A stretch of 64,000 nt of DNA from Eremomyces bilateralis CBS 781.70 (lineage: Eukaryota). Of the stretch, positions 1-64,000 are shown in pieces. The stretch is taken from NCBI GenBank assembly GCA_010015585.1, contig ML975185.1; one strand, written 5' to 3'. The notes under the pieces were generated by a model that did no database searches, was not told the DNA's origin, and was given only the letters and a program-made list of their open reading frames with translations. The translations under genes were made by a program, and so were the position numbers. Within the stretch, counting starts at the first letter, position 1. Each line of letters opens with the position of its first letter.

Positions 1-3000
1 TGCCTTGAAATGCACCGACTCTGTTGATATTCCGTCCACTCGTCCTTGGCCCCAGGGGTCGGCGTTCTCCAAGAGAATATTGATCAACTCGATCTGAAGC
101 GTGATCAGAATTCGGATGGTAGAAACTGCCCACAAACTCCATGTCGGCGAAGAAATCATCGGCAGTTAGGTCGACCTCATCCGGAGACCGCGATTCTTCT
201 TCGAGTTCTTCTTTCTCCACAAATGCATCGCCAGTAAACGAAGCCATCATGTCCTCCATGGGCACCACCTGTGTTCGATACTTCTGTTCTTCGCTTATTG
301 GTGGGGATTTCGGCTTCAACCCGCTGGCCATACCGATGAGAGTTTGAGTCGAGTCGGCACATGTTTCCATTACGAACAGCTCATCTTTGAAGTCCACCTC
401 AACTGCCTTTGCTCCATCAGCGGCCTCATCGACCTGGATTACTGCCTGGGCAGCAGAGATGACACCAATGGAAACATAGCCTTGATCTTGTAGATCTCGT
501 GCATGCTTGCTTTCGCCAAAGGTCATCGCCGGTTGTCTTGGGGGTCTTTCTACGAATTCATCTAACCTCTCAACGTCGTCAATCAGCAGCAAAGATGCCT
601 TTCGGATATCCAGGACGGCCTTGATAGGGTGATCGATGGGCAGCGCGCCATGGAGCCTGGTGTTCGTACAAAGAAACAGTGCCTTTGCAGTAGAATCATA
701 CGGGTTTAACCCCACCGCACAATCTCGGAGCAAAATATCCAATTGTAATGGTTTTCGCTCGAGCTTCTCTGGGCTAGGTTGTCGGGTCGACACATTCTCA
801 GAGTCCATCGTGATTGTGGCGATAGATAATGCGAGTTCCGTTGTGAGTTCTTCAACTGTTCCTTCTTCGTCAAGACCAAGTATTGCCATGACAGTACTGA
901 CATTGTATTCACAGCAAAGGTTGTGCAGTTTGATTTTAACCGTCGGCTCCATCTCGCCGCCAACCATGCGCGCCATGATCATGGCAGAGTCCTCGGAGGC
1001 CGGGAAACGTAGGACCGGTTTGATGATTTCTTCATCGTCGCCTCGGAAAACCGAAATAGTGCCGACCTCTACGGCTGAAAGGGGTGGGAAGACGACGTGT
1101 GCAACCTGAGCGTTTTTGCACTTCACCCGAGCACTCCCAAAGCGAGCATTTACGGGCATTTCGAGGTCGATATCCTTGATAAGACAGAGGATCAACGGCC
1201 CGGGACTATCATCTTCAGGGAGGTACTTGGTGACGGTCGAAAGTTTGGTGATCTCTTCGTTCAACGACCGCATCTGATCAAGGCCTTCAGGGTTGACGAT
1301 GTTGATGCGGACAGCAGAGGACGTCAAGCGAACAACAGGGCCTCTTTTGCGTTGTCTCAAAAGGATCTCAAGCAATATGTCGTCATCATCCTCATACTTG
1401 TCCTTGGATGGGGTAATCAGGGACACGAGCCTCGTCAGGTCTGATTCTTCCGGTGCGAAACGGAATTCGAGACGCGAGTTGTCGATATCCACCGTAACAG
1501 GGGGGCCGTTCTGCCCTGAAAAGTCATTTGCGCATGTCAATCGAACGGCATCTATCTGCGCGCCAAAAACGGTCTCCCGGAACACGAGCTTAATGGCGGT
1601 CGTTCGAAGCGCAACGGAAGCAGACCTGCCGGCGAGAGTGAAGGTAAAGCCCGCAATACGGGCATTCAGTTTTATTTTGGCTGCAGCATCGCTCGTGGGC
1701 GGGCTCACGGTCGGAGTTGAAGGAGCGAAATGAACACCCTGCGATTTGGGTTTCTTCGGCGTAATAATTGGAGTAGGACTGTTCGAACTGATCGAATTGC
1801 TCAATTCCAGGACTCCGCTCAACCCTCCAAATGCACTCAATGTTTCGTCCAATAGAGGCATATCCAAATTGAAGATAACTGGAAGCGTGGAAACTCCAAT
1901 ATCGAAGGTATTCGCCTTTTTGTGCACCCATGCAGATATAGCTTTCGCTTGGACTTCCTTCAGCACCCTAGTGGATGTTCTCAAGCTTGCCGAGTCATCA
2001 AAGGAAAGTATCTTGTAACTTGTATTCCCAAGCTCAAAACGTCCGATATCTAAGCGACATTTACACGGGTGCAGAAAGTCGTCAATAGAAATGTCAATAT
2101 TTTTCATATCCACAACGAGGATGGCTCGTCGATTCGGTGAAGGATAGTTGTCTGGGTCAGGATCACAGTCGATACTTTCTGACATTTCTTCAACAAACGA
2201 TAAGATAAAGTCCTTGACCTGGAAATTCAGAGGTGCAGGTGTGTGGCTTGGGGATGCATCCGACGGATCCGACGAATCCGACGTGGACAATCCAGTGTCT
2301 AGCTGGCGGAGAAGCTTTAGGATGAGGACGGACAGGATACGACTTGTAAGAGTATCCAGGTGGGAAGTTATCGTCGATGCCTCTAACCCCAGTGGATTTT
2401 TAGCTTCAAAGGCGGTACCCGATTCTTCCGAACGGCTATCAGCTCGAATGGACGCAGTAGACTGCCAAGGATCATTGATCGAGGGTCGACGCCGTGCTGC
2501 GGTGGCAGATGCATATTGGGAGAACGATCCTTCGATGCCCGTGTTTGGTAACGTCATTTCTGAGGGTCGATGCTTCGGCGCATCTTCTGAAGGCCCGGCC
2601 ACAGGCGGATCGACCTCTTCTTCGGAGGGAATCCAGACAAGAAGCTCGTCCACTTTGAGAAAATCGCGGACAGTCTTTGGCAAACCTTCCGTATTCTCGT
2701 CGACCGGTTGAACGCTTTCGGCCACGCCATCATCGTGGACTGGAGGTGCAAAAAAGGAGGATGTAGTGGTATTCGCGCCCCCGTCCGACGTTGGGCTCCT
2801 AGGTCTTGGCGTCACGCAGTCTCGCTCATCCGAATCTTGTGTAGGAGGCTGAGATGGTCCCGCCCCCGAGACATCCGCAATAGTGGGTTGTCCAGAGTCA
2901 GATACGGGCGGAGATGCCTCCCACGCACCAGGGACTCCATGTCTCGAGTCAACCTGGGGAGGTGCTTGGCTCATTGCGCTCATATACATACTTTCGGCCT

Positions 3001-4651
3001 GCTCGTGAGTGAACAATTGGGACTCGGCAAGTTCGCCCATGTCGGAGCCTGAAGAATTGCCTGACGATGGAACTTTTGTTAATGACGGTTCATGATAATG
3101 GATGCCAGAGCCCTGGCTGGATGCCTCGTCAGATGGCAGTGATGATTTAGCGGCGAGTGGTTCCGACTGAGAGAGTAGAATCCCTTGACCTTCCGCTACG
3201 TGATCCAAAGACCTTGACGACCAGAGAGGCGCATCAGTATTTGCTGAAGTCACGAGATTGGCAAGCCGCAGTGGTAGGGACTGAGAACTCCCACTATCAG
3301 AAGCAGACCGGCGGCTTTGAAGTTGCCTTCGGGTTCGCCAATCATGGAATGATACAGACTGTGTCAGTTCTGGATCGTCTTCCCAAAAAGAGTCTCCGAC
3401 GGAGGCTATGCCAACGTCGTCAATCTCGCGCTCCAAGATCGTGGGGGAGCCGTTATCGCCGGGAAGAGGCATAGAGCTAACATTCCGCGTTGAAACCGGA
3501 TCATGACCATCGTCATCTGCATCGGCGAATCGGTCGGCATCTTGGGTAATAATCGAATCCCTTAGACTTTCCGAACGATTTTGCCGAATCGTCGGAGAGT
3601 GGCCTGAAATGGAAGCTGTGGGACTGCGGACGGCGGATCGAGAAGTTTGCGGAGACGACGTTCTATGCCGAATTTCTGAACCGGGTAGAGATCCCGAGGT
3701 CGCACTCCCTGAAACAGAACGATTGGCTGACGGGGATGCGACAGACGGTACGGTGGACGTAGTTTGCGTATTGAACAACCTTGAGTCCGCAATCAATGAG
3801 GCAATCACATTTTGGAGTACCACTCGTCTCCGAGGACCAGGTTCTTTTACTTGAGGAGTTGGAGATGACCCGGTAGTAACCCCTTCGATCCCGATATCGT
3901 CGATGTGAAGTCGAAGGCATGCTTCATAGTCATCCTTGATGCTTATCGCGGGAAAACTTTCGTTTGATAGAGGACCAGGATCAAGAAAGCAGTCAATATC
4001 CCGGACGGTCAATTCTAACCTGTCGCCAACGCCCTTTAACCAGCTCGTCAGGAAAATGGGGAGACTGATGCCAGTCCCAGTGCCGAAAGCAAGATCGTCT
4101 TCAGATTCCGAGTCGGAAAGGTGCATCGACTGGGACTCCAAGGCCGCTTCTAATTCTTTCTTCTCGTCTGCCGGTTCCTCAGCTAAGAAGGACTTTGCCA
4201 AATCTTGAGCAGTCGGAAGGCCTTCCTCTTCGCCGTGAGCACTCGACTTAGATGGACTAGGCTGTCCTGTTCCAGCTTGTGCCGCCGGCTTAATGGTGAT
4301 TTTGAGCTCGACACCTCGCGCCTCGACTCGGATGGGTGTCGCATGAAGATCAGTTGGGATGGACACCCGGAGAAGACGTACGGTAGCTTTGGATAGCTCG
4401 AAATTCGGGGGTAGATGGAGAATCGATAGCAATTTCTACCAGACAATGCATCAGCAGTTTTATCTTTCTCCGATGGAGTCTTGGTCCCGTACCTGTGTGC
4501 GCAGCGCGACATCGCGAAGCTCTACGACGTTCTTCCTTCCCCACGCGATGTCCAAGCTGTCCAGGTCAAGTGCGTCGGTGTCGAGCACATCGATATGAGA
4601 TAGGGCATAGCGAAGGACCCGCCGCTGGATGGAATACGGGATGAACGACAT
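1..4651 (-). CDS. ATG2: Autophagy-related protein 2, 5' part (continues beyond the left edge)
   Basis: ATG at 4651 (MSFIPYSIQRRVLRYALSHIDVLD, chorein-N-like start). Intron 4436-4492 (GTACGG...GCTGAT...TAG). Exon 2 is in the same frame at the points checked down to position 1 and contains METCADSTQTL at ~370, typical of fungal Atg2. It is absent from the ORF track, consistent with no stop inside the window. Confidence 0.9.
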
Positions 4652-5527
4652 GGAGGGTTCAGGGTCCTCGGGCCAAACCCGCAATCAAGAGTGCAGAAGG
4701 ATCCTGTTTTGAGAGAGAGCCATGGGCGCAGCTGTGCGTGCCAGGTATTCCGATGAGGTGAGGGCCGCAGAGTTGGGCACGAGGGCAATAGGGTGGCACG
4801 ACAGAAAGTCAGAGGTGGGCGTCTGGATGATACAAAGGTTAATATATGAGAATCAAAGAGTGAAATAGGTCGATGGTTAAGGCAGCGGCATTGTTGGGGT
4901 CAGGGTGCCTGGAAAGAACAGAAAGACGAGCGTATAGGGTAGCTGGGTGATCAAGAGATAGGGTGTTGATGGTGCTGAATGTGGACCAGCACAGCAAGGA
5001 GACATCAGATGGTACAATGTACTGCGTAGCTTGGTTGATTGATTTGAATATAGAGGTACTCCGTACCGTTGGGTTAATAGGTTAAGGATGGTACCATCGG
5101 AACAGGACCGTACTGAAGATACAGTACATCAGGGACGGTGAGAGAGGTCCTGATATTGATCAACACAGGAACTAATACAGTACAGCCTCCAGAGGCAGTA
5201 CGTATCGGATAGTACCAAGTTAAAGGAAAGGTTGGATGAATAGTGAAGCCATCCGATGGAGGATGGAGGCATGAACCATCGGGATGATGAATGCACGTGA
5301 TCATTCTGGTGCTATGGCTGTGAATGGGGGGGTGATGGGAAAAGGCGTCAAGGCTACAAGGCTAACATGGAACTAACACCTGAGCTCGCTAACACCAGGA
5401 CGAATTCTACCCACTTCAGCGCAAAACTCGGGATCACGAAGACAAAAACATGTTCTATCAATATCATAAAAAAAAGCTGCTATATATACTTTGCTTCCTG
5501 AAGGTAAATCTTGGGAATATGCCACCC

Positions 5528-5539
5528 AAAAACAAAAAA
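5528..5539 (-). terminator. RNA polymerase III oligo-T terminator of the tRNA-Arg gene
   Basis: TTTTTTGTTTTT on the minus strand about 20 nt downstream of the tRNA 3' end. Confidence 0.8.
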
Positions 5540-5559
5540 GATCTGGCAAGTTTGATATT

Positions 5560-5691
5560 AGACCCAGCTGGGACTCGAACCCCTTTAATGGTTGTTAGTA
5601 TGATTCTTTCTCAATTTCTTGCATTTTTATGACTTACAGAACCTTGCCCTTACTATAGGAGGGGCACGCGCTACCATTGCGCCACAGAGCC
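5560..5691 (-). tRNA. tRNA-Arg(CCT) with a 5-nt anticodon-loop intron (5651-5655) and a 55-nt spliceosomal-type intron in the T-stem (5583-5637)
   Basis: Minus strand reads GGCTCTG TG GCGC AATGGTA GCGC G TGCCC CTCCTA[TAGTA]A GGGCA AGGTT CT[55 nt]GGG TTCGAGT CCCAG CTGGGTC T. Removing both inserts gives a 72-nt cloverleaf with perfect D, anticodon and T stems. A box TGGCGCAATGG, B box GGTTCGAGTCC, anticodon at 5657-5659. Confidence 0.92.
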
Positions 5692-6363
5692 AGAATTAAG
5701 CAAAATAAAGGAATTAAGCTGATGATTCTAGCTCATTTTCTAGTCGTTGTGGCCTGAGGACAGCTTGGAGAGCTGAGAGCGGGGAAAACACCAGTCACGG
5801 CTCAGCCACACTAAGATCAACATCCCTGTCACTCTGTGGAGCTAGCCCCATCCAGATTTCAGTGACAAGAGCAACAGAAGCAATCTGATCGACGAAGCAT
5901 CAATTCCTTTGAATTTTGAAACTTGAAACCCCTTGATTGCTGGCTTCACCCACCATATATTATTTCCTTGAAGATGTATAATTTCCCTTATACTTCATTT
6001 TCATTTACTGGGGTAGGACATCGAGGGTGAGGGCCATTATTGAGATTGGAAAGTTTGATATATATCCAATTCAGTCAGATCAGTAGGATAGACACTTCAT
6101 ATAGGAGGAATACGGTATTAAGATATATCTACTAACTAGACTTAAAAAAATTAGATAATGCCCTATTAGGAATGGTTATGTTAACCGCCACTAGTTTTCT
6201 TCCACCCATGATTCTGCTTTATATCACAACCTAACACTAGTTAGGACACCAATACACAAACATGTTGTACACCAATATGCTGAACCTATTGATAGTGGTA
6301 TCTTGTGAAGAGAAAGGTATTCTATGCATTGTGTGCTCTGAGTTTGCGCTTCCATTTTGTTCT

Positions 6364-7275
6364 TCATCGCAAGTTTTCTCCTCCTGAAAGATCTCCTGCA
6401 CTTTGCATCTTCTCTAACCTTTCTCCATCTTCAATCAAGTTGGTCTGAAGCAGCTCCTTCTCTGAGTCATCCACCTTTAGATCAGCGCATGAGGTGATGA
6501 AGTCGCACAACATGTTCTCAACCTGACCTGCGTTCTGGGTAAGAGCGTGATCATCACCATCAAATAGCTTGAGCGTCCTCTGCCCACCCGGTCCATACAT
6601 GGTGTACAGTCTCCCGGAACAGCTCGGACCTAGAGTTCGATCGGCTGTGCCATGAAGCAGCAGCAAGGGCCGAGGGGAAAGTTGTCGAATTCCGTCCGTT
6701 TCTGCAGTCTGACTTGCTATGGTTGCGCACCCAACAACGCGTTGATCCTTCCCCGCGACGGTCAAGGCCGGTGCACCTCCGAAGCTCCATCCTACCAAGA
6801 TGAAACGTTCCAACCCGTAAAGATCTTTCATCAAGTCCATCGCAGCGGTGACGTCTCGGGCACAATACGAGTTCCTCGCTGGGAAGCGGTAGTCCAGTCG
6901 AAGACAAGGGATCCCTCGTTCCAAACTGGCCAGTTTGTCGGAGATTCCAAGATAGACGCTGCTAGGACCGACGACCCCTCCTCCAGCTCCGGATAGAAAT
7001 ATCGCCGCCGTCTGTTTCGGGGCCGTAGTTCGATTTCGAGCGAAGTTGACGGGGAGGTGGAGAAATCCGGTGACAAAGCCATCTTGCGCATCTTCCACCT
7101 GAATCTGCAAAGGTTCAACTTTGCACAGCAGCGATTTAGGTGTCGGTATCTTGTTCAGACGTGTTGCATGGCTTAGGGCTTTGAAATCCTCGATCTTACG
7201 AGGCTGGATACCTGCCGGTTTGGTGCCGATCGCGGAGAGCGATGTCCTTCGTGATGAAGCAAGCATCGTCGCCAT
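6364..7275 (-). CDS. Alpha/beta-hydrolase fold protein
   Basis: 303-aa intronless ORF with nucleophile elbow GWSFGG, LLLLHGTADRT (Asp) and GDDHAL (His), forming a catalytic triad. Confidence 0.85.
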   Translation of the reverse strand: MATMLASSRRTSLSAIGTKPAGIQPRKIEDFKALSHATRLNKIPTPKSLLCKVEPLQIQVEDAQDGFVTGFLHLPVNFARNRTTAPKQTAAIFLSGAGGGVVGPSSVYLGISDKLASLERGIPCLRLDYRFPARNSYCARDVTAAMDLMKDLYGLERFILVGWSFGGAPALTVAGKDQRVVGCATIASQTAETDGIRQLSPRPLLLLHGTADRTLGPSCSGRLYTMYGPGGQRTLKLFDGDDHALTQNAGQVENMLCDFITSCADLKVDDSEKELLQTNLIEDGERLEKMQSAGDLSGGENLR

Positions 7276-7907
7276 ATTTGCAGAAGATATACTGATATCC
7301 TTTGTTTATTCGAATTAGTCTGTTCGCAAGTTTTGAGATGCAAGATACTAATACTGTTGCGTTGAATCGTTACTAGACACTGGACATTGATATGGCGATG
7401 ATGTCATCATTACCTCTCATGACCGGCGGATTAAAAGGGTTCAACAAAGGGTACTGTGGAAATGTTGCCTTCTCTGTTCTAACAAGGACGTGTATGTACC
7501 GTGCCACAAAAATGCATTTTCGGAAGCATTGAATGTGCCTGCAGGGCTCCTGATGGCGCAGAAGGACAACTTGGGACACAAATGGAGTAAGCTGTATGCC
7601 TTGCAGCAGCTCCACAAGGTGGGATGTAATTGTCCAGAGAGGCAGCACGGGGCCTCCTGTTGCGCATATAATCCTAGACCAAGGCCTGAGTACGACGCAT
7701 ATCGGACGGATCATCAGAGCTGGTGATCGTCTTGTGGGAGGTGCCTAAGTTTCAGAGCCTGAAGGAAATATGGATGGTTATCTCAAGCTCAGCGCATTGC
7801 TTCCAGGTTCCATGCGAATTCATACCTATTACTTGCTGTATGGCATTCCGCGCCTGTCTATTCCTGTCGACCTCTTTCCGCGCTGAAATCTCCTTTCTCA
7901 CACTGGT

Positions 7908-8990
7908 ATGGCTTCAGCCTCGATTCCGGTTGTGGACTTTGCACCCTTCTTGCGGGGAACAAAAGATCAGCCGAAAGAAATTGCCAAAATCATCGATGAT
8001 GCATTCCAGAACACGGGGTTCGTGTGCTTAGTCAACCATGGTGTGGATGCTGAGAAGGTAAAGGATGCGTTCAAATGGGTAAGATCCAGATGCCTCTACC
8101 TCTGCCAGACATCGACCAACACAAGATCAATTTAATTGACAGCAAATCAGAGTAAACGTTTCTTCGACCTTTCATCCTCCATAAAGGCACTAGCACCACA
8201 CCCACCAGGAGGGCCTCATCATCGGGGATATTCGAAACCAGGCCTAGAGAAAGTTTCGCAGGATGTTTTCGATCGTGGTTCTATTCAAACCTTGAGGAAC
8301 ATCCCTGATGTGAAAGAGTCTTTCGAGTCTGGAAATGTTGACGATGGCGATCAGCCTAACATCTGGCTTCCTAATGAATGTCTCCCAAGCTTTCGTGATT
8401 TCATGGAAGGGTTCTTCCTAGACTTACGATACGTCGTTCACATGATCCTTCAAGCTTTGGCGATCTCTCTGGATCTTCCAGAAGACCATCTGAGCACTCG
8501 ACACTCGCAGAGCTTGTTCCAGCTGAGGCTATTGCACTATCCTCCTATTCCTAGGAAGGCATTGGAGGAGGGGCTCGCATCCCGCATTAACACACACTCA
8601 GACTTTGGAACGCTCACCCTGCTCTTTCAAGACGCGGTGGGCGGTTTGGAGATACAAGATCCGGCAACGAAAGGTCGAGGGCAAAGCGAAGCGAAATTCT
8701 TTGCCGTAGAGCCAATTCAAGGGGGAGTTTTGGTCAATGTGGGTGACTTGCTGGAGCGATGGAGTAACCGAAGATGGAAGAGTACTGTGCACCGTGTCGT
8801 CGCGCCGGCAGAGAAAGTCGGAGACGGAACGGCCTGTCCCGAACAGTATTCCATTCCATTTTTCGCGACGGCGGATAATGATGCCGTAATTGAAGCGCTG
8901 CCAGGAACCTAGGGGAAGGATCGACCCAAACGATATGAATCGGTCACGGGGAAAAGGTATGTGCAAATGAGAATGGCTGCACTCTATTGA
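7908..8990 (+). pseudogene. 2OG-Fe(II) dioxygenase (isopenicillin-N-synthase-like) with an in-frame TAG at 8910-8912; probable pseudogene or recoded gene
   Basis: Exon 1 7908-8078 (IPVVDF...GFVCLVNHGV), intron 8079-8150, exon 2 with LRLLHYPP, HSDFGTLTLL, NVGDLLERWSN, STVHRV. After the TAG the frame continues with a family-like tail GKDRPKRYESVTGKRYVQMRMAALY to TGA 8988-8990. Confidence 0.75.
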
Positions 8991-9101
8991 GGGATATCTT
9001 TGTCAATCATACAGGGTATCGTCGAATCCCATAAGTCGTAAATTCCTGGATATCCACCATATCAATCCAAAACAGTGATGGGAACGTCATCCAGCGTCCC
9101 A

Positions 9102-10103
9102 TCAAGTCTCTCCGAAATTCATGTGACCTGTCTCCGTAGCATGTTGTGTTGCTGCTTGCTCCCCATTTCCTTTCCATTTGCATACATTGCACTGGATATC
9201 GAATTTGGCAGTGTCAGTGAAGTACCCTCTCTTTTGAAGCACTTGGCATAATTCTTGGGCGCGGATCAGGACTTCATCATCATACCCCTCGAAGATCGTG
9301 ATGTCAACCTCCGCCGGCATATCAGCTTTATCGAACGGAGGACTGCTCGGGTTGAGCGCAATGACGTCGTAATGGATCCCGGAGTATACCAGGACACACC
9401 TCCGGGGTGCTCCTTCGTTGAATCGATCAATTCTCTGATCTTGGACGCTCACGCTGCAGATTTCGATTCCAAGAGACTGGCTCAATATCCCCATCTCAAT
9501 CGCACCGCCCCAGGAATCCGGATGTTGAATCCAGTCGCAATACGCCTCGGGACTCCGTTGGAGTACGGCTTCGCTATATGTCTCGGGTTGTGATTGTATT
9601 CCAGCCGAAACCATGTTTCGGAGGTCGCCCATGGCATCCTGGTTGACTCCGAAGACCGCTGTACCTATGGCACGGAACAGGCAGGAGTTATCGTCGGGCA
9701 TAACCCGAAGGACGAGGGTACCGGAGTGGGTGTCGAATGGAAGCTCAGGGGGATCATTGGATACGTCTCTTGTTTTCCGTTCTAGCGCGAGGGGTTGGGA
9801 GGGTTGAGAGAGGGTATTCGATTTGTTCTTCGAGGGAGACGCCGGCCGTCGCTCGCGGGACGATACATTGCCACCCATAGCAGCGATGATAAGCTGCTCG
9901 CCGTCCAAATTGATGCCGATGTTGTTTAGCGTCGTGGTGACATCGAGGGGAAGTTCTAGTGGTTGCGGAGGGTATCCGCTCTTGATCGTGAAGGACATTA
10001 GGCCCGTCTTTTCGGTTATTGAAGCCTTGAGATCCGATACTGTCGCCGCACCGTCGAGCGAGACGGTGGAAACGCCGCCAGGGCCCCGAATTCGTATTCT
10101 CAT
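9102..10103 (-). CDS. OTU1: Ubiquitin thioesterase OTU1 (YOD1 family)
   Basis: N-terminal UBX-like region, catalytic motifs MPDDNSCLF, WGGAIE and YSGIHYD, C-terminal C2H2 zinc finger (CNVC...HATETGH). Confidence 0.95.
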   Translation of the reverse strand: MRIRIRGPGGVSTVSLDGAATVSDLKASITEKTGLMSFTIKSGYPPQPLELPLDVTTTLNNIGINLDGEQLIIAAMGGNVSSRERRPASPSKNKSNTLSQPSQPLALERKTRDVSNDPPELPFDTHSGTLVLRVMPDDNSCLFRAIGTAVFGVNQDAMGDLRNMVSAGIQSQPETYSEAVLQRSPEAYCDWIQHPDSWGGAIEMGILSQSLGIEICSVSVQDQRIDRFNEGAPRRCVLVYSGIHYDVIALNPSSPPFDKADMPAEVDITIFEGYDDEVLIRAQELCQVLQKRGYFTDTAKFDIQCNVCKWKGNGEQAATQHATETGHMNFGET

Positions 10104-10696
10104 GGTTACAATAGTATTCGCTCCTGGGTTGTGTTGCTCAAGACCCGACAGTCCGTGGAACAGAAGATGGTGTTGGAAAGGAAGTTGGTAAGAGCGCGTT
10201 CAGTGATTTGGGGGAATGGCTGCTCCTGTATCTTGTACACGCCAATGCTTGGAAGGAACTGAGTGCACGATGAACGTCTATATTACGGAATGTAATCCAC
10301 CTGCATGTCAAGTTGCCCGTTGTCGGTGATGTTGAATTCCCGATGTGAGATGACGCGGTGTCGGCCATATTTCGGGATATCACGTGCTGGATATCCTTGC
10401 CGGGGTCCTTGGTGAAGCTTACGATAGCAAGGATTCCAAGAATGTACGGAGTAGTGTGCAGTTCTCCCTGCTTTTCATGGTCAATTCCTTAACCAGCCAC
10501 AATTGGAGCAATTCCAAATACGCGAGGATGTCCCACCGGTTCCTCAACCATACTACCGTAGAGACTGGTTATATTTCATCGGCGATGTTCACAATATAAT
10601 GTGGTCGAAGAAGCAAGTTCTGTACGGAATTCATCGATATTCCTCACATATGTTGTTACATATATTGTTACATAGACTCAGGCATGTCTCATACTA

Positions 10697-12843
10697 TCAT
10701 ACTACCGTCTCCTTGCTAGCCGCATCGCTACGCACTTCCTTTGAAACCGGCACGGCAGCCTGGCCCTCCAAATCTTCTACCTTTCCCTTCGGACCCACGG
10801 TTCCAGTAGGCAACATGTTCAAACGATCTTCTGCGTGGTCAAGATCGCGGTAGAAGAAAAAGAATATGACCCCGGCGATGGCAGAAATCACCGCCATAGC
10901 CCCGTAGTTCCACACAAGCAGCGGATCCTCGGATAATGGTATGAACGCTTCGCCAATAGCGGAGCCGATGGCTGACATGAAAAGACTGAAGGCCATGACA
11001 AGAGATCGCATGTTCTTCGGGGCCTTGCTAAAGGCATACTCGTAAGAGGTGATGGAGGCGAAGATCTCGGAGATGGCAATCAGAACGTAAATTCCAGTTT
11101 GTGCCCAAACATTGATGTTTGTCGGTGCACAGCCCTCCCCGGTAGCATCGGTCCCACATTCGGAATCGCGGTAGCTAGTACTGTCAGTTGTGTGAAGTAC
11201 TAGAGGGAGTCAGGAGGAAACTCACATATATACTTGTAGCACGCATGCCCAGATCATCGCCATAGAACCGACCCAGAATCCAGCAGTGATCTTCTTAATC
11301 GGAGTAAAGTTGATTCCAACCTTCCGTAGACCCGGATAGAGGAAGGCGTTGCAGATAGGGATGAAGATAATAAGAGCGAAAGGGTTAAGGTTCGCAATGA
11401 TATCGTTGGGTACGCCGTGTAATGCCATGACAGCGGCTTGGGATGTCAGGTTGTTGTTGATCTGGTTATAGGTGATCCAGTAGAGCGGCATCCACAGGAA
11501 TACGCTGCATGCGGCAAATCCACGAGCAACCTCATCAACCCTAACAAGTCAGTATGAGAAATAAAAAATGTTGTTCAAGATCAACTCACCAAGCATCGTC
11601 AAAAGTGTACCAAGAAGGGCGTCCTTCCATTGGGACACTTGACGGTTTCAGACTGTTCCAGAAGGTACCGTCGTGCATATGCTTGTAGGTTGCCCATGGG
11701 TTCAGATGCCATCGTCCCTTCGTGCCCCTGATCAAGAGTTTGGTGGCGGGTCCCAATACGCTGCCCTCTGGAGGAGTTAATTTGTACATCTTCTTGCAGA
11801 AGAAGAGCACTGGCAGCGTGGTGATAAACATGGCCGTGGGAATGAAAAAAGACAGCCAAAATCCGACATATCTCTCGGCGTAAACCATAGAGATTTGGCC
11901 AACAATGGCACCGATGTTGATGGCGAAGTAGAACCAATGATATACGCTCGACGTCGTAACTGCAGGGTCAACGATGACGCGCTCCCCAGATTTCAGTGTC
12001 TTGACTCTTAATCCCTCAAGAGGGATCTGCTCTGCAATGAGAGGAGAAATATTCGGTTTGAAACCACCGGTCCCGATTCCCATGATGATCACGCCAACAA
12101 TGAAACACCCAAGCGCAGAGTTTGGAGTTGCCATGACAGATGGCGCCGCAGAGGCGGTCAAGATAATATGGCCGACGATAGCCACGAGCGCCGAAATCCA
12201 GATAGTCCGGAAGCGTCCGAGATAGGTATCTGCAACCCAGGCACCGAACAGGGGAACAACGTATACCCAGAACTAATATATGTTAGCGCTTGGCAGTTAG
12301 TTGATGAATTGAATGACATACACTATTGAAAGTCGTGAGGCCGGTCGACGCCCGTTGCCCTAGGCCTAAGGCACCTGGTTGCGCCTGTTCATCGCTAGGA
12401 TTGAGCGCTCGTCCAGTATCTGTCCCTGGATTCGGCTGCTGGATGAAATTGACGAACACCTGGTAATTTATTCAGCGCTTCATTGCTATTGAATCCTCGG
12501 GCGAAGGCATACCTGAACTGTGCCGTAATATGAAAGACGCTCGACAAGCTCGACGAAGGCAACTGTATACACCTTAAAAGGGATACGTTCGGAAACTCGT
12601 CGAAGCGTGCGTAGATCCTCCTCGGTGGGAAGGTCCTTGTCTTGAACGTCGTATTCGCTCTCCTCTGCCACCTTTTCGTCGTACTGTGGAGGAGGCTCGA
12701 TCACATCAGAGCTCGGACGCCTCATTAGATCGCCGTTGCCAATGATGAGACTCGGGTCATGTTTCTCGCCAGCGAACTGATGTCCATTAGCCTAGTGTTT
12801 TCAAGAAATTATTTGGGAGTCGTAAACGTACGGTGTCTGCCAT
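10697..12843 (-). CDS. PTR2: POT/PTR family di-/tripeptide transporter, about 6 exons
   Basis: ELVERLSYYG (ExxER motif), GTGGFKPNIS, FYFAINIG and YEYAFSKAPKNMRS across successive exons. First exon MADT from ATG 12843, followed by about five short GT-AG introns. Confidence 0.92.
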
Positions 12844-15387
12844 CTCGCCAGAAATCGAGATCCAGTCCGAACAGGGAACGGAGAAACAACCAAGATACCA
12901 CCAGATAGCTCAGGTGCGCTTACGGCACTGATAATCGTGTGGGATGCGTGAGAGTTAAAGATTCAGCCGAAATGGAGAGGCATGCGGTCGATATAAGTGG
13001 CACGGATGGAGACCGGGTGGCCACGCTGGAGGCGTTCTCCCGGGTTCCATCCCCCGGATTCCCTTCCGGGAAAGAAAACCTAAACGTGAAGACTTCATTT
13101 TGTCTAGGTCGACAGAGGCGGCGTTCGCCACCCGACCGCATTTTAGATCCCTAGGCTTGCGAGACATGCGAATGATTGAAGCTGATGATTGTCCGATTGC
13201 GGCACTGTCGCACGGGCCGGGGATGAGACAGCGGAGGGTTCCACATGGCAACGGGGTTGAGGTATCTGGTACAGACTACCTACGGTACCGGTACGAAACG
13301 CCTGATGTCGATGGTGTATGACTGTCCAGCCTGAATTATGTACGGGACACTATAGCATGTCGTTAGAACGTCTGTAGAACTTGTAGCTTTTGCTTTTAAG
13401 CCTACCCACAGACTTGGCGTGTGTGCTTAATATTGGCAGTTAAGCATGGCTAAGACTTGGCCAAGGACCTGGACTCTGAAATCGATATGATATCCGAACT
13501 TGATCGGCGACGACGACGGTCGCATCGATAAAAGTGGCGATTTGGTGGAGTGGCTAGTGGCGGAATGGACTATAGTCCGGTACCATCTGAATATCTGATA
13601 CAGCAGCGAATTTAGTTTATGGAGTGACAGGAAGAAAGAAATAAAGGGAGAATTGGTAACAAAAAGTTTGTGAGTGGCCAAAAGCTTCCATTTCAGCCTC
13701 ACCGGCGCCGTTTTCGGTACCTGCCCCCGGTTTGTACGTTCCGGCCGGGACTGCTGTTCGGATAGTCTAGCAATTAATTAATTAAGATCAAAGATTACCT
13801 AGAGGCTCCGGACCGGAATTCTACGGAATATTTCCGTCGACGGGAAGTACGATTGAGCCAATTGGAGAATTTCTTCTTAGGACTTCTGCACTAGATATAT
13901 CCCGTTATCGGCCTATCGGGGTCGCCTCCGGCACCATCGCCAGAAATTCGAGGTCCTGCCATCAACCATCCCGTCTTGTGTGTGCACCTCCGGAAGTGTG
14001 GAGGAATCCCTTTTCGGGGAAATCCGATCCAAACTCGGTGCCGGTCTACCGGCTGATGGACTCCGGTCCCGGCGTTTCAGTCTCTTCGGAGTTTTGGATC
14101 GCTCGGCACCGAGTATGGGATCTTTTATCTCTCGCGAATGGAATCCTTCAGTGATCCGATCAGACGATGCCTTACTTTGACATACTCCCCCTCCAACCGA
14201 AAGTCTGTGCTTCCGTGCATCATCTTCGATTCGAAAACGGTTCTGTTGAGTCCGCCCCAGCCCACTTAACGAATCGATTGATTCCTCGGGAACGACTGTT
14301 CCGCACATAATTAGTACCTGTAGAGGCGCTGGAGGCAAGTCCAACAGTAAGGAAATGAGGGAATCATGACGGGAAAATAAATTCCAATGCAATCTTCAAT
14401 CTAGGCCTTCGGTCGGCTGTGGCCGCTATCGCTGATCAAGGGATCATCCAACATGACTTGTTCTGGGCCACATGTTTTTTTTAAAAATCGATCTTATGGT
14501 ATGCAACTGGGGTAGTCCGTAGTCGTTGAGCCAAATGCCGATCGGAATCCATTACCTGAGAAATGAGAGTTCGCTTTGAACAGCAAAGCTGCAATAAAGG
14601 AGAAAATATTCTGAATGCTTCACTCATAGAAATTGTTGATATGCTGTCCTGCGCTTGTGGTCAACGTTTATGAATGTTTGACGAATTCGTCCATTCATAA
14701 ATTAGAGGCGGAAAATTAACAACCGTACATTTGATACATTCGGGTTTTAATTGGAGCCATTGCACTTGAAGCTCTTTGCTAATGTCGGGAAAGACCACTG
14801 AATAGACTGAATGCTACCAAGTACCCACACTGGAGTTTATAATTGGCTGTTGTACGACCGAGCGAATGCCACAGCACCAGCAGTATTCGGGTATATACAG
14901 CTTGGGATGTCCCGGGATCCGACTTCTTCGTCCGGTTCCCACGCCAGAAGATTCATCGAAATGGGACCTTCAGAAGAGACGGCTAAAATATAGGGGAGAG
15001 AGAAGTTCGGTCCTCAACTAGACCAGACCCGTATTAGGAACCGGATTCATAGCCTTTGTAACATCCACCGAAACGGAGTGTATGCAATATTCTTTAAGGG
15101 GACCATGTGACATCTCGAAGCTTACTCGTCGACGTGCTTATCATCACCACATTTGGGATACTAAATGATTGCGCGGCCATGAGGGAGGTCAGTGACTTTG
15201 ACGTTTGAAAGCTTGGGCACCACACAGCGATTGAACGGGGTTAGGTTGGAAGTCTATGGTGAAAGATAGGGACCTATATTCTAGGAAAGGAACAAGGAGC
15301 AACGGCTATTACCCAGAGCAATACACTTGACTTTCAAGGAAGACTGAGCATTGGATATGACCATATTTAGGAGTAATATACTACCTT

Positions 15388-18136
15388 CTATATAGTACTG
15401 CGGCGGAAATGCATCCGTATCCCATACCGTTTCCGACTAAGATTCCCCACAGTCACGCCATCCCTCCGATCATTCCACCTCCTCGACGTATCCATTTTGC
15501 CGCCTAGGATACGTTTCTTCAGGATATACTGTAGATACTCCGTGGGCAGCCCATCGAGCCGGCCCTGCGCCACAAGCCGCCGGAACCGCCCGCTCTCCAT
15601 GCGCTCGAGAAAATTCCGCATCCGTGCCAACTTGTCGCTGTACGGCGCGAGGGAGGCCAGGAACTCCACCGCCTGCGCCTCCCCTTCGATATTAGAGATG
15701 AGGGCGGCGATGTAGCGTTGCATGGAGAGGCTGACGGGGCGCATACGTGCCAGTTGCTCGTGGACCGCGATGTGGATCAAGGCGCGGGCCAGGGAAGGTT
15801 GGATGGGGATGTTGCGGCGCTGGAGGATTTGACAGCAGTAGAAGACGTTGCGGAGTCGGACTCGGTAGGGATATTTGCTGACGGTGGCGAACGGCCATGC
15901 GATGTCGTGCATAAGTTGCACATACTCTGGGGTGAAGTCCTGACGCGCAATCTGGGTTCCTTGACTCTTGTTGGTCGTTGAGGGACGGCCTGAGTTGTTC
16001 GTCGCACCCAAGTGTTCAGCAAGTCCAGTAGCGCCAGGTGGGGCAAGACTAGCCACACTGTAGTTTCTATACCGTACGATGTTGAAAACCTGGTCACTAT
16101 GGCAACCGTTTTGAATCATGGCGGTTAAGTACTCCGTCCAGTACTTCAAGATGGAAACGCCAGCCTTTCCGCTGGATTCATACCAACCCGCTCGGCTAAG
16201 GACAGATGCCACCTGATCGTGATGGACCGCGATACCGCTACGTCTGACGTCGCCGAGTAGCTGGAAGAAGATCGAGGTTCCCTGAGTGCGCAGGACAAGC
16301 GTGAAAACGTCCGACATCATATGTGCCTGAATAATCCCGCAACTCTTCACCGCCAGGAGAAGTAACCTGTAAGGGAGGTGAGGCGGCGAGCCTACTTCCT
16401 CGGCGGCGGCTTGACAGGAGCGGAGAAACGTATCCTCCAGTTCTTGAGCGTGGTTGAGACAAACACCACACGAAGATGCCCATCGATGGATTAGAATCCG
16501 GCAAAGTGTGGAATCATCTATCCCGTTCCGATGTATCACAACGTCCAATGGATCTAGATGTTGCGCGGCGACACAGAGGACGGCACTCCAGTTGATGGAA
16601 CAGAAAGTCTGTGACTGCATGTCCGCAATTTTGAGAACGCCAATCCATTTGTCCACGATGGCCTGCTTGGTCTTCGTCGGCCCATCCGACGTATGTAGAT
16701 GGTCGCTGAATGAGGTGCAGAAGTCCGTGTCAACCGATGGCCGTAGGTCTAAAAGGATTTGTGCAATGTTTTGCTCCGTGAAGGCCGAGTGACCTGCAGA
16801 ATCGGATGACCCCTTGCCCATGCCTGGCAGTTTCCGGAGCAAGTCCATTACAGTCATGGCGGGGGTAAAGGTCTCATCGATCTCGGAATCGAGCCAGAGG
16901 GTTCGGTGCAGTCGAATCACGAGAGATCGCCAGTTCTCGAGCTCATGGGGGGCGACATCTCGTTGTCGTAGACGCTTAAGAATTGCCTGTGCTACGTCCT
17001 TCCATAATGGTATCCGTTCGGAAACCCTGTCCGTGGAGGGCTTCGGCTTGTATGTTAGTGAGTCATATGTCCAGAGTGGCAACGTGGATGCGCTTTCAAG
17101 TGACTCGGTGTCGCCAGGAACGTTCGGGGTGGGTGAGCACACTCGAGTCCACAGCTCTTCAATCCGACCGAACAGCGCTGGAATTTCGTATTCTCTGCCG
17201 GCATGCGCTTTGATAGCGGACTTGAGATGCCGGTGCCGCACTCCAGCCATGACGAGGCGAAAAAATGCCGACCGCTCGTCCACGCCGGTCCGTTGCACCA
17301 CGGTCGCGACAATATCCACGTCCTTGAGAAAATCGGGATTGAAAATTTGCCAAGCCACGGCACCAGCCTGTTGTTCTCTGCTCAAGCACTGGAATATCAA
17401 GTGCGAGAAAGCGTCGTTGTCTAAGTCCGTGGTCGTATAGGACTGCCGTATCCGGTCCAGTTGTCGGATAGTGCCAGATAAGGAGGCAAGCTCCTCAAAG
17501 CATTGGCTACGTGGAGTCGGTGAAAGCCATTCCCGAGATAAAGCGGAAATTAAGGATGGTGAGGAGGGTTCTAACCGATTGCATTGCGGCATAGATGTAT
17601 CTCTATCTGCTCCTTCGTTAGCCTCGTCACCCTGATAGGGGTTAAAAAAGTGCCCTACACTTACCAGCGTGCGCAGCATCATGACGGCTCACGTCCTCGC
17701 CTGGCTCTCTTCTATACCGTTCCCTTTCGTTCGTCTTTGGAGCCTCCCACATCAACTCCCCCATCGTCGGCACCCTCGCGTCCAACCCAAGTGACCGTCC
17801 ATTCCACCCACCGAGACCCAACCCGCCGCCCCACGCCCACTCTATCGGTGCGCCCCCGTCGCTATATGCCTCGACCGTCGCGCCCATCCGCCTCCGCGCC
17901 AGCCGTCGATTCGCCTCGAGCGGACCAGGGACGTTGCTACCATGGCGGCGGGAGCAAAGGGCTGGTGCAGGAGGGACGCCGGAGCACGCGCGGGGAGCGC
18001 TGCGACACGAGGACGGGGCGGGAAGGGCGCTGGAGGTGCGGAGGAAGCGGTGGAAGGCCTCGGTGAGGAGGGTGTCAGGAATCCAGACATATGGGGAGCG
18101 AAGGGGGGAGGAGGAAGGGACGCGGCGAGGACGCAT
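15388..18136 (-). CDS. Uncharacterised ~900-aa protein, probably mitochondrial
   Basis: Exon 1 17665-18136 joins the 764-aa ORF in frame through intron 17607-17664 (GTAAGT...GCTAAC...CAG). Arg/Ser-rich N-terminus and motif RRHGSNVPGPLEANRRLARRRM. Confidence 0.75.
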
Positions 18137-19299
18137 AGGCTGGCATTGGGGCTCGGAATTCGAGGACAGGATAGGATGGGGGTGGGATTAAAGAGGAAGA
18201 CGGGATTAGAAGGAGTTTTCGTCGTTAGATGGGACTGGACGAGATCTGTTAAGGCAATTTTGGGGTGCAATTGGACTTGGATAGTTACATGCAAGGTGAA
18301 GTTGGAAAGCTTCAATTCACTGGTGAGCTTTTTGGCTTGGCTTCCATTGGCTCCCTAGTTTTCCCCACACTCTGGGCCAGCAACACAGAACGAAATAAAT
18401 ACGAATGCATCTCACGCGTTGATACTGCTCATACTGTGGGAGGAGCTTTTATTTTCAACTCTTATTATCGCATTTAACCCACTCCTAAAGAGTGAAGACG
18501 ACGTGATGGCATTTCCTGGCACGGAAGGGATGAATCATTGTATGAATGTTGAAGCACGAGGTCATTTGCATTTCCATATTCTACAGATGCCAATCCCATA
18601 CATCAAGAAAATCAAAGAAAATCCAATGCCGCCTTGGAGGCAGGTCAAATCCGCCTCGTCATCAAATGGACAGCGCATATCCAGGAAAATCCTCTCGATC
18701 TTCCTCTTAGATTTCCAAATCACCCATCCAACACAATTGTCCCCAGGGGTTCTTTCCATGCGGACAAGGTGACGGCATGGTTTCCTAATCCACTCAAGAG
18801 ATGCTCTGCCACTCACGACGCCAAAACCCCATCGCCTCCACCAGGCGATGTCCAAGGTCCAAAATATTGCCCAACCAGTAAGGGAAGGTGGGCGAGCCGA
18901 ATGTATATTCATCGTTAAGGAGCGTTAGGGAAATGAAGGATTCCCAGAATCCTCCAAAAGGAGCGAATCGACAAGAGGGAGAGACATGGACCATTTGTTT
19001 CGGAACGATGCGACTGCGAAAACGCCAGTGGAACGCTAAAGGAGAAAGGGGGCGTGGCCGGGATCTATGGGGCGGGAAAAATGAACGCGGCCAACGTGCG
19101 GATTGGACCGTGAAGGGTCGAAAGGGTATCGCAGACCATTCGATCCAACCAAGAGGAGGCAACATGCTGGCCGGAGACCATGATTAATTGTCGCTGAAAG
19201 GAAACAAGGGATAGCCCAGAACCGATGAGGAATACCGAGTTCTGGACGCAGCGAGCAAGACATCAAGGACGATGGTCATTGCTGAGCTGACTGCCGTGT

Positions 19300-20237
19300 C
19301 TACCGTCCGTCGTCGGGGTTCGTCACTTTCAGGATCCTTCGGCTGTAGTCTTGATTGTCCGCAATGCTTCCGTCGCTCATCCTGCGATGCATCACCGCTT
19401 CCGGATCCAGCCTCGAATCACCGGAGCTGCCACTCTGGCTGCCGTGGGAGCGTCCATTTTTCACGAAATCGCTGACAGCGGCTTGTCGCTTATGTTCTTC
19501 CTCGAGTTCCCTCCTCCTACGTTGACGGAGGAAGAAGAATACGCCGCCGATGATACCAGCGATGGCCAAGACACCGACCACGACGCCCACGGCGATCCCG
19601 ACCTTGGAAGGAGAACTTCCTTTGGATTTTTCGGGGTCCGCCGTCGGCTCTTGAGTGACAACGACGGTGGAACCACCCACGGTGATGACCCCGGTACTAG
19701 ATCCGGGTCGACGAGAGGCGGCAGGATCACCTGGATTGTTCGCATCGAAATGAGCGATTTGGTTCTTGGTGATACCCGTGAGGTAGACACTCCAGTAGCC
19801 GTTACCACCACCTACGAATCTCGATTAGCGTTCTATCCCAATTACGATAAGGAAAACTGGATGGGATGAGACGGTTGACTCGTCTACTTACACATATCAT
19901 CTGGGAAGCCGTTGCAGGGAGTGTTGCAACTCGTGTTGTCCGTCTTCGCGTCTTCCTGTGGTAGCAGATCTCCACACCAACAGTTCGAACCATCGCTGAG
20001 AGCCATAACTGGCTTATTGAACTGATAGCAGATGGGCTGACAGTTGCCGCTAGTTTGGAAAGTGTAGGGGCCATGATCGGTCAAGGGCTCTGGCGTCGCA
20101 TAACAGCCATCCATGGTAAGAGCTTGCATTTTAACGGTCGTTGAGGCTGTTTCCACCTTTTGTGCGGATGCAACAGTCAGAAGGGAAAGAAATACGAAGG
20201 CCGCCATGCCGACTCGCTGTCTTGATGACGATGACAT
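19300..20237 (-). CDS. WSC-domain cell wall stress sensor (Wsc1/Slg1-like)
   Basis: Signal peptide, Cys-rich WSC domain (GCY...CQPIC...CWCGD...CNTPCNGFPDDMCGG), Ser/Thr-rich stalk, one TM helix (VGIAVGVVVGVLAIAGIIGGVFFFL), tail SIADNQDYSRRILKVTNPD. Intron 19812-19891. Start may be 20237 or 20207. Confidence 0.92.
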
Positions 20238-23200
20238 GTTGGATGCTAGTTGTGGGAGTCTCGTATGTTCTGGGAGGGATGTCGAGTAAAATGGGGGAGT
20301 CAGGTAGAGCGGAAATGCACTACAGGCACGGTGGTTGATCCAGCTTGGACAACTTGGCCAGTCAACTGATGAACCATCCATGATTAGCATGCTGTGTAGT
20401 GGCAGTGGAAGCTTTGGGACAAGGAGATGGAGCGATATACCTTTTGTACTTGGACTCAATCCACTGCGACCTTACACGGCGAGACCAGCGATCCGATCCC
20501 TCGCTACCGTGGTATTCTTTGAAAAGAGGGCCACGGAGTCGATCGGGCCTTTCCTAGACAAATGTCGACGTCGAAATATTCAACGACCCGTAGTCGTGAA
20601 AAGGATATCGACAGCTTGAATCGGTGGCTGTCGTATAGTCAGGGTCAACGAAGTCTGGTTCGGTCGACCAAACTTTGTGTGGCTGGCGCAGAGGTGCTCG
20701 TGGGTATCGAGGGAAGTCTGGGAAGTCCGGCAGTAGGCGACCAGCGACGGACGAGATGGGTATCTGAGGACGTCGACGACTGTCTAACTTGACCTATTCC
20801 TTTTCGGAAACAGGAGGAGACGATGAGAAGTCGAGATGAAGTCGAGATGGATTCCGTTGAAGTGGACCGTGGAAGAGACTGGAAATGGAATGCAATTCAG
20901 CCGACGTGGTGTTTCAGAGGTCCGGGTGGTGTTAGGGCCAAACGAGATTGACCCCTTTCTCGACCAAGGGCCCAACCCGAACGATGGAGATTCGACAACG
21001 ACACTAGGGATGGATTCTCGAGGGAGATGGATAAAAATGAATGACGGATGCACGATAACGAGCGTCTGGATGGAAATATGGAAGAGAGGGAATGGTAGAA
21101 TGAGGAGTCGGTGGTGTGGAAGAGGTGGAAATGACGCAGGATAGCGAGAGATGGATAGGCACTGGAAGGAAGCGGAGAGAGGAGGCGTGACAGTGACTTG
21201 TGCGTGTGTCTCGGCGTCTCGGTGTCTTTGGTGAGGAGTTGGACGGGAACAGACTGGGACAGGGGTACTGTCAGACTTAGAGACTGGCGGCGAGGAATTG
21301 GCAATTAGGGGAATTGGGGGGGAATTGGGGGGAATTGAGGCCAAGATTGCAAGGAACCGCAGGGAGACCAAGGCACTTTCCTTGTTTGATTCCTTCGACG
21401 CGGCATGCCAGGCACGGTTAAGTCCAGATGCCAAGGGAAATGGCCTATCACGCCAATCAGATCCCAATAAAAAGTGGGGAGAGCACTGGCGCTTGCAAGG
21501 GGAGAGGCAGTGAAATGTGAATGGACGTCGGAAGGCAGGTGATGATGCCAATCCATACCAACAATCAATACGACGGATGGTACATTATTGTATCCCTCGC
21601 GGTTTGATGATTGGACAAAAAGAACAATACTAACTCAGGAACGTCAAGTGTGTGAGGTTCTCTGTACGCATAATGTAACAGCATTAAGGGCATAAGGCAT
21701 AAGCATCATTCTGTGAGGGCCGCGGGGGTAGATATCACTTGTACCAGAACTCTCCGCTGGGACAGGGGGCCGCGGAGATGAAGTCTGCGTGGGTGCAATT
21801 TATCCGTGCCACACTCACTGCCACACTGTGTGTGTCTGTACCCAGTAAATAACACTCAGTAAAAAATACTAAACAGACGATCCGTCAGAAGATTTCCTTA
21901 ATACTGTCCAGTGTCCACTGTACGGAGTTACAGGTGTAAACTGGGCCACTGGGGTAATCAGATGATGAGAGTTGAGTCCGGCCGAGGCGCTGGTCGCGGG
22001 ATAGTGGATGATCGCACTCCTCAACCATGAAACGGTTAAATATTAGCATCAATTCAACTGCTTCTCCAATCATCTGGATCTGATCATCAACCCCATCGTT
22101 TCAATTATTATCATTGTTTTTCTGTTCGCCCTGTCCGTTACGGACAGAAGAACCTTGAGCACCCATTTCACCCCGCCACAGCGTCTCGACCATTCATGAT
22201 CCAATCCAACCAGAACTTTTGAGTTAGGACTCCATCTCACCCCGTTGGACAGTCTAACTGTTTCGAACCGTTTCTTGCGGACTCCGGACTTTGCCTGTCC
22301 TGTAAATAGAATACCAGGCTGACTGATATTACACAACATCACAAGCAAAGGTAATGGTTACACTTTATAAAGTTCTCTGGCAGCCCTATTCGTTGCATGC
22401 GCCTCTTGAAATCTGAATCCGTGGAAAGCGGCAGCAGGAGAAACCCATCAAATCTCCAATGGTTTCGGGCTTCGCAGACTTCGCTACATCCGTATCCCTT
22501 GGAGCCAAACCCGAGGCGCCATAGCTCGTAAATGTACGTATCCTGAGTCCCAGAATGAAGTCCATGCCCCAGTGACCGGGAAGTTGAGCCATGGCTTTTA
22601 CGAATGGGCTCCAAAATCCAGATCTAGACTCTATGAGTTGCTCCGCGGGAAAAGCAATATTATTTACGGGGCCCCCAGCAGATATTCAGCTGGCTTGAAC
22701 CACAGGCAAAACCGGACGCCCTGGAGCTTAGAGGACGGAAGGTAGGCCAATTTGTCCTGTGATGGCCATGAAGCACGTTTCATCGCCTCCAAGCCAGACT
22801 TCTGAAACTCGCGGCACAAGTGCTTGTCCCTTCTCGGCTTTGTCCCATCAGATCTTTTCACAATTCACATCTTGACGTACCCCAAGGCCCAGAGTCCAGG
22901 GACATCTGCTCCAAACACCCCATATCACTCAGACCAGCTTCACCCCTGAATTTAATACTGCGGTTGCTGTGCTTTGTTGAGTTTATACAAACTGCAACGA
23001 CACAGCCTCAAATTTGTCCTAATCCAGTTAGCCATATCCTCTATCCACTAATTGGTTATTGGATAATATTATTTATTACACAGTTGTGCCCTATTTCTGC
23101 TTCACATAAACAAAGGACCGACGCTCATTGACGGTCGACCCACAGAAGCCGCTCTGCCCTCAAAGACATCGTTATTCGTTCCTGAGCGACCGTATCACCA

Positions 23201-24009
23201 CCTGGCAAAAGCAGATCAGGCTAGTACCAATTCGGTCAACATCGTCCGCGATCAGCCGGTCAAACGCAAGGAGTCGGTGGCGTCGGTGCTGCACCAATAC
23301 GGAGTACTGCTGCGGTCTGGTGGAGGCCAGGAGAGTTTTCATGTGGATCGATAGAGCGAGAATGTTGAGAGGATCCATAATCCAGATTCCAGGCTCTCAA
23401 ATAGAATGCGGTTTTGGTCCGGGCGTGGCCTGGGTGGCATTCTGGAATCCAGAGTCCATGCAGGAACCGTCAAATCACCAATGCACCAGCTCAACGGGTC
23501 GGGTTATCACGACGTTCATTCGAGAGGCACAAAGGGGCGGAAGAGGCGTTCCTTTCTGGGTGAATAAATAGATTTTAATCATTTTACTTCTCAACCGTTT
23601 CTATGGGTGGAGACACGTGTAAAAGGAAAGCGGGACCCATCCTCCACCTTCAGTTGGATCTGATGAGTCGGACCAGAAAATCAGATGTTGCGTATCTGCA
23701 TGCTCACTGCTCACTGCTGACTGCTGGGAATGGGATTATGGGGTCTTCTATTTCTGATCTGGGTGAGCTGCTGGCCACGCATCGTGGAATCGGACATGTG
23801 GCAATTGGTGCTAGGCAGATGATTTCAAACTGACCACCAAAGCATCTGGGGGATTGATACGTTTGTCAATGAGGTTTTGAAGGCATCTGATGTTTTTACA
23901 TTGTGTTCCTCATGTTGGATGGCAGAGCCATTTGCGCGGTACTACAGAAACTCGACCATGGCGAGGATGAATCGGTAGGGCATTCTCGAGTCTCGAGACC
24001 ACCTTATTT

Positions 24010-26598
24010 TCACCCTTTCCATGTCCCACTGATACCATCTGGGTTCATTCTCCTCCCCTTCCCCCTTGGGGCATCCAATCCCTTCCTGAATGGATTCATC
24101 GCCTTCTTCCCACTCTGTTCCGGCTGCCCTGCCGGATGCAGCACGCTCGGCGCACTTGCATAGTCAAACGGCTCGGGAGCCGTCTCCACCGCCTCCCCAT
24201 CCCCCGCCGGCTCGACGTCACTCCTGCGTTGCTTCTCCGCCTTCTTCTGCCTCTTCCGCTCGCGCTTCCGCCCCTTCTCCGCCGCCCGCATCTCGCCGCG
24301 GAACCGTCGCCCCGCATCGCTGTCGTCCGTGTCGGTGACATGCACCTCCTCGATCCCGTCGACGAAGGCGTCCGGGGCGGGCGCAGGGCCGCCGGATTCG
24401 GGGAGCGCGGGATCGGAGGAGATCGCCTCGCTCTTGCGCTTCTTGCCGGCTTTGTGCATGCCCAGTTGCTTGATGACGAAGATGTCGTCGGCCTTGGCTT
24501 CAGGGCGGGAAGAGGCGGGAACGAACGAATGCGCGGGAGGTTCGGCTGGCTGGGAGGGTCCTTCGAGCTGATCGAAGTCTGAGAACACTTCCGCAGTGAG
24601 AGGTGGAAGCGGTAGGGACAAGGACACGTTGTGAGATAACTGGTCGCGTTTCTGGTGGCCTTTGACGCCCATTGGAGTTGGTATCTGGCCCAAAGACCCG
24701 CCCCAAAATCGTGACATCAACCCGCGTAACGAGTCGGCGGCCCATGTAGCAGGATTGAACTTTTGTAGTGCTGGATCGGGAACCGTCGTCGCTGTAGTCG
24801 TCGCGTCCGAAGGGGTCGTTCCGTTCGCCACTCCATTCCGAATCTCTCGAAGCGTCTCCGCCGTCGACGGGCCTCTAGCGAATTTCGACGCCATGTCCCT
24901 CTCGAATTTCTTAGGTAGCAGTCCCTCCATCTTCTTCAACACCTCCACCATCTCCGGCCCATTCTTGCCCTGCTCCTTCGCCACCCGCACCACCTCCACG
25001 AGCTCATCCCCCCTCTGTCTCATCACGGGGCTAACCGTCCCGATCATCTTCCACAGCTGCTGCTTCGTCGTTGGCATCGCCCGCGCAATGCTGAACAACC
25101 CATGATTCGCCAGCACCCAATTCGTGCTCTCGTCCTCCTCGCGCGCCACGCGGTCGCGCCATGCGTGCACGCGGCGGAACACGCTGAACTGCTGCCGGTC
25201 GAGGAGCGCAGGCGTGCGCGCGATGAGCTTGAACCACCCCACGGTGCCGAGGCCGGTGGCCGGGTCGGCGGACGGATATTCGTACCGGTTGAGGGCGGTG
25301 GCCTTGGATTTCTCCAGGACCCCGTGCATGTGCTCTGACGCGAACGGGGGGTCGCTGTCGCGCGCGACGAGCTCATTACGGATGTGGTCGAAGATGTAGA
25401 GAAGGAAATGCGTGTCGGAGCGGGCGTAGTCGAACATTTCGGTGGGCAGCGGCCGGATTCGCCAGTCGGCCATCTGATATTGTTTCTGTGCGTTAAAGTT
25501 GACGAACTTTTGCAGCAGGAAGGCCAGACTGCCTCCTGCGTATCCAAGGACCCGGCTTGCGTGGTGGGTGTCGAAGAGCCCTACAAGATAGAGTCCTAAA
25601 TCCCTCTGCAGCCACACCACGTCCATGTAGGCACCGTGCAGGACCTTCAAGATCTTGGGGTCCGTAAACACCTCGTTCAGCACTTGTAGCTTCCTTCTCC
25701 ATGGTTTCAGCGTATCCACAACCCAGTCCTTGTCCCTCGTGCTGATTTGCATCAGCGATACCAATCCGATGTACGTCCTGGCATCGTGATGCTCCAAGTC
25801 AATGGCAATCTCCTTTGCCTGCTTCAGTTCTTGGAGCATCTCATCTACTGCTTCCGGAGTATCCACAAACGTCGCCGTGGTGCTTTCGAACGGATGGTAC
25901 GGTTGCGGGTCGGTGTTTTGGTAAACCCATTCCGGGTAGTCGTATTGCTCGATCTCCGTTTGGTAGGGATGCTGGTACTGCTCCAGGCCGTCATCGTTGG
26001 CGACAGTGACGAGACTTTGGTCAAGCGGCACAACCGCGTGTGGCTTGGTGTGCAGCAATGGCTTCCACGGGGCAGTCTCGTCGTTGGTTGGTGCGGCCTC
26101 GAAGAGCTCCTGTGGCTTCGTGATATCCTGCAAGCGGTAGGTGTTGCGTGTCTGAGTTTTGCCCTTGGGCGGTGCCGGCGACTGAGATTCCGGATCCATC
26201 CTCTTGACGACGCCGGAAAATTCATCCAGCGTGGAGTCCGCCTTCTCGAGCAGGCCATCGAGCACGTCCACCACCCCTCTCCAGTTCCGGTCGATCACGT
26301 CCACAGCTTCGGCATCCTCCTCCTCACCGCTCCCTAGTATTCCCGCGCCTTTTTTCCCTGACCCTTGCCCAGACGGCTCAGCTGGTGCTGCATCGCCTTG
26401 AGCAACCCGGATGAGGCGTTCGCCGAGCGATCGCAACCGCGCATTTTGCGAGGTGAGCGCGCGCCCGAAAGAGGGATCGAGACTTCGCTGAAAGGGGATA
26501 TCGGTGGCAGCAAGGGTGCCGCTGGTGCGTGTGACGGAGAGAAGAGCGGATTGAATGGAGGGCTGGAGAGTCGCAAAGTCGGGCGGGATATCGGACAT
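24010..26598 (-). CDS. RRP6: Exosome complex exonuclease Rrp6
   Basis: 862-aa ORF with PMC2NT-like N-terminus, DEDDy exonuclease motifs (IAIDLEHH, LQRDLGLY, ADWRIRPL, YARSDTHFLLYI), HRDC (WRDRVAREEDES) and basic C-terminus. Confidence 0.96.
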   Translation of the reverse strand: MSDIPPDFATLQPSIQSALLSVTRTSGTLAATDIPFQRSLDPSFGRALTSQNARLRSLGERLIRVAQGDAAPAEPSGQGSGKKGAGILGSGEEEDAEAVDVIDRNWRGVVDVLDGLLEKADSTLDEFSGVVKRMDPESQSPAPPKGKTQTRNTYRLQDITKPQELFEAAPTNDETAPWKPLLHTKPHAVVPLDQSLVTVANDDGLEQYQHPYQTEIEQYDYPEWVYQNTDPQPYHPFESTTATFVDTPEAVDEMLQELKQAKEIAIDLEHHDARTYIGLVSLMQISTRDKDWVVDTLKPWRRKLQVLNEVFTDPKILKVLHGAYMDVVWLQRDLGLYLVGLFDTHHASRVLGYAGGSLAFLLQKFVNFNAQKQYQMADWRIRPLPTEMFDYARSDTHFLLYIFDHIRNELVARDSDPPFASEHMHGVLEKSKATALNRYEYPSADPATGLGTVGWFKLIARTPALLDRQQFSVFRRVHAWRDRVAREEDESTNWVLANHGLFSIARAMPTTKQQLWKMIGTVSPVMRQRGDELVEVVRVAKEQGKNGPEMVEVLKKMEGLLPKKFERDMASKFARGPSTAETLREIRNGVANGTTPSDATTTATTVPDPALQKFNPATWAADSLRGLMSRFWGGSLGQIPTPMGVKGHQKRDQLSHNVSLSLPLPPLTAEVFSDFDQLEGPSQPAEPPAHSFVPASSRPEAKADDIFVIKQLGMHKAGKKRKSEAISSDPALPESGGPAPAPDAFVDGIEEVHVTDTDDSDAGRRFRGEMRAAEKGRKRERKRQKKAEKQRRSDVEPAGDGEAVETAPEPFDYASAPSVLHPAGQPEQSGKKAMNPFRKGLDAPRGKGRRMNPDGISGTWKG

Positions 26599-26943
26599 GG
26601 CGTTGGTTATTGCGTGATGGGATTTCGGGTCATTTCGTGGGCAAGAGGAAATGTGACGCCGATATGCAGTCGTATGTAACGGAATACTTGGATATCGAGA
26701 GTTTTCTCGTCGCTGTAGTTATTACTGTAGTGATAGACGCGAGTAAAGCTGGTTGGGGTTATAAGATCAGCGGGTAAGGGAGGAAATCTGCAAGTTTTAT
26801 GATTGATGTTGAGTTTTGCCGTCTTATCGATAAGAATTGGAGTGGAAACATTCGACCCTCCAAGTTCCACCACCAACGTCAACTCAAGCACTCAACATCT
26901 CATCTCGACCGTGTAAGCTAAGTCTGCCACCCGCATTCGCGCC

Positions 26944-27400
26944 ATGTCCGCATCTCTGGCTCCCGAATGCAATGAGATCAAGGAGTAAGAATTATTTTTA
27001 CCACAATGCCCTGAGGCGTGCCAGCCGTGATCTAACCCAGTCTCCAGGCGATATGACAATTGCTTTCTGAAATGGTACACCGAGAGTACGTCCACGCTTC
27101 ACATCTACCTCTTCCGTGGTTTTCTTTAGAGGATAGCAATATGCATAGAATACACCTAATGGATTCGTTTTTAGAATTCCTTCGAGGCACCGCGACCACC
27201 GATGAGTGCGCGCCACTTTTCCAGGAATACCGGAAGTGTCTCGGCGTACGTTGCCTCCATCGCTCCGGATGCGCCGCGTTCAATACTTACCGATTTAATG
27301 AATACAGGTGGCGCTCAAGGAGCGGGGACTGGATATCACGATTGAGGAGGCGAGAGGGGACAACAAGGAGAACGACGACCAGCACATGAGACGGAGTTGA
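26944..27400 (+). CDS. MDM35: Mitochondrial distribution and morphology protein 35 (TRIAP1 family, twin CX9C-type), 4 exons
   Basis: Exons 26944-26984, 27048-27085, 27175-27245 and 27308-27400 splice to MSASLAPECNEIKERYDNCFLKWYTEKFLRGTATTDECAPLFQEYRKCLGVALKERG...; all introns GT-AG. Confidence 0.95.
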
Positions 27401-27960
27401 CATCCCACTCCATCGGTCCCGGCGCAGCACGGTAGAGGGTTAGTAGCATTATTGGGCGTTTCTGGCTACGGGTCCTGGAATCTAGATAGGAAAAAGCTTC
27501 TCCTCCATACTTTGACAACTCGACAGTTCATTCGAACGATTGGATTCCCATCTGCTCAAACCACTCTGCTTATAATATACATGCACACTGCCGGTGTCCC
27601 GAAGACGCATCGCTCTAACCTGACGAGACGCGTCCGAAAGCCAATTGGCATCAAATCAAACCCTCCTATTAGCCATACCCCAATGAAACGCCTCCAATTA
27701 CCGAATCGCCGTGCAAGGCGTCATGACCTCAAGCCCGCGAACGAAGGCGTTGAGTTCACGCCGACACACTGCCGAAGCTTGCCGGAACCCCCTAGAAAAA
27801 TGTCCTTGGTAAGACGGGTATCTCAACATCCCAAAGAAAGGAAATCCAGCGTATCGGTGCAAGCCGTGAACGCCATTCGTGTCTATTAATGTCGTGTAAA
27901 CTGCCCGGTCCCAAGCACGCCGGCTTCGTGCGAACCCGTTCCAGCCTCGTAGTCGTATCG

Positions 27961-29525
27961 TCATCGCCCCTCAAACTCCTTGATCAGCTCACTCAGAATC
28001 AAGCAGAACTGCGCATGCAGGTCTACGAAAAAGTTGGGATTCCCCACGATTTCCGCCAGGCATTTGCTCCGGCCCGCATCTCTTGGATCTCTCGACCCGC
28101 GCGGGTGACCGTCCGGATCGACCATTTTCGCGGAAAGGAAGGATGAGACCGGCGTGAAATTGCGTGTTGCTGCGGCGACGGTAGCCGCCGTGCTCGAAGG
28201 CGCGGAACTCCCACCGGCCGTAGGCTGTCTAGATGCTTCGGACGCGGCATTAGGCCTGGAAGCGCCGTTCGCCGTGTGCTTCAGCAAATCCGACCTGTTT
28301 GCATTCGCTTTCGCAGACGCCAATTCCACTTTCTGGCTCTCCTTCTCCAGCACCCTATCGGTCATGGCGATGATCTTGCTCGCGATGTTCTCGAACATGC
28401 GCACGAGCTCCACATAGACCTTGGTGACCTTCCAGCTATCCTTCACCCCCAAGCCTAGCAACGCATAGGTTCGATACCGTCCACGGGCGCGTGGATCCCG
28501 CAGCTTGAACACGTAGGCGATGGCGTACCCGGCGATCGGGTCCCCGAAGAGGATCGGGCCGGATGGAGAGCCGCGCGGAAGATTCTCGGTCGAGAGGGAG
28601 CGGATGCATGTGCGGCGGAGGAGCGAATAGCTGGCGGCGGTGGACGGCTGGCGCGTCGTGATGTACGTGAGCGTGTGGGTATGCATAGGATACGGGCTCG
28701 AGGTCTTCGGAAGATTCAGCGGAGACGAGGCCATGGAACTATTAGCGCTCGGTGGAGACGGTGTCAGCTTCCCTGAGTAGACAGAGGCGAGCTGAGGATG
28801 GATATGGGCATTCTTCGCCTGCAAGCTGCGGTTGACGGGCGCCCGGACGGTGGTATCGTCGTCGTCATCATCGGAGGAGCGGAACTGTATGTCCCCGACT
28901 TGAATTCTCTGCTTCGTACGCAAGATGGGTGCGCCATGGCGACCCTTGCCGTCTTTCGTCGGGCTCCCAGGAGCACCGTCCGGGAGACGCTGGCTCATGT
29001 CTTTGGAAACGAGGAACGTGCAATTCTCGCATTCATCGCAGTCATCCGCGGGATTTCCCAGTTGGCCGTAGCCAAGATGCCCTCCTGGAACACCGAAGTA
29101 GGGATCCTGCGAACCACTTCCGGCCCATCGAGGGCTGGTCGGTGGGGTCTGAAGAGGAGAATCGAGGGAAGGATTTGGATCGGGTCTCGCAGAGGTGGGC
29201 TCCTCGCCGGAGCTGTTCTGAGTCGAGAAGGACGACGACTTGGAAAGTTTTCCAGAAGAAGGAGTCCGACAAGGGTGGGAGGCGTTGCAGGAGACTTTGT
29301 CAACCTGGGTACAGAGGATGGATGTGGGACCGTGAACCTCGCAGAAATGTGCGAGGGAGAGCTGATGGAAGGCACATTGTTAGTAATTGCTTCGATTTGG
29401 CTCCCATTGCCGTACAGGACAGAGTGAAGTGACGTCGGAGTGGGCAGCGTCAGGTAAGGCGTCAAGGAGCCGGTGTAAGGATTCCGGAGTCTGTGGGTAA
29501 TTGGAGCGCTTACAATGAATTCCAT
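27961..29525 (-). CDS. LST7: Folliculin/Lst7 family protein (Rag/Gtr GAP subunit)
   Basis: Exon 1 MEFI (29514-29525), intron 29362-29513, then LSLAHFCEVHGPTSILCTQ in frame with the 345-aa ORF containing CIRSLSTE, FGD, FKLRDPRARG and FFVDLHAQF. Confidence 0.9.
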
Positions 29526-30776
29526 GATGACACCTTCCCTAATAACGGACTTTCTCTACCCTCTCGCACCCATGCCAGCCACAACGGCCATGACCGACAA
29601 CTTTCTACTTGCGAAGTGGTGGTGGGTGTGGTGGGTATGTGTGGTAGGCGTGGTGTGGTGTTTGCGACAGTGGTGGTGGTGTTGTGGAAGCCCAGCTACA
29701 TAAGGCGAACCCGGGAGCGTGGGTCTGGAGGGGTGGAGCGATCCCAGACAGGGAATCGAGACGAGGCGAAGTGGAGCGTGGCGAAGGTGTCGAGGAGTGC
29801 GACAAGCACGGAGGAGGAAGGTGAAAGTGAAAGAGGAAGTTGGAATGGAGAATTTCGCGGATTTCGTAAGACAAGTTTGCAGGAGCCGAAGACAGGAAAT
29901 AGGAGCAGTATGGAACTGGGTATCGTCGGATTTCGGAAGGAGAAATGTTGGGTTGTTAGACGATGGATGGGCAGGATGCTGGTCGGGATCTGGTCGGGAT
30001 GCTGGTCAGCTAGCGGAACTACGGAAGGGATGTGGATTGTGAATAAATGGATTACTGGTTTCCAATGCATGTTACGTACTGGGACGGTGGCGGTCAGATT
30101 CTTGATTGCTGCTTCTTGCTGGTCAAATGGTCGGACTCAAGGTCGCAGTCGAAGGTGGCAGTCCGATTCGGAATTGAACCGGGCGCCGGGAATGATCCTC
30201 CGTAAGAAGTGAGCTGGAGGATAAAGGAAACTGAGGGGAGAATCGGGATGAGAGTGAGGAGGCTCAGGAGGGGGGGTATGAATACTCGAGTTGAAAGGGA
30301 AGTAAATGCGGTGAGGGCAAGGAGGGATAGAATTGGTGAAAACAATGATGATGATATTATTAAGGTATGATTGAATTGACTTGACTACTGTAGGAGGTAC
30401 ACAAGCCGATCAGATGTAATAACATTCCAAGCCTCAGTTTAGCAGTTTGGCACTCTACTTATCACCAGAGTAATTTCTGAAGTAAATGCTACTAGTTCCT
30501 AACTGCGTTGCTGGTAACTATTGGTGTGTCGTCTAATAATGCAGAGTATGAATGCAAGTGGAGGCAGGGAGGGCCATTACTATCCCAGTCTTCGATCACA
30601 GGCACAGCAAATATGAATGAATCAATCAGAGGAATTATACCAGTACCTTAACCACGGTACACGTACACAGCAACTACAGGTGCTAGTGCTTCCATAGCAA
30701 TTCGCAGGAGTAATCCCCGGTTGGTCGGCATGTATATCCGGTACGGAATATTACATATGGGGGTTTCGATAATTCT

Positions 30777-30822
30777 AAGGAAGGAAGGAAGGAAGGAAGG
30801 AAGGAAGGAAGGAAGGAAGGAA
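30777..30822. repeat. (AAGG)11 tetranucleotide microsatellite
   Basis: Perfect tandem AAGG run read directly. Confidence 0.97.
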
Positions 30823-32354
30823 CAGGTCGGTAGGGTAGTGTGTTGTAAGGCATAGTAGGGCAAGACGCTGCAAACGGCCCTGCCGCATTCCCCTCACCGC
30901 TTATTTTGTACTGTTTCTATTGGTCCGCCCTCATCATTGAAGTTAGATAGTCCAGACTCCAGAGTTCCAGAACTTGTATTCCATAACATACTTCGTTTTC
31001 AGTATTTATAGTTCAATAAATTTACTCCATCTCATATACCTCCAGCTATCAAATCCATTCATGTATGTGTGGTTGTATTCTATATCATGTTTCATCCTCC
31101 TTGTCACACAATGAGCCCTACAACCGCCACGTCTTTGGTCGGTTCAATTCATAACTGTACCCACTACACTAGTTACCTATTTCCAATAGATATTATTCCC
31201 TCCACAGAGGCAGAGGTATTTCTCAGCCCAATATCAGTCCGACAATAATTATTCTGGCTCAGAAGGAGTCTGGAGCCTCCCATCTCCCATATTAGATATT
31301 ACATATGGAGTAACAACAGGTACCTAGTTCCTGGTATCTGATGAAGTGATGATGGGTGACGCATGCAGTCCGATTGTGGAACCCCGGCTGTCTTTATTCC
31401 CGGGCGCCGTTTGCTGTCGCGTGTCAAATTACTCCGCCGAACTTCATCGGTCCCGCAGTCACTCAGTCCCTCTTTACTTTGACCTCCCTGTTTTACGTAC
31501 GTCGAAGCACCACTGTCCACTGGCAGCTCTTACATTTGTAAATACGGCAACAATCGGCTCCATCCGGCGGAAAAGTGTGAATGAGTTAATCTGCTTGAGA
31601 CTCAACAGTGAACCCCTGCCCTTGGAGCTAACTCCAGCGTCGGTGCAATATTCCCCACATACACACCGGTTTGCCAATTGCGATGTGCTCGACAAATAAG
31701 TCGCGTGGTGTGTCGGAAATCTAGAAAACGCTCCCGATTCATGTCCATATTCACCCGAACATTCCATGCTCTCCATGCATTCGCTTGCTCACCATCGTGA
31801 GAAACCGCTTACTCGCCCCTGCGGCCTACATGGCTGCATCTCGTGTACCCAGTCCCGATCCATCATGATTCCTGTCCCATTCGTCCACCAGCAGCCGACG
31901 TCTCGTTCCGTGAAGCCGCGTTGCGTATCCTTCCGTGTTCACCATCGCGAATCCGTCAAGACAAACAGCGAAGACGTCGGTTCCGGTGGCCGAGGTCCAA
32001 CCCGATCCTACCGTGCGGCGCCGAGCGGATTGATTGATCAGATATTGCCCAGGGTGGACGAGTTTGAGTCAGGAAGCTATAATCCGAGGATTTGGTCTTG
32101 GAATGGCGTGTCCCCAGTAGAACGGCGGATCGCAGATGGTGTGGAGACTCACTGGAGAGACTCACGTTTTTGGATCAATTTGTGAACTGGAAGTTTGGCT
32201 GCGGTGTGAGTGGCCAGTAGATAGATTATTAAGTTAATTGGATTTACAAATGCGGACTGCGAACGGTACCACATGATATGCATAGAATGAAAGACAATTG
32301 AAGTCGAGTTAGAGCGTACTTCTCTTGGATGCATTAGTTTACTGATATTTAACA

Positions 32355-34017
32355 TTACAAGTTCTTCAGCAGATTCCGCCACCATGGCCCTCCGACATCC
32401 GGCTTTGCCGTCTCAGGTCTTATATCCTTTGTATCAAGATCCTTCCTCCTCCCGGAATCCAAATCAACCTCATGCGAGCGCCAGAAGCGAGTCTTATAGA
32501 TCAGCTTAAAGGAAATCCAGATCAGCGGGAATAGCGGCAGAAGAATGTATGCGTCGACAAAATTGCCGGCGTCGAACGGTGTCAAGGTCGTCCATCCCTG
32601 GATAAGAGCGAGGAAGATGTTGGCAAAGAGGCCAAAGTAGGCATTCCATGGATACCAGAGAGACCTGTACGGAAGCTGTTCTGGCGTCCGTCCCTGAGCG
32701 GCCCATGCTTGACGGAAGCGGATGTGGATGAAAGAGATCGAACCCCAGACCAGGAACGTCGACACGCCGGACAAGTTGACGATGTACCCGTATGCCTTGC
32801 CTGCTCCCGTGCTGACATTCATCATGGAGATCGCGCCGAACAGATTCGTCACGACGATTGCCGCCACAGGCACGCCGCGCTTGTTCGTCATGCCGAGGAA
32901 CTTGGGCGCCTTGCCTTCCTGTCCCATGAACAGCAGCGTCCGCGAGGCGATGTAAATGGATCCGTTCACCGCGGACAGGCAGGTGATGAAGATAAAACTG
33001 TTGACCAGGTGCACGCCGCCCTCCCAGCCGGCGTTCTGAATCGCGACGGTCATCGGCGATCGCAGCGCGCGCGACTTTCCGTTCACCAGACCATCGGCAT
33101 CGGAGGGGCAGGTCAGCCCGAAGAAGATAGCGGAGCCCATGTACACGAAGATGATGCGCCAGAACACCTGCTTGATCGCGCGGGGGATGGCGATGCCGGG
33201 GTTGCGGGTTTCAGTCGCGGCGACGGAGAGAGACTCGACGCCGGCGTAGAACGTACTGGTGAAGACGAAGACGGTGGCGACGCCGCGGAAGCCGTTGGAA
33301 AAGGCGCCCGGATCGTGCCAGTATCGCGCTCCGATGGCCTCGGTCCCTTTGATTCCACCGCCGACGTAGATAATGGAGAACAAGAAGAAAGCGGCGAGGC
33401 CGACCAGTTTGAAGAGCGCGAGCCAGAACTCCGCTTCGCCGAAGCTTTCGACACCGAGAAGTTGGAAGCCGAGGAAGAAGACCCAAAAAATGAGGAAGTA
33501 TCCCCATAACGGCACTTGCGGTCCTGAATGCGGATTAGCATGCGATTAGATATCGGGCCAGGCCAGGCCACTCACCCCAATAGACTAGAACACTACAGAT
33601 GACATTGTACTCATTCGCCAACACACTCGCCCAAATCAACCAGTAATTGAAGCCAACCGCAACAGCAAATGCCTTGTCCACAAATCGATCCGCGAGCGAG
33701 ACAAACGCTCCGGCGGTGGGATACAGGGTCGTCAGCTCCCCAAGCGACTGCATGATGCTGAATGCAATGACACCGATGACGCCGAACCCGATGATGAGTG
33801 CCGCCGGGCCGCCATTGGAAAGCGCTCCGCCCGCGCCGACTAGCAGTCCCGGTCCGATGATGCCGGCAATGGCCAGCATGCTAATATGCCGTGTCTTGAG
33901 CCCGCGCTTGACGCCGCTGTGCGGGTCCAAGACCGCGAAGTCGGAATCATTACTGCCGCTATCATATCCTCCCCCTTCATTGACCAGCTGCTGCGGCAAC
34001 TTCAAGGTTTCTGCCAT
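32355..34017 (-). CDS. Amino acid permease (APC superfamily, YAT family)
   Basis: RGLKTRHISMLAIAGIIGPGLLVG, FGEAEFWLA, ETRNPGIAIPRAIKQVFWRI. Intron 33524-33575 joins the two ORFs in frame. Confidence 0.95.
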
Positions 34018-34838
34018 GACTCGAAAATTGGCCTATATCCTAAGCTCTTTTGGACGGGTATAGATAACTATAAGCGAACCGATAAGGCCGCCGATCTTCC
34101 CCGTTTAAAAAAATACAGGGCCAGTCTGCAAAGCTTGCTCAAGGTCGGTTCGGAGTGCATAAGAGGAAAGTCCGAAGGAGCGGTTCATAAACCCGGAGTC
34201 AATATATTTTGAGCGTCAAGTATTTGTATCCTTAGCGGTATCCCACACAAATCGTGCCATGGCGATGGTGCCATTGTAGAGTCGATCAGCGCAATTGCAC
34301 TAGCGTGGGATTCTGGGGAGATGCATTAAGATGGCGCTGGTGGCTGGACTCTTGCGGAGTGTTGAATTGGTTTGGCGGTCTAAAAGGCCACTGTGGGGTT
34401 TTTAGTACGTTCATGTTTGAGTTTATTGGGAATGGAATGGAGATGGGATAGAGGATGAGTGCAGACAGAGTTAATATGTGTCGTCGTTTGAAGGAAGAGG
34501 GTTGAGCTGGGGTCCGGCCATTGGACTGTCGAGGAAACGAGCTAGGCGTCACTGTGTGGAATCTAGAAACCCGCTGCCCACTTACAGGTTGAGACTTGAG
34601 CCATATTAAACCCTCCATGCAAATGGAATTGTAGACGAGGTTGAACTCTGAAGGCATGATGAAGTTAACGCTGCTTGTTCGGCTCCATCCAATGTCTGTA
34701 TGGTCCTTTGTCCACCAAATGTAAGCCCCTGTTGATTGATCATGTCTTGCTGGACGAAGAATTTTTTGTCACATCTAACCAACTAATACGCCAAAACCCC
34801 AAAACGGGACCTTCTAGGAGACTAGTAGAAGGGCAGAG

Positions 34839-34872
34839 AGTTAACTAACTAAGTTAAGTTAGTTAGTTAACT
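34839..34872. repeat. Perfect 14-bp inverted repeat with 6-nt spacer
   Basis: AGTTAACTAACTAA-GTTAAG-TTAGTTAGTTAACT. Confidence 0.9.
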
Positions 34873-35454
34873 AAATACAAGGGAAAACACTAAGCTGTCC
34901 GAAATAGGCCTAGCCTAGGGGTAATGTGCAGTGAAAGGAAAGTTAGGGCAGTAGAAACCAACAGGGGCATCTTGCGACACATGACGCTTCCAGCCGGAGC
35001 GGAGACTTCTCTACTCTAGCTTCTAACGATAATGAATTCCTCCGCAATCTGATCCCGTTGCGCCCTCAGACCTTCTCGGTAGCGAACGTCGTACACCAGA
35101 TGTATGCCTGTGCTACATATTGGATCTTCGGCTCCATGTTGTCTAAACAGTGCTTGAGGAATACTTCGCGGAGAAGGCCAGCGGGCTAGAGCAGGAGGGA
35201 GAGCTCTCTGCTGCTGAACACTTCCGTTCAGCACTTACATCGGACTCCAAAAAGACCAATTTCTAGCAGAACGCCTACCGGTATCTATTTTTTAAAGAAT
35301 TTTTTCCATTCTGGTCTACCAGCTATAGAATCTACAATCCGGAAATTTCGGTGGGGGAAACCTCTCCGTGACTAGAAACACTGGAAACATTGGAAACATC
35401 GGACAATTACTCGTTAAACTCCGGTTTACATAACGATGTCAACTTCAGGTACAC

Positions 35455-36532
35455 CTAATAATCATAAAACACCAGCGTCCGCACCTCAATGCTCTCCCTC
35501 GGCGGATCATTCGCATGCTCCGGATTCACAAATGCCGTGTGCGGAACTCGTCTCGCGCGCCCATCGTCCACAGAATCGAAGCACTTGATCAACGATGGTT
35601 CGTCGGGCCGTTGCCCGTACTTGAAGTACCACTCGTGGCTCGGGTTCGCCTTGACGGCGTAAGTCTCGCCCTCGCGGTCGGGGTAGATCAGCTTGACGGG
35701 GATGAGGTCGCTGTCGGGCACGGAATGGGCATCGGCGAAGGTGAGCGGATCTCGGGTGATGGTCTTAATCGGGCGCCACACCTGCAGCACGGGAAGGGTG
35801 AGTGAACTGCGTCGCTTACTGGGATGGAAGAAGATTTGGGGCGGCTTACATTGATGATCTGGAAGCGCTTCGAGAGAAGCTCTTCGGCTTCATCAGGGAG
35901 GTGGTGCCTCACACGGTTCTCGGAGGCGCTATAGGACTGGTCGATGTGAACCCGGCGTGCTGGGCCGCGGAGATCGGGTTGGCCGTCGGTGGCATCGCCG
36001 GTTGAGCGGCGAATTGTATGGTCAAAGATGAAAACGCGAGTTGCTCCAGTGCTATCCGAAAAGAGTTAGCGTACGGCATATTTGTTGCTCAAAATAACGC
36101 CAACACTCACGCATCCTTCAGAAGTTGCTCGACTTCCGGGTAGTATTCCGCCTTGATCTTCTCATCGTCGAGGAAATCTTTCTCCTTGCTTTCATGCTTC
36201 AAGAATTGAAAGCCATGGCTGTCAATGGTGTATTTCTCCTCCTCTCCGGCAACGTCGTGGATGACGAAGTTCTCTGTGGTGTGAGGGCGTAAATAAGTGC
36301 TTGGTTTACTGGTGCTCTGGTTTAGAATAAACTTCCTTTCTCATCCTGATTGACCGAGAACTCACCCAACGTAAGTAGGATCTGGGGGAGATCCGTCCTC
36401 GTTCTCCTTGTAATAGTATAGCTCCGCAGAAACGTCATGCTTCGCAGGCTTCAAGGTATTCTCCTGAGCAAAAGGTTCTACAACTTGCCCGAGGGCGCTA
36501 CCCGGAGCGTGTTGGACTGCAGCGGCGGCCAT
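35455..36532 (-). CDS. CmcJ/NvfI/AsaB-like oxidoreductase (often annotated methyltransferase-like), 4 exons
   Basis: Spliced product contains IHDVAG, IDSHGFQF, EYYPEVEQLLK, IFDHTIRR, VHIDQS, RFQIINVWRP, VPHTAF and RESIEVR; three GT-AG introns. Confidence 0.85.
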
Positions 36533-36990
36533 GATTGGATATATTTAGAGATGGTCTTTGTTTTTGTACTTATTCAAAAACAGTCGAGAATGCTGTTCGA
36601 AAAAGATTATAATTCTAAGCCTTGTGAAGCTTTAAGATGCCATATATATTCCATCAGCAAAGCTTACTTATGGTAAGCAGCACCACCCATCCATTTGTAA
36701 TGTGACGTACTCCCCAGCACGCAATGCAATGCAAAAAGCATGACATACATACTACACCCTCTCAGATATCGTTGCTGCCTTGACTGTTCGCACTGAACTC
36801 CACCAGTGAAACTATTAGATCATGAGCGTTCAATGGGTAGGAAATATATAGTAATCATTATGCTTTGAAATCAAGTGCGGGGAGTGGGTGATACGGCGCA
36901 AACAAGTATTACAGGATTCGTATCTCTAATGCAGATCATTGGATCTATTCAGTTTACCCCAGCCTTGTAGACCGTTTCCCCAACATCACA

Positions 36991-38834
36991 TCATTCATCG
37001 TATGCCCCTTGCTCAGTTGTGGGTACCGGCTTGGATCCAATAGGCACCCATACAAGCTTCGTAACCGTCGTTCCATCGCCTAAAGTAGCTACTGTCTCTT
37101 CAAGAGTACAGCCGTTCCGGCGTGGTATCCATACCGTCCAAATATACCAATATAAAACGCCAAACAAAAGACTATGGATAAATTAGCCAAGGCTCTGAAT
37201 ATTTCGCAGGAAAACTCACATCGCAGTCCCCACGAAGGCGTAACTAACTGCAGAGAGATGTTGCCTCCAATTCAACCCTTCCCGTGGTATAAAGGGTGCA
37301 AATATCACGGAAATCGAGTGCACGATCTGGAACCCGACCGCAGGAAGAAACGCCTTATATGGCCTCCTCAAATCGGGCATTTTGAATCGAAGCCAGATTA
37401 AGCCAACGGAGCCAGCTATAGCGAAGAACTGCCCCGGATAACCCTCAACGTCCAGGATAAAGGAATAGATGTTGGTAGCAGGAATGATGATAACCAGGAA
37501 GGAAGGGATGTAATGCGTAATTAGAGCACCCATCGGCGCTCCGAAAGGTTTGGAGGAAGATATGAACTGTGAGAAAGGAAGAAATCCCTGTCGTGCTATC
37601 TCTTGCACGACTCGAGCCTGGGACATGTCAGGATGCTGTTCAGAATCAGTTCGGAGTCACTTACATGACTAAATGTCACAACCATAACATTTCCCGCCGC
37701 CGAGGTTGCTATTGCCAATGGTAGCAGCACCCTTCCAACGTCGGGGCCGAACACTCGTTCAAAAAACAGAGCAGCGATCAATTCCCCAGAATGTTTGATA
37801 TCCTCAATTGGGACAACCAGAAAGTAGGCAATGTTGACTAGGAGATATAGAAGACACGATGTTATAAGTGCAGCTGTGGCTGCAGATTTAAGAGTTTTGA
37901 CCGGATTCTTGACCTCGTTGAGAACGTTGTTAACGTTGGAAAGGCCGGTATACGAATAGGAAACCTTGAACATGGCAGTGGAGATGATTCCCCAGTTCCA
38001 CACCGAACCATCCCAGATAGAGCTGTTATTGATTGTGAGTTGAGAGGCGCTGTTTATATCCTCATTTCTCCGGAAAAGGACCACGAAAAGACTTATAAAG
38101 AGCATAAAAATGGCCAGAGCGATTTTGATCCAGCCAAGCACATTTTGAATAAGGATTCCAGTCTTTAGAAAGCAGCTGTGGATGATAACGACAGTAGTGA
38201 GCAATCCAAGAGCGAGAACTTTTCCTTCGGCCTGTGACGGTTCTCTTTTGAGAGCATATAAGATGTATTCGCCGAACACAATGCAGTTGGAGGCGGTAAA
38301 CCCAAGAAGGACGGAGCGAACTGCGATAAGAACAGAAGCCAAGAACCGCGGACGTCGGTAGACGAACTCGAGATAAACTTTGTCCCCTTCATACAGTTAG
38401 CATCTTCTCAAGTCAGATAGTACCAAGGAATACTCACCTCCGGACCTTGGCAACATGCACCCATACTCCAAACTAATCGCTAAACCCAACCAAGCTATCA
38501 GAGCACCGACTACCCAGAGCAACAACGTGATTCCGAAGCTTCCCACTGACTGCACAATCGCACCGGGAGTTGCGAAGATCCCGCTGCCTATAACACGGGA
38601 CATGATCAGGATGTATGCACTGCTCCATCCCAGGTTGCGGCCCAGGACCGCCGTCTCTGGAAGGACATCATTCTCCACCGACCGATCAAGAAGGTTGCTC
38701 CGGCCGCGTGGTGCCTCCTCTTCGTCGATCGAGGATTTTGATGTGCTGTTGTAGCTGGCGATGTCACTATTCGGGGAATCGACGGGCTGGAGCAGCGGTT
38801 CTTGCTCGGCGGTCGGGGACGATGAAGACGACAT
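36991..38834 (-). CDS. Methionine permease-like transporter (APC superfamily, LAT/Mup family), 4 exons
   Basis: IMSRVIGSGIFATPG, LEYGCMLPRSGG, EVKNPVKTL, RVVQEIARQGFLPF, PDLRRPYKA; three GT-AG introns. Confidence 0.88.
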
Positions 38835-39996
38835 GTAGAACGGTCGCGAGACGTTGGCGGTGGGGTACGAGCTGAAGGGCATACAAGACTGCGTCCGCTG
38901 CACAGAAAGATGTACATGTTGCAAGAAAGGAGAACGAGTAGAAGTAAATCTATCTATCAGCGGAGCGTCCAGCACGAGACATGATGCTCGTGCAGTGATG
39001 AATCATCCAGCGAGCATCATAAGACGAAATACAGAGTAGGTAAGCATGTTGGGGTTCTGTTACCGTTAAGCTTAAGGAGCATTCTAGGAAGGGGCTGATC
39101 GGTCGCACGGTTCAAAATACCTCATATTGATATATTGTGACGCGGGATGGCGTGCGAATCCGGGGCGGAGGGTGTTACCAGCCACATATCCGCCAGGGGC
39201 CTGAGACGAGAAGGGAAGGCGATTGTATCTTGGGAAATGCCAGTTGTCTCTCCAACTTGAAGCTGCCGCAGGTAACTATCAGATCCCTCTGTGCCCCTGA
39301 TCCACTTCTCGCGCTGCTGTCATTAAATGATAGGGTGGTTGATGTTTGAGGTCGAAAAGAGCACCGCAGGGATATCCCCTTCGCTGGTCGACCTGCAGTA
39401 GGTTTTTGTTCTAACCCTATTTGGTTAGACAGCTTCTTGGGACTCTTGAAAGCACCAAATCTCGTGACTTGAGATGGGATGGCTAAACGACGAAGGGGAT
39501 AGGTATAGCGGAATGCATTACACGCCAGCTCCCATCTGGATCCGCTTCAATCGTAAAAGGCCGGCACTTTAACTGGTACCCCACGAAGGAATGGGCGAAG
39601 CACGATGAGAGGATGGTGTGTATGTCGGACAAAATGTGGTACGCGGTCACTCATGAGTTGTGGTAAGGAAGAGTCCCTTGACATTTTAATTAGGGGTCCT
39701 TAGCGGCCGAATGACAAGAGAACCCTATCCCCAACGCTCCTATTGAAAGCGTCCCTCGGGACCGCGTTGTTTCGTCCCAGGTGAAATCATGCTAATGTGT
39801 AACGTCATAGTCATCGTGATAGTCTCCAGATTCCCCCGTTTCCCGATTGCGCCCTGTCATGAATGGCAGGATACCGAAAACTACGGAAGTGATATCCCAG
39901 ACGCCGTTTGCCTGGTGATCCTCCGGGTATAGCCGTCTGATTGCGGAAAAACAAAGAAGAAAAGCCACGTCGAAGCTCAAGGGTAATCAATTGCGG

Positions 39997-41622
39997 CTAT
40001 CCTTCATGCTCGTCGGAATCTTGGTTGGCCTCGTCGTTCGGTTCCGCCTCGTCCTCCTCATCATCTCCCTCCCCTGAATCGTCGGCGTCCGTGTCGTCCT
40101 CGTCATCATCATCGCCGTCATCATCGTCCGCGTCATCATCGTCCTCTTCATCATCGTTCGAGTTATTCAGGACCCCCGGTCGGAAAAGGTCATACCCCAG
40201 CAGATCCCGCACAAACTCCCGGGCCGACTGCTGCGCTGCGGTACCCCTGAAATCTACTTGCTCGATGACGCGTTTTCGCAGAAGCAGCTGTAGCGCACAT
40301 GGCACCCAGATGACATGCAGCGGAGGCACGCCGATCGTCGTGTGCGGAATCTTGCTCACGCCCATCTTGTCCGCGTCCGGACCGAGGACACGTCTCCAAT
40401 TCCGCTCCCAGCGATGGTCCATGGCGGGATCCAGCCCACCCAGGAACGTCGAGAGTGCCCGGCGCCGCTCTACGTAGGTGCGGGGCAAAAGGATCTGCCG
40501 GACGGCGTCGATGCCGCCGAGGATGAGTGTGGTTTCGATTTCTTTGGTGGATGCCGGCCGGCGATTGTATCCAGGGAGGAAACGGTTGAGTAGCTGGTTG
40601 AATCGGGGAGGGCGTAGCTTGCGCTCGAATACTTGGAGGATGAAGCCGTACATGTGGTAGCAGTCGAGGAGTTGCTGCTTCTTGTATTGGTCCATGATCG
40701 CCAGCTGCTCGTCCCAGACTGTGGTCCCTGGGACCAGCCGAAATTTCTTGTCTGGACTGCTGTTTGCAAAACATCGGTCGAGTACACTTTTGCGGAAGCT
40801 TTCGAAGAACTGTCCAAGAATCAGGAGTAACGGTAGCATCTTGGAGTACATATGTCGGTATCGCGGTTCGAACTCCTTGCGCCTTCGAGCATTGTTTCGT
40901 TTGAGCACATCGATCGCCACAAAGTCGCACATCTGTTTTGCGAGTTTCCGAACGACGATCTCGCGGTGTCGAAGGTTGAGGAGGTAGTTGAGGTCCGCTT
41001 CCATCGGTGCAGGGGCAGGATAGAGCTTAACCTCCAGGTCGGTAAGGATGTTGCGGACATGGTGCCGCACTACGGGTGATTCGCAGGACTTGACTAGTTG
41101 ATTGAAAGCAGCGGAGCAGCGTCGAAGGGAAAGAATATCGTCGAGAGAAAGGTTCACAAGGATCTGGATGCGCAACTCTTGTGGGAGGGATAGGAGGAGG
41201 TCGCCAAGAGTTCTCGGCGTCCTGATCGACAAAGTTAATATAGGGTTCAATCAACACAACAAGGACAAGGCAGCTTGAAGTAGCAACCCGGACGGAATCA
41301 TTCAACCGAATATACGGCAAAGGGGAAAATAAACAATAGTGTAGGTAGCATACCATGCAGTCACAGTGGTCGATATCATGCTTTTGACACTGTTATGCCT
41401 TCCAAGCTTGAACTGGCCCATGGCTTTATCGGCATAAGACACCATGGACTTCGGCCGAACCGATCTCCTCCGCTCCACCACTATCGGCTTGTTCAAGGTG
41501 ATCCCCTGGCCATGTTCCCCGCTCTCCGAGCCGACGTCGACGGCGGTCCCGGTTGACGTTGCCCCATGCTTCTGGGCGCGGTGCACGTTGCGCAGCTTGT
41601 GGACGAGATTAGCACCCGGCAT
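39997..41622 (-). CDS. F-box domain protein with acidic C-terminal tail
   Basis: Exon 1 41354-41622, intron 41222-41353, exon 2 with F-box LLSLPQELRIQILVNLSLDDILSLRRCS and a D/E-rich tail. Confidence 0.85.
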
Positions 41623-42677
41623 GGTGAGTGACAGTCTGACCAAGGATTATTGTGCGAGACAAAGTGAAGGTTCCAGGTCGGCTGCCAGGTGCGAATTTGG
41701 ATCAGCTCGAGGTCGATCACGATGCAATGTCCGGAACCACAAAGTGGACCCCGCCCTTCATTTGTTCATGGTGGTGGGCTGGTCGACGAGATGGGTCGCT
41801 GGCCTGGATGTGGGGTAAAGGATGATGTATCAACTTAGGTAAAGAAACAAGTGAAGGAGCGAGAAGGTGAGTGAGAGAGGTCGCTAGGTCGAGGTTGTGA
41901 TAAGGCGCCTCGAAATGTCCGATGAAAGGAGGATTCGCATTCACGGCCTTCACCTGACGTCCAGGCTGGACAGTTCACGCTGCACATCACACAGCATACG
42001 GTAGCGGAGAAGTGATGGCGTAGCAAGTGGGTGACACGCAGGAGGCTAGACCATTGGATCTGCACGTGATTAGTGTAAGGCGAAGTAACTGGTATCCGTG
42101 GCCCTTGGACCCACATTTCGGTGTGGGTCCAAAGGCCACGGATACAGCTGTACAGGTAACATGCCTCAGGCGATAAGGCAGCCGAGCATCCAGTTGAAAT
42201 CTGAAAGCAGCGCTCACTGCCCGATAATCACGAACAAAGTCCGAATAGCCCTAGGTACCCTCTCAGGAGTTTCCATTACTTGGGCATGTAAGATGTTGTT
42301 GCCTATAGAACTCTCGACATTCGGACATACTGCACCACTGGTAGGTCTAGGAATCCTCAGCCCAGGATGCAGATTCAGTTGCTCAGTCCGTCAGGGGCAA
42401 ATCACACGAGACAGAATCATTGGTGAAGCTATGTTTGATTTGCAGCGAACAGGGTTTGCACGAAAGTTCCTCTATAAGCCTTATATCATGAAGCTGGCCC
42501 ACCCAATGGAAACGATCAAGCTTAAGCTTCAATGCCGAATCAAGGGTGGCGCCAACGAGCTGCCAGTTTCGTCTTCGTTGAAGTTCTTTCAATACCACGC
42601 CTCACGCCGTCCCGTCACCGCGATACATTGAATCGGATGTCGGCGTATGAAATACAGGAACCGGGGGAGCGGCGGAA

Positions 42678-44553
42678 TTACCGTCGGGGCATGCCGCGTC
42701 CGCGCCCTCGGAGCGCTCGCTGTGCAGCACCGGGAGGGAGTCCACGCTGGGGTGCTTGGGGTTGAGCCGACTCTTGGTTCTCTGTAGTACCGGTTAGATG
42801 AGAGATACCCCATAAAAGGGAGGATGTACGTACTGATGGTTTCGTCGACGCTGAGGATCAGGCACGAAGCTTCCACCGCCGCCTGGATCGCATTGACCTT
42901 GACCAGCGCCGGTTCCCAGACGAATCGCTCGAGGTTGTTGGCGATGCCTTCGTTCACGAAATCCACGCCGGCCCAGGTGTTTCCGCGGCGGTGCTCCACG
43001 CGCAGCCGGTTGAGGATGTCAGTGGAGTCGAAACCCGCGTTATCGCACAGCTGGCGAGGGATCACCTCCAGTGCTTTGGCAAAGGCTTTGATGATCGCCT
43101 GCTGTTTGTGCGGGACGTTCTTGTCGGCGAAGTCGTGGAGATAGGCCGAGATTTCCATCTGCATATAATCAGAACCATGACATTATTAACCGCACCACAT
43201 AACATACCTCGCATGCTCCACCACCAGCAACGATGGTCCGGTTCTTGATGGATCGCTTCACAATCATGATGGCGTCGTGAAGACTCCTCTCCACCTCAGC
43301 AATGAACTGCTCCGCACCGCCGCGGAGGATGAGTGTGCAAGTCTTGGCTGCGGGACAGCCCTCGAAGAAGTTGTATCGCTCGCCGCCGATCTGTCGCTCT
43401 TCGAATCGCTCGCAAGTGCCAAGGTGCTGTTCCTGGACGTCGGAGCATGTCGATTGGATGCTTGCCCCGGTTGCCTGTACAACTCGTTCCATATCATCGG
43501 CGGAAACTCGCCCGGCACAGAAGATGTCTCGATCGGCGAAGTACTGCGTGGCCAGATCTCCAATGGGGAGCTTGCTCAATACCACCTTGGCTCCTGTGTT
43601 GTGTAGCGCCTCCATCTTATTGAAGATGATCTGCCACTCGGCATCCACCACCGCCTGGTATTCCGAGACATGTTCGACCCGCACTTCGGCGTTGTCCTTC
43701 TCCGCTTTCAATTCTAGCTCGACGTTCAAGCAGACGATTTTCGGGTTCGTGAATGACTTCGGTTGCTGCTCGAACCCGGCGTACGAGAAGGTTTTCTTGA
43801 ACGCAACGCCGTTGACGAACAGCGAGTCCTCCAGCGCACCGCCGGTGATTTTCTTCATGCCAATCAACTTTTCGTTGAGGTCGTTCTGATCCAGCGACAG
43901 CACCGCGTCGACCACGATCTTCGTGAAAAAGTCGGCGTTGCGGTGTATTAGCTTGCTGCTCATGGCGGTGGCCGCAAGTTTTCGCAGGATGTCCCGTTGA
44001 TTGCCTTCGGACGTATTGACGGCGATCTCCTTGATCTTGTTCACGGCCATGGCGGACGCCCGTCTTAGGCCCTTGATGATGGTCTGAGTGCTGACACCTT
44101 GCTCCACGGGTTCCCGGATCTCCTTCAACACTTCACCGGCCAACACCACCACCGACGTGGTCCCATCTCCGACCTCCGCATCCTGTGATCGCGCGATGTC
44201 GGTCAATATCCGGGCGGCGGGGTGGACGATGTCGAGCAGCTAGCCACACGGTTAGAGTGGGAACTCCGGCGAATTCTCGAATGTGCTCACCTTCATCACC
44301 GTGGCGCCATCGTTGGTGATGGTTTGCCTGCCATTCTCATCCACGAGTAATAGATCGCCTCCGTAAGGACCCAAGGTGCTCCGGATCGTGGCCTGGATGG
44401 CGAGACATGCGTTGATGTTCGAGATGATTTGACCTCGTCCCTGTGACTGATCGGTACCTGTATATCTTCAGCATGGACACTCGCACCGAGGTCTTTGCTT
44501 GGCGAACCTTCTTTGAGGACGATGATGGTCGGTGTCTGGCCACCAAACGACAT
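42678..44553 (-). CDS. CCT7: T-complex protein 1 subunit eta (CCT chaperonin), 5 exons
   Basis: [58 protein letters not shown]-terminus [10 protein letters not shown]. Confidence 0.97.
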
Positions 44554-45477
44554 TTTCCTGGATGTATCAAGGACTCTTCAGGAGATGAGTTTCGGGATAG
44601 GATGGGAAATTGTTCTTGGAAGAACCAGGAGCTTATTTTTCTCGGGCCAATACTGAAGCCAATGTCCGCTGGAGAGTAAAGAGCGATAGGTAGTTGGACT
44701 GTATAATTTGGGAGCTTCCAGAGGTTACCGCAGTGGACGGGATGTTTTAAAATATACTGGCATCGTAGAGCAACCCGCGTAATGGATCTGAAGTTGTATG
44801 GAAATTTCATATCAGGCAGCAAGGCACCAAGGCACCAAGCTATGTAGCAATTAAAGCTTCTCGTAGCTCAAGCTAAGTCAAGGGACAGTCACTGCCACGT
44901 GCGTCATGCTAGGCAGTGACACTTGTGGCACAGTGGCAGACACAGCCCACTCCTGACTCCCTGACAGGCAGCAGCCTAACACCTCCACAGCCAGAGCTTC
45001 ACCACCTGCGTGTCACTATAAACATGCGGCGGGGCTCTTTGATGATAAAGACAAGCTGACTTTATTGAGTTCACTCACTCACTCCCTCCATCTGATCTGG
45101 TGTGCCACTCCAGCTCTCTATCACAATCGAGTCTGCTTTGTGCTCCGCAATCCCATTATTACGTACCTATTTTCTAACCTATCTATATCAATCCCAGTGT
45201 CTCGAAGAATCCTCCTCCCCAGAACATGCTCGTGAGACTACTAGCCTGAAAGTCGGATGTTCATGAAAGCGGCCTTCTACTCCATGCCGCTGATCATGTT
45301 CTACGGCACTTCCTGATCATCATCTGGTTTTCGCCAGATATTCGTATCCTATCGTCCGGTTCTAACTCCTAAGACCGTCTTCGCTGCAGGCAGCAGATCG
45401 TTGTACCTTCCCTCAAACCCCCAAAGCTGGCACATACATATCATGGACGGAGTAACGTCAACCAGTCCATTCGAACC

Positions 45478-46083
45478 ATGAACCAAGCAACTGAAATCAT
45501 GGCGTTCAAGGAATTCATCGACTACGGACTCTCGCGTAGATCCCTGATCCCGAAGCAGCCGTTGGCGAATTCCCTCGCGATCACCCCGAAGCCAGCGTCC
45601 GTCCCACCTCCGACCCCGATCGAAGCCCAGAGGGCCGACCCTCCTCTCCTGCGCCTCCCCACGGAGCTGCGTCGGGAAATCCTCCGCTATCTGATCCCGC
45701 ACCACACGCGGAAGCTCCGATTATACAGCGACATTGACTCGAGCATCATCCATTGGAAATCGAGTCGCGGCTCCCGCGCGGCGTCCGATTCGCGTGCGCT
45801 GGCCGTCTTTCGGACGAACCGACTCCTCTATTGGGAATGTCTCTCGGTGCTGTACTCGGAGAACCACTTCCATTTCATCGGGTTCAGCTACCGGCCGATG
45901 CTGGAGTTTGTGCGCAAACTGAGTCCGAACACCCAGACGTTGATTCGGCATATGAGGATTACGCGGCTGACCGATGACGAGACGGAGATACGAAGGGACC
46001 AGCATGACCTTTTCTGTAGAATGCTTCATGACTTCCTCCCGGGTCTAATATCCCTTCGAGCGGATCCGTGGATATGGATGTAA
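45478..46083 (+). CDS. F-box-like fungal protein
   Basis: 201-aa ORF with LLRLPTELRREILRYLI and RTNRLLYWECLSVLYSENHFHF; 5' end uncertain. Confidence 0.7.
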   Translation: MNQATEIMAFKEFIDYGLSRRSLIPKQPLANSLAITPKPASVPPPTPIEAQRADPPLLRLPTELRREILRYLIPHHTRKLRLYSDIDSSIIHWKSSRGSRAASDSRALAVFRTNRLLYWECLSVLYSENHFHFIGFSYRPMLEFVRKLSPNTQTLIRHMRITRLTDDETEIRRDQHDLFCRMLHDFLPGLISLRADPWIWM

Positions 46084-46667
46084 CTGGCACAACTGGCATT
46101 ATCAAGGATGGTCGTTCGAACTGTTAGATCTGAACGACGTTTAAGAGACCCTTCTACAGGGACGGACCTTAGAATGGGTGACGACTCGGGACGATTCAAT
46201 AGATATAATTTCCTTGAGAACAGCACTGAGTGCCGGCAAATGCAAAACCCAGTTTATATACCATGGGATGTGGTCACAAATTCCTATGCAATCAATGACA
46301 ATGACATAGCGATGTTGCGCTCAACATGTTTCGTGTGCATCCAGTAAGAAGCACACAAGCGAGACCGTCCTCAAGCCCATCTCGATGACCAAGAGGACTC
46401 TCAGGTAGTCGCAAAAACTGTTCGCGCCGTCTGCTTTATAGCAGAACTAGTCTTGATCTCTCGCGCGTAATACTGAGCGAAGAGGAATGTCCTTGCCTCG
46501 TGCTCCACCTTGCCGCGCGATGATTAGGTCACTTGGGTTTCCTATAGAGCTGACAAAAGGGAAGAAATGAAGTAACATCCGGGGTATCATTCAAGTTCGA
46601 CGCGCCGTCGTCCCGCATCACAGTCAGATGCACGTGCTGTCCACACAGACTCCAAAACCGCCGCAAA

Positions 46668-48701
46668 TCACGCTGCAAATCCCACTCGCCGGCCCGGAGG
46701 CGGCTTTTGACCCAATATATCTAGGTACCGATCGATTCCTCCCACATCCAACTCCGAACGATCGAGGAGGGTCTCATCAACCATGTCGTAGTCCTCCTCT
46801 TCACTTTCAAGCGTCTCGTTGCCTCGGTGTAGCGCGCTCTGAAAGCTGCTGGGCGACCATACGACGAATTGTCTCGCATCCACCACCAACAGGTCCCGTT
46901 GCGAGGCCTCGGTTTGGCCGTCGGACCTCTTGACCGCCGGAAACTGGCCCACGCCTACCAGGGAACTGCCGTCGACCCTCAGATCCACGATTGGCGGAGA
47001 GGGAGTCTGTACACTGAGGATGTTTCCCTTCGTCGACCCCTTCGACTTGGCCCGGTTCCAGAACCCGTTGAAACTAGGAATCGCATAGACATGATCACCG
47101 TACCACAGCACGACGGACTCGTCATAGCCCATCCCACTCAAAGTCGGGTACTGCGACACGGAGATGCCTCCTCGAGGAAGATGGCGGGTGTCCGAACTTC
47201 CGCTACTGAAGAGCGATGTTTGCTTTGTTTTGCGAGTATTCGGCGTCATGGGAGCGAGCGATGGTCGGCCTCCACTGACGAATTGCGGCTTCGAAATCGA
47301 CGGCGGAGAACCGATATCTTTTGGAATTCGCAAGCGCCCACTCAACGCAAACTCGGATAGCGTCGTCGCCGGTCGTCCGCTACCGTGTATGTCAAGGTCA
47401 CGGCGCCACACACCCCACTGCCCATCTGGTAGAAGGGCAAAGATCCCCGTTCCATTGAGAACCCATTGCGCGTCGAGGACGTTTTTCCGTTGGACTGATC
47501 CCGGTGCGGCTAGCCTGGGAGATCCAGAGGCAGCGTACCGCGTGGAATATGTCATGAGCCAAGCACCGTGTCGCGGTGATGGATTATCGATGTTTTGTTG
47601 TCTGTTCCCCGTATCGCGACGCAGCTGCGAGAAGGGGTCGTAGATCCGGACCGAACCTTGTCTTTCCACCACCATCAGATACGAATGTCGCTTGGAAGGG
47701 AAGATCGTCGGGCTAAAGAACACCTTGAGCGCTGCACGGGAGAGGTAGAGCCGTTGGAAAGGAGGAGCGGACTCCAAGTCATCATTCTCCGGGTCGATGG
47801 GAACGCGGAACAACAGTAAGAGTCCGCTCACTTCGTCCGAGCAGGATGCGAGGAGCAAGTCGAATTGCATCGGTTCCGTTTGCGATTTTCCACCCCGAGG
47901 TTCGCCTGCTGGTCGCTCGGTAGCATAGCCATCTTCCTCGACAACATCCGGCCCAATTTCCGATTGGCTTGCCGCGTGATGAATGTCCCGTGAAGTCCAT
48001 GTCATCGATACCGAGTTCGGCGCCTGCTGATGGCCAAGGGGACCACCCAGGTGTACCACGGAGATTCTTAAAGCAGATTTGCCAGCCAGCAGTTGTTCAT
48101 CCGTGGGAGGTACAAGTGGGAAGCTGTATATGCGCAAATATGAATCGGAGCACGCCACAGTAACCACCACCTTGCGCTCAAATAGTGAGGGCATGATGCG
48201 CAGATCGCGGAGCCCGGAAACAGGAATAGGCGGGAAAGCGATGTCCATCACTTCGGCGCCTACTGATATATCCATCTCTTGCACAACATGTGGATATGGC
48301 TCGGAGGGATCCCACTCGGGTTCCTCAGTCTCAAATTCGGCCGGTGGCACCACAACCGCTGGCTCGGGGGAGTTTTCCTCGTCAGAATCCAGTATCATGA
48401 ATGCATTCTCCGTGGAAGCCCCTAGGCCAGAAGCATCCGATGTGCGGTTGTGGCTGTCGGTCCGCGGTCGTTTGTGAGGTCGGCCACCATGCCAGAGAAC
48501 CTTGATGCCAGAATCGTGACCGTAGACGATGATATTCGAGCCATTTGGGGATTTGAGTGGATATATCTTGGCCATATGAACACCGTTTGGGGAGGAATAA
48601 CTGTTACAGCTTTAGCAAATCAAGCTTTACACCTCGAATGGTACTAACCTTGTTGAAGCATTCCGTTCAGAACGAACGAACTGAGCGTGTGTCTTCGCCA
48701 T
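46668..48701 (-). CDS. NUP37: Nucleoporin Nup37-like beta-propeller protein
   Basis: KIYPLKSPNGSNIIVYGHDSGIKVLWHGGR, VLDAQWVLNG and LAPMTPNTRK resemble filamentous-fungal Nup37. Short first exon from ATG 48701 and an intron near 48601-48648. Confidence 0.75.
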
Positions 48702-48914
48702 GTTAACGAAAGACCGGAACCGACGCTCTTTCTCCGGTGATTTCCTATTAGTTGGACAAGCCTTTATGGCCTCGGACTATAAAACCATGACTGAGATCGA
48801 TTGCTATGCTGGACATTAAGGCAGTTGATACAAACGTGAAGCTATCAACCTCCAGGTCCTGGAACAACAGTGAGTTCTCGAAAGCCAGCGCCAGTCACGT
48901 GAGTTGAATTTCGT

Positions 48915-49139
48915 CTGGATTCTGCCATTCTGCCTGCCTTCCTGCCTGCCTTTGGACTCTGGACTCTGCCGCTCTGCCCTCTGGCCCCTGGACTCTGAAC
49001 ACTCTGCGACTCTGGCACGTCTGGGTCTCTGGACTCTGCCACTCACTCTGGGCCTCTCGACTCTGTCACCCTGCCCTCTGTCCTCTGGCCTCTGGTTACT
49101 GCCTAACTGCCTAACTGCCAACTGCCAACTGGCAACTGG
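48915..49139. repeat. Degenerate 7-8-nt tandem repeat tract (GACTCTG / CCTCTGG / AACTGCC)
   Basis: Roughly 30 CTG-containing units with ~7-nt spacing between divergent NUP37 and APC1. Confidence 0.85.
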
Positions 49140-49375
49140 TAGCTTTCACGTGCACGAGCCACGACGCGCTGTCCGCTCTCCCTGCGCGTCAAGGACCACC
49201 AGCACTGTATTATTCACCCCACGCAAACTTTGCCTACCAATGCAGTTGTACAAATTCCTTTCTCGGTCCAGCTGATACTTTAGAGAAATATGAAGGCTCC
49301 GGGCAATGGCCTCCTTTTTTAATTTGATTTGAACCCAAGAAACAACTGTCACCCCCATGCCTCATCCTGGCTTCG

Positions 49376-52300
49376 ATGGCGTCTGTTTGCTCTTTGGGGG
49401 TTCGCACCCCATGTGGACTGCCATATATGGTTGCGGAAGGCATACTCCCAGCTGACCCGGTACCGGAGGACTACCAATGGCTGACCTATAATGAAAATGG
49501 CCATGAAGAGCTTGGAGAAGAAGAGATTCTGCATACGGCGAACTGCGTCGTCTATTCGCGAGGAGGGTTTGTTCGCAAAGTCTTCAGTTTTGCCGTGGAG
49601 CAGCAGGAGATTCGCCAGGTCTTGCTTACTTGGTTCCCTGTGGAATTGAACGTTACGCAGAATACCCTGGAAAGATGTCCTTCCGTCCAGGAAATGAAAG
49701 AGGATGTCCCTTCGCATTCGGCCCCAGAATCTCTCCTCCAGTCTCGACCTGCGAACCAGACTTCCCAAATCGACAGTCCTCGAACGCAAGTCTCGTCTCG
49801 ATCTCGAGCATTAGTGGTACTTCTCAAGCTACAGGCACACGTCTTCTACCTTTCTGGTCCAAGCCATGTTATCAACTTGCCATTCGAGGTGGACAAGGCG
49901 TTTCCTGCACTGAGGGGCCTAATTCTTCAGCGAAGACTCCCAAGGTCTACCGAAGCGGCTACTCCACGGGTTCCCATCGTGCCTCCTAATTCTTTCTTGT
50001 CATCCTTCTCTCTCACACAACCACATTCGAGCCCAAGCTTCAGTGACAATCTGCCCCTAGGATCCGCAGCGGCACTCTTGAGCAAATTATCGAAGTCGTC
50101 CAGACAACCTACCACCGACGATCTTCCACGGCATTTCACATTGACAGATCCTCTCACAGAAGTCGGTTTGATTGTCTCATCCCCTCATGATCCCCCCGCG
50201 TATGGCTTGGCATCTTCTCTCTCCTCGACCCGCAGCAATGCGTTACAGTTCGAGACTTTGGAGAAGTCGGAGAGCATCCTGTACGTCTCGCAAGAAGATG
50301 ACCTGGGCGACATGAGCCTAGCAGGATCTACTCCGGTGACCTTGGTTGTCACTGCGAATTATGAGCGCCGATCGTTCACGATCTGGTTTGGTAGTTATGT
50401 CGAACCCCAAACCACCTCCAAATTGAACTCGAAAGACTCCCCATTAGCTTCGGGAAGTAAATCTCGGCGCCGAAGTTCCCTTGCAACCACGCCAGGCACC
50501 GTAACGCCCTCGATGAGGTCACGGGACGGGCGAGAAAGCTTTGGGGCCACGGCGAGGTATAAAGGTGCGGCAGCGTCGTTTCAGCAATCGATGAAACAAT
50601 TCAAGAATCAGAAGAACCAGAAGGGTAAGCAAAATGAGGAAGAGATTTTGGCTTCGCAATTGGATCCGGATTTCAACCCGGGCCAGCAACCGGTCAGACA
50701 GTCTCGCCGAGTGAGTTCACTCCTTTCGAGAACAGATCTCTCCACCAGTTTCGACCGATCGGCTTTCCAAGACATGGCCACAGGACACAGTACCAGCGTC
50801 TCAGGCGCCCCTACCACCGGACGGAGAGGACACTCTTTCGGAAACCATCCGGAACGAACCAGTTTCGGTGGCACCGCTCGCTTACGTGCGCGAGCCTCGA
50901 CCCCGGGCAGCTTTTCACGGCTCAGCATCGGCCCTTCTAATGAAGAAATGTCCGCCGAGACTAACATATTTGACGATAATGACTTTGATGAACCGAATGA
51001 GGAAACCAATGATCTTAGAAGGAGCGATTTTGATGTCCTCGGATCGCAAAGCCCGCTGGATGGACTGCTCAAAGAGTTTGTAATGAACAAGTGCAAAGAA
51101 GTTGCCATGGATGCTCCTGGGGAGTTTTCGTCCTGGACGAGTTCTGATATTGAGAAGGTAAGTCTAGTTGCCTGGTTATTTTGGAGTCATGCTTATGGGA
51201 ATGTCAGTTGGAGCCAAAGGTGTTCACTGAGCTCACTTCTCGACCCTCAAGCGGTTCTTCACATTGGTCTTCAAAGGTCCTCGTGCACGTTGTGTACAAA
51301 GCCCGAGAAGCGCAGCACATCGAGGTCACAATTGCTCTTTCCAGTTATGAAGCATTGCCCTCATCATCACAAGGCGCTGGGGCAAGCTACCCGCATTCGC
51401 TCCGGTTCAAAGCTACCGATTTGCGGTACTTCAAAGAAGGCATCGATGGCTCTCAGTTTCGTGATGGGAACCTTATTCAAGCAATGTCCTTGCTACATGG
51501 GGAGAGTGGTCAACAGTGTCTATCTCTGAGGTCACTCTGGACTCCCCTGCCGCCCCTCAAGTTCCCTATTGGCAAAATGCGCATTCACAGTCCATACTCG
51601 ATTGCCGACAACCCTCTTTCTTCCCCACGGAAGGAAGGTCAGCGGAGATATTTTGATTCGGTCGGGCCTATAGTTAAATTTGGCCAGCGCTCAGGGAACG
51701 GTAACATTGATTTGATCGATTCCTCCGGCAGGTGCCACCGAGTTCAGATCCGACTGCGTCTTCAAAGTGCATTCGTCTCCCGTTGCGTCGAAGTCTGCGA
51801 ATACGTCCTTCCAAAACATGCTTTTGAGTCGTTTCTTCAGATTATATGGCATCAGACTTTACTGTCCGCGGTACATCACAGCGAATGGTCTCGCTTCCTC
51901 ACCGCGCTCTTCGCAATTGTCTTAGTCTCCGATGACAGGCGAGGTGGGATTCTCTCCCGACCTAGTGGCTCGAGATCCTCAGCTCGACAGGATCTATCTA
52001 AAGCACTGACAGACAACTGGGAATCGATGATTCGGGCCGAAGGAGGGGCTGGACAACACGTCCGTCACACGAATCCCTCTTGGAGCTGGAGCGACGACGT
52101 TTCCAGAACGACCACAAGTCTCCCCAAGGTCCATAAGAAAGGTTCGCATTCGGCTCCGGACCTTTCGATCGTTTCATGCATTCAAGCCGCACGACAATTC
52201 TGGAAATCAGAGTATGGACATTCTGTTGTCAAGTCTCTGAAAGTACATAAACTTGCCATTTCCACCGTTGATGTCTCTCGCATTCTGGTGGCGCTCCATC

Positions 52301-55300
52301 TATTCCGTGAAGAGACTAAACTGGATATAATCACGGAACATAATGAGGCAGTCGTCTTCGACCTTGCGCCTGCTCTTGCTCAACTTGGGCAGTGGCTTGG
52401 GTGGGATCTGTGGAATGGATCAAGAAACGGGTTTTATGACCTTGACAGCGCTCGAGTTGGACAATGTGCCATCGAAATGACTTCGTTCCAGACCCGAATC
52501 GATCCTCACCATTCCCTACAGCATCCGCCTTCAATTTTTCAATGGCTTCAACAACCAAACGGAGATCGACGGCCTTTCTTAACTCTGGACTCGGCGATCA
52601 AACTTGAGAGGTCGAATAGGTTTCCGTTAACTTACTCCAAATCTTACACAGATAGGTTTCTCTCTCGTGTGACACCCAGAACAATCACCTTGAGGGACTA
52701 CTTTGACAAGAGCCACCAAGATTCCTCGTCCGCAGATCGGGTCACCTCGATGGTCGCGTGTGGTATAACCGCCCGCATGATGGAATCTTTCCCCGAATCT
52801 GTACGCGCTTTCCTGCAAGAAGCGGTTGTCAAATGCCGGGCCGATCCGCCTACCACGTGGAACAGCACACTTCTAAACTTCGTGGGTCGTGAGGATCTTA
52901 TTCACTTGCTCAACAGAGATACGGACTACGAGAGCCCTCCTCAACCGAGTGGCGGCCTCTCGATCCGTGAGTTTCCGAGTCGAGATTTACGCAGTGTTTG
53001 TCAGGGCGCGGATGCACAAGAAATCATGCATTCAAATCCGGAGACAGACAAGTATACAGTCTCTCGATTGATTTTCAACGAAGATCGACGCCTTGCGGAG
53101 GCAGCCAAATTGCTGGAGCCGCTTCGCGTACCAGTTGCTGAATGCCATCCTGAGCCGGCATGGACCGAGTCCGAGATTTTAGATGCTCAGAAGGGGGTCG
53201 TCCAATGGGTCATGGTTCGAACATTTTCATTGTCCCCTGGACAGGCCATGGTTGGGTTCGATAGCAAATCGCCGCTATTGACCGAGAAGTTCAATATTCA
53301 TGGTTATAACACGTCGTGCATCATGAGACCAATGAACAACACGGTGAATGCGGACCGAGCGCTGTTCACGGAGGAGAAATACGGATGGGCTTGGTTTCAT
53401 TCTGGCGTCTCGGCTGGCCTGAGCATTTCAAAGAAAGCAGAAGGGATTGACACCTCCTGGATCGTCTTTAATAAGCCAGCCGATTTGAACAATCGCCACG
53501 CGGGGCTTCTTCTCGGTTTGGGCCTAAATGGACATCTCAAGTCCATTGCGAAATGGCTGTCGTTCAAATACTTGACCCCGAAGCATACGATGACCTCAAT
53601 CGGGCTACTACTTGGCTTGTCTGCTTCCTATATTGGGACCATGGATTCACTAATCACCCGTCTCCTATCGGTTCATATCACGCGGATGCTCCCCCTCGGC
53701 GCTGCCGAGCTCAACCTTTCGCATCACACTCAGACAGCAGGCCTCATGGGCATCGGCCTATTGTACTACCAAACACAACACCGTCGAATGAGCGAGGTGA
53801 TGTTGTCTGAAATCGAGCGGATTGATCAAGAAGAAGGACCGGGCTCACCGGATGACCTTCACGACGAAAGCTACCGACTTGCCGCTGGTTTTGCATTGGG
53901 CTTCATCAATCTTGGTAAAGGACGGGATCTTCGGGGTCTCCATGACATGCGCGTCATTGAACGCCTGTTGTCTGTTGCCGTCGGTCCTCGACCAATCGAT
54001 CTGGTACATGTACTGGACCGAGCTACCGCTGCAGCCACCATCGCAATTGCTCTCATATACATGAAAACTCACAACGAGCCGATCGCCCACAAAATCGACA
54101 TCCCTGATACGATTCCCCAGTTCGATTATATTCGCCCTGACATCCTTTTGCTTCGGACTGTGGCGAAGCAGCTCATCATGTGGAATAACATCCGAGCGGA
54201 CGTTCGATGGATCAAAGCGAACCTTCCTAAGGAGCATGCGAATGACATTCTGCTCGAGTTCAGAGCTCTCAAGAGCCAGCAGATCCCATTCTACAACATT
54301 ATGGCCGGACTGCTATGGTCGATTAGCCTTCGATTCGCCGGCAGTGGGGACAGCAGCGTGCGTGATTTTCTCCTGGCGTACCTTGACCAATTCATACGCC
54401 TATGCCAGCTCCCTGCTCCACACTATGATGCCAAGCTTGCAAGAACCACGGTGCGCACTTGTCAAGACCTACTCGCCGTATCGTGCGCCACCGTGATGGC
54501 AGGGACAGGCGATCTTCATGTGTTCCGAAGGCTACGTTTGCTCCATGGGCGAGTCAGCCCCGACGTTCCATATGGTTCGCACCTCGCTATCCATATGGCC
54601 TTGGGACTTTTGTTCGTGGGTCGCGGCACGTACACGATCTCCACCTCCCCATTGTCCATTGCATCTCTCATCTGCGCATTCTATCCCATATTCCCGTCGG
54701 ATGTTACAGACAACAAGGCGCACCTCCAAGCCTTCCGTCACTTGTGGGTTCTGGCAGCTGCTCCCAGATGCCTTGTTGTCCGGGATATTGAGACAAGAAA
54801 AGCGATCCCAGTGGGAATCCGAGTCACTTTGTTAACTGGAGAAGAGCTATCAATTTCCTCGCCATGTCTTCTTCCTGATGTCGACTCGATGTCTTCTGTC
54901 CGAACGGATAGCACGGACTTCTGGCCGATCACCCTTGACTTTGCCAACAATCTCCGGCTTCGTTCGGCGTTCCGCATTACACAGACGATCTATGTTAGAA
55001 GGCGGCCAGTGGGCGCTGCCCAAGAATCCACCTTCGCCGGGGCCTTGGCTGCGCTCACTGACTTACAGAGTTCTCGCACAGTCAGGGCAATGTGGGACTG
55101 GATTTTCGAGCTTCCTAGCCTTGTGGCGCTTTGTCCCGGGTCTAGAACACTGGCCGCTTCATTAGTATTGCCACGGGATGTGGGTGGCATAGGCGATTTA
55201 GCCACCAGGGGAAACGTCCTGGATCATGTCATGGTCCTAAAAAGGATGACTGAAAGCTCAGTCGCTCGAGAATTGTGGGATATTCGAGGCGTTTTGAAAT

Positions 55301-55428
55301 GGGCAGAAATGGTGCTCGCAGATCAACAATCTGGGGGTCGGCTTGCATGGTTAGGAAAGGAAGTTATCGAGGAGATTCGAGCTCGCGTCTGGCTACGAGG
55401 CATGGCGCTTGGTGGAATTCGAGCTTGA
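49376..55428 (+). CDS. APC1: Anaphase-promoting complex subunit 1 (BimE), 2 exons
   Basis: Exon 1 49376-51157, 50-nt intron 51158-51207, exon 2 to 55428. WAWFHSGVSAGL, HAGLLLGLGLNGHL, PC repeats, HLQAFRHLWVLA. Confidence 0.95.
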
Positions 55429-55891
55429 CCATAGCCGCGCTCCGAACCAGTGTCGTTTCGGTTCAGAGCATGTATTGTGCTTCTTGTGGATACCACATGA
55501 AATATATCTCATGAGGCTCCTTTAGAAGAGTATGACTATTTTATGCATTCGCAAAGCGAACCCAAGTTTCTCCCCGTTCATTGATGTGTATGGAATTCTC
55601 TTTCTGAATATTGGAACCTCGTATTTCACGTGAAGTCCTCTCGTTCAAGGGACCAAGTCTATCGTTAGGGCATAGGATGCTGCTCCGCTCAGGGATCATC
55701 TATATACTTGCTGTACACTGACTGACATTGACACTGGTACGGACAGATGCGTACCAGTAGTCCACTGCTCTACGCTGTACAGCGTACTACTACGCTGGCG
55801 ACAACCTGTCCTCCCGCACTAGGGCGGCTTCAGTCGGAAACAACTGGCAAAACATTTCGAACCCGATATTTGATTATCTTCATAGGGGAAT

Positions 55892-57059
55892 ATGGAGAAA
55901 TTCAACCCCTCGGACCTGGCATAGACAATCACACATTGTCCACTCATCGATAACCAGGCCGACCTTATGGGGAGGGCAACGAGAAGTATCCCTTTGAACT
56001 TTCAATACGAAGCCCAAGATGCTTTCTTGAAAGACTACCAGTGTATCTTTTCCTCGTTGCAAGCGGATCACGATCGCCAATTTACAAACCCGACTACTAG
56101 TTTTCCGCCCTGGACGCAAAGTAAGCTGGACGGACTGGGATGATACGCCTGCGGCAGAGCACGCACATATGGACTTGATCCTAATAAACTGGCCAAATAT
56201 GTCACGAAGGTACGCATTGTTTACTCCTCTTTGGCAGCCTAGACAGCATCTCCGTCTGTCGCCCATATAGATGGCGTGGTCAGATCACCACAGCATCATG
56301 CGAACGCGTCTTACGCATTGAGACGGGCAGCGGAGGGAATTCTTCACGATATGCTAAGAATGTGAGTTTGGAGTGTTAAATATCATAACTCAGGAAGGTT
56401 CGGAACACTTTCTCCAGCACATTTTCCACCGAGATCAAGACTCTTCGGATGATCTATGAGTCGCCTGGTTCAAATCAACTGACTGCGATCACTCCAGTCT
56501 TGAAATGACTCTCCACGGCTCCTCAGTCGCTCCTGGGTTCTTCTATGCACTTCAGACGTGCCTCATTATCCTTCATTCCATCTATGATGGACGGAATTGA
56601 CGGAGTAGCGAGCTCATATATCCAGTCTACCGTACATAGAGCTGGTGGGCATCATGACAGCCTACTTGAACAGGGACCTTACACAGCGGCGCTGATATCT
56701 GTTAGGAAAAGGTTCATCAGGAACTGTTAACAGTGTCGAAGGCATGGAGGTATGAGCCAGGGCCATTACTTTCGCCCACGTTAGATCCCTCATTTACTCC
56801 ATGTAGTATTAGGTACCTTAGGTACCATATATGCCATCCATCATGGTCCTTTCCGCTCAGATATGGAGGTCGCAACCGCCGTTTCGCACTTGCTGTCGCA
56901 GGGGGTCGATCTACTGCCACCCTGACGTTATCGGTATTACTTTGATCGCCTTTCTCTAAGAACCTTAACTGCATGTGTCGTTAAGCACCAATATGGTCAA
57001 AATATTCTTTTCAACAAATCAAATTCATTATTCAGCTGGGACCCACCTTAGAGATCAAC
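55892..57059 (+). pseudogene. Decayed N-terminal amidohydrolase domain of FluG
   Basis: Collinear fragments in shifting frames with stops: MEKFNPSDLA*TITHCPLIDNQAD (55892), KYPFE (55984), EAQ, DWD, EGTHCLLL (56206), RVLRIE (56305), VAWFKS (~56460), NILFNKSNSLF (57001). They match the FluG N-terminal half as recalled from memory. Confidence 0.8.
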
Positions 57060-58498
57060 ATGAACCAGTTTCCACCACCGGAGGAGATAATCAGCCTGGA
57101 TATCAACGAAAAATTGAAGCACAACTTCGCTGTGAAGTTCTTCAGAGACCGGGCAACAGTGACCAGGTATGTCTACCTCATGTGGCTAGACTACATGGGG
57201 ACGATGCGGTGTCGGATCCTGCATGTACGGGACCTTCTTCATCTCATCAAAACCGGTAAACGAGTTGGAATCGCCCAAGCAATCATCGGCGTTCTGCAAG
57301 ATGACACCATCACCTCCGCTTGTTCCAGCGTGGGCCAGATCTTCCTCCATCCGGAGTTCACATCCCTACGAGCGTGCCATCCGAAAGATCGTCTTCCGTC
57401 CGCCTCCGTCCTTTGCTCCTGGTACGATGCACTCGGCGACCCTTTCGATCGCTGCCCTCGAAGCATGCTGGGAAAGAGCTTGAATGAAATGGAAGACATT
57501 TACTCGATTATCGCATGTCTTGGCTTCGAGGTGGAGGTAACCTTCCTTCGTCGGACAGGCGACGAGGATAATCCGTTCGAGCCGATTACGAAAAACCACG
57601 CCTGGTGTGCCATGAGCGGTGACCAGTGGAGCAACGCAATGCCGCTTGTAGCGGAGATTGTCTCTGCGCTCGAACTATCTGCCCTCCCAGTCCTGGAATT
57701 CCATGCAGCGCCTGGTCCTGGAAAGTACGATTTTGCCCTACGACCCAAACCCGCGCTCCAAGCGATCGATGCGCTCATACAGACCCGACAAATCATCTAT
57801 CAAATCGCCGAGTTGCATGGGATACGGGCGACGTTGCATCCAGCGCCTGTTCCCGGGGCCGCTTCCGGCGCACATGCTCATATTTCGTTAAACGGCGAGG
57901 AGAGTAGCATGCAGATGCTGGCGGATAACTTCTTTGCGGGCGTGATTGAGCATCTGGAATCGATCTGCGCCTTTTCTATGCCACAGGCTCCGAGCTACGA
58001 CAGGGTCGCCGAAGACCGTTGGACCGGGGGAGTCTGGGTAGCATGGGGTACACAGAATCGCGAGTGTCCACTGCGCAAAGTGAAGAGCAACCACTGGGAA
58101 ATGCGATGCGCGGATGGAACGGCGAACATGTACCTAGCAATAGGTGCTGTGATCGCGGCTGGCCTAGAAGGGATTGATCTTGAAAAGAGCCTAACTCATA
58201 AAGATTGTCAAGGTAATTCCCTATGCCATGCGGAAATGAACACGCGCGCTGACGCTAACACTTCTTAGAAAAGCCGCATAAGATGACTGCGGAAGAGAGG
58301 TTGGAGCATGGGATGACCAAGATGCTTCCCAAGTCTATCGAGCAGTCGCTGCAAGCACTTGAAAAGGACGAGCAGCTGCAGGCCAGAATGGGGCCTGCTA
58401 TGGTCAAGGATTACATCGTAATGAAGAGACAAGAACAGGAAAAGCTGAAGAATATGCCGAAGAACGAAGCCCATGTCTGGCTGGTTGAGAGATACTGA
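57060..58498 (+). CDS. fluG: FluG-like glutamine synthetase / gamma-glutamyl ligase domain protein, 2 exons
   Basis: LDYMGTMRCR, CPRS, GFEVEVTF, HAHIS, WGTQNRECPLR, DGTANMYLA and C-terminal WLVERY. Intron 58213-58268. Confidence 0.88.
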
Positions 58499-59120
58499 TG
58501 CTCTGGGTTTCCCATAGCAATTGGAAGAGTGGATAGCTTGTCTTCCAGCCGAAGGACTAATACCTCTGCTAGACCATGTAACCATATCCCTAATTGGGTC
58601 AGGAGATCAGAACATTCGTTAGCTCAATCAATGGTTCTTAACTTCGGTCCTCGGGAACCCAATGTCTCTGCTCTTCTTCTCGTCGAAATTGTTGTTTCAT
58701 TCCGTCATGATATTCCGGCTTCATATGCCCTTGGGGCAATTCTGCGCAAGAATGTGGATGAAGCCGAAGGATACCATCATGGTACGCAACTGCGATATCA
58801 GGAGCTAGAGCTCGATCCATCCAAACCGGGATAGTCGAATAGAGTATATAAAGGAGAAAGGCTTCACGGCTAAATTTTGTGGACGTTCATCCTCCAGCCT
58901 CAGAGCGGTTGATGAGCGTTTTAGCTCAGGGCAACATAAGTAATCTGTCCTTGGGCACCCAAGGTATTCTCCCGTCATCAGCTCTTGTGCGCTGTCATTT
59001 ATTTCCGATTCTTGTCATCGTCCAGTATTAGCACATGTCCCCCATGTAAATCCCATCAAGAAAATTCGCCGGGGTATCATTTGAATTATAACCATTGCGC
59101 CAGCATGCCAACTCCCTAAT

Positions 59121-59996
59121 TCACGCGTAGGTCCGCAAACAAGTCTCATCGTGCACCGTCTTACACTCTAACCCGCATGTCCGCCCCCCGCACCGCAAGC
59201 ACTTCACCCTTCCCCAATACCCACAGTACTCGCAGAAGAACCGCTGCGGCGGCGCACCCTGCCCCGGAGCCGCCGCCCGCGCCGCCAGATACGACAGTGG
59301 CGGCTCGGCCAACAGCGCTTCGAGATCGTCTGCGGAGGGCATTTGAGGCGCGGACACGGCGAGGAGCGGTTCCCGATCGAGGTCCGTGGCGTTGGGGCCG
59401 GGCGCCGCGGAGGGTTTGGGTGCGGACGCGGAGGACTCGGGGGCGGCAGATGATGGGGTTGGTTGGGGGGTCGAGGCGGAAGGGGGGGTGGGGGTTGGGG
59501 GGACGGAGACTTTGGCGAGCGAGGACCGCTTGCCTCTGGTGCTCGGAAGAGCAGCGCGTAGATTGGATGATGACTGCTGGAGGTTGAGAAGGGCCTCCTC
59601 GTCACTCAGATGGTTGGCGAAGGTCTTCTGCGACTGGAGGATTTTCTTGACAGCGGGCGTGGTTTTCGGTTTCGCTTGACGACCTGGGTTAGCTGGCGCT
59701 TCACGGCCGATGACGCATTGCGGGGACGCACCTCTTCTTGAGTGGACGATCGGAACGGGGATATGGACGTTCGTCGGATTGTCGCGATCGAGCTCGGCGA
59801 TCCGTCGCTGGATGGCCAGCTGCTGGCGGGAGTTGAGTACGCCGGTGGAGGCGGTCGGGACGTTCCGCGCGGCGCGTTTGCGGGCGCCGGAGGGGTTGAT
59901 GGGGACTTTGGAGGGGTCGTAGCCGGTGTCGGGGACGTAGGCCCATCCAGGGGCGGATGCGGACCCGGATGCGGGGAGGACTTCGATGCTGGGCAT
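59121..59996 (-). CDS. VPS71: SWR1 complex subunit Vps71/Swc6 (zf-HIT)
   Basis: PGWAYVPD, KTTPAVKKILQSQKTFANHL, HIT zinc finger FCEYCGYWGRVKCLRCGGRTCGLECKTVH. Probable in-frame intron 59684-59731. Confidence 0.88.
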   Translation of the reverse strand: MPSIEVLPASGSASAPGWAYVPDTGYDPSKVPINPSGARKRAARNVPTASTGVLNSRQQLAIQRRIAELDRDNPTNVHIPVPIVHSRRGASPQCVIGREAPANPGRQAKPKTTPAVKKILQSQKTFANHLSDEEALLNLQQSSSNLRAALPSTRGKRSSLAKVSVPPTPTPPSASTPQPTPSSAAPESSASAPKPSAAPGPNATDLDREPLLAVSAPQMPSADDLEALLAEPPLSYLAARAAAPGQGAPPQRFFCEYCGYWGRVKCLRCGGRTCGLECKTVHDETCLRTYA

Positions 59997-60445
59997 TTTG
60001 TCGTTGGTGTAAAAGCAGTGTTGGCAAGCAATTTGATACTACAATATGTATGATGGGAATGTGAGGGACTGGGATGGGACACGGCTGTGGAAAGATGAGA
60101 GGCAACAAGGCAACAAGGCACTCTAGTGTTTTGACGACACGTTATCACGTGATTCATGACATAGGGTCGTTCAGTCGACATGGATGAGGGAGCCGGTCGA
60201 CATATTTACAGCAACTACGTCATACATTCGTCAAAGGTCATTAAAAGCAACATGTAACTTAAGAAGAGCAATTCAATTTCCCTTACTACCGTGCCCTTCA
60301 AAATCCACCAAGTAACGCAATCCTATTCCAATCCTCATACCAGTACGGACTCCTGCCTCGCACTTCATCGGCGGAAATCGATGTCCTAACCAAGCCAGAT
60401 AGATCATCGTCCGAACCATAATACCTTTCGACATCATCCACCAAC

Positions 60446-60886
60446 ATGTTTCGATCAACCGCCATCCGCACCTCCCGGACGCAGTTCCGCTCCTTCACCA
60501 CTACGCGAGTGGCATCCAAGTCCGTTGTCGAGAATATCAAGACCGCAGCGAAGACCGTCGATCGCGCGGCCTCGGATGCCGCTGTAAAGAGCATTGAGAC
60601 AGGCGGTATGTATCCATCCCGTGTCCCCACCCTGCGTAGATGTTCGTCGGCAACTCGGAGGACCATGGGCTAACGGTCGGTTTTCTTGCATGCAGAGAAG
60701 GTTGCCGGTGCCGTTAAAGGCACAGTGGGCGTCAATACGGGAGAAGCCAAGGGCAAGGCCGAGGAGCTGAAGGGTGAGGCGAAGGGGAAGATGAATGAGG
60801 CGACTGGCAAAGCGAAGGGCACTGCGGAGGAGGCGGCTAGCAAAGCTAAGGGTGGTGCGGAGCAGGCGAAAAGGAAGATGAGCTGA
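60446..60886 (+). CDS. Small LEA-like protein with probable mitochondrial presequence, 2 exons
   Basis: MFRSTAIRTSRTQFRSFTTTR presequence, intron 60606-60695, then 11-mer-like repeats GEAKGKAEELK / GEAKGKMNEAT / GKAKGTAEEAA. Confidence 0.85.
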
Positions 60887-61068
60887 TAGCCTCGGAAAGA
60901 CGAGACAGGGCGTGACGGTGTAGAGATATGGGTTCCATCAGCATTGCTTGCATTTTCCAATTGGCTTGATATTCGGTGGCTTTCCATCCTGTACATTACC
61001 GATATGAAGTCCTTCTCTGGCCCTCGTGGGGCTCAGTAAACGAAGATTGGGTTTGCATCCTCGTGGTT

Positions 61069-62157
61069 TTACAAGGCATCCTTCGGCGGCAGTTGTAGAA
61101 CATACTCCCTCTCGCTCTCGCCAAATCTCACCAAATCCCCATCCCGCAATTCCACATACTTCGCGGCCCCGATCTTCTCCTCATTCAGCGACGTCCCATT
61201 CCGGCTCTCCAAATCCATCAAATACGGCTTGACCCGCCCCTCCATCTTTTCGAAGCCTAGTTCGTCCATCTTTTTCCGTTGGACGTAACGGAACTGCAGG
61301 ACCGCGTGCTGGCCGCTATTGCTCGGATGCTCCAGGAAGATGTCGGCCACTTTTTGCTCCCGTCCGAACAGCCAGCACGTGCGCTCCCCCAAGGGGATCG
61401 TGTCGAGGAGGTCGGCGCCTTTGAAGACGTACATTCGCCACGGCGCCGATGCCGGTGGTTTTCGGGCGTTTGGCGGCTCGTGGTACTTCAGAGTAATGTT
61501 GGTGCCTGCCACGGTATTCGATTCCTTCGCCAGCAAGCCGGTGTTGGCGAAATTGGGCTTCTCCTTCTCAACCGGTGGGGCCACATCTGTACTTGTTTCG
61601 CCCTGGAATGCAGCGACTTGGTCCGGGAGCGGCTTGCGGGATCGAGGGGGAGGTGAAGGGGACCGTGAGGAAGAAGGAGAGCGTCGACGACGTTTCTGAT
61701 GGGGCGATCGAGAACGGGAATGTGGGTGACGCTGGGAGCGATGATGGCCTCGATCCCTGCCCACATCTACTCGGTTCCGGCGACGCGTGTTATGGCTATC
61801 TCTATCTTGTATTTCCCGGCTTCGCGAGCGGTCTCGACCGCCGCGTCTTTCTTTCTCCCGACGACGTGGCGGTGACTCCACCCGACGGCGAGGCCTGCGT
61901 TCAGCCCTATCGCTTATGTGACCGCTACCGCTGCTCCGAGATCGTCGTGCATGCTTCTCGGATTTATGGACCCAATCGTGATGCCGGCCGTATCCATCCG
62001 CGTCAGCAGAGGCGTGTCCCCGCGGTCGATCGTCGCGGTGGCGCCGCGTCTGACTTCGACTCCGCCTTCGACCATTTTTCTGACTTGTATCTCGGTACTC
62101 GACTCGGGATCGGTCGGAGAGCTCGGCTGAGGTCGCTGCTCGTCGGTCGCCTAGCAT
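61069..62157 (-). CDS. SNIP1: FHA-domain protein SNIP1/Pml1 (RES complex)
   Basis: RS-rich N-terminus, EKPNFANTGLLAKESN, LKYHEPPNARKP, FHA core (FGRE, HPSNSGQHAVLQFR, DLESRNGT). An acceptor-like site near 62187 suggests a further upstream exon. Confidence 0.9.
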   Translation of the reverse strand: MLGDRRAATSAELSDRSRVEYRDTSQKNGRRRSRSQTRRHRDDRPRGHASADADGYGRHHDWVHKSEKHARRSRSSGSGHISDRAERRPRRRVESPPRRREKERRGGRDRSRSREIQDRDSHNTRRRNRVDVGRDRGHHRSQRHPHSRSRSPHQKRRRRSPSSSRSPSPPPRSRKPLPDQVAAFQGETSTDVAPPVEKEKPNFANTGLLAKESNTVAGTNITLKYHEPPNARKPPASAPWRMYVFKGADLLDTIPLGERTCWLFGREQKVADIFLEHPSNSGQHAVLQFRYVQRKKMDELGFEKMEGRVKPYLMDLESRNGTSLNEEKIGAAKYVELRDGDLVRFGESEREYVLQLPPKDAL

Positions 62158-64000
62158 CGTGACCGAACTGACCCAAGCTGGTGACGCTACAGGAAGGAGA
62201 TGTTCAGTGGAGACTTGGAGAACATGTCAGAACGTGACGTTCTTATGCCACTAATAGCAAGCACGGCCGATCGGAGGTGGGATATTGGTAGACTTAAGGC
62301 TTGTATACCTTGAGCTGCGAGGGGCGCATAAGATATTGGACGGTGGGAGTTGCGGTATGAGCCAACGATTCGGAGATGATGCGATTCTCGGAACAGAGTA
62401 CTAGATACTGTATGGTTCACCCCAGTCAAGCTTCCTCCCTGTTCTATTCACCAGTGTGGATGTGGTGATAGAGGACGTTGAATTATCGGTCAGGACGAGA
62501 GGCCAGCGATGCGGTGCAGGAGCTCGGTGTCACCGTGAAGGATGAAATGTCTCGGGGAGTCGGTGAAGGATCGCGGTCATTTGCGGCTCTTTCCTTCGGC
62601 CCGTCTGGGTGGCTGAGGGAGCTAGCCATGTCAGGTAAGGTGCCATCCTATGCAATCGTTGATTGGCCCTAAATGTTTAGCACCCTGGCACGCGCAGGAC
62701 CCCTGTCGGCCCCAGCACCGCTCTTTCTCACCTTTGGACTGGCGCTGCTGACACACTCTCCTCGACTGTCTACCACACGAGGGCCAACTCACCAAATGTA
62801 TCTTCGCTTCGTCCGAGACGGGAATTATTAGAGCATAGTACCGCCGAAAATCCCCATCAAGCTTTTTTCGCCCGGAGCACTAGACCATACGGGTATGACT
62901 TATGAGTATGATGAGCAATGCTGGGTTTGCCTACTACTGTACTCATCTACACCGCCGCGGTTTGGTATCCTTCTGTATGCTGTCACATATGACATGTTCC
63001 CCTTGCCAATTCTCATTCCTGGTCGTCAAACCATGTCCGTGTCCTTTATTCAACCCCGGGAGCCCCGAGCACATCGAGTGGCCCACCGGTCATTCGGTCG
63101 GCTTGATTATTGATATTCAGCAAATTATGTTCACCCGGTACTCCCGCAATGCTTGCTACTTCGCCAATTTTCTGCTCTTGGACGAAGAGCGGGTCTACAA
63201 AGTCATCCCCTCTATATGTTCGAATCGGTGGTCTGATCCTAATAGACGGCTAGACGAGTAGACATTAACCAGGAACCACAGAATACAGCGCCGATCAAAG
63301 CCATCCCTAAGGTTGACGCCAAGTCGTCTTGCCGAGATACATCTAGGTGGCACCGGACATAAAGGGACAGTCGGCGTTCAAGTTTCGCTCACCTGAATAA
63401 AGAAATTGCTCACCGTTTCGGTCCCTCCGCTAGACCAATCGCCCTTTAAGTGCTTTGGCGGCTTCCTCACACAATGCTCACAAATCGCTCATAACTGAAG
63501 GCGGAGACGATCAGCAGCACCGTCGATCACATACCTTGATTCCATATATCAAGATCTTTCCAACCACAGCCAGTACCGGTGGATTGGACTGTGTGTCTTC
63601 GGAGCAACAAAGGAAACGCAATTCCCATCTCTGCGCCAACCGACCTGCTTCTGTCCGCATCAGCCCTATAGACGCGAGCAAATAACTTCCTCCCCGCTGG
63701 ATCCTCGATCCCACAGAGTTCACGCATACACCGTCAAGGAAACACAGGAAGTCCCAAGGCGACGTGTGTACAACCGATGATCGAGCCAAAACACTCATCA
63801 TTGACTCCACCGCTATTCTCGCGACGCGATACGCCACAATACTGGCTAACGGCTGCCAAGGTCGTCCACCATTCGGACCACCAGGGTCTAGATCGCGGGG
63901 TCGGGACGAAGAGGTCTGCGAAAAGCAAACAGCGGAGAATTGGCGACTACTACAACTTGGAAGCAAGTTCCATTATCGGCCACGATCCACGAGGGTAATC

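Follow-up and report, generated by a model that had tools for sequence, protein, structure and literature searches.

Textbooks assign the introns of eukaryotic tRNA genes exclusively to the tRNA-splicing endonuclease and spliceosomal introns to Pol II transcripts, apart from a few exceptions in snRNA genes and rDNA. A locus of the ascomycete Eremomyces bilateralis CBS 781.70 raises the question of whether a tRNA gene may also carry an intron of the second kind. In the window analysed here, a 64-kb stretch (64,000 nt) of contig ML975185.1, an insert built like an mRNA intron interrupts the T-stem of a tRNA-Arg(CCU)-type gene. This arrangement had been noticed in an earlier inspection of the letters, made without database searches (the sequence-only reading), and the observation is confirmed. 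That reading knew of no described case in a tRNA gene; likewise, no report of a tRNA gene with a spliceosomal intron came up in a search of article full texts. At issue are what the insert is, which machinery would remove it and whether a working tRNA is made.

Layout of the interrupted gene

The gene occupies positions 5560–5691 on the minus strand, as do all its parts, and is made up of exons totalling 72 nt plus two inserts, of 5 nt and 55 nt. The first exon part (tRNA positions 1–37; 5656–5691) reads as the acceptor strand GGCTCTG, the D arm GCGC AATGGTA GCGC, the anticodon stem strand TGCCC and the loop start CTCCTA, within which lies the anticodon CCT. It is followed by TAGTA (5651–5655) at the canonical 37/38 site, which may be either an ultra-short intron of the endonuclease type or a lesion. 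The second exon part (positions 38–50; 5638–5650) contains A38, GGGCA, the variable loop AGGTT, C49 and T50. After the 55-nt insert (5583–5637), a third part (positions 51–73; 5560–5582) supplies GGG, the T-loop TTCGAGT, CCCAG, CTGGGTC and the discriminator T. The larger insert is thus located between C49–T50 (5639–5638) and G51 (5582), at 50/51, where the sequence-only reading had placed it without giving the strand. As that reading also held, taking out the 55 nt restores the T-stem CTGGG/CCCAG.

An A box, TGGCGCAATGG (positions 8–19; 5674–5684), and a B box, GGTTCGAGTCC (positions 52–62; 5571–5581), had likewise been reported, and both are found; they match the consensus of these elements. 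The B box lies entirely 3' of the 55-nt insert. The oligo-T stretch is T6-G-T5 (5528–5539), a likely Pol III terminator that begins 21 nt past the discriminator at position 73. Together with the A and B boxes, this stretch suggests transcription by Pol III.

Standard tools do not recognize the gene, as the sequence-only reading had expected. ARAGORN reported zero tRNAs in the 64-kb window, with or without introns allowed. No Rfam family reached its gathering score within the window. Under lax thresholds, the unspliced sequence matched the tRNA model RF00005 over 5560–5691 (model positions 1–71) with 22.6 bits, against a gathering score of 29. Because both the Rfam gathering threshold and ARAGORN miss this gene, the gene sets of such fungi probably lack some tRNA genes. 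Between 5450 and 5800, an Rfam search at E values up to 10 returned just the tRNA and two weak snoRNA-like matches. Group I introns, group II introns and other Rfam families were considered as candidates for the insert, and none reached the gathering score in the window.

Splice signals, size and fold of the 55-nt insert

The splice signals named in the sequence-only reading are all present. On the minus strand, the insert begins with the donor GTAAGT (5632–5637), carries the branch-site motif TACTAAC (5594–5600) 11 nt from its 3' end and finishes with the acceptor AAG (5583–5585). Donor hexamers of the fungal type are GTRNGY or GTATGT; of the acceptor types, AAG is the least favoured. The claim that the insert is sized like the mRNA introns of the window also holds, since 55 nt fits the window introns of 49–57 nt that are supported by RNA contigs. 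These contigs derive from the only public run found, X1, which behaves as RNA. The stretches skipped by them, of 57, 51 and 49 nt, have CT..AC ends when read on the plus strand and are GT..AG introns of minus-strand genes.

A minimal splice-signal test was defined by a GT start, a G at +5, a YTRAY motif with its A 6–25 nt from the end and an AG end. It is passed by 52 of the 511,588 window segments of 48–55 nt, a fraction of 1.0e-4 in which both strands and the real introns are included. The 55-nt insert passes it, and the borders of the insert are fixed independently by the tRNA structure. In a GT..AG-aware scan, each GT..AG candidate was removed and ARAGORN was asked for a tRNA across the junction; a single site emerged in the whole window, namely the insert at 5583–5637. 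With 27% G+C, an MFE of -0.4 kcal/mol and a z value of +1.0, the insert is unstructured. Its longest T run is 2, in agreement with the earlier statement that no run exceeds two. That the insert is a spliceosomal-type intron, and more than a chance resemblance to one, is strongly supported by these sequence features.

A second interruption in the anticodon loop

The anticodon loop of the window gene has 12 nt (CTCCTATAGTAA) rather than 7, the five extra nucleotides being TAGTA, and MFE folding leaves this loop open. The sequence-only reading, which called the gene tRNA-Arg(CCT), was right in that the body of the gene is homologous to a clade of Arg(CCT) genes, but it overlooked TAGTA and the enlarged loop. 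Once the 55 nt are removed in script, ARAGORN finds a full cloverleaf, provided that a 5-nt loop intron is allowed. The program places this intron so that the anticodon is AGT and calls the gene Thr(AGT). When TAGTA is removed at 37/38, the anticodon is CCT and the gene is Arg(CCT). Given a 12-nt loop with five extra nucleotides, the Arg(CCT) call thus hinges on removal of a second, unusually short canonical-site intron.

TAGTA has less than half the length of the shortest canonical-site introns in relatives (12–13 nt; range 12–47 nt). The endonuclease recognizes an anticodon-intron pair, here C32–G(-3), together with a 3-nt bulge; TAGTA would allow this pair and place the 3' cut in such a bulge. 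If TAGTA were left in, the tRNA would be dead regardless of the spliceosome, and this is the weak point of a functional reading of the gene.

Related tRNA-Arg(CCT) genes

Metagenome contigs were scanned with a pattern fixing 22 positions of the 5' half, which the 5' half of the window gene fits, and 55 tRNA-Arg(CCT) loci were obtained. The same pattern gave 0 matches in a collection of genome contigs and 0 in a collection of viral contigs. Since 22 positions of the 5' half are fixed, old or decayed pseudogenes are invisible to the scan. With introns allowed, ARAGORN reported a tRNA in 52 of the 55 loci, the exceptions being L003, L008 and L033.

According to a structural parse, an acceptor stem with G1–C72 and G2.U71 is common to the window gene and 15 of the loci (L001, L011, L016, L019, L025, L031, L033, L036, L040, L042, L047, L048, L049, L051 and L052). 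Two pairs are duplicates (L011 and L048; L042 and L049), which leaves 14 distinct clade genes including that of the window. The D arm, variable loop and acceptor features of the window gene are the same as in these 15 loci, which parse as Arg(CCT), and its T arm is identical to that of L016. Its acceptor stem contains G2.U71, U4.G69 and the mismatch U6.U67. This mismatch recurs in the five loci of the L001 group, to which the TGCCC anticodon stem strand is also common. The odd acceptor stem of the window gene is therefore a family trait and no sign of decay.

Four further genes of this clade carry an insert outside the canonical site. In L051, 53 nt lie at 45/46 (locus positions 1551–1603), with the donor GTACGT and the acceptor TAG. 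L033 has 55 nt at 60/61 (581–635, minus strand; GTATGT and CAG), L052 has 50 nt at 70/71 (1600–1649; GTAAGC and CAG), and L031 has 48 nt at 3/4 (1534–1581, minus strand; GTATGT and TAG). All four donors are hexamers of the fungal type, and a branch-like YTRAY motif is found 9–11 nt before the end of each of the four. In all five interrupted genes, including that of the window, in-script removal of the insert gives a complete ARAGORN cloverleaf, and each gene has a further intron at the canonical site, of 5 (window), 12, 36, 36 or 47 nt. The family as a whole contains 13 distinct canonical-site introns of 5–47 nt. None of these 13 passes the minimal splice-signal test, whereas all five non-canonical inserts do.

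Interruption with intact stems is therefore seen in 5 of the 14 distinct genes of the G1–C72/G2.U71 clade. The remaining 40 loci, outside the clade, have no such GT..AG insert; among them, L003 is degenerate and L008 ends at the contig end. By all sequence criteria, the window insert is a spliceosomal-type intron of a recurrent class, and its own position, 50/51, has a counterpart in no orthologue. Depletion of T runs was considered as a sign of Pol III read-through and was set aside: T4 is absent from all five inserts but also from 11 of the 13 canonical-site introns, and the comparison has low power.

The four additional genes bear on the idea that the 55 nt are an assembly or sequence artefact and are absent from the genome. 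No independent read data were seen over the locus, which would leave room for such an error. However, the same kind of insert is present in homologous genes of four unrelated assemblies, and an artefact would not create exact splice signals; this explanation is scarcely credible.

The same comparison can be applied to removal of the insert by the tRNA-splicing endonuclease, with the GT..AG appearance incidental. Non-canonical tRNA introns with a bulge-helix-bulge motif, which directs cleavage at many tRNA positions, are described from Archaea, the red alga Cyanidioschyzon and nucleomorphs in the cited portions of two reports (PMC4033280, PMC3978253). Like the inserts considered here, those introns occur at many tRNA positions, there may be several in one gene, and they escape standard finders, as far as these portions go. 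Unlike them, the present inserts lack the motif, have GT..AG and branch signals instead and reside in an ascomycete. For the window insert, the central helix is paired at 0 and 2 of 4 positions in the two registers that preserve the product, and across all five inserts 0–2 of 4 are paired in permitted registers. The gene family does have endonuclease introns at 37/38, where TAGTA also lies; in contrast, the 55-nt insert is unstructured, sits at 50/51 and shows the donor, branch and acceptor signals that are found in 5 of 5 inserts and in 0 of 13 endonuclease-site introns. Endonuclease removal is thus very improbable, and splice signals without a bulge-helix-bulge point to the spliceosome. The spliceosomal interpretation put forward in the sequence-only reading stands as to the type of insert, given its signals, the four further interrupted genes and the missing motif, but that reading missed the second interruption at 5651–5655.

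Several other features of the scanned loci were recorded. When the GT..AG-aware ARAGORN scan was run over all loci, it returned 258 junction-spanning calls, mostly chimeras in tandem tRNA arrays (L026, L028, L029 and L039). In L012, L024, L026, L028, L029 and L039, the Arg(CCT) gene lies within dense head-to-tail tRNA arrays with spacers of a few nucleotides (Arg-Lys, or Arg-Gln-Ser and more), an organization unlike that of the fungal clade. L003 retains only the 5' half of an Arg(CCT)-like gene, up to and including the anticodon arm (909–960), without T arm or acceptor 3' strand; it adjoins tRNA-like sequence on the opposite strand and is a truncated or rearranged copy. L036, L042 and L049 (two distinct sequences) have the T-stem GAGTG/CCCTC with a T.C mismatch and are otherwise normal, with a 13-nt canonical-site intron.

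One locus in three states

The upstream gene in L025, L052 and L031 codes for a PLP enzyme of Cys/Met metabolism, and the protein of L025 is 97% identical to that of L052 and 92% identical to that of L031. Protein-atlas clusters of this enzyme family are mostly bacterial and give no pointer to the phylum of L052. The spacer between this gene and the tRNA gene aligns in parts. The shared upstream gene and the partly alignable spacer indicate that these are orthologous loci of three related species. Distances at fourfold-degenerate sites are 0.42 (L025–L052), 0.79 (L052–L031) and 0.97 (L025–L031) substitutions per site.

At this one locus, a GT..AG insert is absent from L025 but present in L052 (at 70/71) and in L031 (at 3/4). 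L025 and L052 have identical exons, and those of L031 differ from them by C72 to T alone, a change that keeps the pair. L033, whose exons equal those of L025, has its insert at 60/61 and lies on a short contig where the same neighbours are not visible. Three insert sites in the L025 group imply that a 72-nt gene gained, or lost, an insert independently three times or more.

L025 and L052 come from one metagenome, on contigs of 1.27 Mb and 89 kb, respectively. Their silent-site distance of 0.42 indicates that one sample contained either two fungi related to each other or a genome in two diverged copies. L031 contains a 27-nt element of the form GTAAGT..CTGAC..TAG about 25–55 nt past the tRNA 3' end, and its first T5 run comes only ~90 nt downstream; these features could hint at a longer transcript at that locus.

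Neighbourhood and transcription

In line with an ascomycete source, the atlas clusters nearest to the OTU1 protein of the window are most frequent in Ascomycota. In the window, the tRNA gene lies between an alpha/beta-hydrolase gene (6364–7305) and ATG2 (2–4435, with further exons to about 4823), all on the minus strand, and is ~0.7 kb upstream of the ATG2 coding exons. The RNA contigs of ATG2 reach at least 5096, and there is low cover somewhere in 5201–5600. Among the X1 contigs listed, none covers 5601–5897, which includes the 5' exon and most of the insert, and none has a joint at 5583/5637; as to splicing, this speaks neither way.

This setting suggests that the spliceosome might act on a Pol II transcript, the tRNA being embedded in a longer capped RNA and released after splicing. 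The host could be an upstream-started ATG2 transcript or a non-coding RNA. Such a transcript would be in keeping with the shared strand, the ~0.7 kb distance, the extension of ATG2 contigs to at least 5096 and the low cover somewhere in 5201–5600. In L031, moreover, a 5' exon made up only of a leader and 3 nt would sit awkwardly with a transcript lacking a cap, and the ~90 nt behind the gene contain no T run. However, the A box, the B box and a T6 run 21 nt past the gene are what an ordinary tRNA gene made by Pol III would have, and the uninterrupted orthologue L025 resembles a plain tRNA gene with T5 close behind. The missing cover of 5601–5897 in the listed RNA contigs also counts against a longer host RNA. 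Nor is Pol II required, because the U6 gene of fission yeast is made by Pol III and carries an intron, according to the part of the review cited (PMC5855946). A Pol II origin is accordingly improbable, and transcription by Pol III is preferred in what follows.

A few minor features of the neighbourhood were also seen. An RNA contig demonstrates a 57-nt GT..AG intron of ATG2 at 4436–4492 (minus strand). Another joins 4822 to 5067 and skips a 244-nt GT..AG stretch (4823–5066, minus strand), which is kept in contig 4794–5096; the 5' region of ATG2 may thus have an intron that is alternatively retained. Weak box C/D snoRNA-like matches (TGATGA ... CTGA) to Rfam sR23 (10.6 bits) and SNORD39 (13.4 bits) lie close upstream of the tRNA gene on the opposite strand (5717–5779, plus). 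With E values of about 3–5 they are far below threshold, and a terminal stem is not evident.

Known introns in non-coding RNA genes

The closest precedent is provided by the mRNA-type introns in the U6 genes of Schizosaccharomyces pombe and other fungi (Tani and Ohshima 1989, 1991, cited in PMC5855946). In both systems, as far as the cited part of the review describes U6, a short GT..AG intron with a branch site lies in a small, structured, Pol III-type non-coding RNA gene, exon and intron sizes are similar, gains appear species-specific and positions vary. The host in the present case is a tRNA and not a component of the spliceosome, so that the argument from nearness to the catalytic centre, made for U6, is not applicable. 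Also unlike U6, the same precursor would contain a second, endonuclease-type intron, and splicing is here inferred from sequence.

Spliceosomal introns are also known in ascomycete U1, U2 and U5 snRNA genes and in rDNA (Takahashi 1993, 1996; Bhattacharya 2000, named in PMC5855946). These share with the present introns non-protein-coding hosts, some of them not made by Pol II, an ascomycete setting and many independent insertion sites, to judge from the part of the review cited. They differ in host RNA and polymerase. The hosts named in that part of the 2018 U6 review are U6, U2, U5, U1 and rRNA genes, and tRNA is absent from its host list (PMC5855946). In a 2024 review on introns derived from transposons, the cited part likewise deals with those of tRNAs solely as endonuclease substrates (PMC11282704).

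Proposed maturation and its consequences

On balance we lean towards the view that the window gene is a nuclear gene for tRNA-Arg(CCU) whose T-stem has gained, in its 5' strand, a genuine U2-type GT-AG intron, which the spliceosome would remove. Pol III would most likely transcribe the gene, directed by the A and B boxes and stopping at the T6 run; in the precursor, of about 165–190 nt, the T-arm would be unable to form before splicing. U1 would pair with GUAAGU, and U2 and the branch-point factors would assemble at UACUAAC. The spliceosome would then take out the 55 nt as a lariat and join U50 to G51, after which the T-arm could fold, the ends would be trimmed and CCA would be added. The tRNA-splicing endonuclease and ligase would remove TAGTA at 37/38, and the end product would be a 72-nt tRNA reading AGG. 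Similar introns at four other positions in related Arg(CCU) genes suggest repeated gains that were tolerated because the introns are spliced out.

A broader proposal may be made for a lineage of ascomycetes, in which the spliceosome would be a routine enzyme of tRNA maturation. Introns of the mRNA type would be gained repeatedly at almost any position of tRNA genes, and their excision from Pol III precursors would precede that of the endonuclease-type intron. We hold the arguments for and against this generalization to be evenly balanced.

If the proposed maturation is true, tRNA precursors would be a new substrate class for the spliceosome, and two splicing machineries would act on one such precursor. 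Decoding of AGG would be linked to pre-mRNA splicing capacity; AGG makes up 12 of the 84 Arg codons in the ATG2 exon. Standard annotation would undercount the tRNA genes of these fungi. In addition, the family offers a compact natural system for the study of intron gain, since a single 72-nt gene shows three or more independent gains among species with silent-site distances of 0.4–1.0.

Is the interrupted gene functional?

The main alternative is a dead or dying gene: an intron-like sequence would have landed in a dispensable tRNA-Arg(CCU) gene, which would yield no working tRNA. The sequence could have been an introner-like element, an intron that was reverse-spliced and retro-copied, or repair filler, and AGG would be read by another copy or by tRNA-Arg(UCU). 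In budding yeast, tRNA-Arg(CCU) is dispensable, so that dead copies could persist. The window gene has two interruptions, one of them 5 nt in the anticodon loop, its Rfam score is below threshold, ARAGORN is blind to the locus, and the listed X1 RNA contigs do not cover 5601–5897; each of these points would suit a dead gene. Ascertainment by a fixed pattern also favours young pseudogenes.

Every stem is intact in all five interrupted genes, which speaks against decay, but intact exons prove function only weakly. If the insertion time is taken as uniform along each branch, intact exons are estimated from the fourfold distances to be 0.3–0.5 likely per gene for L052 and L031. As the pattern could catch no decayed genes, intact exons in these two loci are only mildly unlikely by chance. 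A stronger argument comes from prevalence. Were the genes dead, 5 of 14 clade genes, and 3 of 4 in the group of L025, L031, L033 and L052, would have been killed within ~0.05 substitutions per site, on branches of 0.1–0.7. The three interrupted members of that group have inserts at different sites, at a neutral divergence of 0.42–0.97. So many recent and independent gene deaths are unlikely, unless such insertions are not lethal. For the window gene itself, death by insertion is therefore rather unlikely, and we judge splicing and function of its tRNA to be somewhat favoured by the sequence evidence.

Introner-like elements, one of the sources named above, are described in fungi as multi-copy, longer and stably folded, and are a possible origin of newly gained fungal spliceosomal introns, according to the cited parts of two reports (PMC3609843, PMC4457414). 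By comparison, the window insert is unstructured, occurs as a single copy within the 64-kb window and, at 55 nt, has the length of an ordinary intron.

Follow-up and report, generated by a model that had tools for sequence, protein, structure and literature searches.

The window, by which we mean the whole stretch of 64,000 nucleotides that was analysed, carries on its minus strand a tRNA-Arg(CCU) gene that is interrupted twice, once in the anticodon loop and once in the T stem (Table 1). As judged from Pfam matches and reading frames, this gene occupies a spacer of 1.7 kb, downstream of a gene for an alpha/beta-hydrolase and upstream of the gene for ATG2. With Rfam and ARAGORN, no further tRNA and no other known RNA family was found above threshold in the 64-kb window.

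Table 1. Features of the interrupted tRNA-Arg(CCU) gene and RNA-verified introns of the neighbouring ATG2 gene; all positions are those of the window.
Feature	Position	Strand	Basis
Interrupted tRNA-Arg(CCU) gene, from G1 (5691) to the discriminator U73 (5560)	5560..5691	-	Rfam and ARAGORN
Exon 1: acceptor 5' strand, D arm, anticodon-stem 5' strand, C32 to A37 including the anticodon CCT	5656..5691	-	Sequence and ARAGORN cloverleaf
Acceptor 5' strand	5691-5685	-	Sequence, ARAGORN
A box, in exon 1	5684-5674	-	Sequence
Candidate micro-intron TAGTA at 37/38	5651..5655	-	Sequence; structure energies
Exon 2: A38, anticodon-stem 3' strand GGGCA, variable loop AGGTT, C49 and U50 of the T stem	5638..5650	-	ARAGORN
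Spliceosome-type insert, 55 nt, between T-stem bases 50 and 51	5583..5637	-	Sequence signals
Exon 3: G51-G53, T loop, T-stem 3' strand CCCAG, acceptor 3' strand CTGGGTC, U73	5560..5582	-	Sequence and ARAGORN
B box, in exon 3	5581-5571	-	Sequence
Putative RNA polymerase III terminator: T6 (5539-5534) and T5 (5532-5528), 20 nt past the tRNA end	5528..5539	-	T-run listing; function inferred
ATG2 5'-UTR intron, 244 nt, starts GTACGG	4823-5066	-	X3 RNA contigs
ATG2 intron just past the first coding exon, 57 nt, starts GTACGG	4436-4492	-	X3 RNA contigs

Taken as it stands, the locus is poorly recognised by tRNA-finding tools: the Rfam tRNA model matches it over model positions 1-71 with 22.6 bits, short of its gathering score, 29, and ARAGORN calls no tRNA there on the untouched window DNA. 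When both inserts are cut out by coordinates, the resulting 72-nt sequence is accepted by ARAGORN as tRNA-Arg(cct); when either one is removed and the other kept, there is no normal tRNA-Arg call, and the tRNA reading of the locus depends on the 55-nt insert also being taken out. The 72-nt form has perfect D, anticodon and T stems, with a D stem of 4 bp and a variable loop of 5 nt, and an acceptor stem of 7 bp in which two pairs are G.U and one, 6.67, is a U.U mismatch. The A box, the B box and the downstream T6 are all intact, and the gene is free of internal T runs of four or more. In silico, removal of the 55 nt makes the cloverleaf the minimum-energy fold of the gene.

The anticodon stem (TGCCC/GGGCA) consists of five Watson-Crick pairs and closes a loop of 12 nt, CTCCTATAGTAA (5661-5650, minus strand), which confirms from the minus-strand sequence the loop size given in a first-pass annotation of this DNA. 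At 5651-5655 the plus strand reads TACTA, hence TAGTA on the minus strand, and taking out 5655-5651 leaves the canonical seven-nucleotide loop C32 U33 C34 C35 U36 A37 A38. The accompanying claim, that removal of TAGTA restores a normal loop, is thereby borne out, the proposed junctions recreating the loop of intron-less relatives. Cutting out ATAGT, one base earlier, yields an identical product, and the cut sites are therefore set only by the 37/38 convention. By our own arithmetic, a random 5-nt insertion would fall at 37/38 at about 2 of 73 positions, and a G would occupy the third-last place of the insert by chance alone in one case out of four. A GTAAGG hexamer that overlaps the micro-intron (5647-5652, minus strand) resembles a 5' splice site, probably as a chance match; its use as an alternative donor with a downstream AG was rejected, as the product would be left without the 3' strand of the anticodon stem and the tRNA would be destroyed.

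The third-last base of TAGTA, a G, faces C32, as had been noted in the annotation, and the fourth-last base, an A, faces U33, so that a 2-bp helix is possible. According to the structure energies, the 3-nt bulge on the 3' side can form as well: in the 2-bp fold, a loop of 5 nt holds the 5' cut site and a bulge made of U, A and A38 holds the 3' cut site. This fold is predicted at -4.8 kcal/mol versus -5.9 kcal/mol for the open 12-nt loop, a difference of +1.1 kcal/mol that makes the open loop the minimum-energy state. The full 4-bp anticodon-intron helix cannot form with TAGTA, since 5 nt are too short and two pairs (C32:G and U33:A) are the most that can be made, and a bulge-helix-bulge of two 3-nt bulges and a 4-bp helix is likewise impossible.

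[quoted passage not shown] The same passages present the anticodon-intron pair as vital and the mature tRNA body as the part that the enzyme recognises, which matches what the annotation had put forward as established. Like the human pre-tRNA-Arg(UCU) in that cryo-EM complex, the window gene has its insert one base past the anticodon, a C32:G pair at the third-last place and a possible 3-nt bulge; unlike it, as far as those passages describe the complex, the window gene can form only 2 bp of the 4-bp helix, has its cut sites five bases apart and carries a second, putative intron of a different kind.

In length, TAGTA stands apart from known canonical introns. A review that cites the genomic tRNA database gives, in the passages used here, a range of 6-133 nt for eukaryotic canonical tRNA introns (PMC4090602), and 5 nt fall outside it; the same passages state that short insertions in eukaryotic tRNA genes have mostly been taken as marks of pseudogenes. 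They also describe non-canonical inserts of 3-24 nt in tRNA genes of the Guillardia theta nucleomorph (Kawach et al. 2005, via PMC4090602), where excision of inserts of only 3 nt was confirmed by RT-PCR. TAGTA resembles these inserts in being only a few bases long, and their excision shows that tiny introns can be processed. On the other hand, the nucleomorph inserts, as reported in these passages, sit in the D arm, the T arm and other places of the anticodon stem-loop, belong to the reduced nucleus of an endosymbiont and are removed by a mechanism given there as unknown, whereas TAGTA sits at the canonical site in a fungus-like nuclear genome. In the literature outside subscription journals, our search found no paper on tRNA introns of 4-7 nt or on minimal endonuclease introns.

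Relatives of the gene were collected from metagenome contigs with a pattern made of the D arm and the first six loop bases, which returned at least 80 loci, 71 of them unique among the matches listed. The pattern fixes CTCCTA, so that agreement in these bases is circular; the remaining agreement is not. Among the 80 matches listed, 64 are plain intron-less tRNA-Arg(cct) genes by ARAGORN and 54 have a 7-nt loop under a strict stem parse, and two (L004 and L013) receive no ARAGORN call. An insert at 37/38 is present in 13 of the 80 listed loci and 10 of the 71 unique ones (by the parse, checked by eye), with lengths in the unique relatives listed of 12, 13, 13, 27, 33, 36, 36, 41, 46 and 47 nt. 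None of the 80 has an insert shorter than 12 nt at this site, and TAGTA is less than half as long as the shortest. The comparison of intron lengths that the annotation had proposed for Arg(CCT) genes thus bears out the site, which the family uses, and finds no counterpart to the length among the relatives listed. Of the 10 unique relatives listed that bear an intron, a fixed parse gives 4 with G as the third-last intron base, including all three with introns of 12-13 nt; with so few carrying it, this G is a modest sign and a weak discriminator.

Identity was ranked among loci called as Arg at the expected start, which leaves out L004, L013, L026, L044, L049, L059 and L068. The closest relative among the matches listed is L023, which agrees with the window gene at 67 of 72 bases, has an identical variable loop and T stem, an uninterrupted T arm and an intron of 46 nt at 37/38. 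Against L023, pair 28:42 is G:C in the window gene versus U:A, and pair 5:68 is C:G versus G:U, both compensatory changes. Bases 8-36 are identical to those of the intron-less L001, L019, L055, L066 and L067, all of which have an unambiguous 7-nt Arg(CCU) loop; over the whole body, 63 of the 72 bases agree with this group, and in the T stem both partners of 49:65 and of 50:64 have changed, hence again in a compensatory way. It is this match of the body to intron-less Arg(CCU) genes that gives the window gene its Arg(CCU) identity. The window gene shares its U6.U67 mismatch with the L001 group, and its G2.U71 pair too, and the odd acceptor stem is therefore a family trait rather than a sign of decay.

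With its differences from relatives either compensatory or shared, the gene looks to be under selection and not decayed, and it shows none of the usual pseudogene signs, be it broken stems, lost boxes or terminator, or uncompensated changes. Because 37/38 is the intron site of the family and the surrounding gene is so well kept, we read TAGTA as almost certainly being, or descending from, a canonical tRNA intron.

Three relatives (L044, L070 and L071) likewise combine a 37/38 intron of 36, 12 and 36 nt, respectively, with a second GT..AG insert that has a branch-like motif. In the oriented loci, the tRNA begins at base 395. The second insert lies where T loop and T stem meet in L044, in the variable loop in L070 and in the 3' acceptor strand in L071, and its removal leaves, in all three, tRNAs that ARAGORN recognises. 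Two other loci are irregular in their own ways: L042, an Arg(CCU) gene with a canonical intron of 47 nt, has an irregular-looking start and 3' end and, downstream of the T arm, a GTAAGT..AG-like stretch that is possibly another acceptor-stem insert, and L022, a GC-rich (66%) Arg(CCU) gene with a 7-nt loop and a variable region enlarged by about 29 bases, is probably not fungal. The same pattern of D arm and loop gave a single match in viral contigs, on one that is as long as the contig of L074.

The insert in the T stem starts with GTAAGT and has TACTAAC 12 nt before its final AG. With these GT..AG ends, a branch-site motif and a length like that of the organism's introns, it bears, on sequence signals, the marks of a spliceosomal intron, and no bulge-helix-bulge was seen around it in the constrained fold. 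Its size is close to that of the RNA-verified ATG2 intron of 57 nt in the same window. This intron and one of 244 nt in the 5'-UTR, the former within the coding region, appear in the contigs of run X3 as two GT..AG joints, from which the run is recognised as RNA; as the 57-nt intron is spliced there, the organism does splice introns of the size of the tRNA insert. Together with the gene content and the TACTAAC motif, this intron size points to a fungus. A makes up 53% of the insert, T runs in it never exceed two bases, and premature termination by RNA polymerase III would so be avoided; the nearby RNA-verified ATG2 introns are 24-32% A.

Run X3 gives no RNA cover over 5242-5777 and hardly any from there to 5911. 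On one side, the ATG2 transcript can be followed to 5209 or beyond, which leaves about 350 nt to the 3' end of the tRNA; on the other, a low-depth RNA contig at 5898-6132, from the transcript of the minus-strand hydrolase gene or its read-through, comes to about 200 nt from the 5' end of the tRNA. Read-through by polymerase II may give a transcript that spans the tRNA.

U6 is itself a product of polymerase III. Introns of the mRNA type are described in passages of PMC5855946 for fungal small RNA genes, namely U6 of fission yeast as well as U1, U2, U5 and rRNA genes, and these, as introns with spliceosomal signals inside genes for small structured RNAs, are a precedent for the 55-nt insert and hence for the partner on which any claim about an order of splicing rests. 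The cases differ from the window gene in that the passages concerned mention no tRNA gene and no second, tRNA-type intron in the same RNA. Outside subscription journals, our literature search found no paper on spliceosomal introns in tRNA genes.

An order in which the spliceosome acts before TSEN, as first proposed in the annotation, is made plausible by two independent grounds, predicted folding and, by analogy with yeast, the geography of the cell. With the 55-nt insert present, the minimum-energy fold of the gene (-29.3 kcal/mol) is not a cloverleaf, and forcing a cloverleaf brings it to -16.9 kcal/mol, at a cost of 12.4 kcal/mol; the pair probability of the T stem is at most 0.06, and those of the acceptor, D and anticodon stems are about 0.35-0.58. 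By this thermodynamic prediction, the mature domain folds only after the 55 nt have been removed in silico. A canonical substrate of the human type needs a folded tRNA body, as set out in passages of PMC10539383, and that of the window gene is predicted to fold only without the 55-nt insert.

As to geography, an argument that goes beyond the annotation, the spliceosome acts in the nucleus, whereas passages of PMC4090602 place the tRNA splicing enzymes of budding yeast in the cytoplasm and report that a block of export makes pre-tRNAs accumulate.

Should the fungus resemble yeast in this, geography by itself would let the spliceosome come first. Several introns per tRNA, sometimes removed in order, are known from archaea and from the red alga Cyanidioschyzon merolae (passages of PMC4090602; also PMC3728597), and the window gene is like these in being interrupted more than once; unlike it, the introns described there are all of the bulge-helix-bulge type and are served by one endonuclease, whereas the window gene would imply two unrelated machineries.

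We therefore favour, at a probability of roughly 0.5, the reading that this is a live tRNA-Arg(CCU) gene in which TAGTA is a working canonical intron, extreme in length. RNA polymerase III would transcribe the twice-interrupted gene, and the spliceosome would most likely excise the 55-nt insert first, in the nucleus, because the T stem, and with it the L-shape, is predicted to form only once this insert is gone. The fungal Sen (TSEN) enzyme would act second, with the 5' cut set by distance from the tRNA body and the 3' cut set with the help of C32:G (and U33:A) and the 3-nt bulge U-A-A38, and would leave the halves to be joined by the fungal tRNA ligase. The more specific proposal contained in this scheme, that Sen cuts a 5-nt intron without a 4-bp helix and does so only after the spliceosome has restored the T stem, is one that we hold tentatively, at a little short of even odds. 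What the annotation had called a true TSEN intron stands as far as the canonical 37/38 site, the well-kept gene and the C32:G pair are concerned, and is called into question by a length below the range given in the review and by the impossibility of the 4-bp helix.

The main rival to a working micro-intron is a dying or dead copy, in which a longer canonical intron, such as the 46 nt of L023, has been deleted down to 5 nt, the endonuclease fails and no usable tRNA results. The missing helix, the lack of any insert below 12 nt among the 80 relatives listed, the Rfam score below threshold and the silence of ARAGORN on raw DNA all fit this explanation, as do the published length range and the habit of reading short inserts as pseudogene marks (both from passages of PMC4090602). 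Against it, nothing is broken in the four stems, the two promoter boxes, the terminator or any signal of the 55-nt insert, the differences from relatives are compensatory, and the deletion would have to have spared A38 and kept a G as precisely the third-last base; the death of the copy may, however, be very recent. Ten long frames of the window contain 526 Arg codons, of which 64 are AGG; being in use, this codon needs a reader, which in a dead-copy scenario would be another Arg(CCU) gene or tRNA-Arg(UCU). In yeast, tRNA-Arg(UCU) can cover AGG and tRNA-Arg(CCU) is dispensable, at least in budding yeast, so that a dead copy could persist. On balance we regard this explanation as rather unlikely, with a weight that still has to be reckoned with.

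It is improbable, in our judgement, that only the 55-nt insert is removed and the 12-nt loop kept, giving a stable tRNA-like RNA with a regulatory, decoy or other role. Such an RNA would be in keeping with the predicted fold of the arm, whose energy is lowest with the loop open, yet the loop retains the exact 5' and 3' bases of the normal Arg(CCU) loop, as expected of an intron and not of a re-purposed loop, and the literature outside subscription journals yielded no precedent.

Very improbable are the other gene models, which arise from the output of ARAGORN on the insert-less and the raw sequences. Once the 55 nt are taken out, the program prefers a tRNA-Thr(agt) in which CCTAT, 5 nt long, is inserted at 33/34. 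We rejected this tRNA-Thr(AGU): its body would be that of the intron-less Arg(cct) genes already described, a shift of the same kind is made by ARAGORN in L070, which it calls Ser(tga), so that the Thr(agt) call looks like a habit of the program, and 33/34 is, to our knowledge, not a site of the eukaryotic tRNA endonuclease. At a relaxed threshold, ARAGORN also offers a single anticodon-loop intron of 42 nt with a long variable arm, which was rejected for its mismatched anticodon stem, a T stem of 3 bp and 25 unpaired nucleotides in the variable region. Least credible of all is an assembly or sequencing error behind TAGTA: the comparison covers a single independent assembly, and the DNA contig of depth 163 that is identical to it over 3500-7500 confirms the DNA only weakly, as it may itself be the source of the window, but a clean insertion error of 5 nt in non-repetitive sequence would be unlikely.

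If TAGTA is excised, it would set a new lower limit of length for the eukaryotic tRNA splicing endonuclease and be the shortest canonical intron of a nuclear tRNA. It would also make the gene a natural substrate that lacks the 4-bp anticodon-intron helix, a case of interest for the question of how each of the enzyme's two active sites gets to its cut site. Should Sen indeed depend on prior action of the spliceosome, maturation of this tRNA would require two splicing machineries, one always acting before the other, and the presence of the 55-nt insert would make the gene a simple system in which to ask whether folding or the geography of the cell is the cause of that order. If TAGTA is not excised, the locus would instead show a canonical intron shrinking until its tRNA gene dies.

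Follow-up and report, generated by a model that had tools for sequence, protein, structure and literature searches.

The locus studied here raises the question whether a fluG gene that has lost one of its two halves still keeps the other for some purpose. FluG of Aspergillus nidulans combines an amidohydrolase and a gamma-glutamyl ligase, and its substrate and mode of action are described as still unresolved (PMC6478659). The window, i.e. the whole stretch of 64,000 nucleotides that was analysed, corresponds to C37:62001-126000 of an assembly of 26.9 Mb in 95 contigs. The locus is flanked in it by genes for APC1 (+ strand, ending at 55428) and for zf-HIT and FHA proteins (both - strand). The literature search, which left most subscription papers outside, retrieved nothing on this locus, no naturally occurring E626 variant and no paper joining Eremomyces with fluG.

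A fossil amidohydrolase half upstream of an open ligase half

All eight peptide fragments on which the original prediction of a decayed N-terminal half was based are present, collinear and on the + strand, as are the stops it placed at 55922, 56457 and 57049 (Table 1). The reading frame changes six times between the fragments and a seventh time into the frame of the ORF at 57060. In an alignment of the DNA to a profile of 34 full-length FluGs that allowed for frameshifts, 55925-57036 matched profile columns 15-413 with 97.7 bits and carried about seven frameshifts and five stops. The same profile gave 17.8-21.5 bits with 12 shuffled sequences, 18.1 bits with the reverse complement, 20.8 bits with the reversed sequence and 19.0-28.8 bits with 11 other stretches of the window. 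The score, far above the control maximum, and the lesions together bear out the predicted decay: 55925-57036 is the decayed amidohydrolase half of FluG, left in place. The frameshift count varies with the penalty, being six to nine at penalties 6-10, and at penalties 12 and 15 the alignment contracts to the 5' part of the fossil. Most of the signal indeed lies there, as 55880-56330 alone reached 83.2 bits (shuffle maximum 22.1). Alone, 56330-56640 and 56600-57060 scored 21.7 and 21.6 bits, level with their shuffle maxima of 21.9 and 22.2, and the part 56330-57060 therefore counts through its collinearity only. With tblastn, P0001, P0002, P0005, P0013 and P0033 matched 56200-56325 with E-values of 1e-7 to 4e-6. 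A count of 109 of 120 queries matching upstream was not used, since it includes alignments that begin just before 57060 and continue into the C-terminal half.

Table 1. Positions of the fossil fragments, retained gene parts and altered residues at the fluG locus (window coordinates).
Feature	Position	Strand	Evidence or remark
Probable old fluG start: ATG, 10 codons, TAA stop at 55922	55892..55924	+	in frame with PLIDNQAD
Best-preserved fossil amidohydrolase part, profile columns 15-143	55925..56325	+	83.2 bits; tblastn
Fossil fragment PLIDNQAD	55940	+	
Fossil fragment KYPFE	55984	+	
Fossil fragment EAQ	56009	+	
Fossil fragment DWD	56133	+	
Fossil fragment EGTHCLLL	56206	+	
Fossil fragment RVLRIE	56305	+	
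More decayed fossil part, columns 144-413, with deletions	56326..57036	+	profile alignment; alone at shuffle maximum
Stops within the more decayed part	56363, 56457, 56728, 56782, 56923	+	profile alignment
Fossil fragment FKS	56469	+	
Fossil stretch under RNA-derived contig	56673..57059	.	8 upstream ATGs
Fossil fragment NILFNKSNSLF	57001	+	
Exon 1, GS/gamma-glutamyl ligase half; ATG in old linker	57060..58212	+	PF00120, 8e-45
Altered metal site	57708..57731	+	E626-equivalent Ala (GCG 57708), Q631-equivalent Lys (57723), E633-equivalent Asp (GAT 57729)
Intron, 56 nt, GTAATT ... GCTAAC ... TAG	58213..58268	+	GT-AG; once spliced, product identical to P0121 from residue 37
Exon 2, ligase half, ends WLVERY + stop	58269..58498	+	PF00120, 4e-8

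Judged from its position, the ATG at 55892 is the probable ancestral start of fluG. The amidohydrolase metal motif DNHAH reads DNQAD in the fossil, and nothing aligns with the STDGH motif (D354), which falls in a gap of the weakly aligning part. The fossil lacks the amidohydrolase ligands H20, H22 and D354, and no intact amidohydrolase domain stands in frame with the ligase. The part that adjoins the retained ATG (56330-57060) is more decayed than the distal part, despite strongly conserved columns in intact FluG. Repeat-induced point mutation was rejected as the cause of decay, as the fossil carries no such signature (TpA/ApT 0.71, substrate index 1.24), and Rfam gave no matches in 55400-59200.

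It is very improbable that the N-terminal half is really intact, its lesions being due to faulty assembly or to introns that were overlooked. Introns occur in fungal fluG genes and the homologous loci have one near column 380, but the fossil, at 1112 nt, is shorter than the length needed by the 399 columns it spans and introns thus have no room. When splicing was allowed at consensus sites, the longest path free of stops gained only 144 codons and removed homologous sequence. Contigs of X1 and X2, which possibly come from the source sample and so are not independent checks, show zero differences across the fossil, and the same holds over 56673-57059 for X3, from a separate sample and study; assembly errors thus find no support in these contigs. 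Identity of the fossil to the consensus is 40%, below the 51-75% of seven intact loci.

A genome-wide search with the C-terminal half and the full-length P0001 as queries found no second fluG, full-length or otherwise, but only this locus and a weak match on contig C27. The N-terminal half was not found elsewhere in the assembly either, the four PF04909 loci scoring 18.9-29.1 bits on the FluG N-terminal profile. As its lesions are disabling and the searched assembly, possibly incomplete, yielded no intact copy, the fossil classifies as a unitary partial pseudogene.

The prediction that the C-terminal half stayed open from an ATG in the old linker proved right over 460 codons without stop or frameshift, but with a correction: the ORF of 57060 alone closes at 58268 and the 460-aa product requires the 56-nt intron of Table 1. 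The Eremomyces bilateralis protein P0121 is 100% identical over 91% of the query. The full-length proteins that best matched the ORF were Dothideomycete FluGs with 48-50% identity, and the Gln-synt_C domain of the C-terminal half is orthologous to FluG, nested among Dothideomycete FluGs with a long stem in a quick tree. The start ATG lies about 18 codons past the last N-terminal motif, and the linker is short with 59 codons to the first conserved Trp, versus a median of 108 in the 41 of 75 proteins in which both motifs matched. About eight lesions in 1112 nt of fossil stand against none in 1380 nt of C-terminal coding DNA, where the fossil lesion rate predicts about 10 (crude Poisson P 5e-5). 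The predicted model of the ligase half (pLDDT 86.2, pTM 0.89) has a TM-score of about 0.82 to 4HPP and to GSI, which points to a GS-type fold.

Relatives and the age of the loss

The closest protein, P0122, is 65% identical to the window protein, with a frame free of stops and frameshifts, and it is its sister in a quick tree of 52 rows (SH-aLRT 100, stem 0.83). The original prediction took the start ATG to be new. This does not agree with P0122, which starts with a Met aligned to that of the window protein, nor with the contig X4, in which APC1, the ligase half and zf-HIT follow one another as in the window. Between two anchors in APC1 and the ligase half, X4 has 729 nt versus 2031 nt in the window. 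Its intergenic space would be about 330 nt if the gene ends are equally long, and is too small for a 414-codon N-terminal half regardless. The loss of the N-terminal half thus most likely predates the split of the two lineages, with a fossil left here and a deletion at the X4 locus. X4 has three additional bases between two ligase anchors and P0122 one additional residue, which fits a close relationship of the two without proving it. No further members of the lineage of the window protein and P0122 were found, none of 335 pattern matches for DNA of close relatives in metagenomes was confirmed, and none of the distant loci L010-L033 had APC1, zf-HIT or FHA nearby.

Stand-alone ligase halves occur elsewhere. 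L013:1009-2265 and L020:2078-3334 encode FluG-like ligase halves with 37-38% identity to P0121 and are further stand-alone forms: their upstream 0.9-1.6 kb contain neither an N-terminal half nor a fossil (20.6 and 17.2 bits). Annotated ligase-only FluGs are P0210, P0216, P0217 and P0238 (Friedmanniomyces, Elasticomyces), P0232 (Bathelium) and P0194 (Neocucurbitaria), the last of which occurs beside the full-length P0019. These form separate branches among the two-domain FluGs (four are in the tree), mostly keep E626, and may represent either independent losses of the N-terminal half or gene models that were split. The latter is likely for P0161, a fragment that groups with a 913-aa protein.

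Truncation of fluG has already been reported, which limits the surprise. Some Penicillium species are stated, as data not shown, to have an N- or C-truncated fluG (PMC6231087). These resemble the present case in that one half was lost in a lineage, but in the available part of that report neither a remnant nor an active-site loss is described. The GlnA-only FluG-like proteins FLR/FlrA and small FluG of Beauveria bassiana, with a reported role outside conidiation in B. bassiana (PMC9426541, PMC6231087), likewise consist of a Gln-synt_C domain only but form a separate group, whereas the fossil upstream of the window protein marks its descent from a two-domain FluG. Its best matches are also two-domain FluGs, at odds with FLR single-domain descent, although the tree contained no FLR rows. 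The weak match on C27 is a second, distant GS-like gene with introns and 28-35% identity (L002/L005, C27:170955-174431) and may be the GlnA-only FluG-like member of this genome. Compared with A. nidulans FluG, the order of the two recognisable halves is unchanged and the fold of the C-terminal half appears to be kept, but the N-terminal half is a pseudogene remnant and the C-terminal half naturally carries the equivalents of E626A and E633D.

Active site of the ligase half

In the following, A. nidulans residue numbers were transferred via P0101 (A. spinulosporus, offset +1) and not from A. nidulans FluG itself. E566, E626 and E633 are the ligands of one metal (M-alpha) in A. nidulans FluG (PMC6478659), and the window protein has Glu, Ala and Asp at these positions. 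Position 626 is Glu in 119 of 120 full-length FluGs and in 116 of 118 other, shorter matches, and its column aligns with a glutamate of B. subtilis GS. The M-beta ligands E564, H682 and E752 and the arginines R720, R739 and R744 are all present, as are E566, H684 and W726. The position of E304 in 4LNN, a Glu in true glutamine synthetase I, is a Trp, as is W726 of FluG (PMC6478659, table 3). In P0122, E626 and W726 are each replaced by Gly and E564 by Lys; at the Q631 position both proteins have Lys. Of 63 near-invariant columns, seven are altered in the window protein and nine in P0122, whereas full-length proteins have 0 altered columns in the median and 7 at most. The ratio of the mean distance to 11 matched taxa to the distance among them is 1.34 for the ligase half and 1.03 for the neighbouring FHA domain, the single control gene on which this rate comparison rests.

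Since one metal-binding Glu is lost and a second shortened, the 460-aa protein is, judged from its residues, probably crippled or non-catalytic. The description of the C-terminal half as intact thus no longer holds, and the implied retention of conidiation activity is not supported. In A. nidulans the C-terminal half alone is sufficient, and E626A and other single Ala mutants show reduced conidiation on minimal medium that is still above the null mutant, while most of these mutants fall to the null level on rich medium (PMC6478659).

Altered ligase sites were also seen in other proteins. The full-length FluG P0032 of Pseudovirgaria hyperparasitica carries Lys in place of E564 and E626 and Cys in place of R739. 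E633 is replaced by Lys in P0213, P0231, P0218 and P0073, and the first two of these also have Gly instead of E626. Such losses of the ligase site may be recurrent in Dothideomycetes.

Transcription and possible role of the retained half

X3 was judged to be RNA-derived as it contains three splice joints that are absent from the DNA runs. One strandless X3 contig spans 56673-59962 and covers both the ligase half and its convergent neighbour zf-HIT. In this contig the zf-HIT intron is spliced and the ligase intron, despite good signals, is not, and with strandless contigs the RNA could be either unspliced sense transcript or antisense read-through. The small Ala/Lys-rich gene at 60255-61000 of the window, which may be LEA-like, has introns at 60343-60402 and 60606-60695 for which both spliced and unspliced X3 contigs exist, so unspliced RNA alone is no proof of antisense origin. 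The other end of the 56673-59962 contig falls inside the zf-HIT coding sequence, and 56673 is therefore not a mapped start. If it were the start, the leader with its eight upstream ATGs, of which the one at 56993 overlaps the main ATG out of frame, would be poor for translation. X3 has no cover at 55316-56672, which proves nothing. Any promoter or leader must sit in former coding DNA or further upstream, and a promoter in former coding sequence, as originally predicted, is plausible. A scan for bacterial promoters, a method unsuited to a fungus, gave no sites.

The explanation that we favour, with a probability of roughly 0.55, is that selection kept the frame of the C-terminal half although its usual chemistry was lost or much reduced, leaving a non-catalytic or residual role. 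The only detected fluG lost its amidohydrolase half, the remnant of which is decaying in place, most likely long ago, and the ligase half would be read from the ATG in the old linker. The lesion contrast and the open frame of the relative suggest that selection preserved this frame, and with one M-alpha glutamate lost and another shortened the FluG conidiation signal would probably no longer be made. By analogy, the ligase half might most likely act by binding or as an oligomer, like lengsin, the pseudo-glutamine synthetase of the vertebrate lens, which is an inactive GSI derivative (PMC2667176). Both would have a GSI-family fold without catalysis and a changed N-terminal region, but their origins are separate, and inactivity was shown for lengsin and is only presumed here. 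A more specific proposal, that the protein is a FluG-derived pseudoenzyme and fungal counterpart of lengsin, its fold expressed from a promoter within the fossil and serving a purpose other than catalysis, is possible but tentative; in that case the amidohydrolase half would have been lost first and the E626 ligand thereafter.

That the C-terminal half works on its own as a gamma-glutamyl ligase, perhaps one whose metal site was remodelled or whose substrate is new, seems rather unlikely. This reading would account for the nine other listed active-site residues, the apparently intact predicted fold and a frame preserved in two lineages, and it draws on the function of engineered C-only FluG and the partial function of the Ala mutants in A. 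nidulans (PMC6478659). E626, however, is gone in both members of the lineage and their further losses differ (E633D here; E564K and W726G in P0122), a pattern that suggests relaxed constraint and not a new conserved site. Similarly doubtful is a gene dying in two steps, in which the C-terminal half outlived the N-terminal half and is now silent or neutral, its RNA being read-through from zf-HIT. The well-signalled but unspliced ligase intron in a contig continuous with spliced zf-HIT, the eight upstream ATGs, the faster divergence and the lost conserved residues would fit such a gene, but 460 codons without stop or frameshift, both here and in P0122 at 35% amino-acid difference, do not, and the splicing pattern is weakened as an argument by the neighbouring gene at 60255-61000. 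E. bilateralis is described as without asexual morph (PMC4150071), which fits a dying gene and, as a single correlation, also fits a loss of the conidiation role under the favoured explanation of a frame kept for a non-catalytic or residual role.

The locus naturally combines two laboratory alleles, E626A and the N-terminal deletion, in a species said to lack an asexual morph, and it offers a ready test for a non-catalytic role of FluG. In addition, domain loss can be seen in situ at two stages, as a fossil in this genome and as a deletion in a relative. If the tentative pseudoenzyme proposal is true, FluG function would be separable from both proposed enzyme activities and from conidiation.

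Two observations concern the convergent neighbour. The single RNA contig over 57060-59962 suggests overlapping 3' ends of the ligase half and zf-HIT or antisense read-through between them, and the spliced zf-HIT intron (59675-59731, - strand) ends in AAG instead of the usual YAG.
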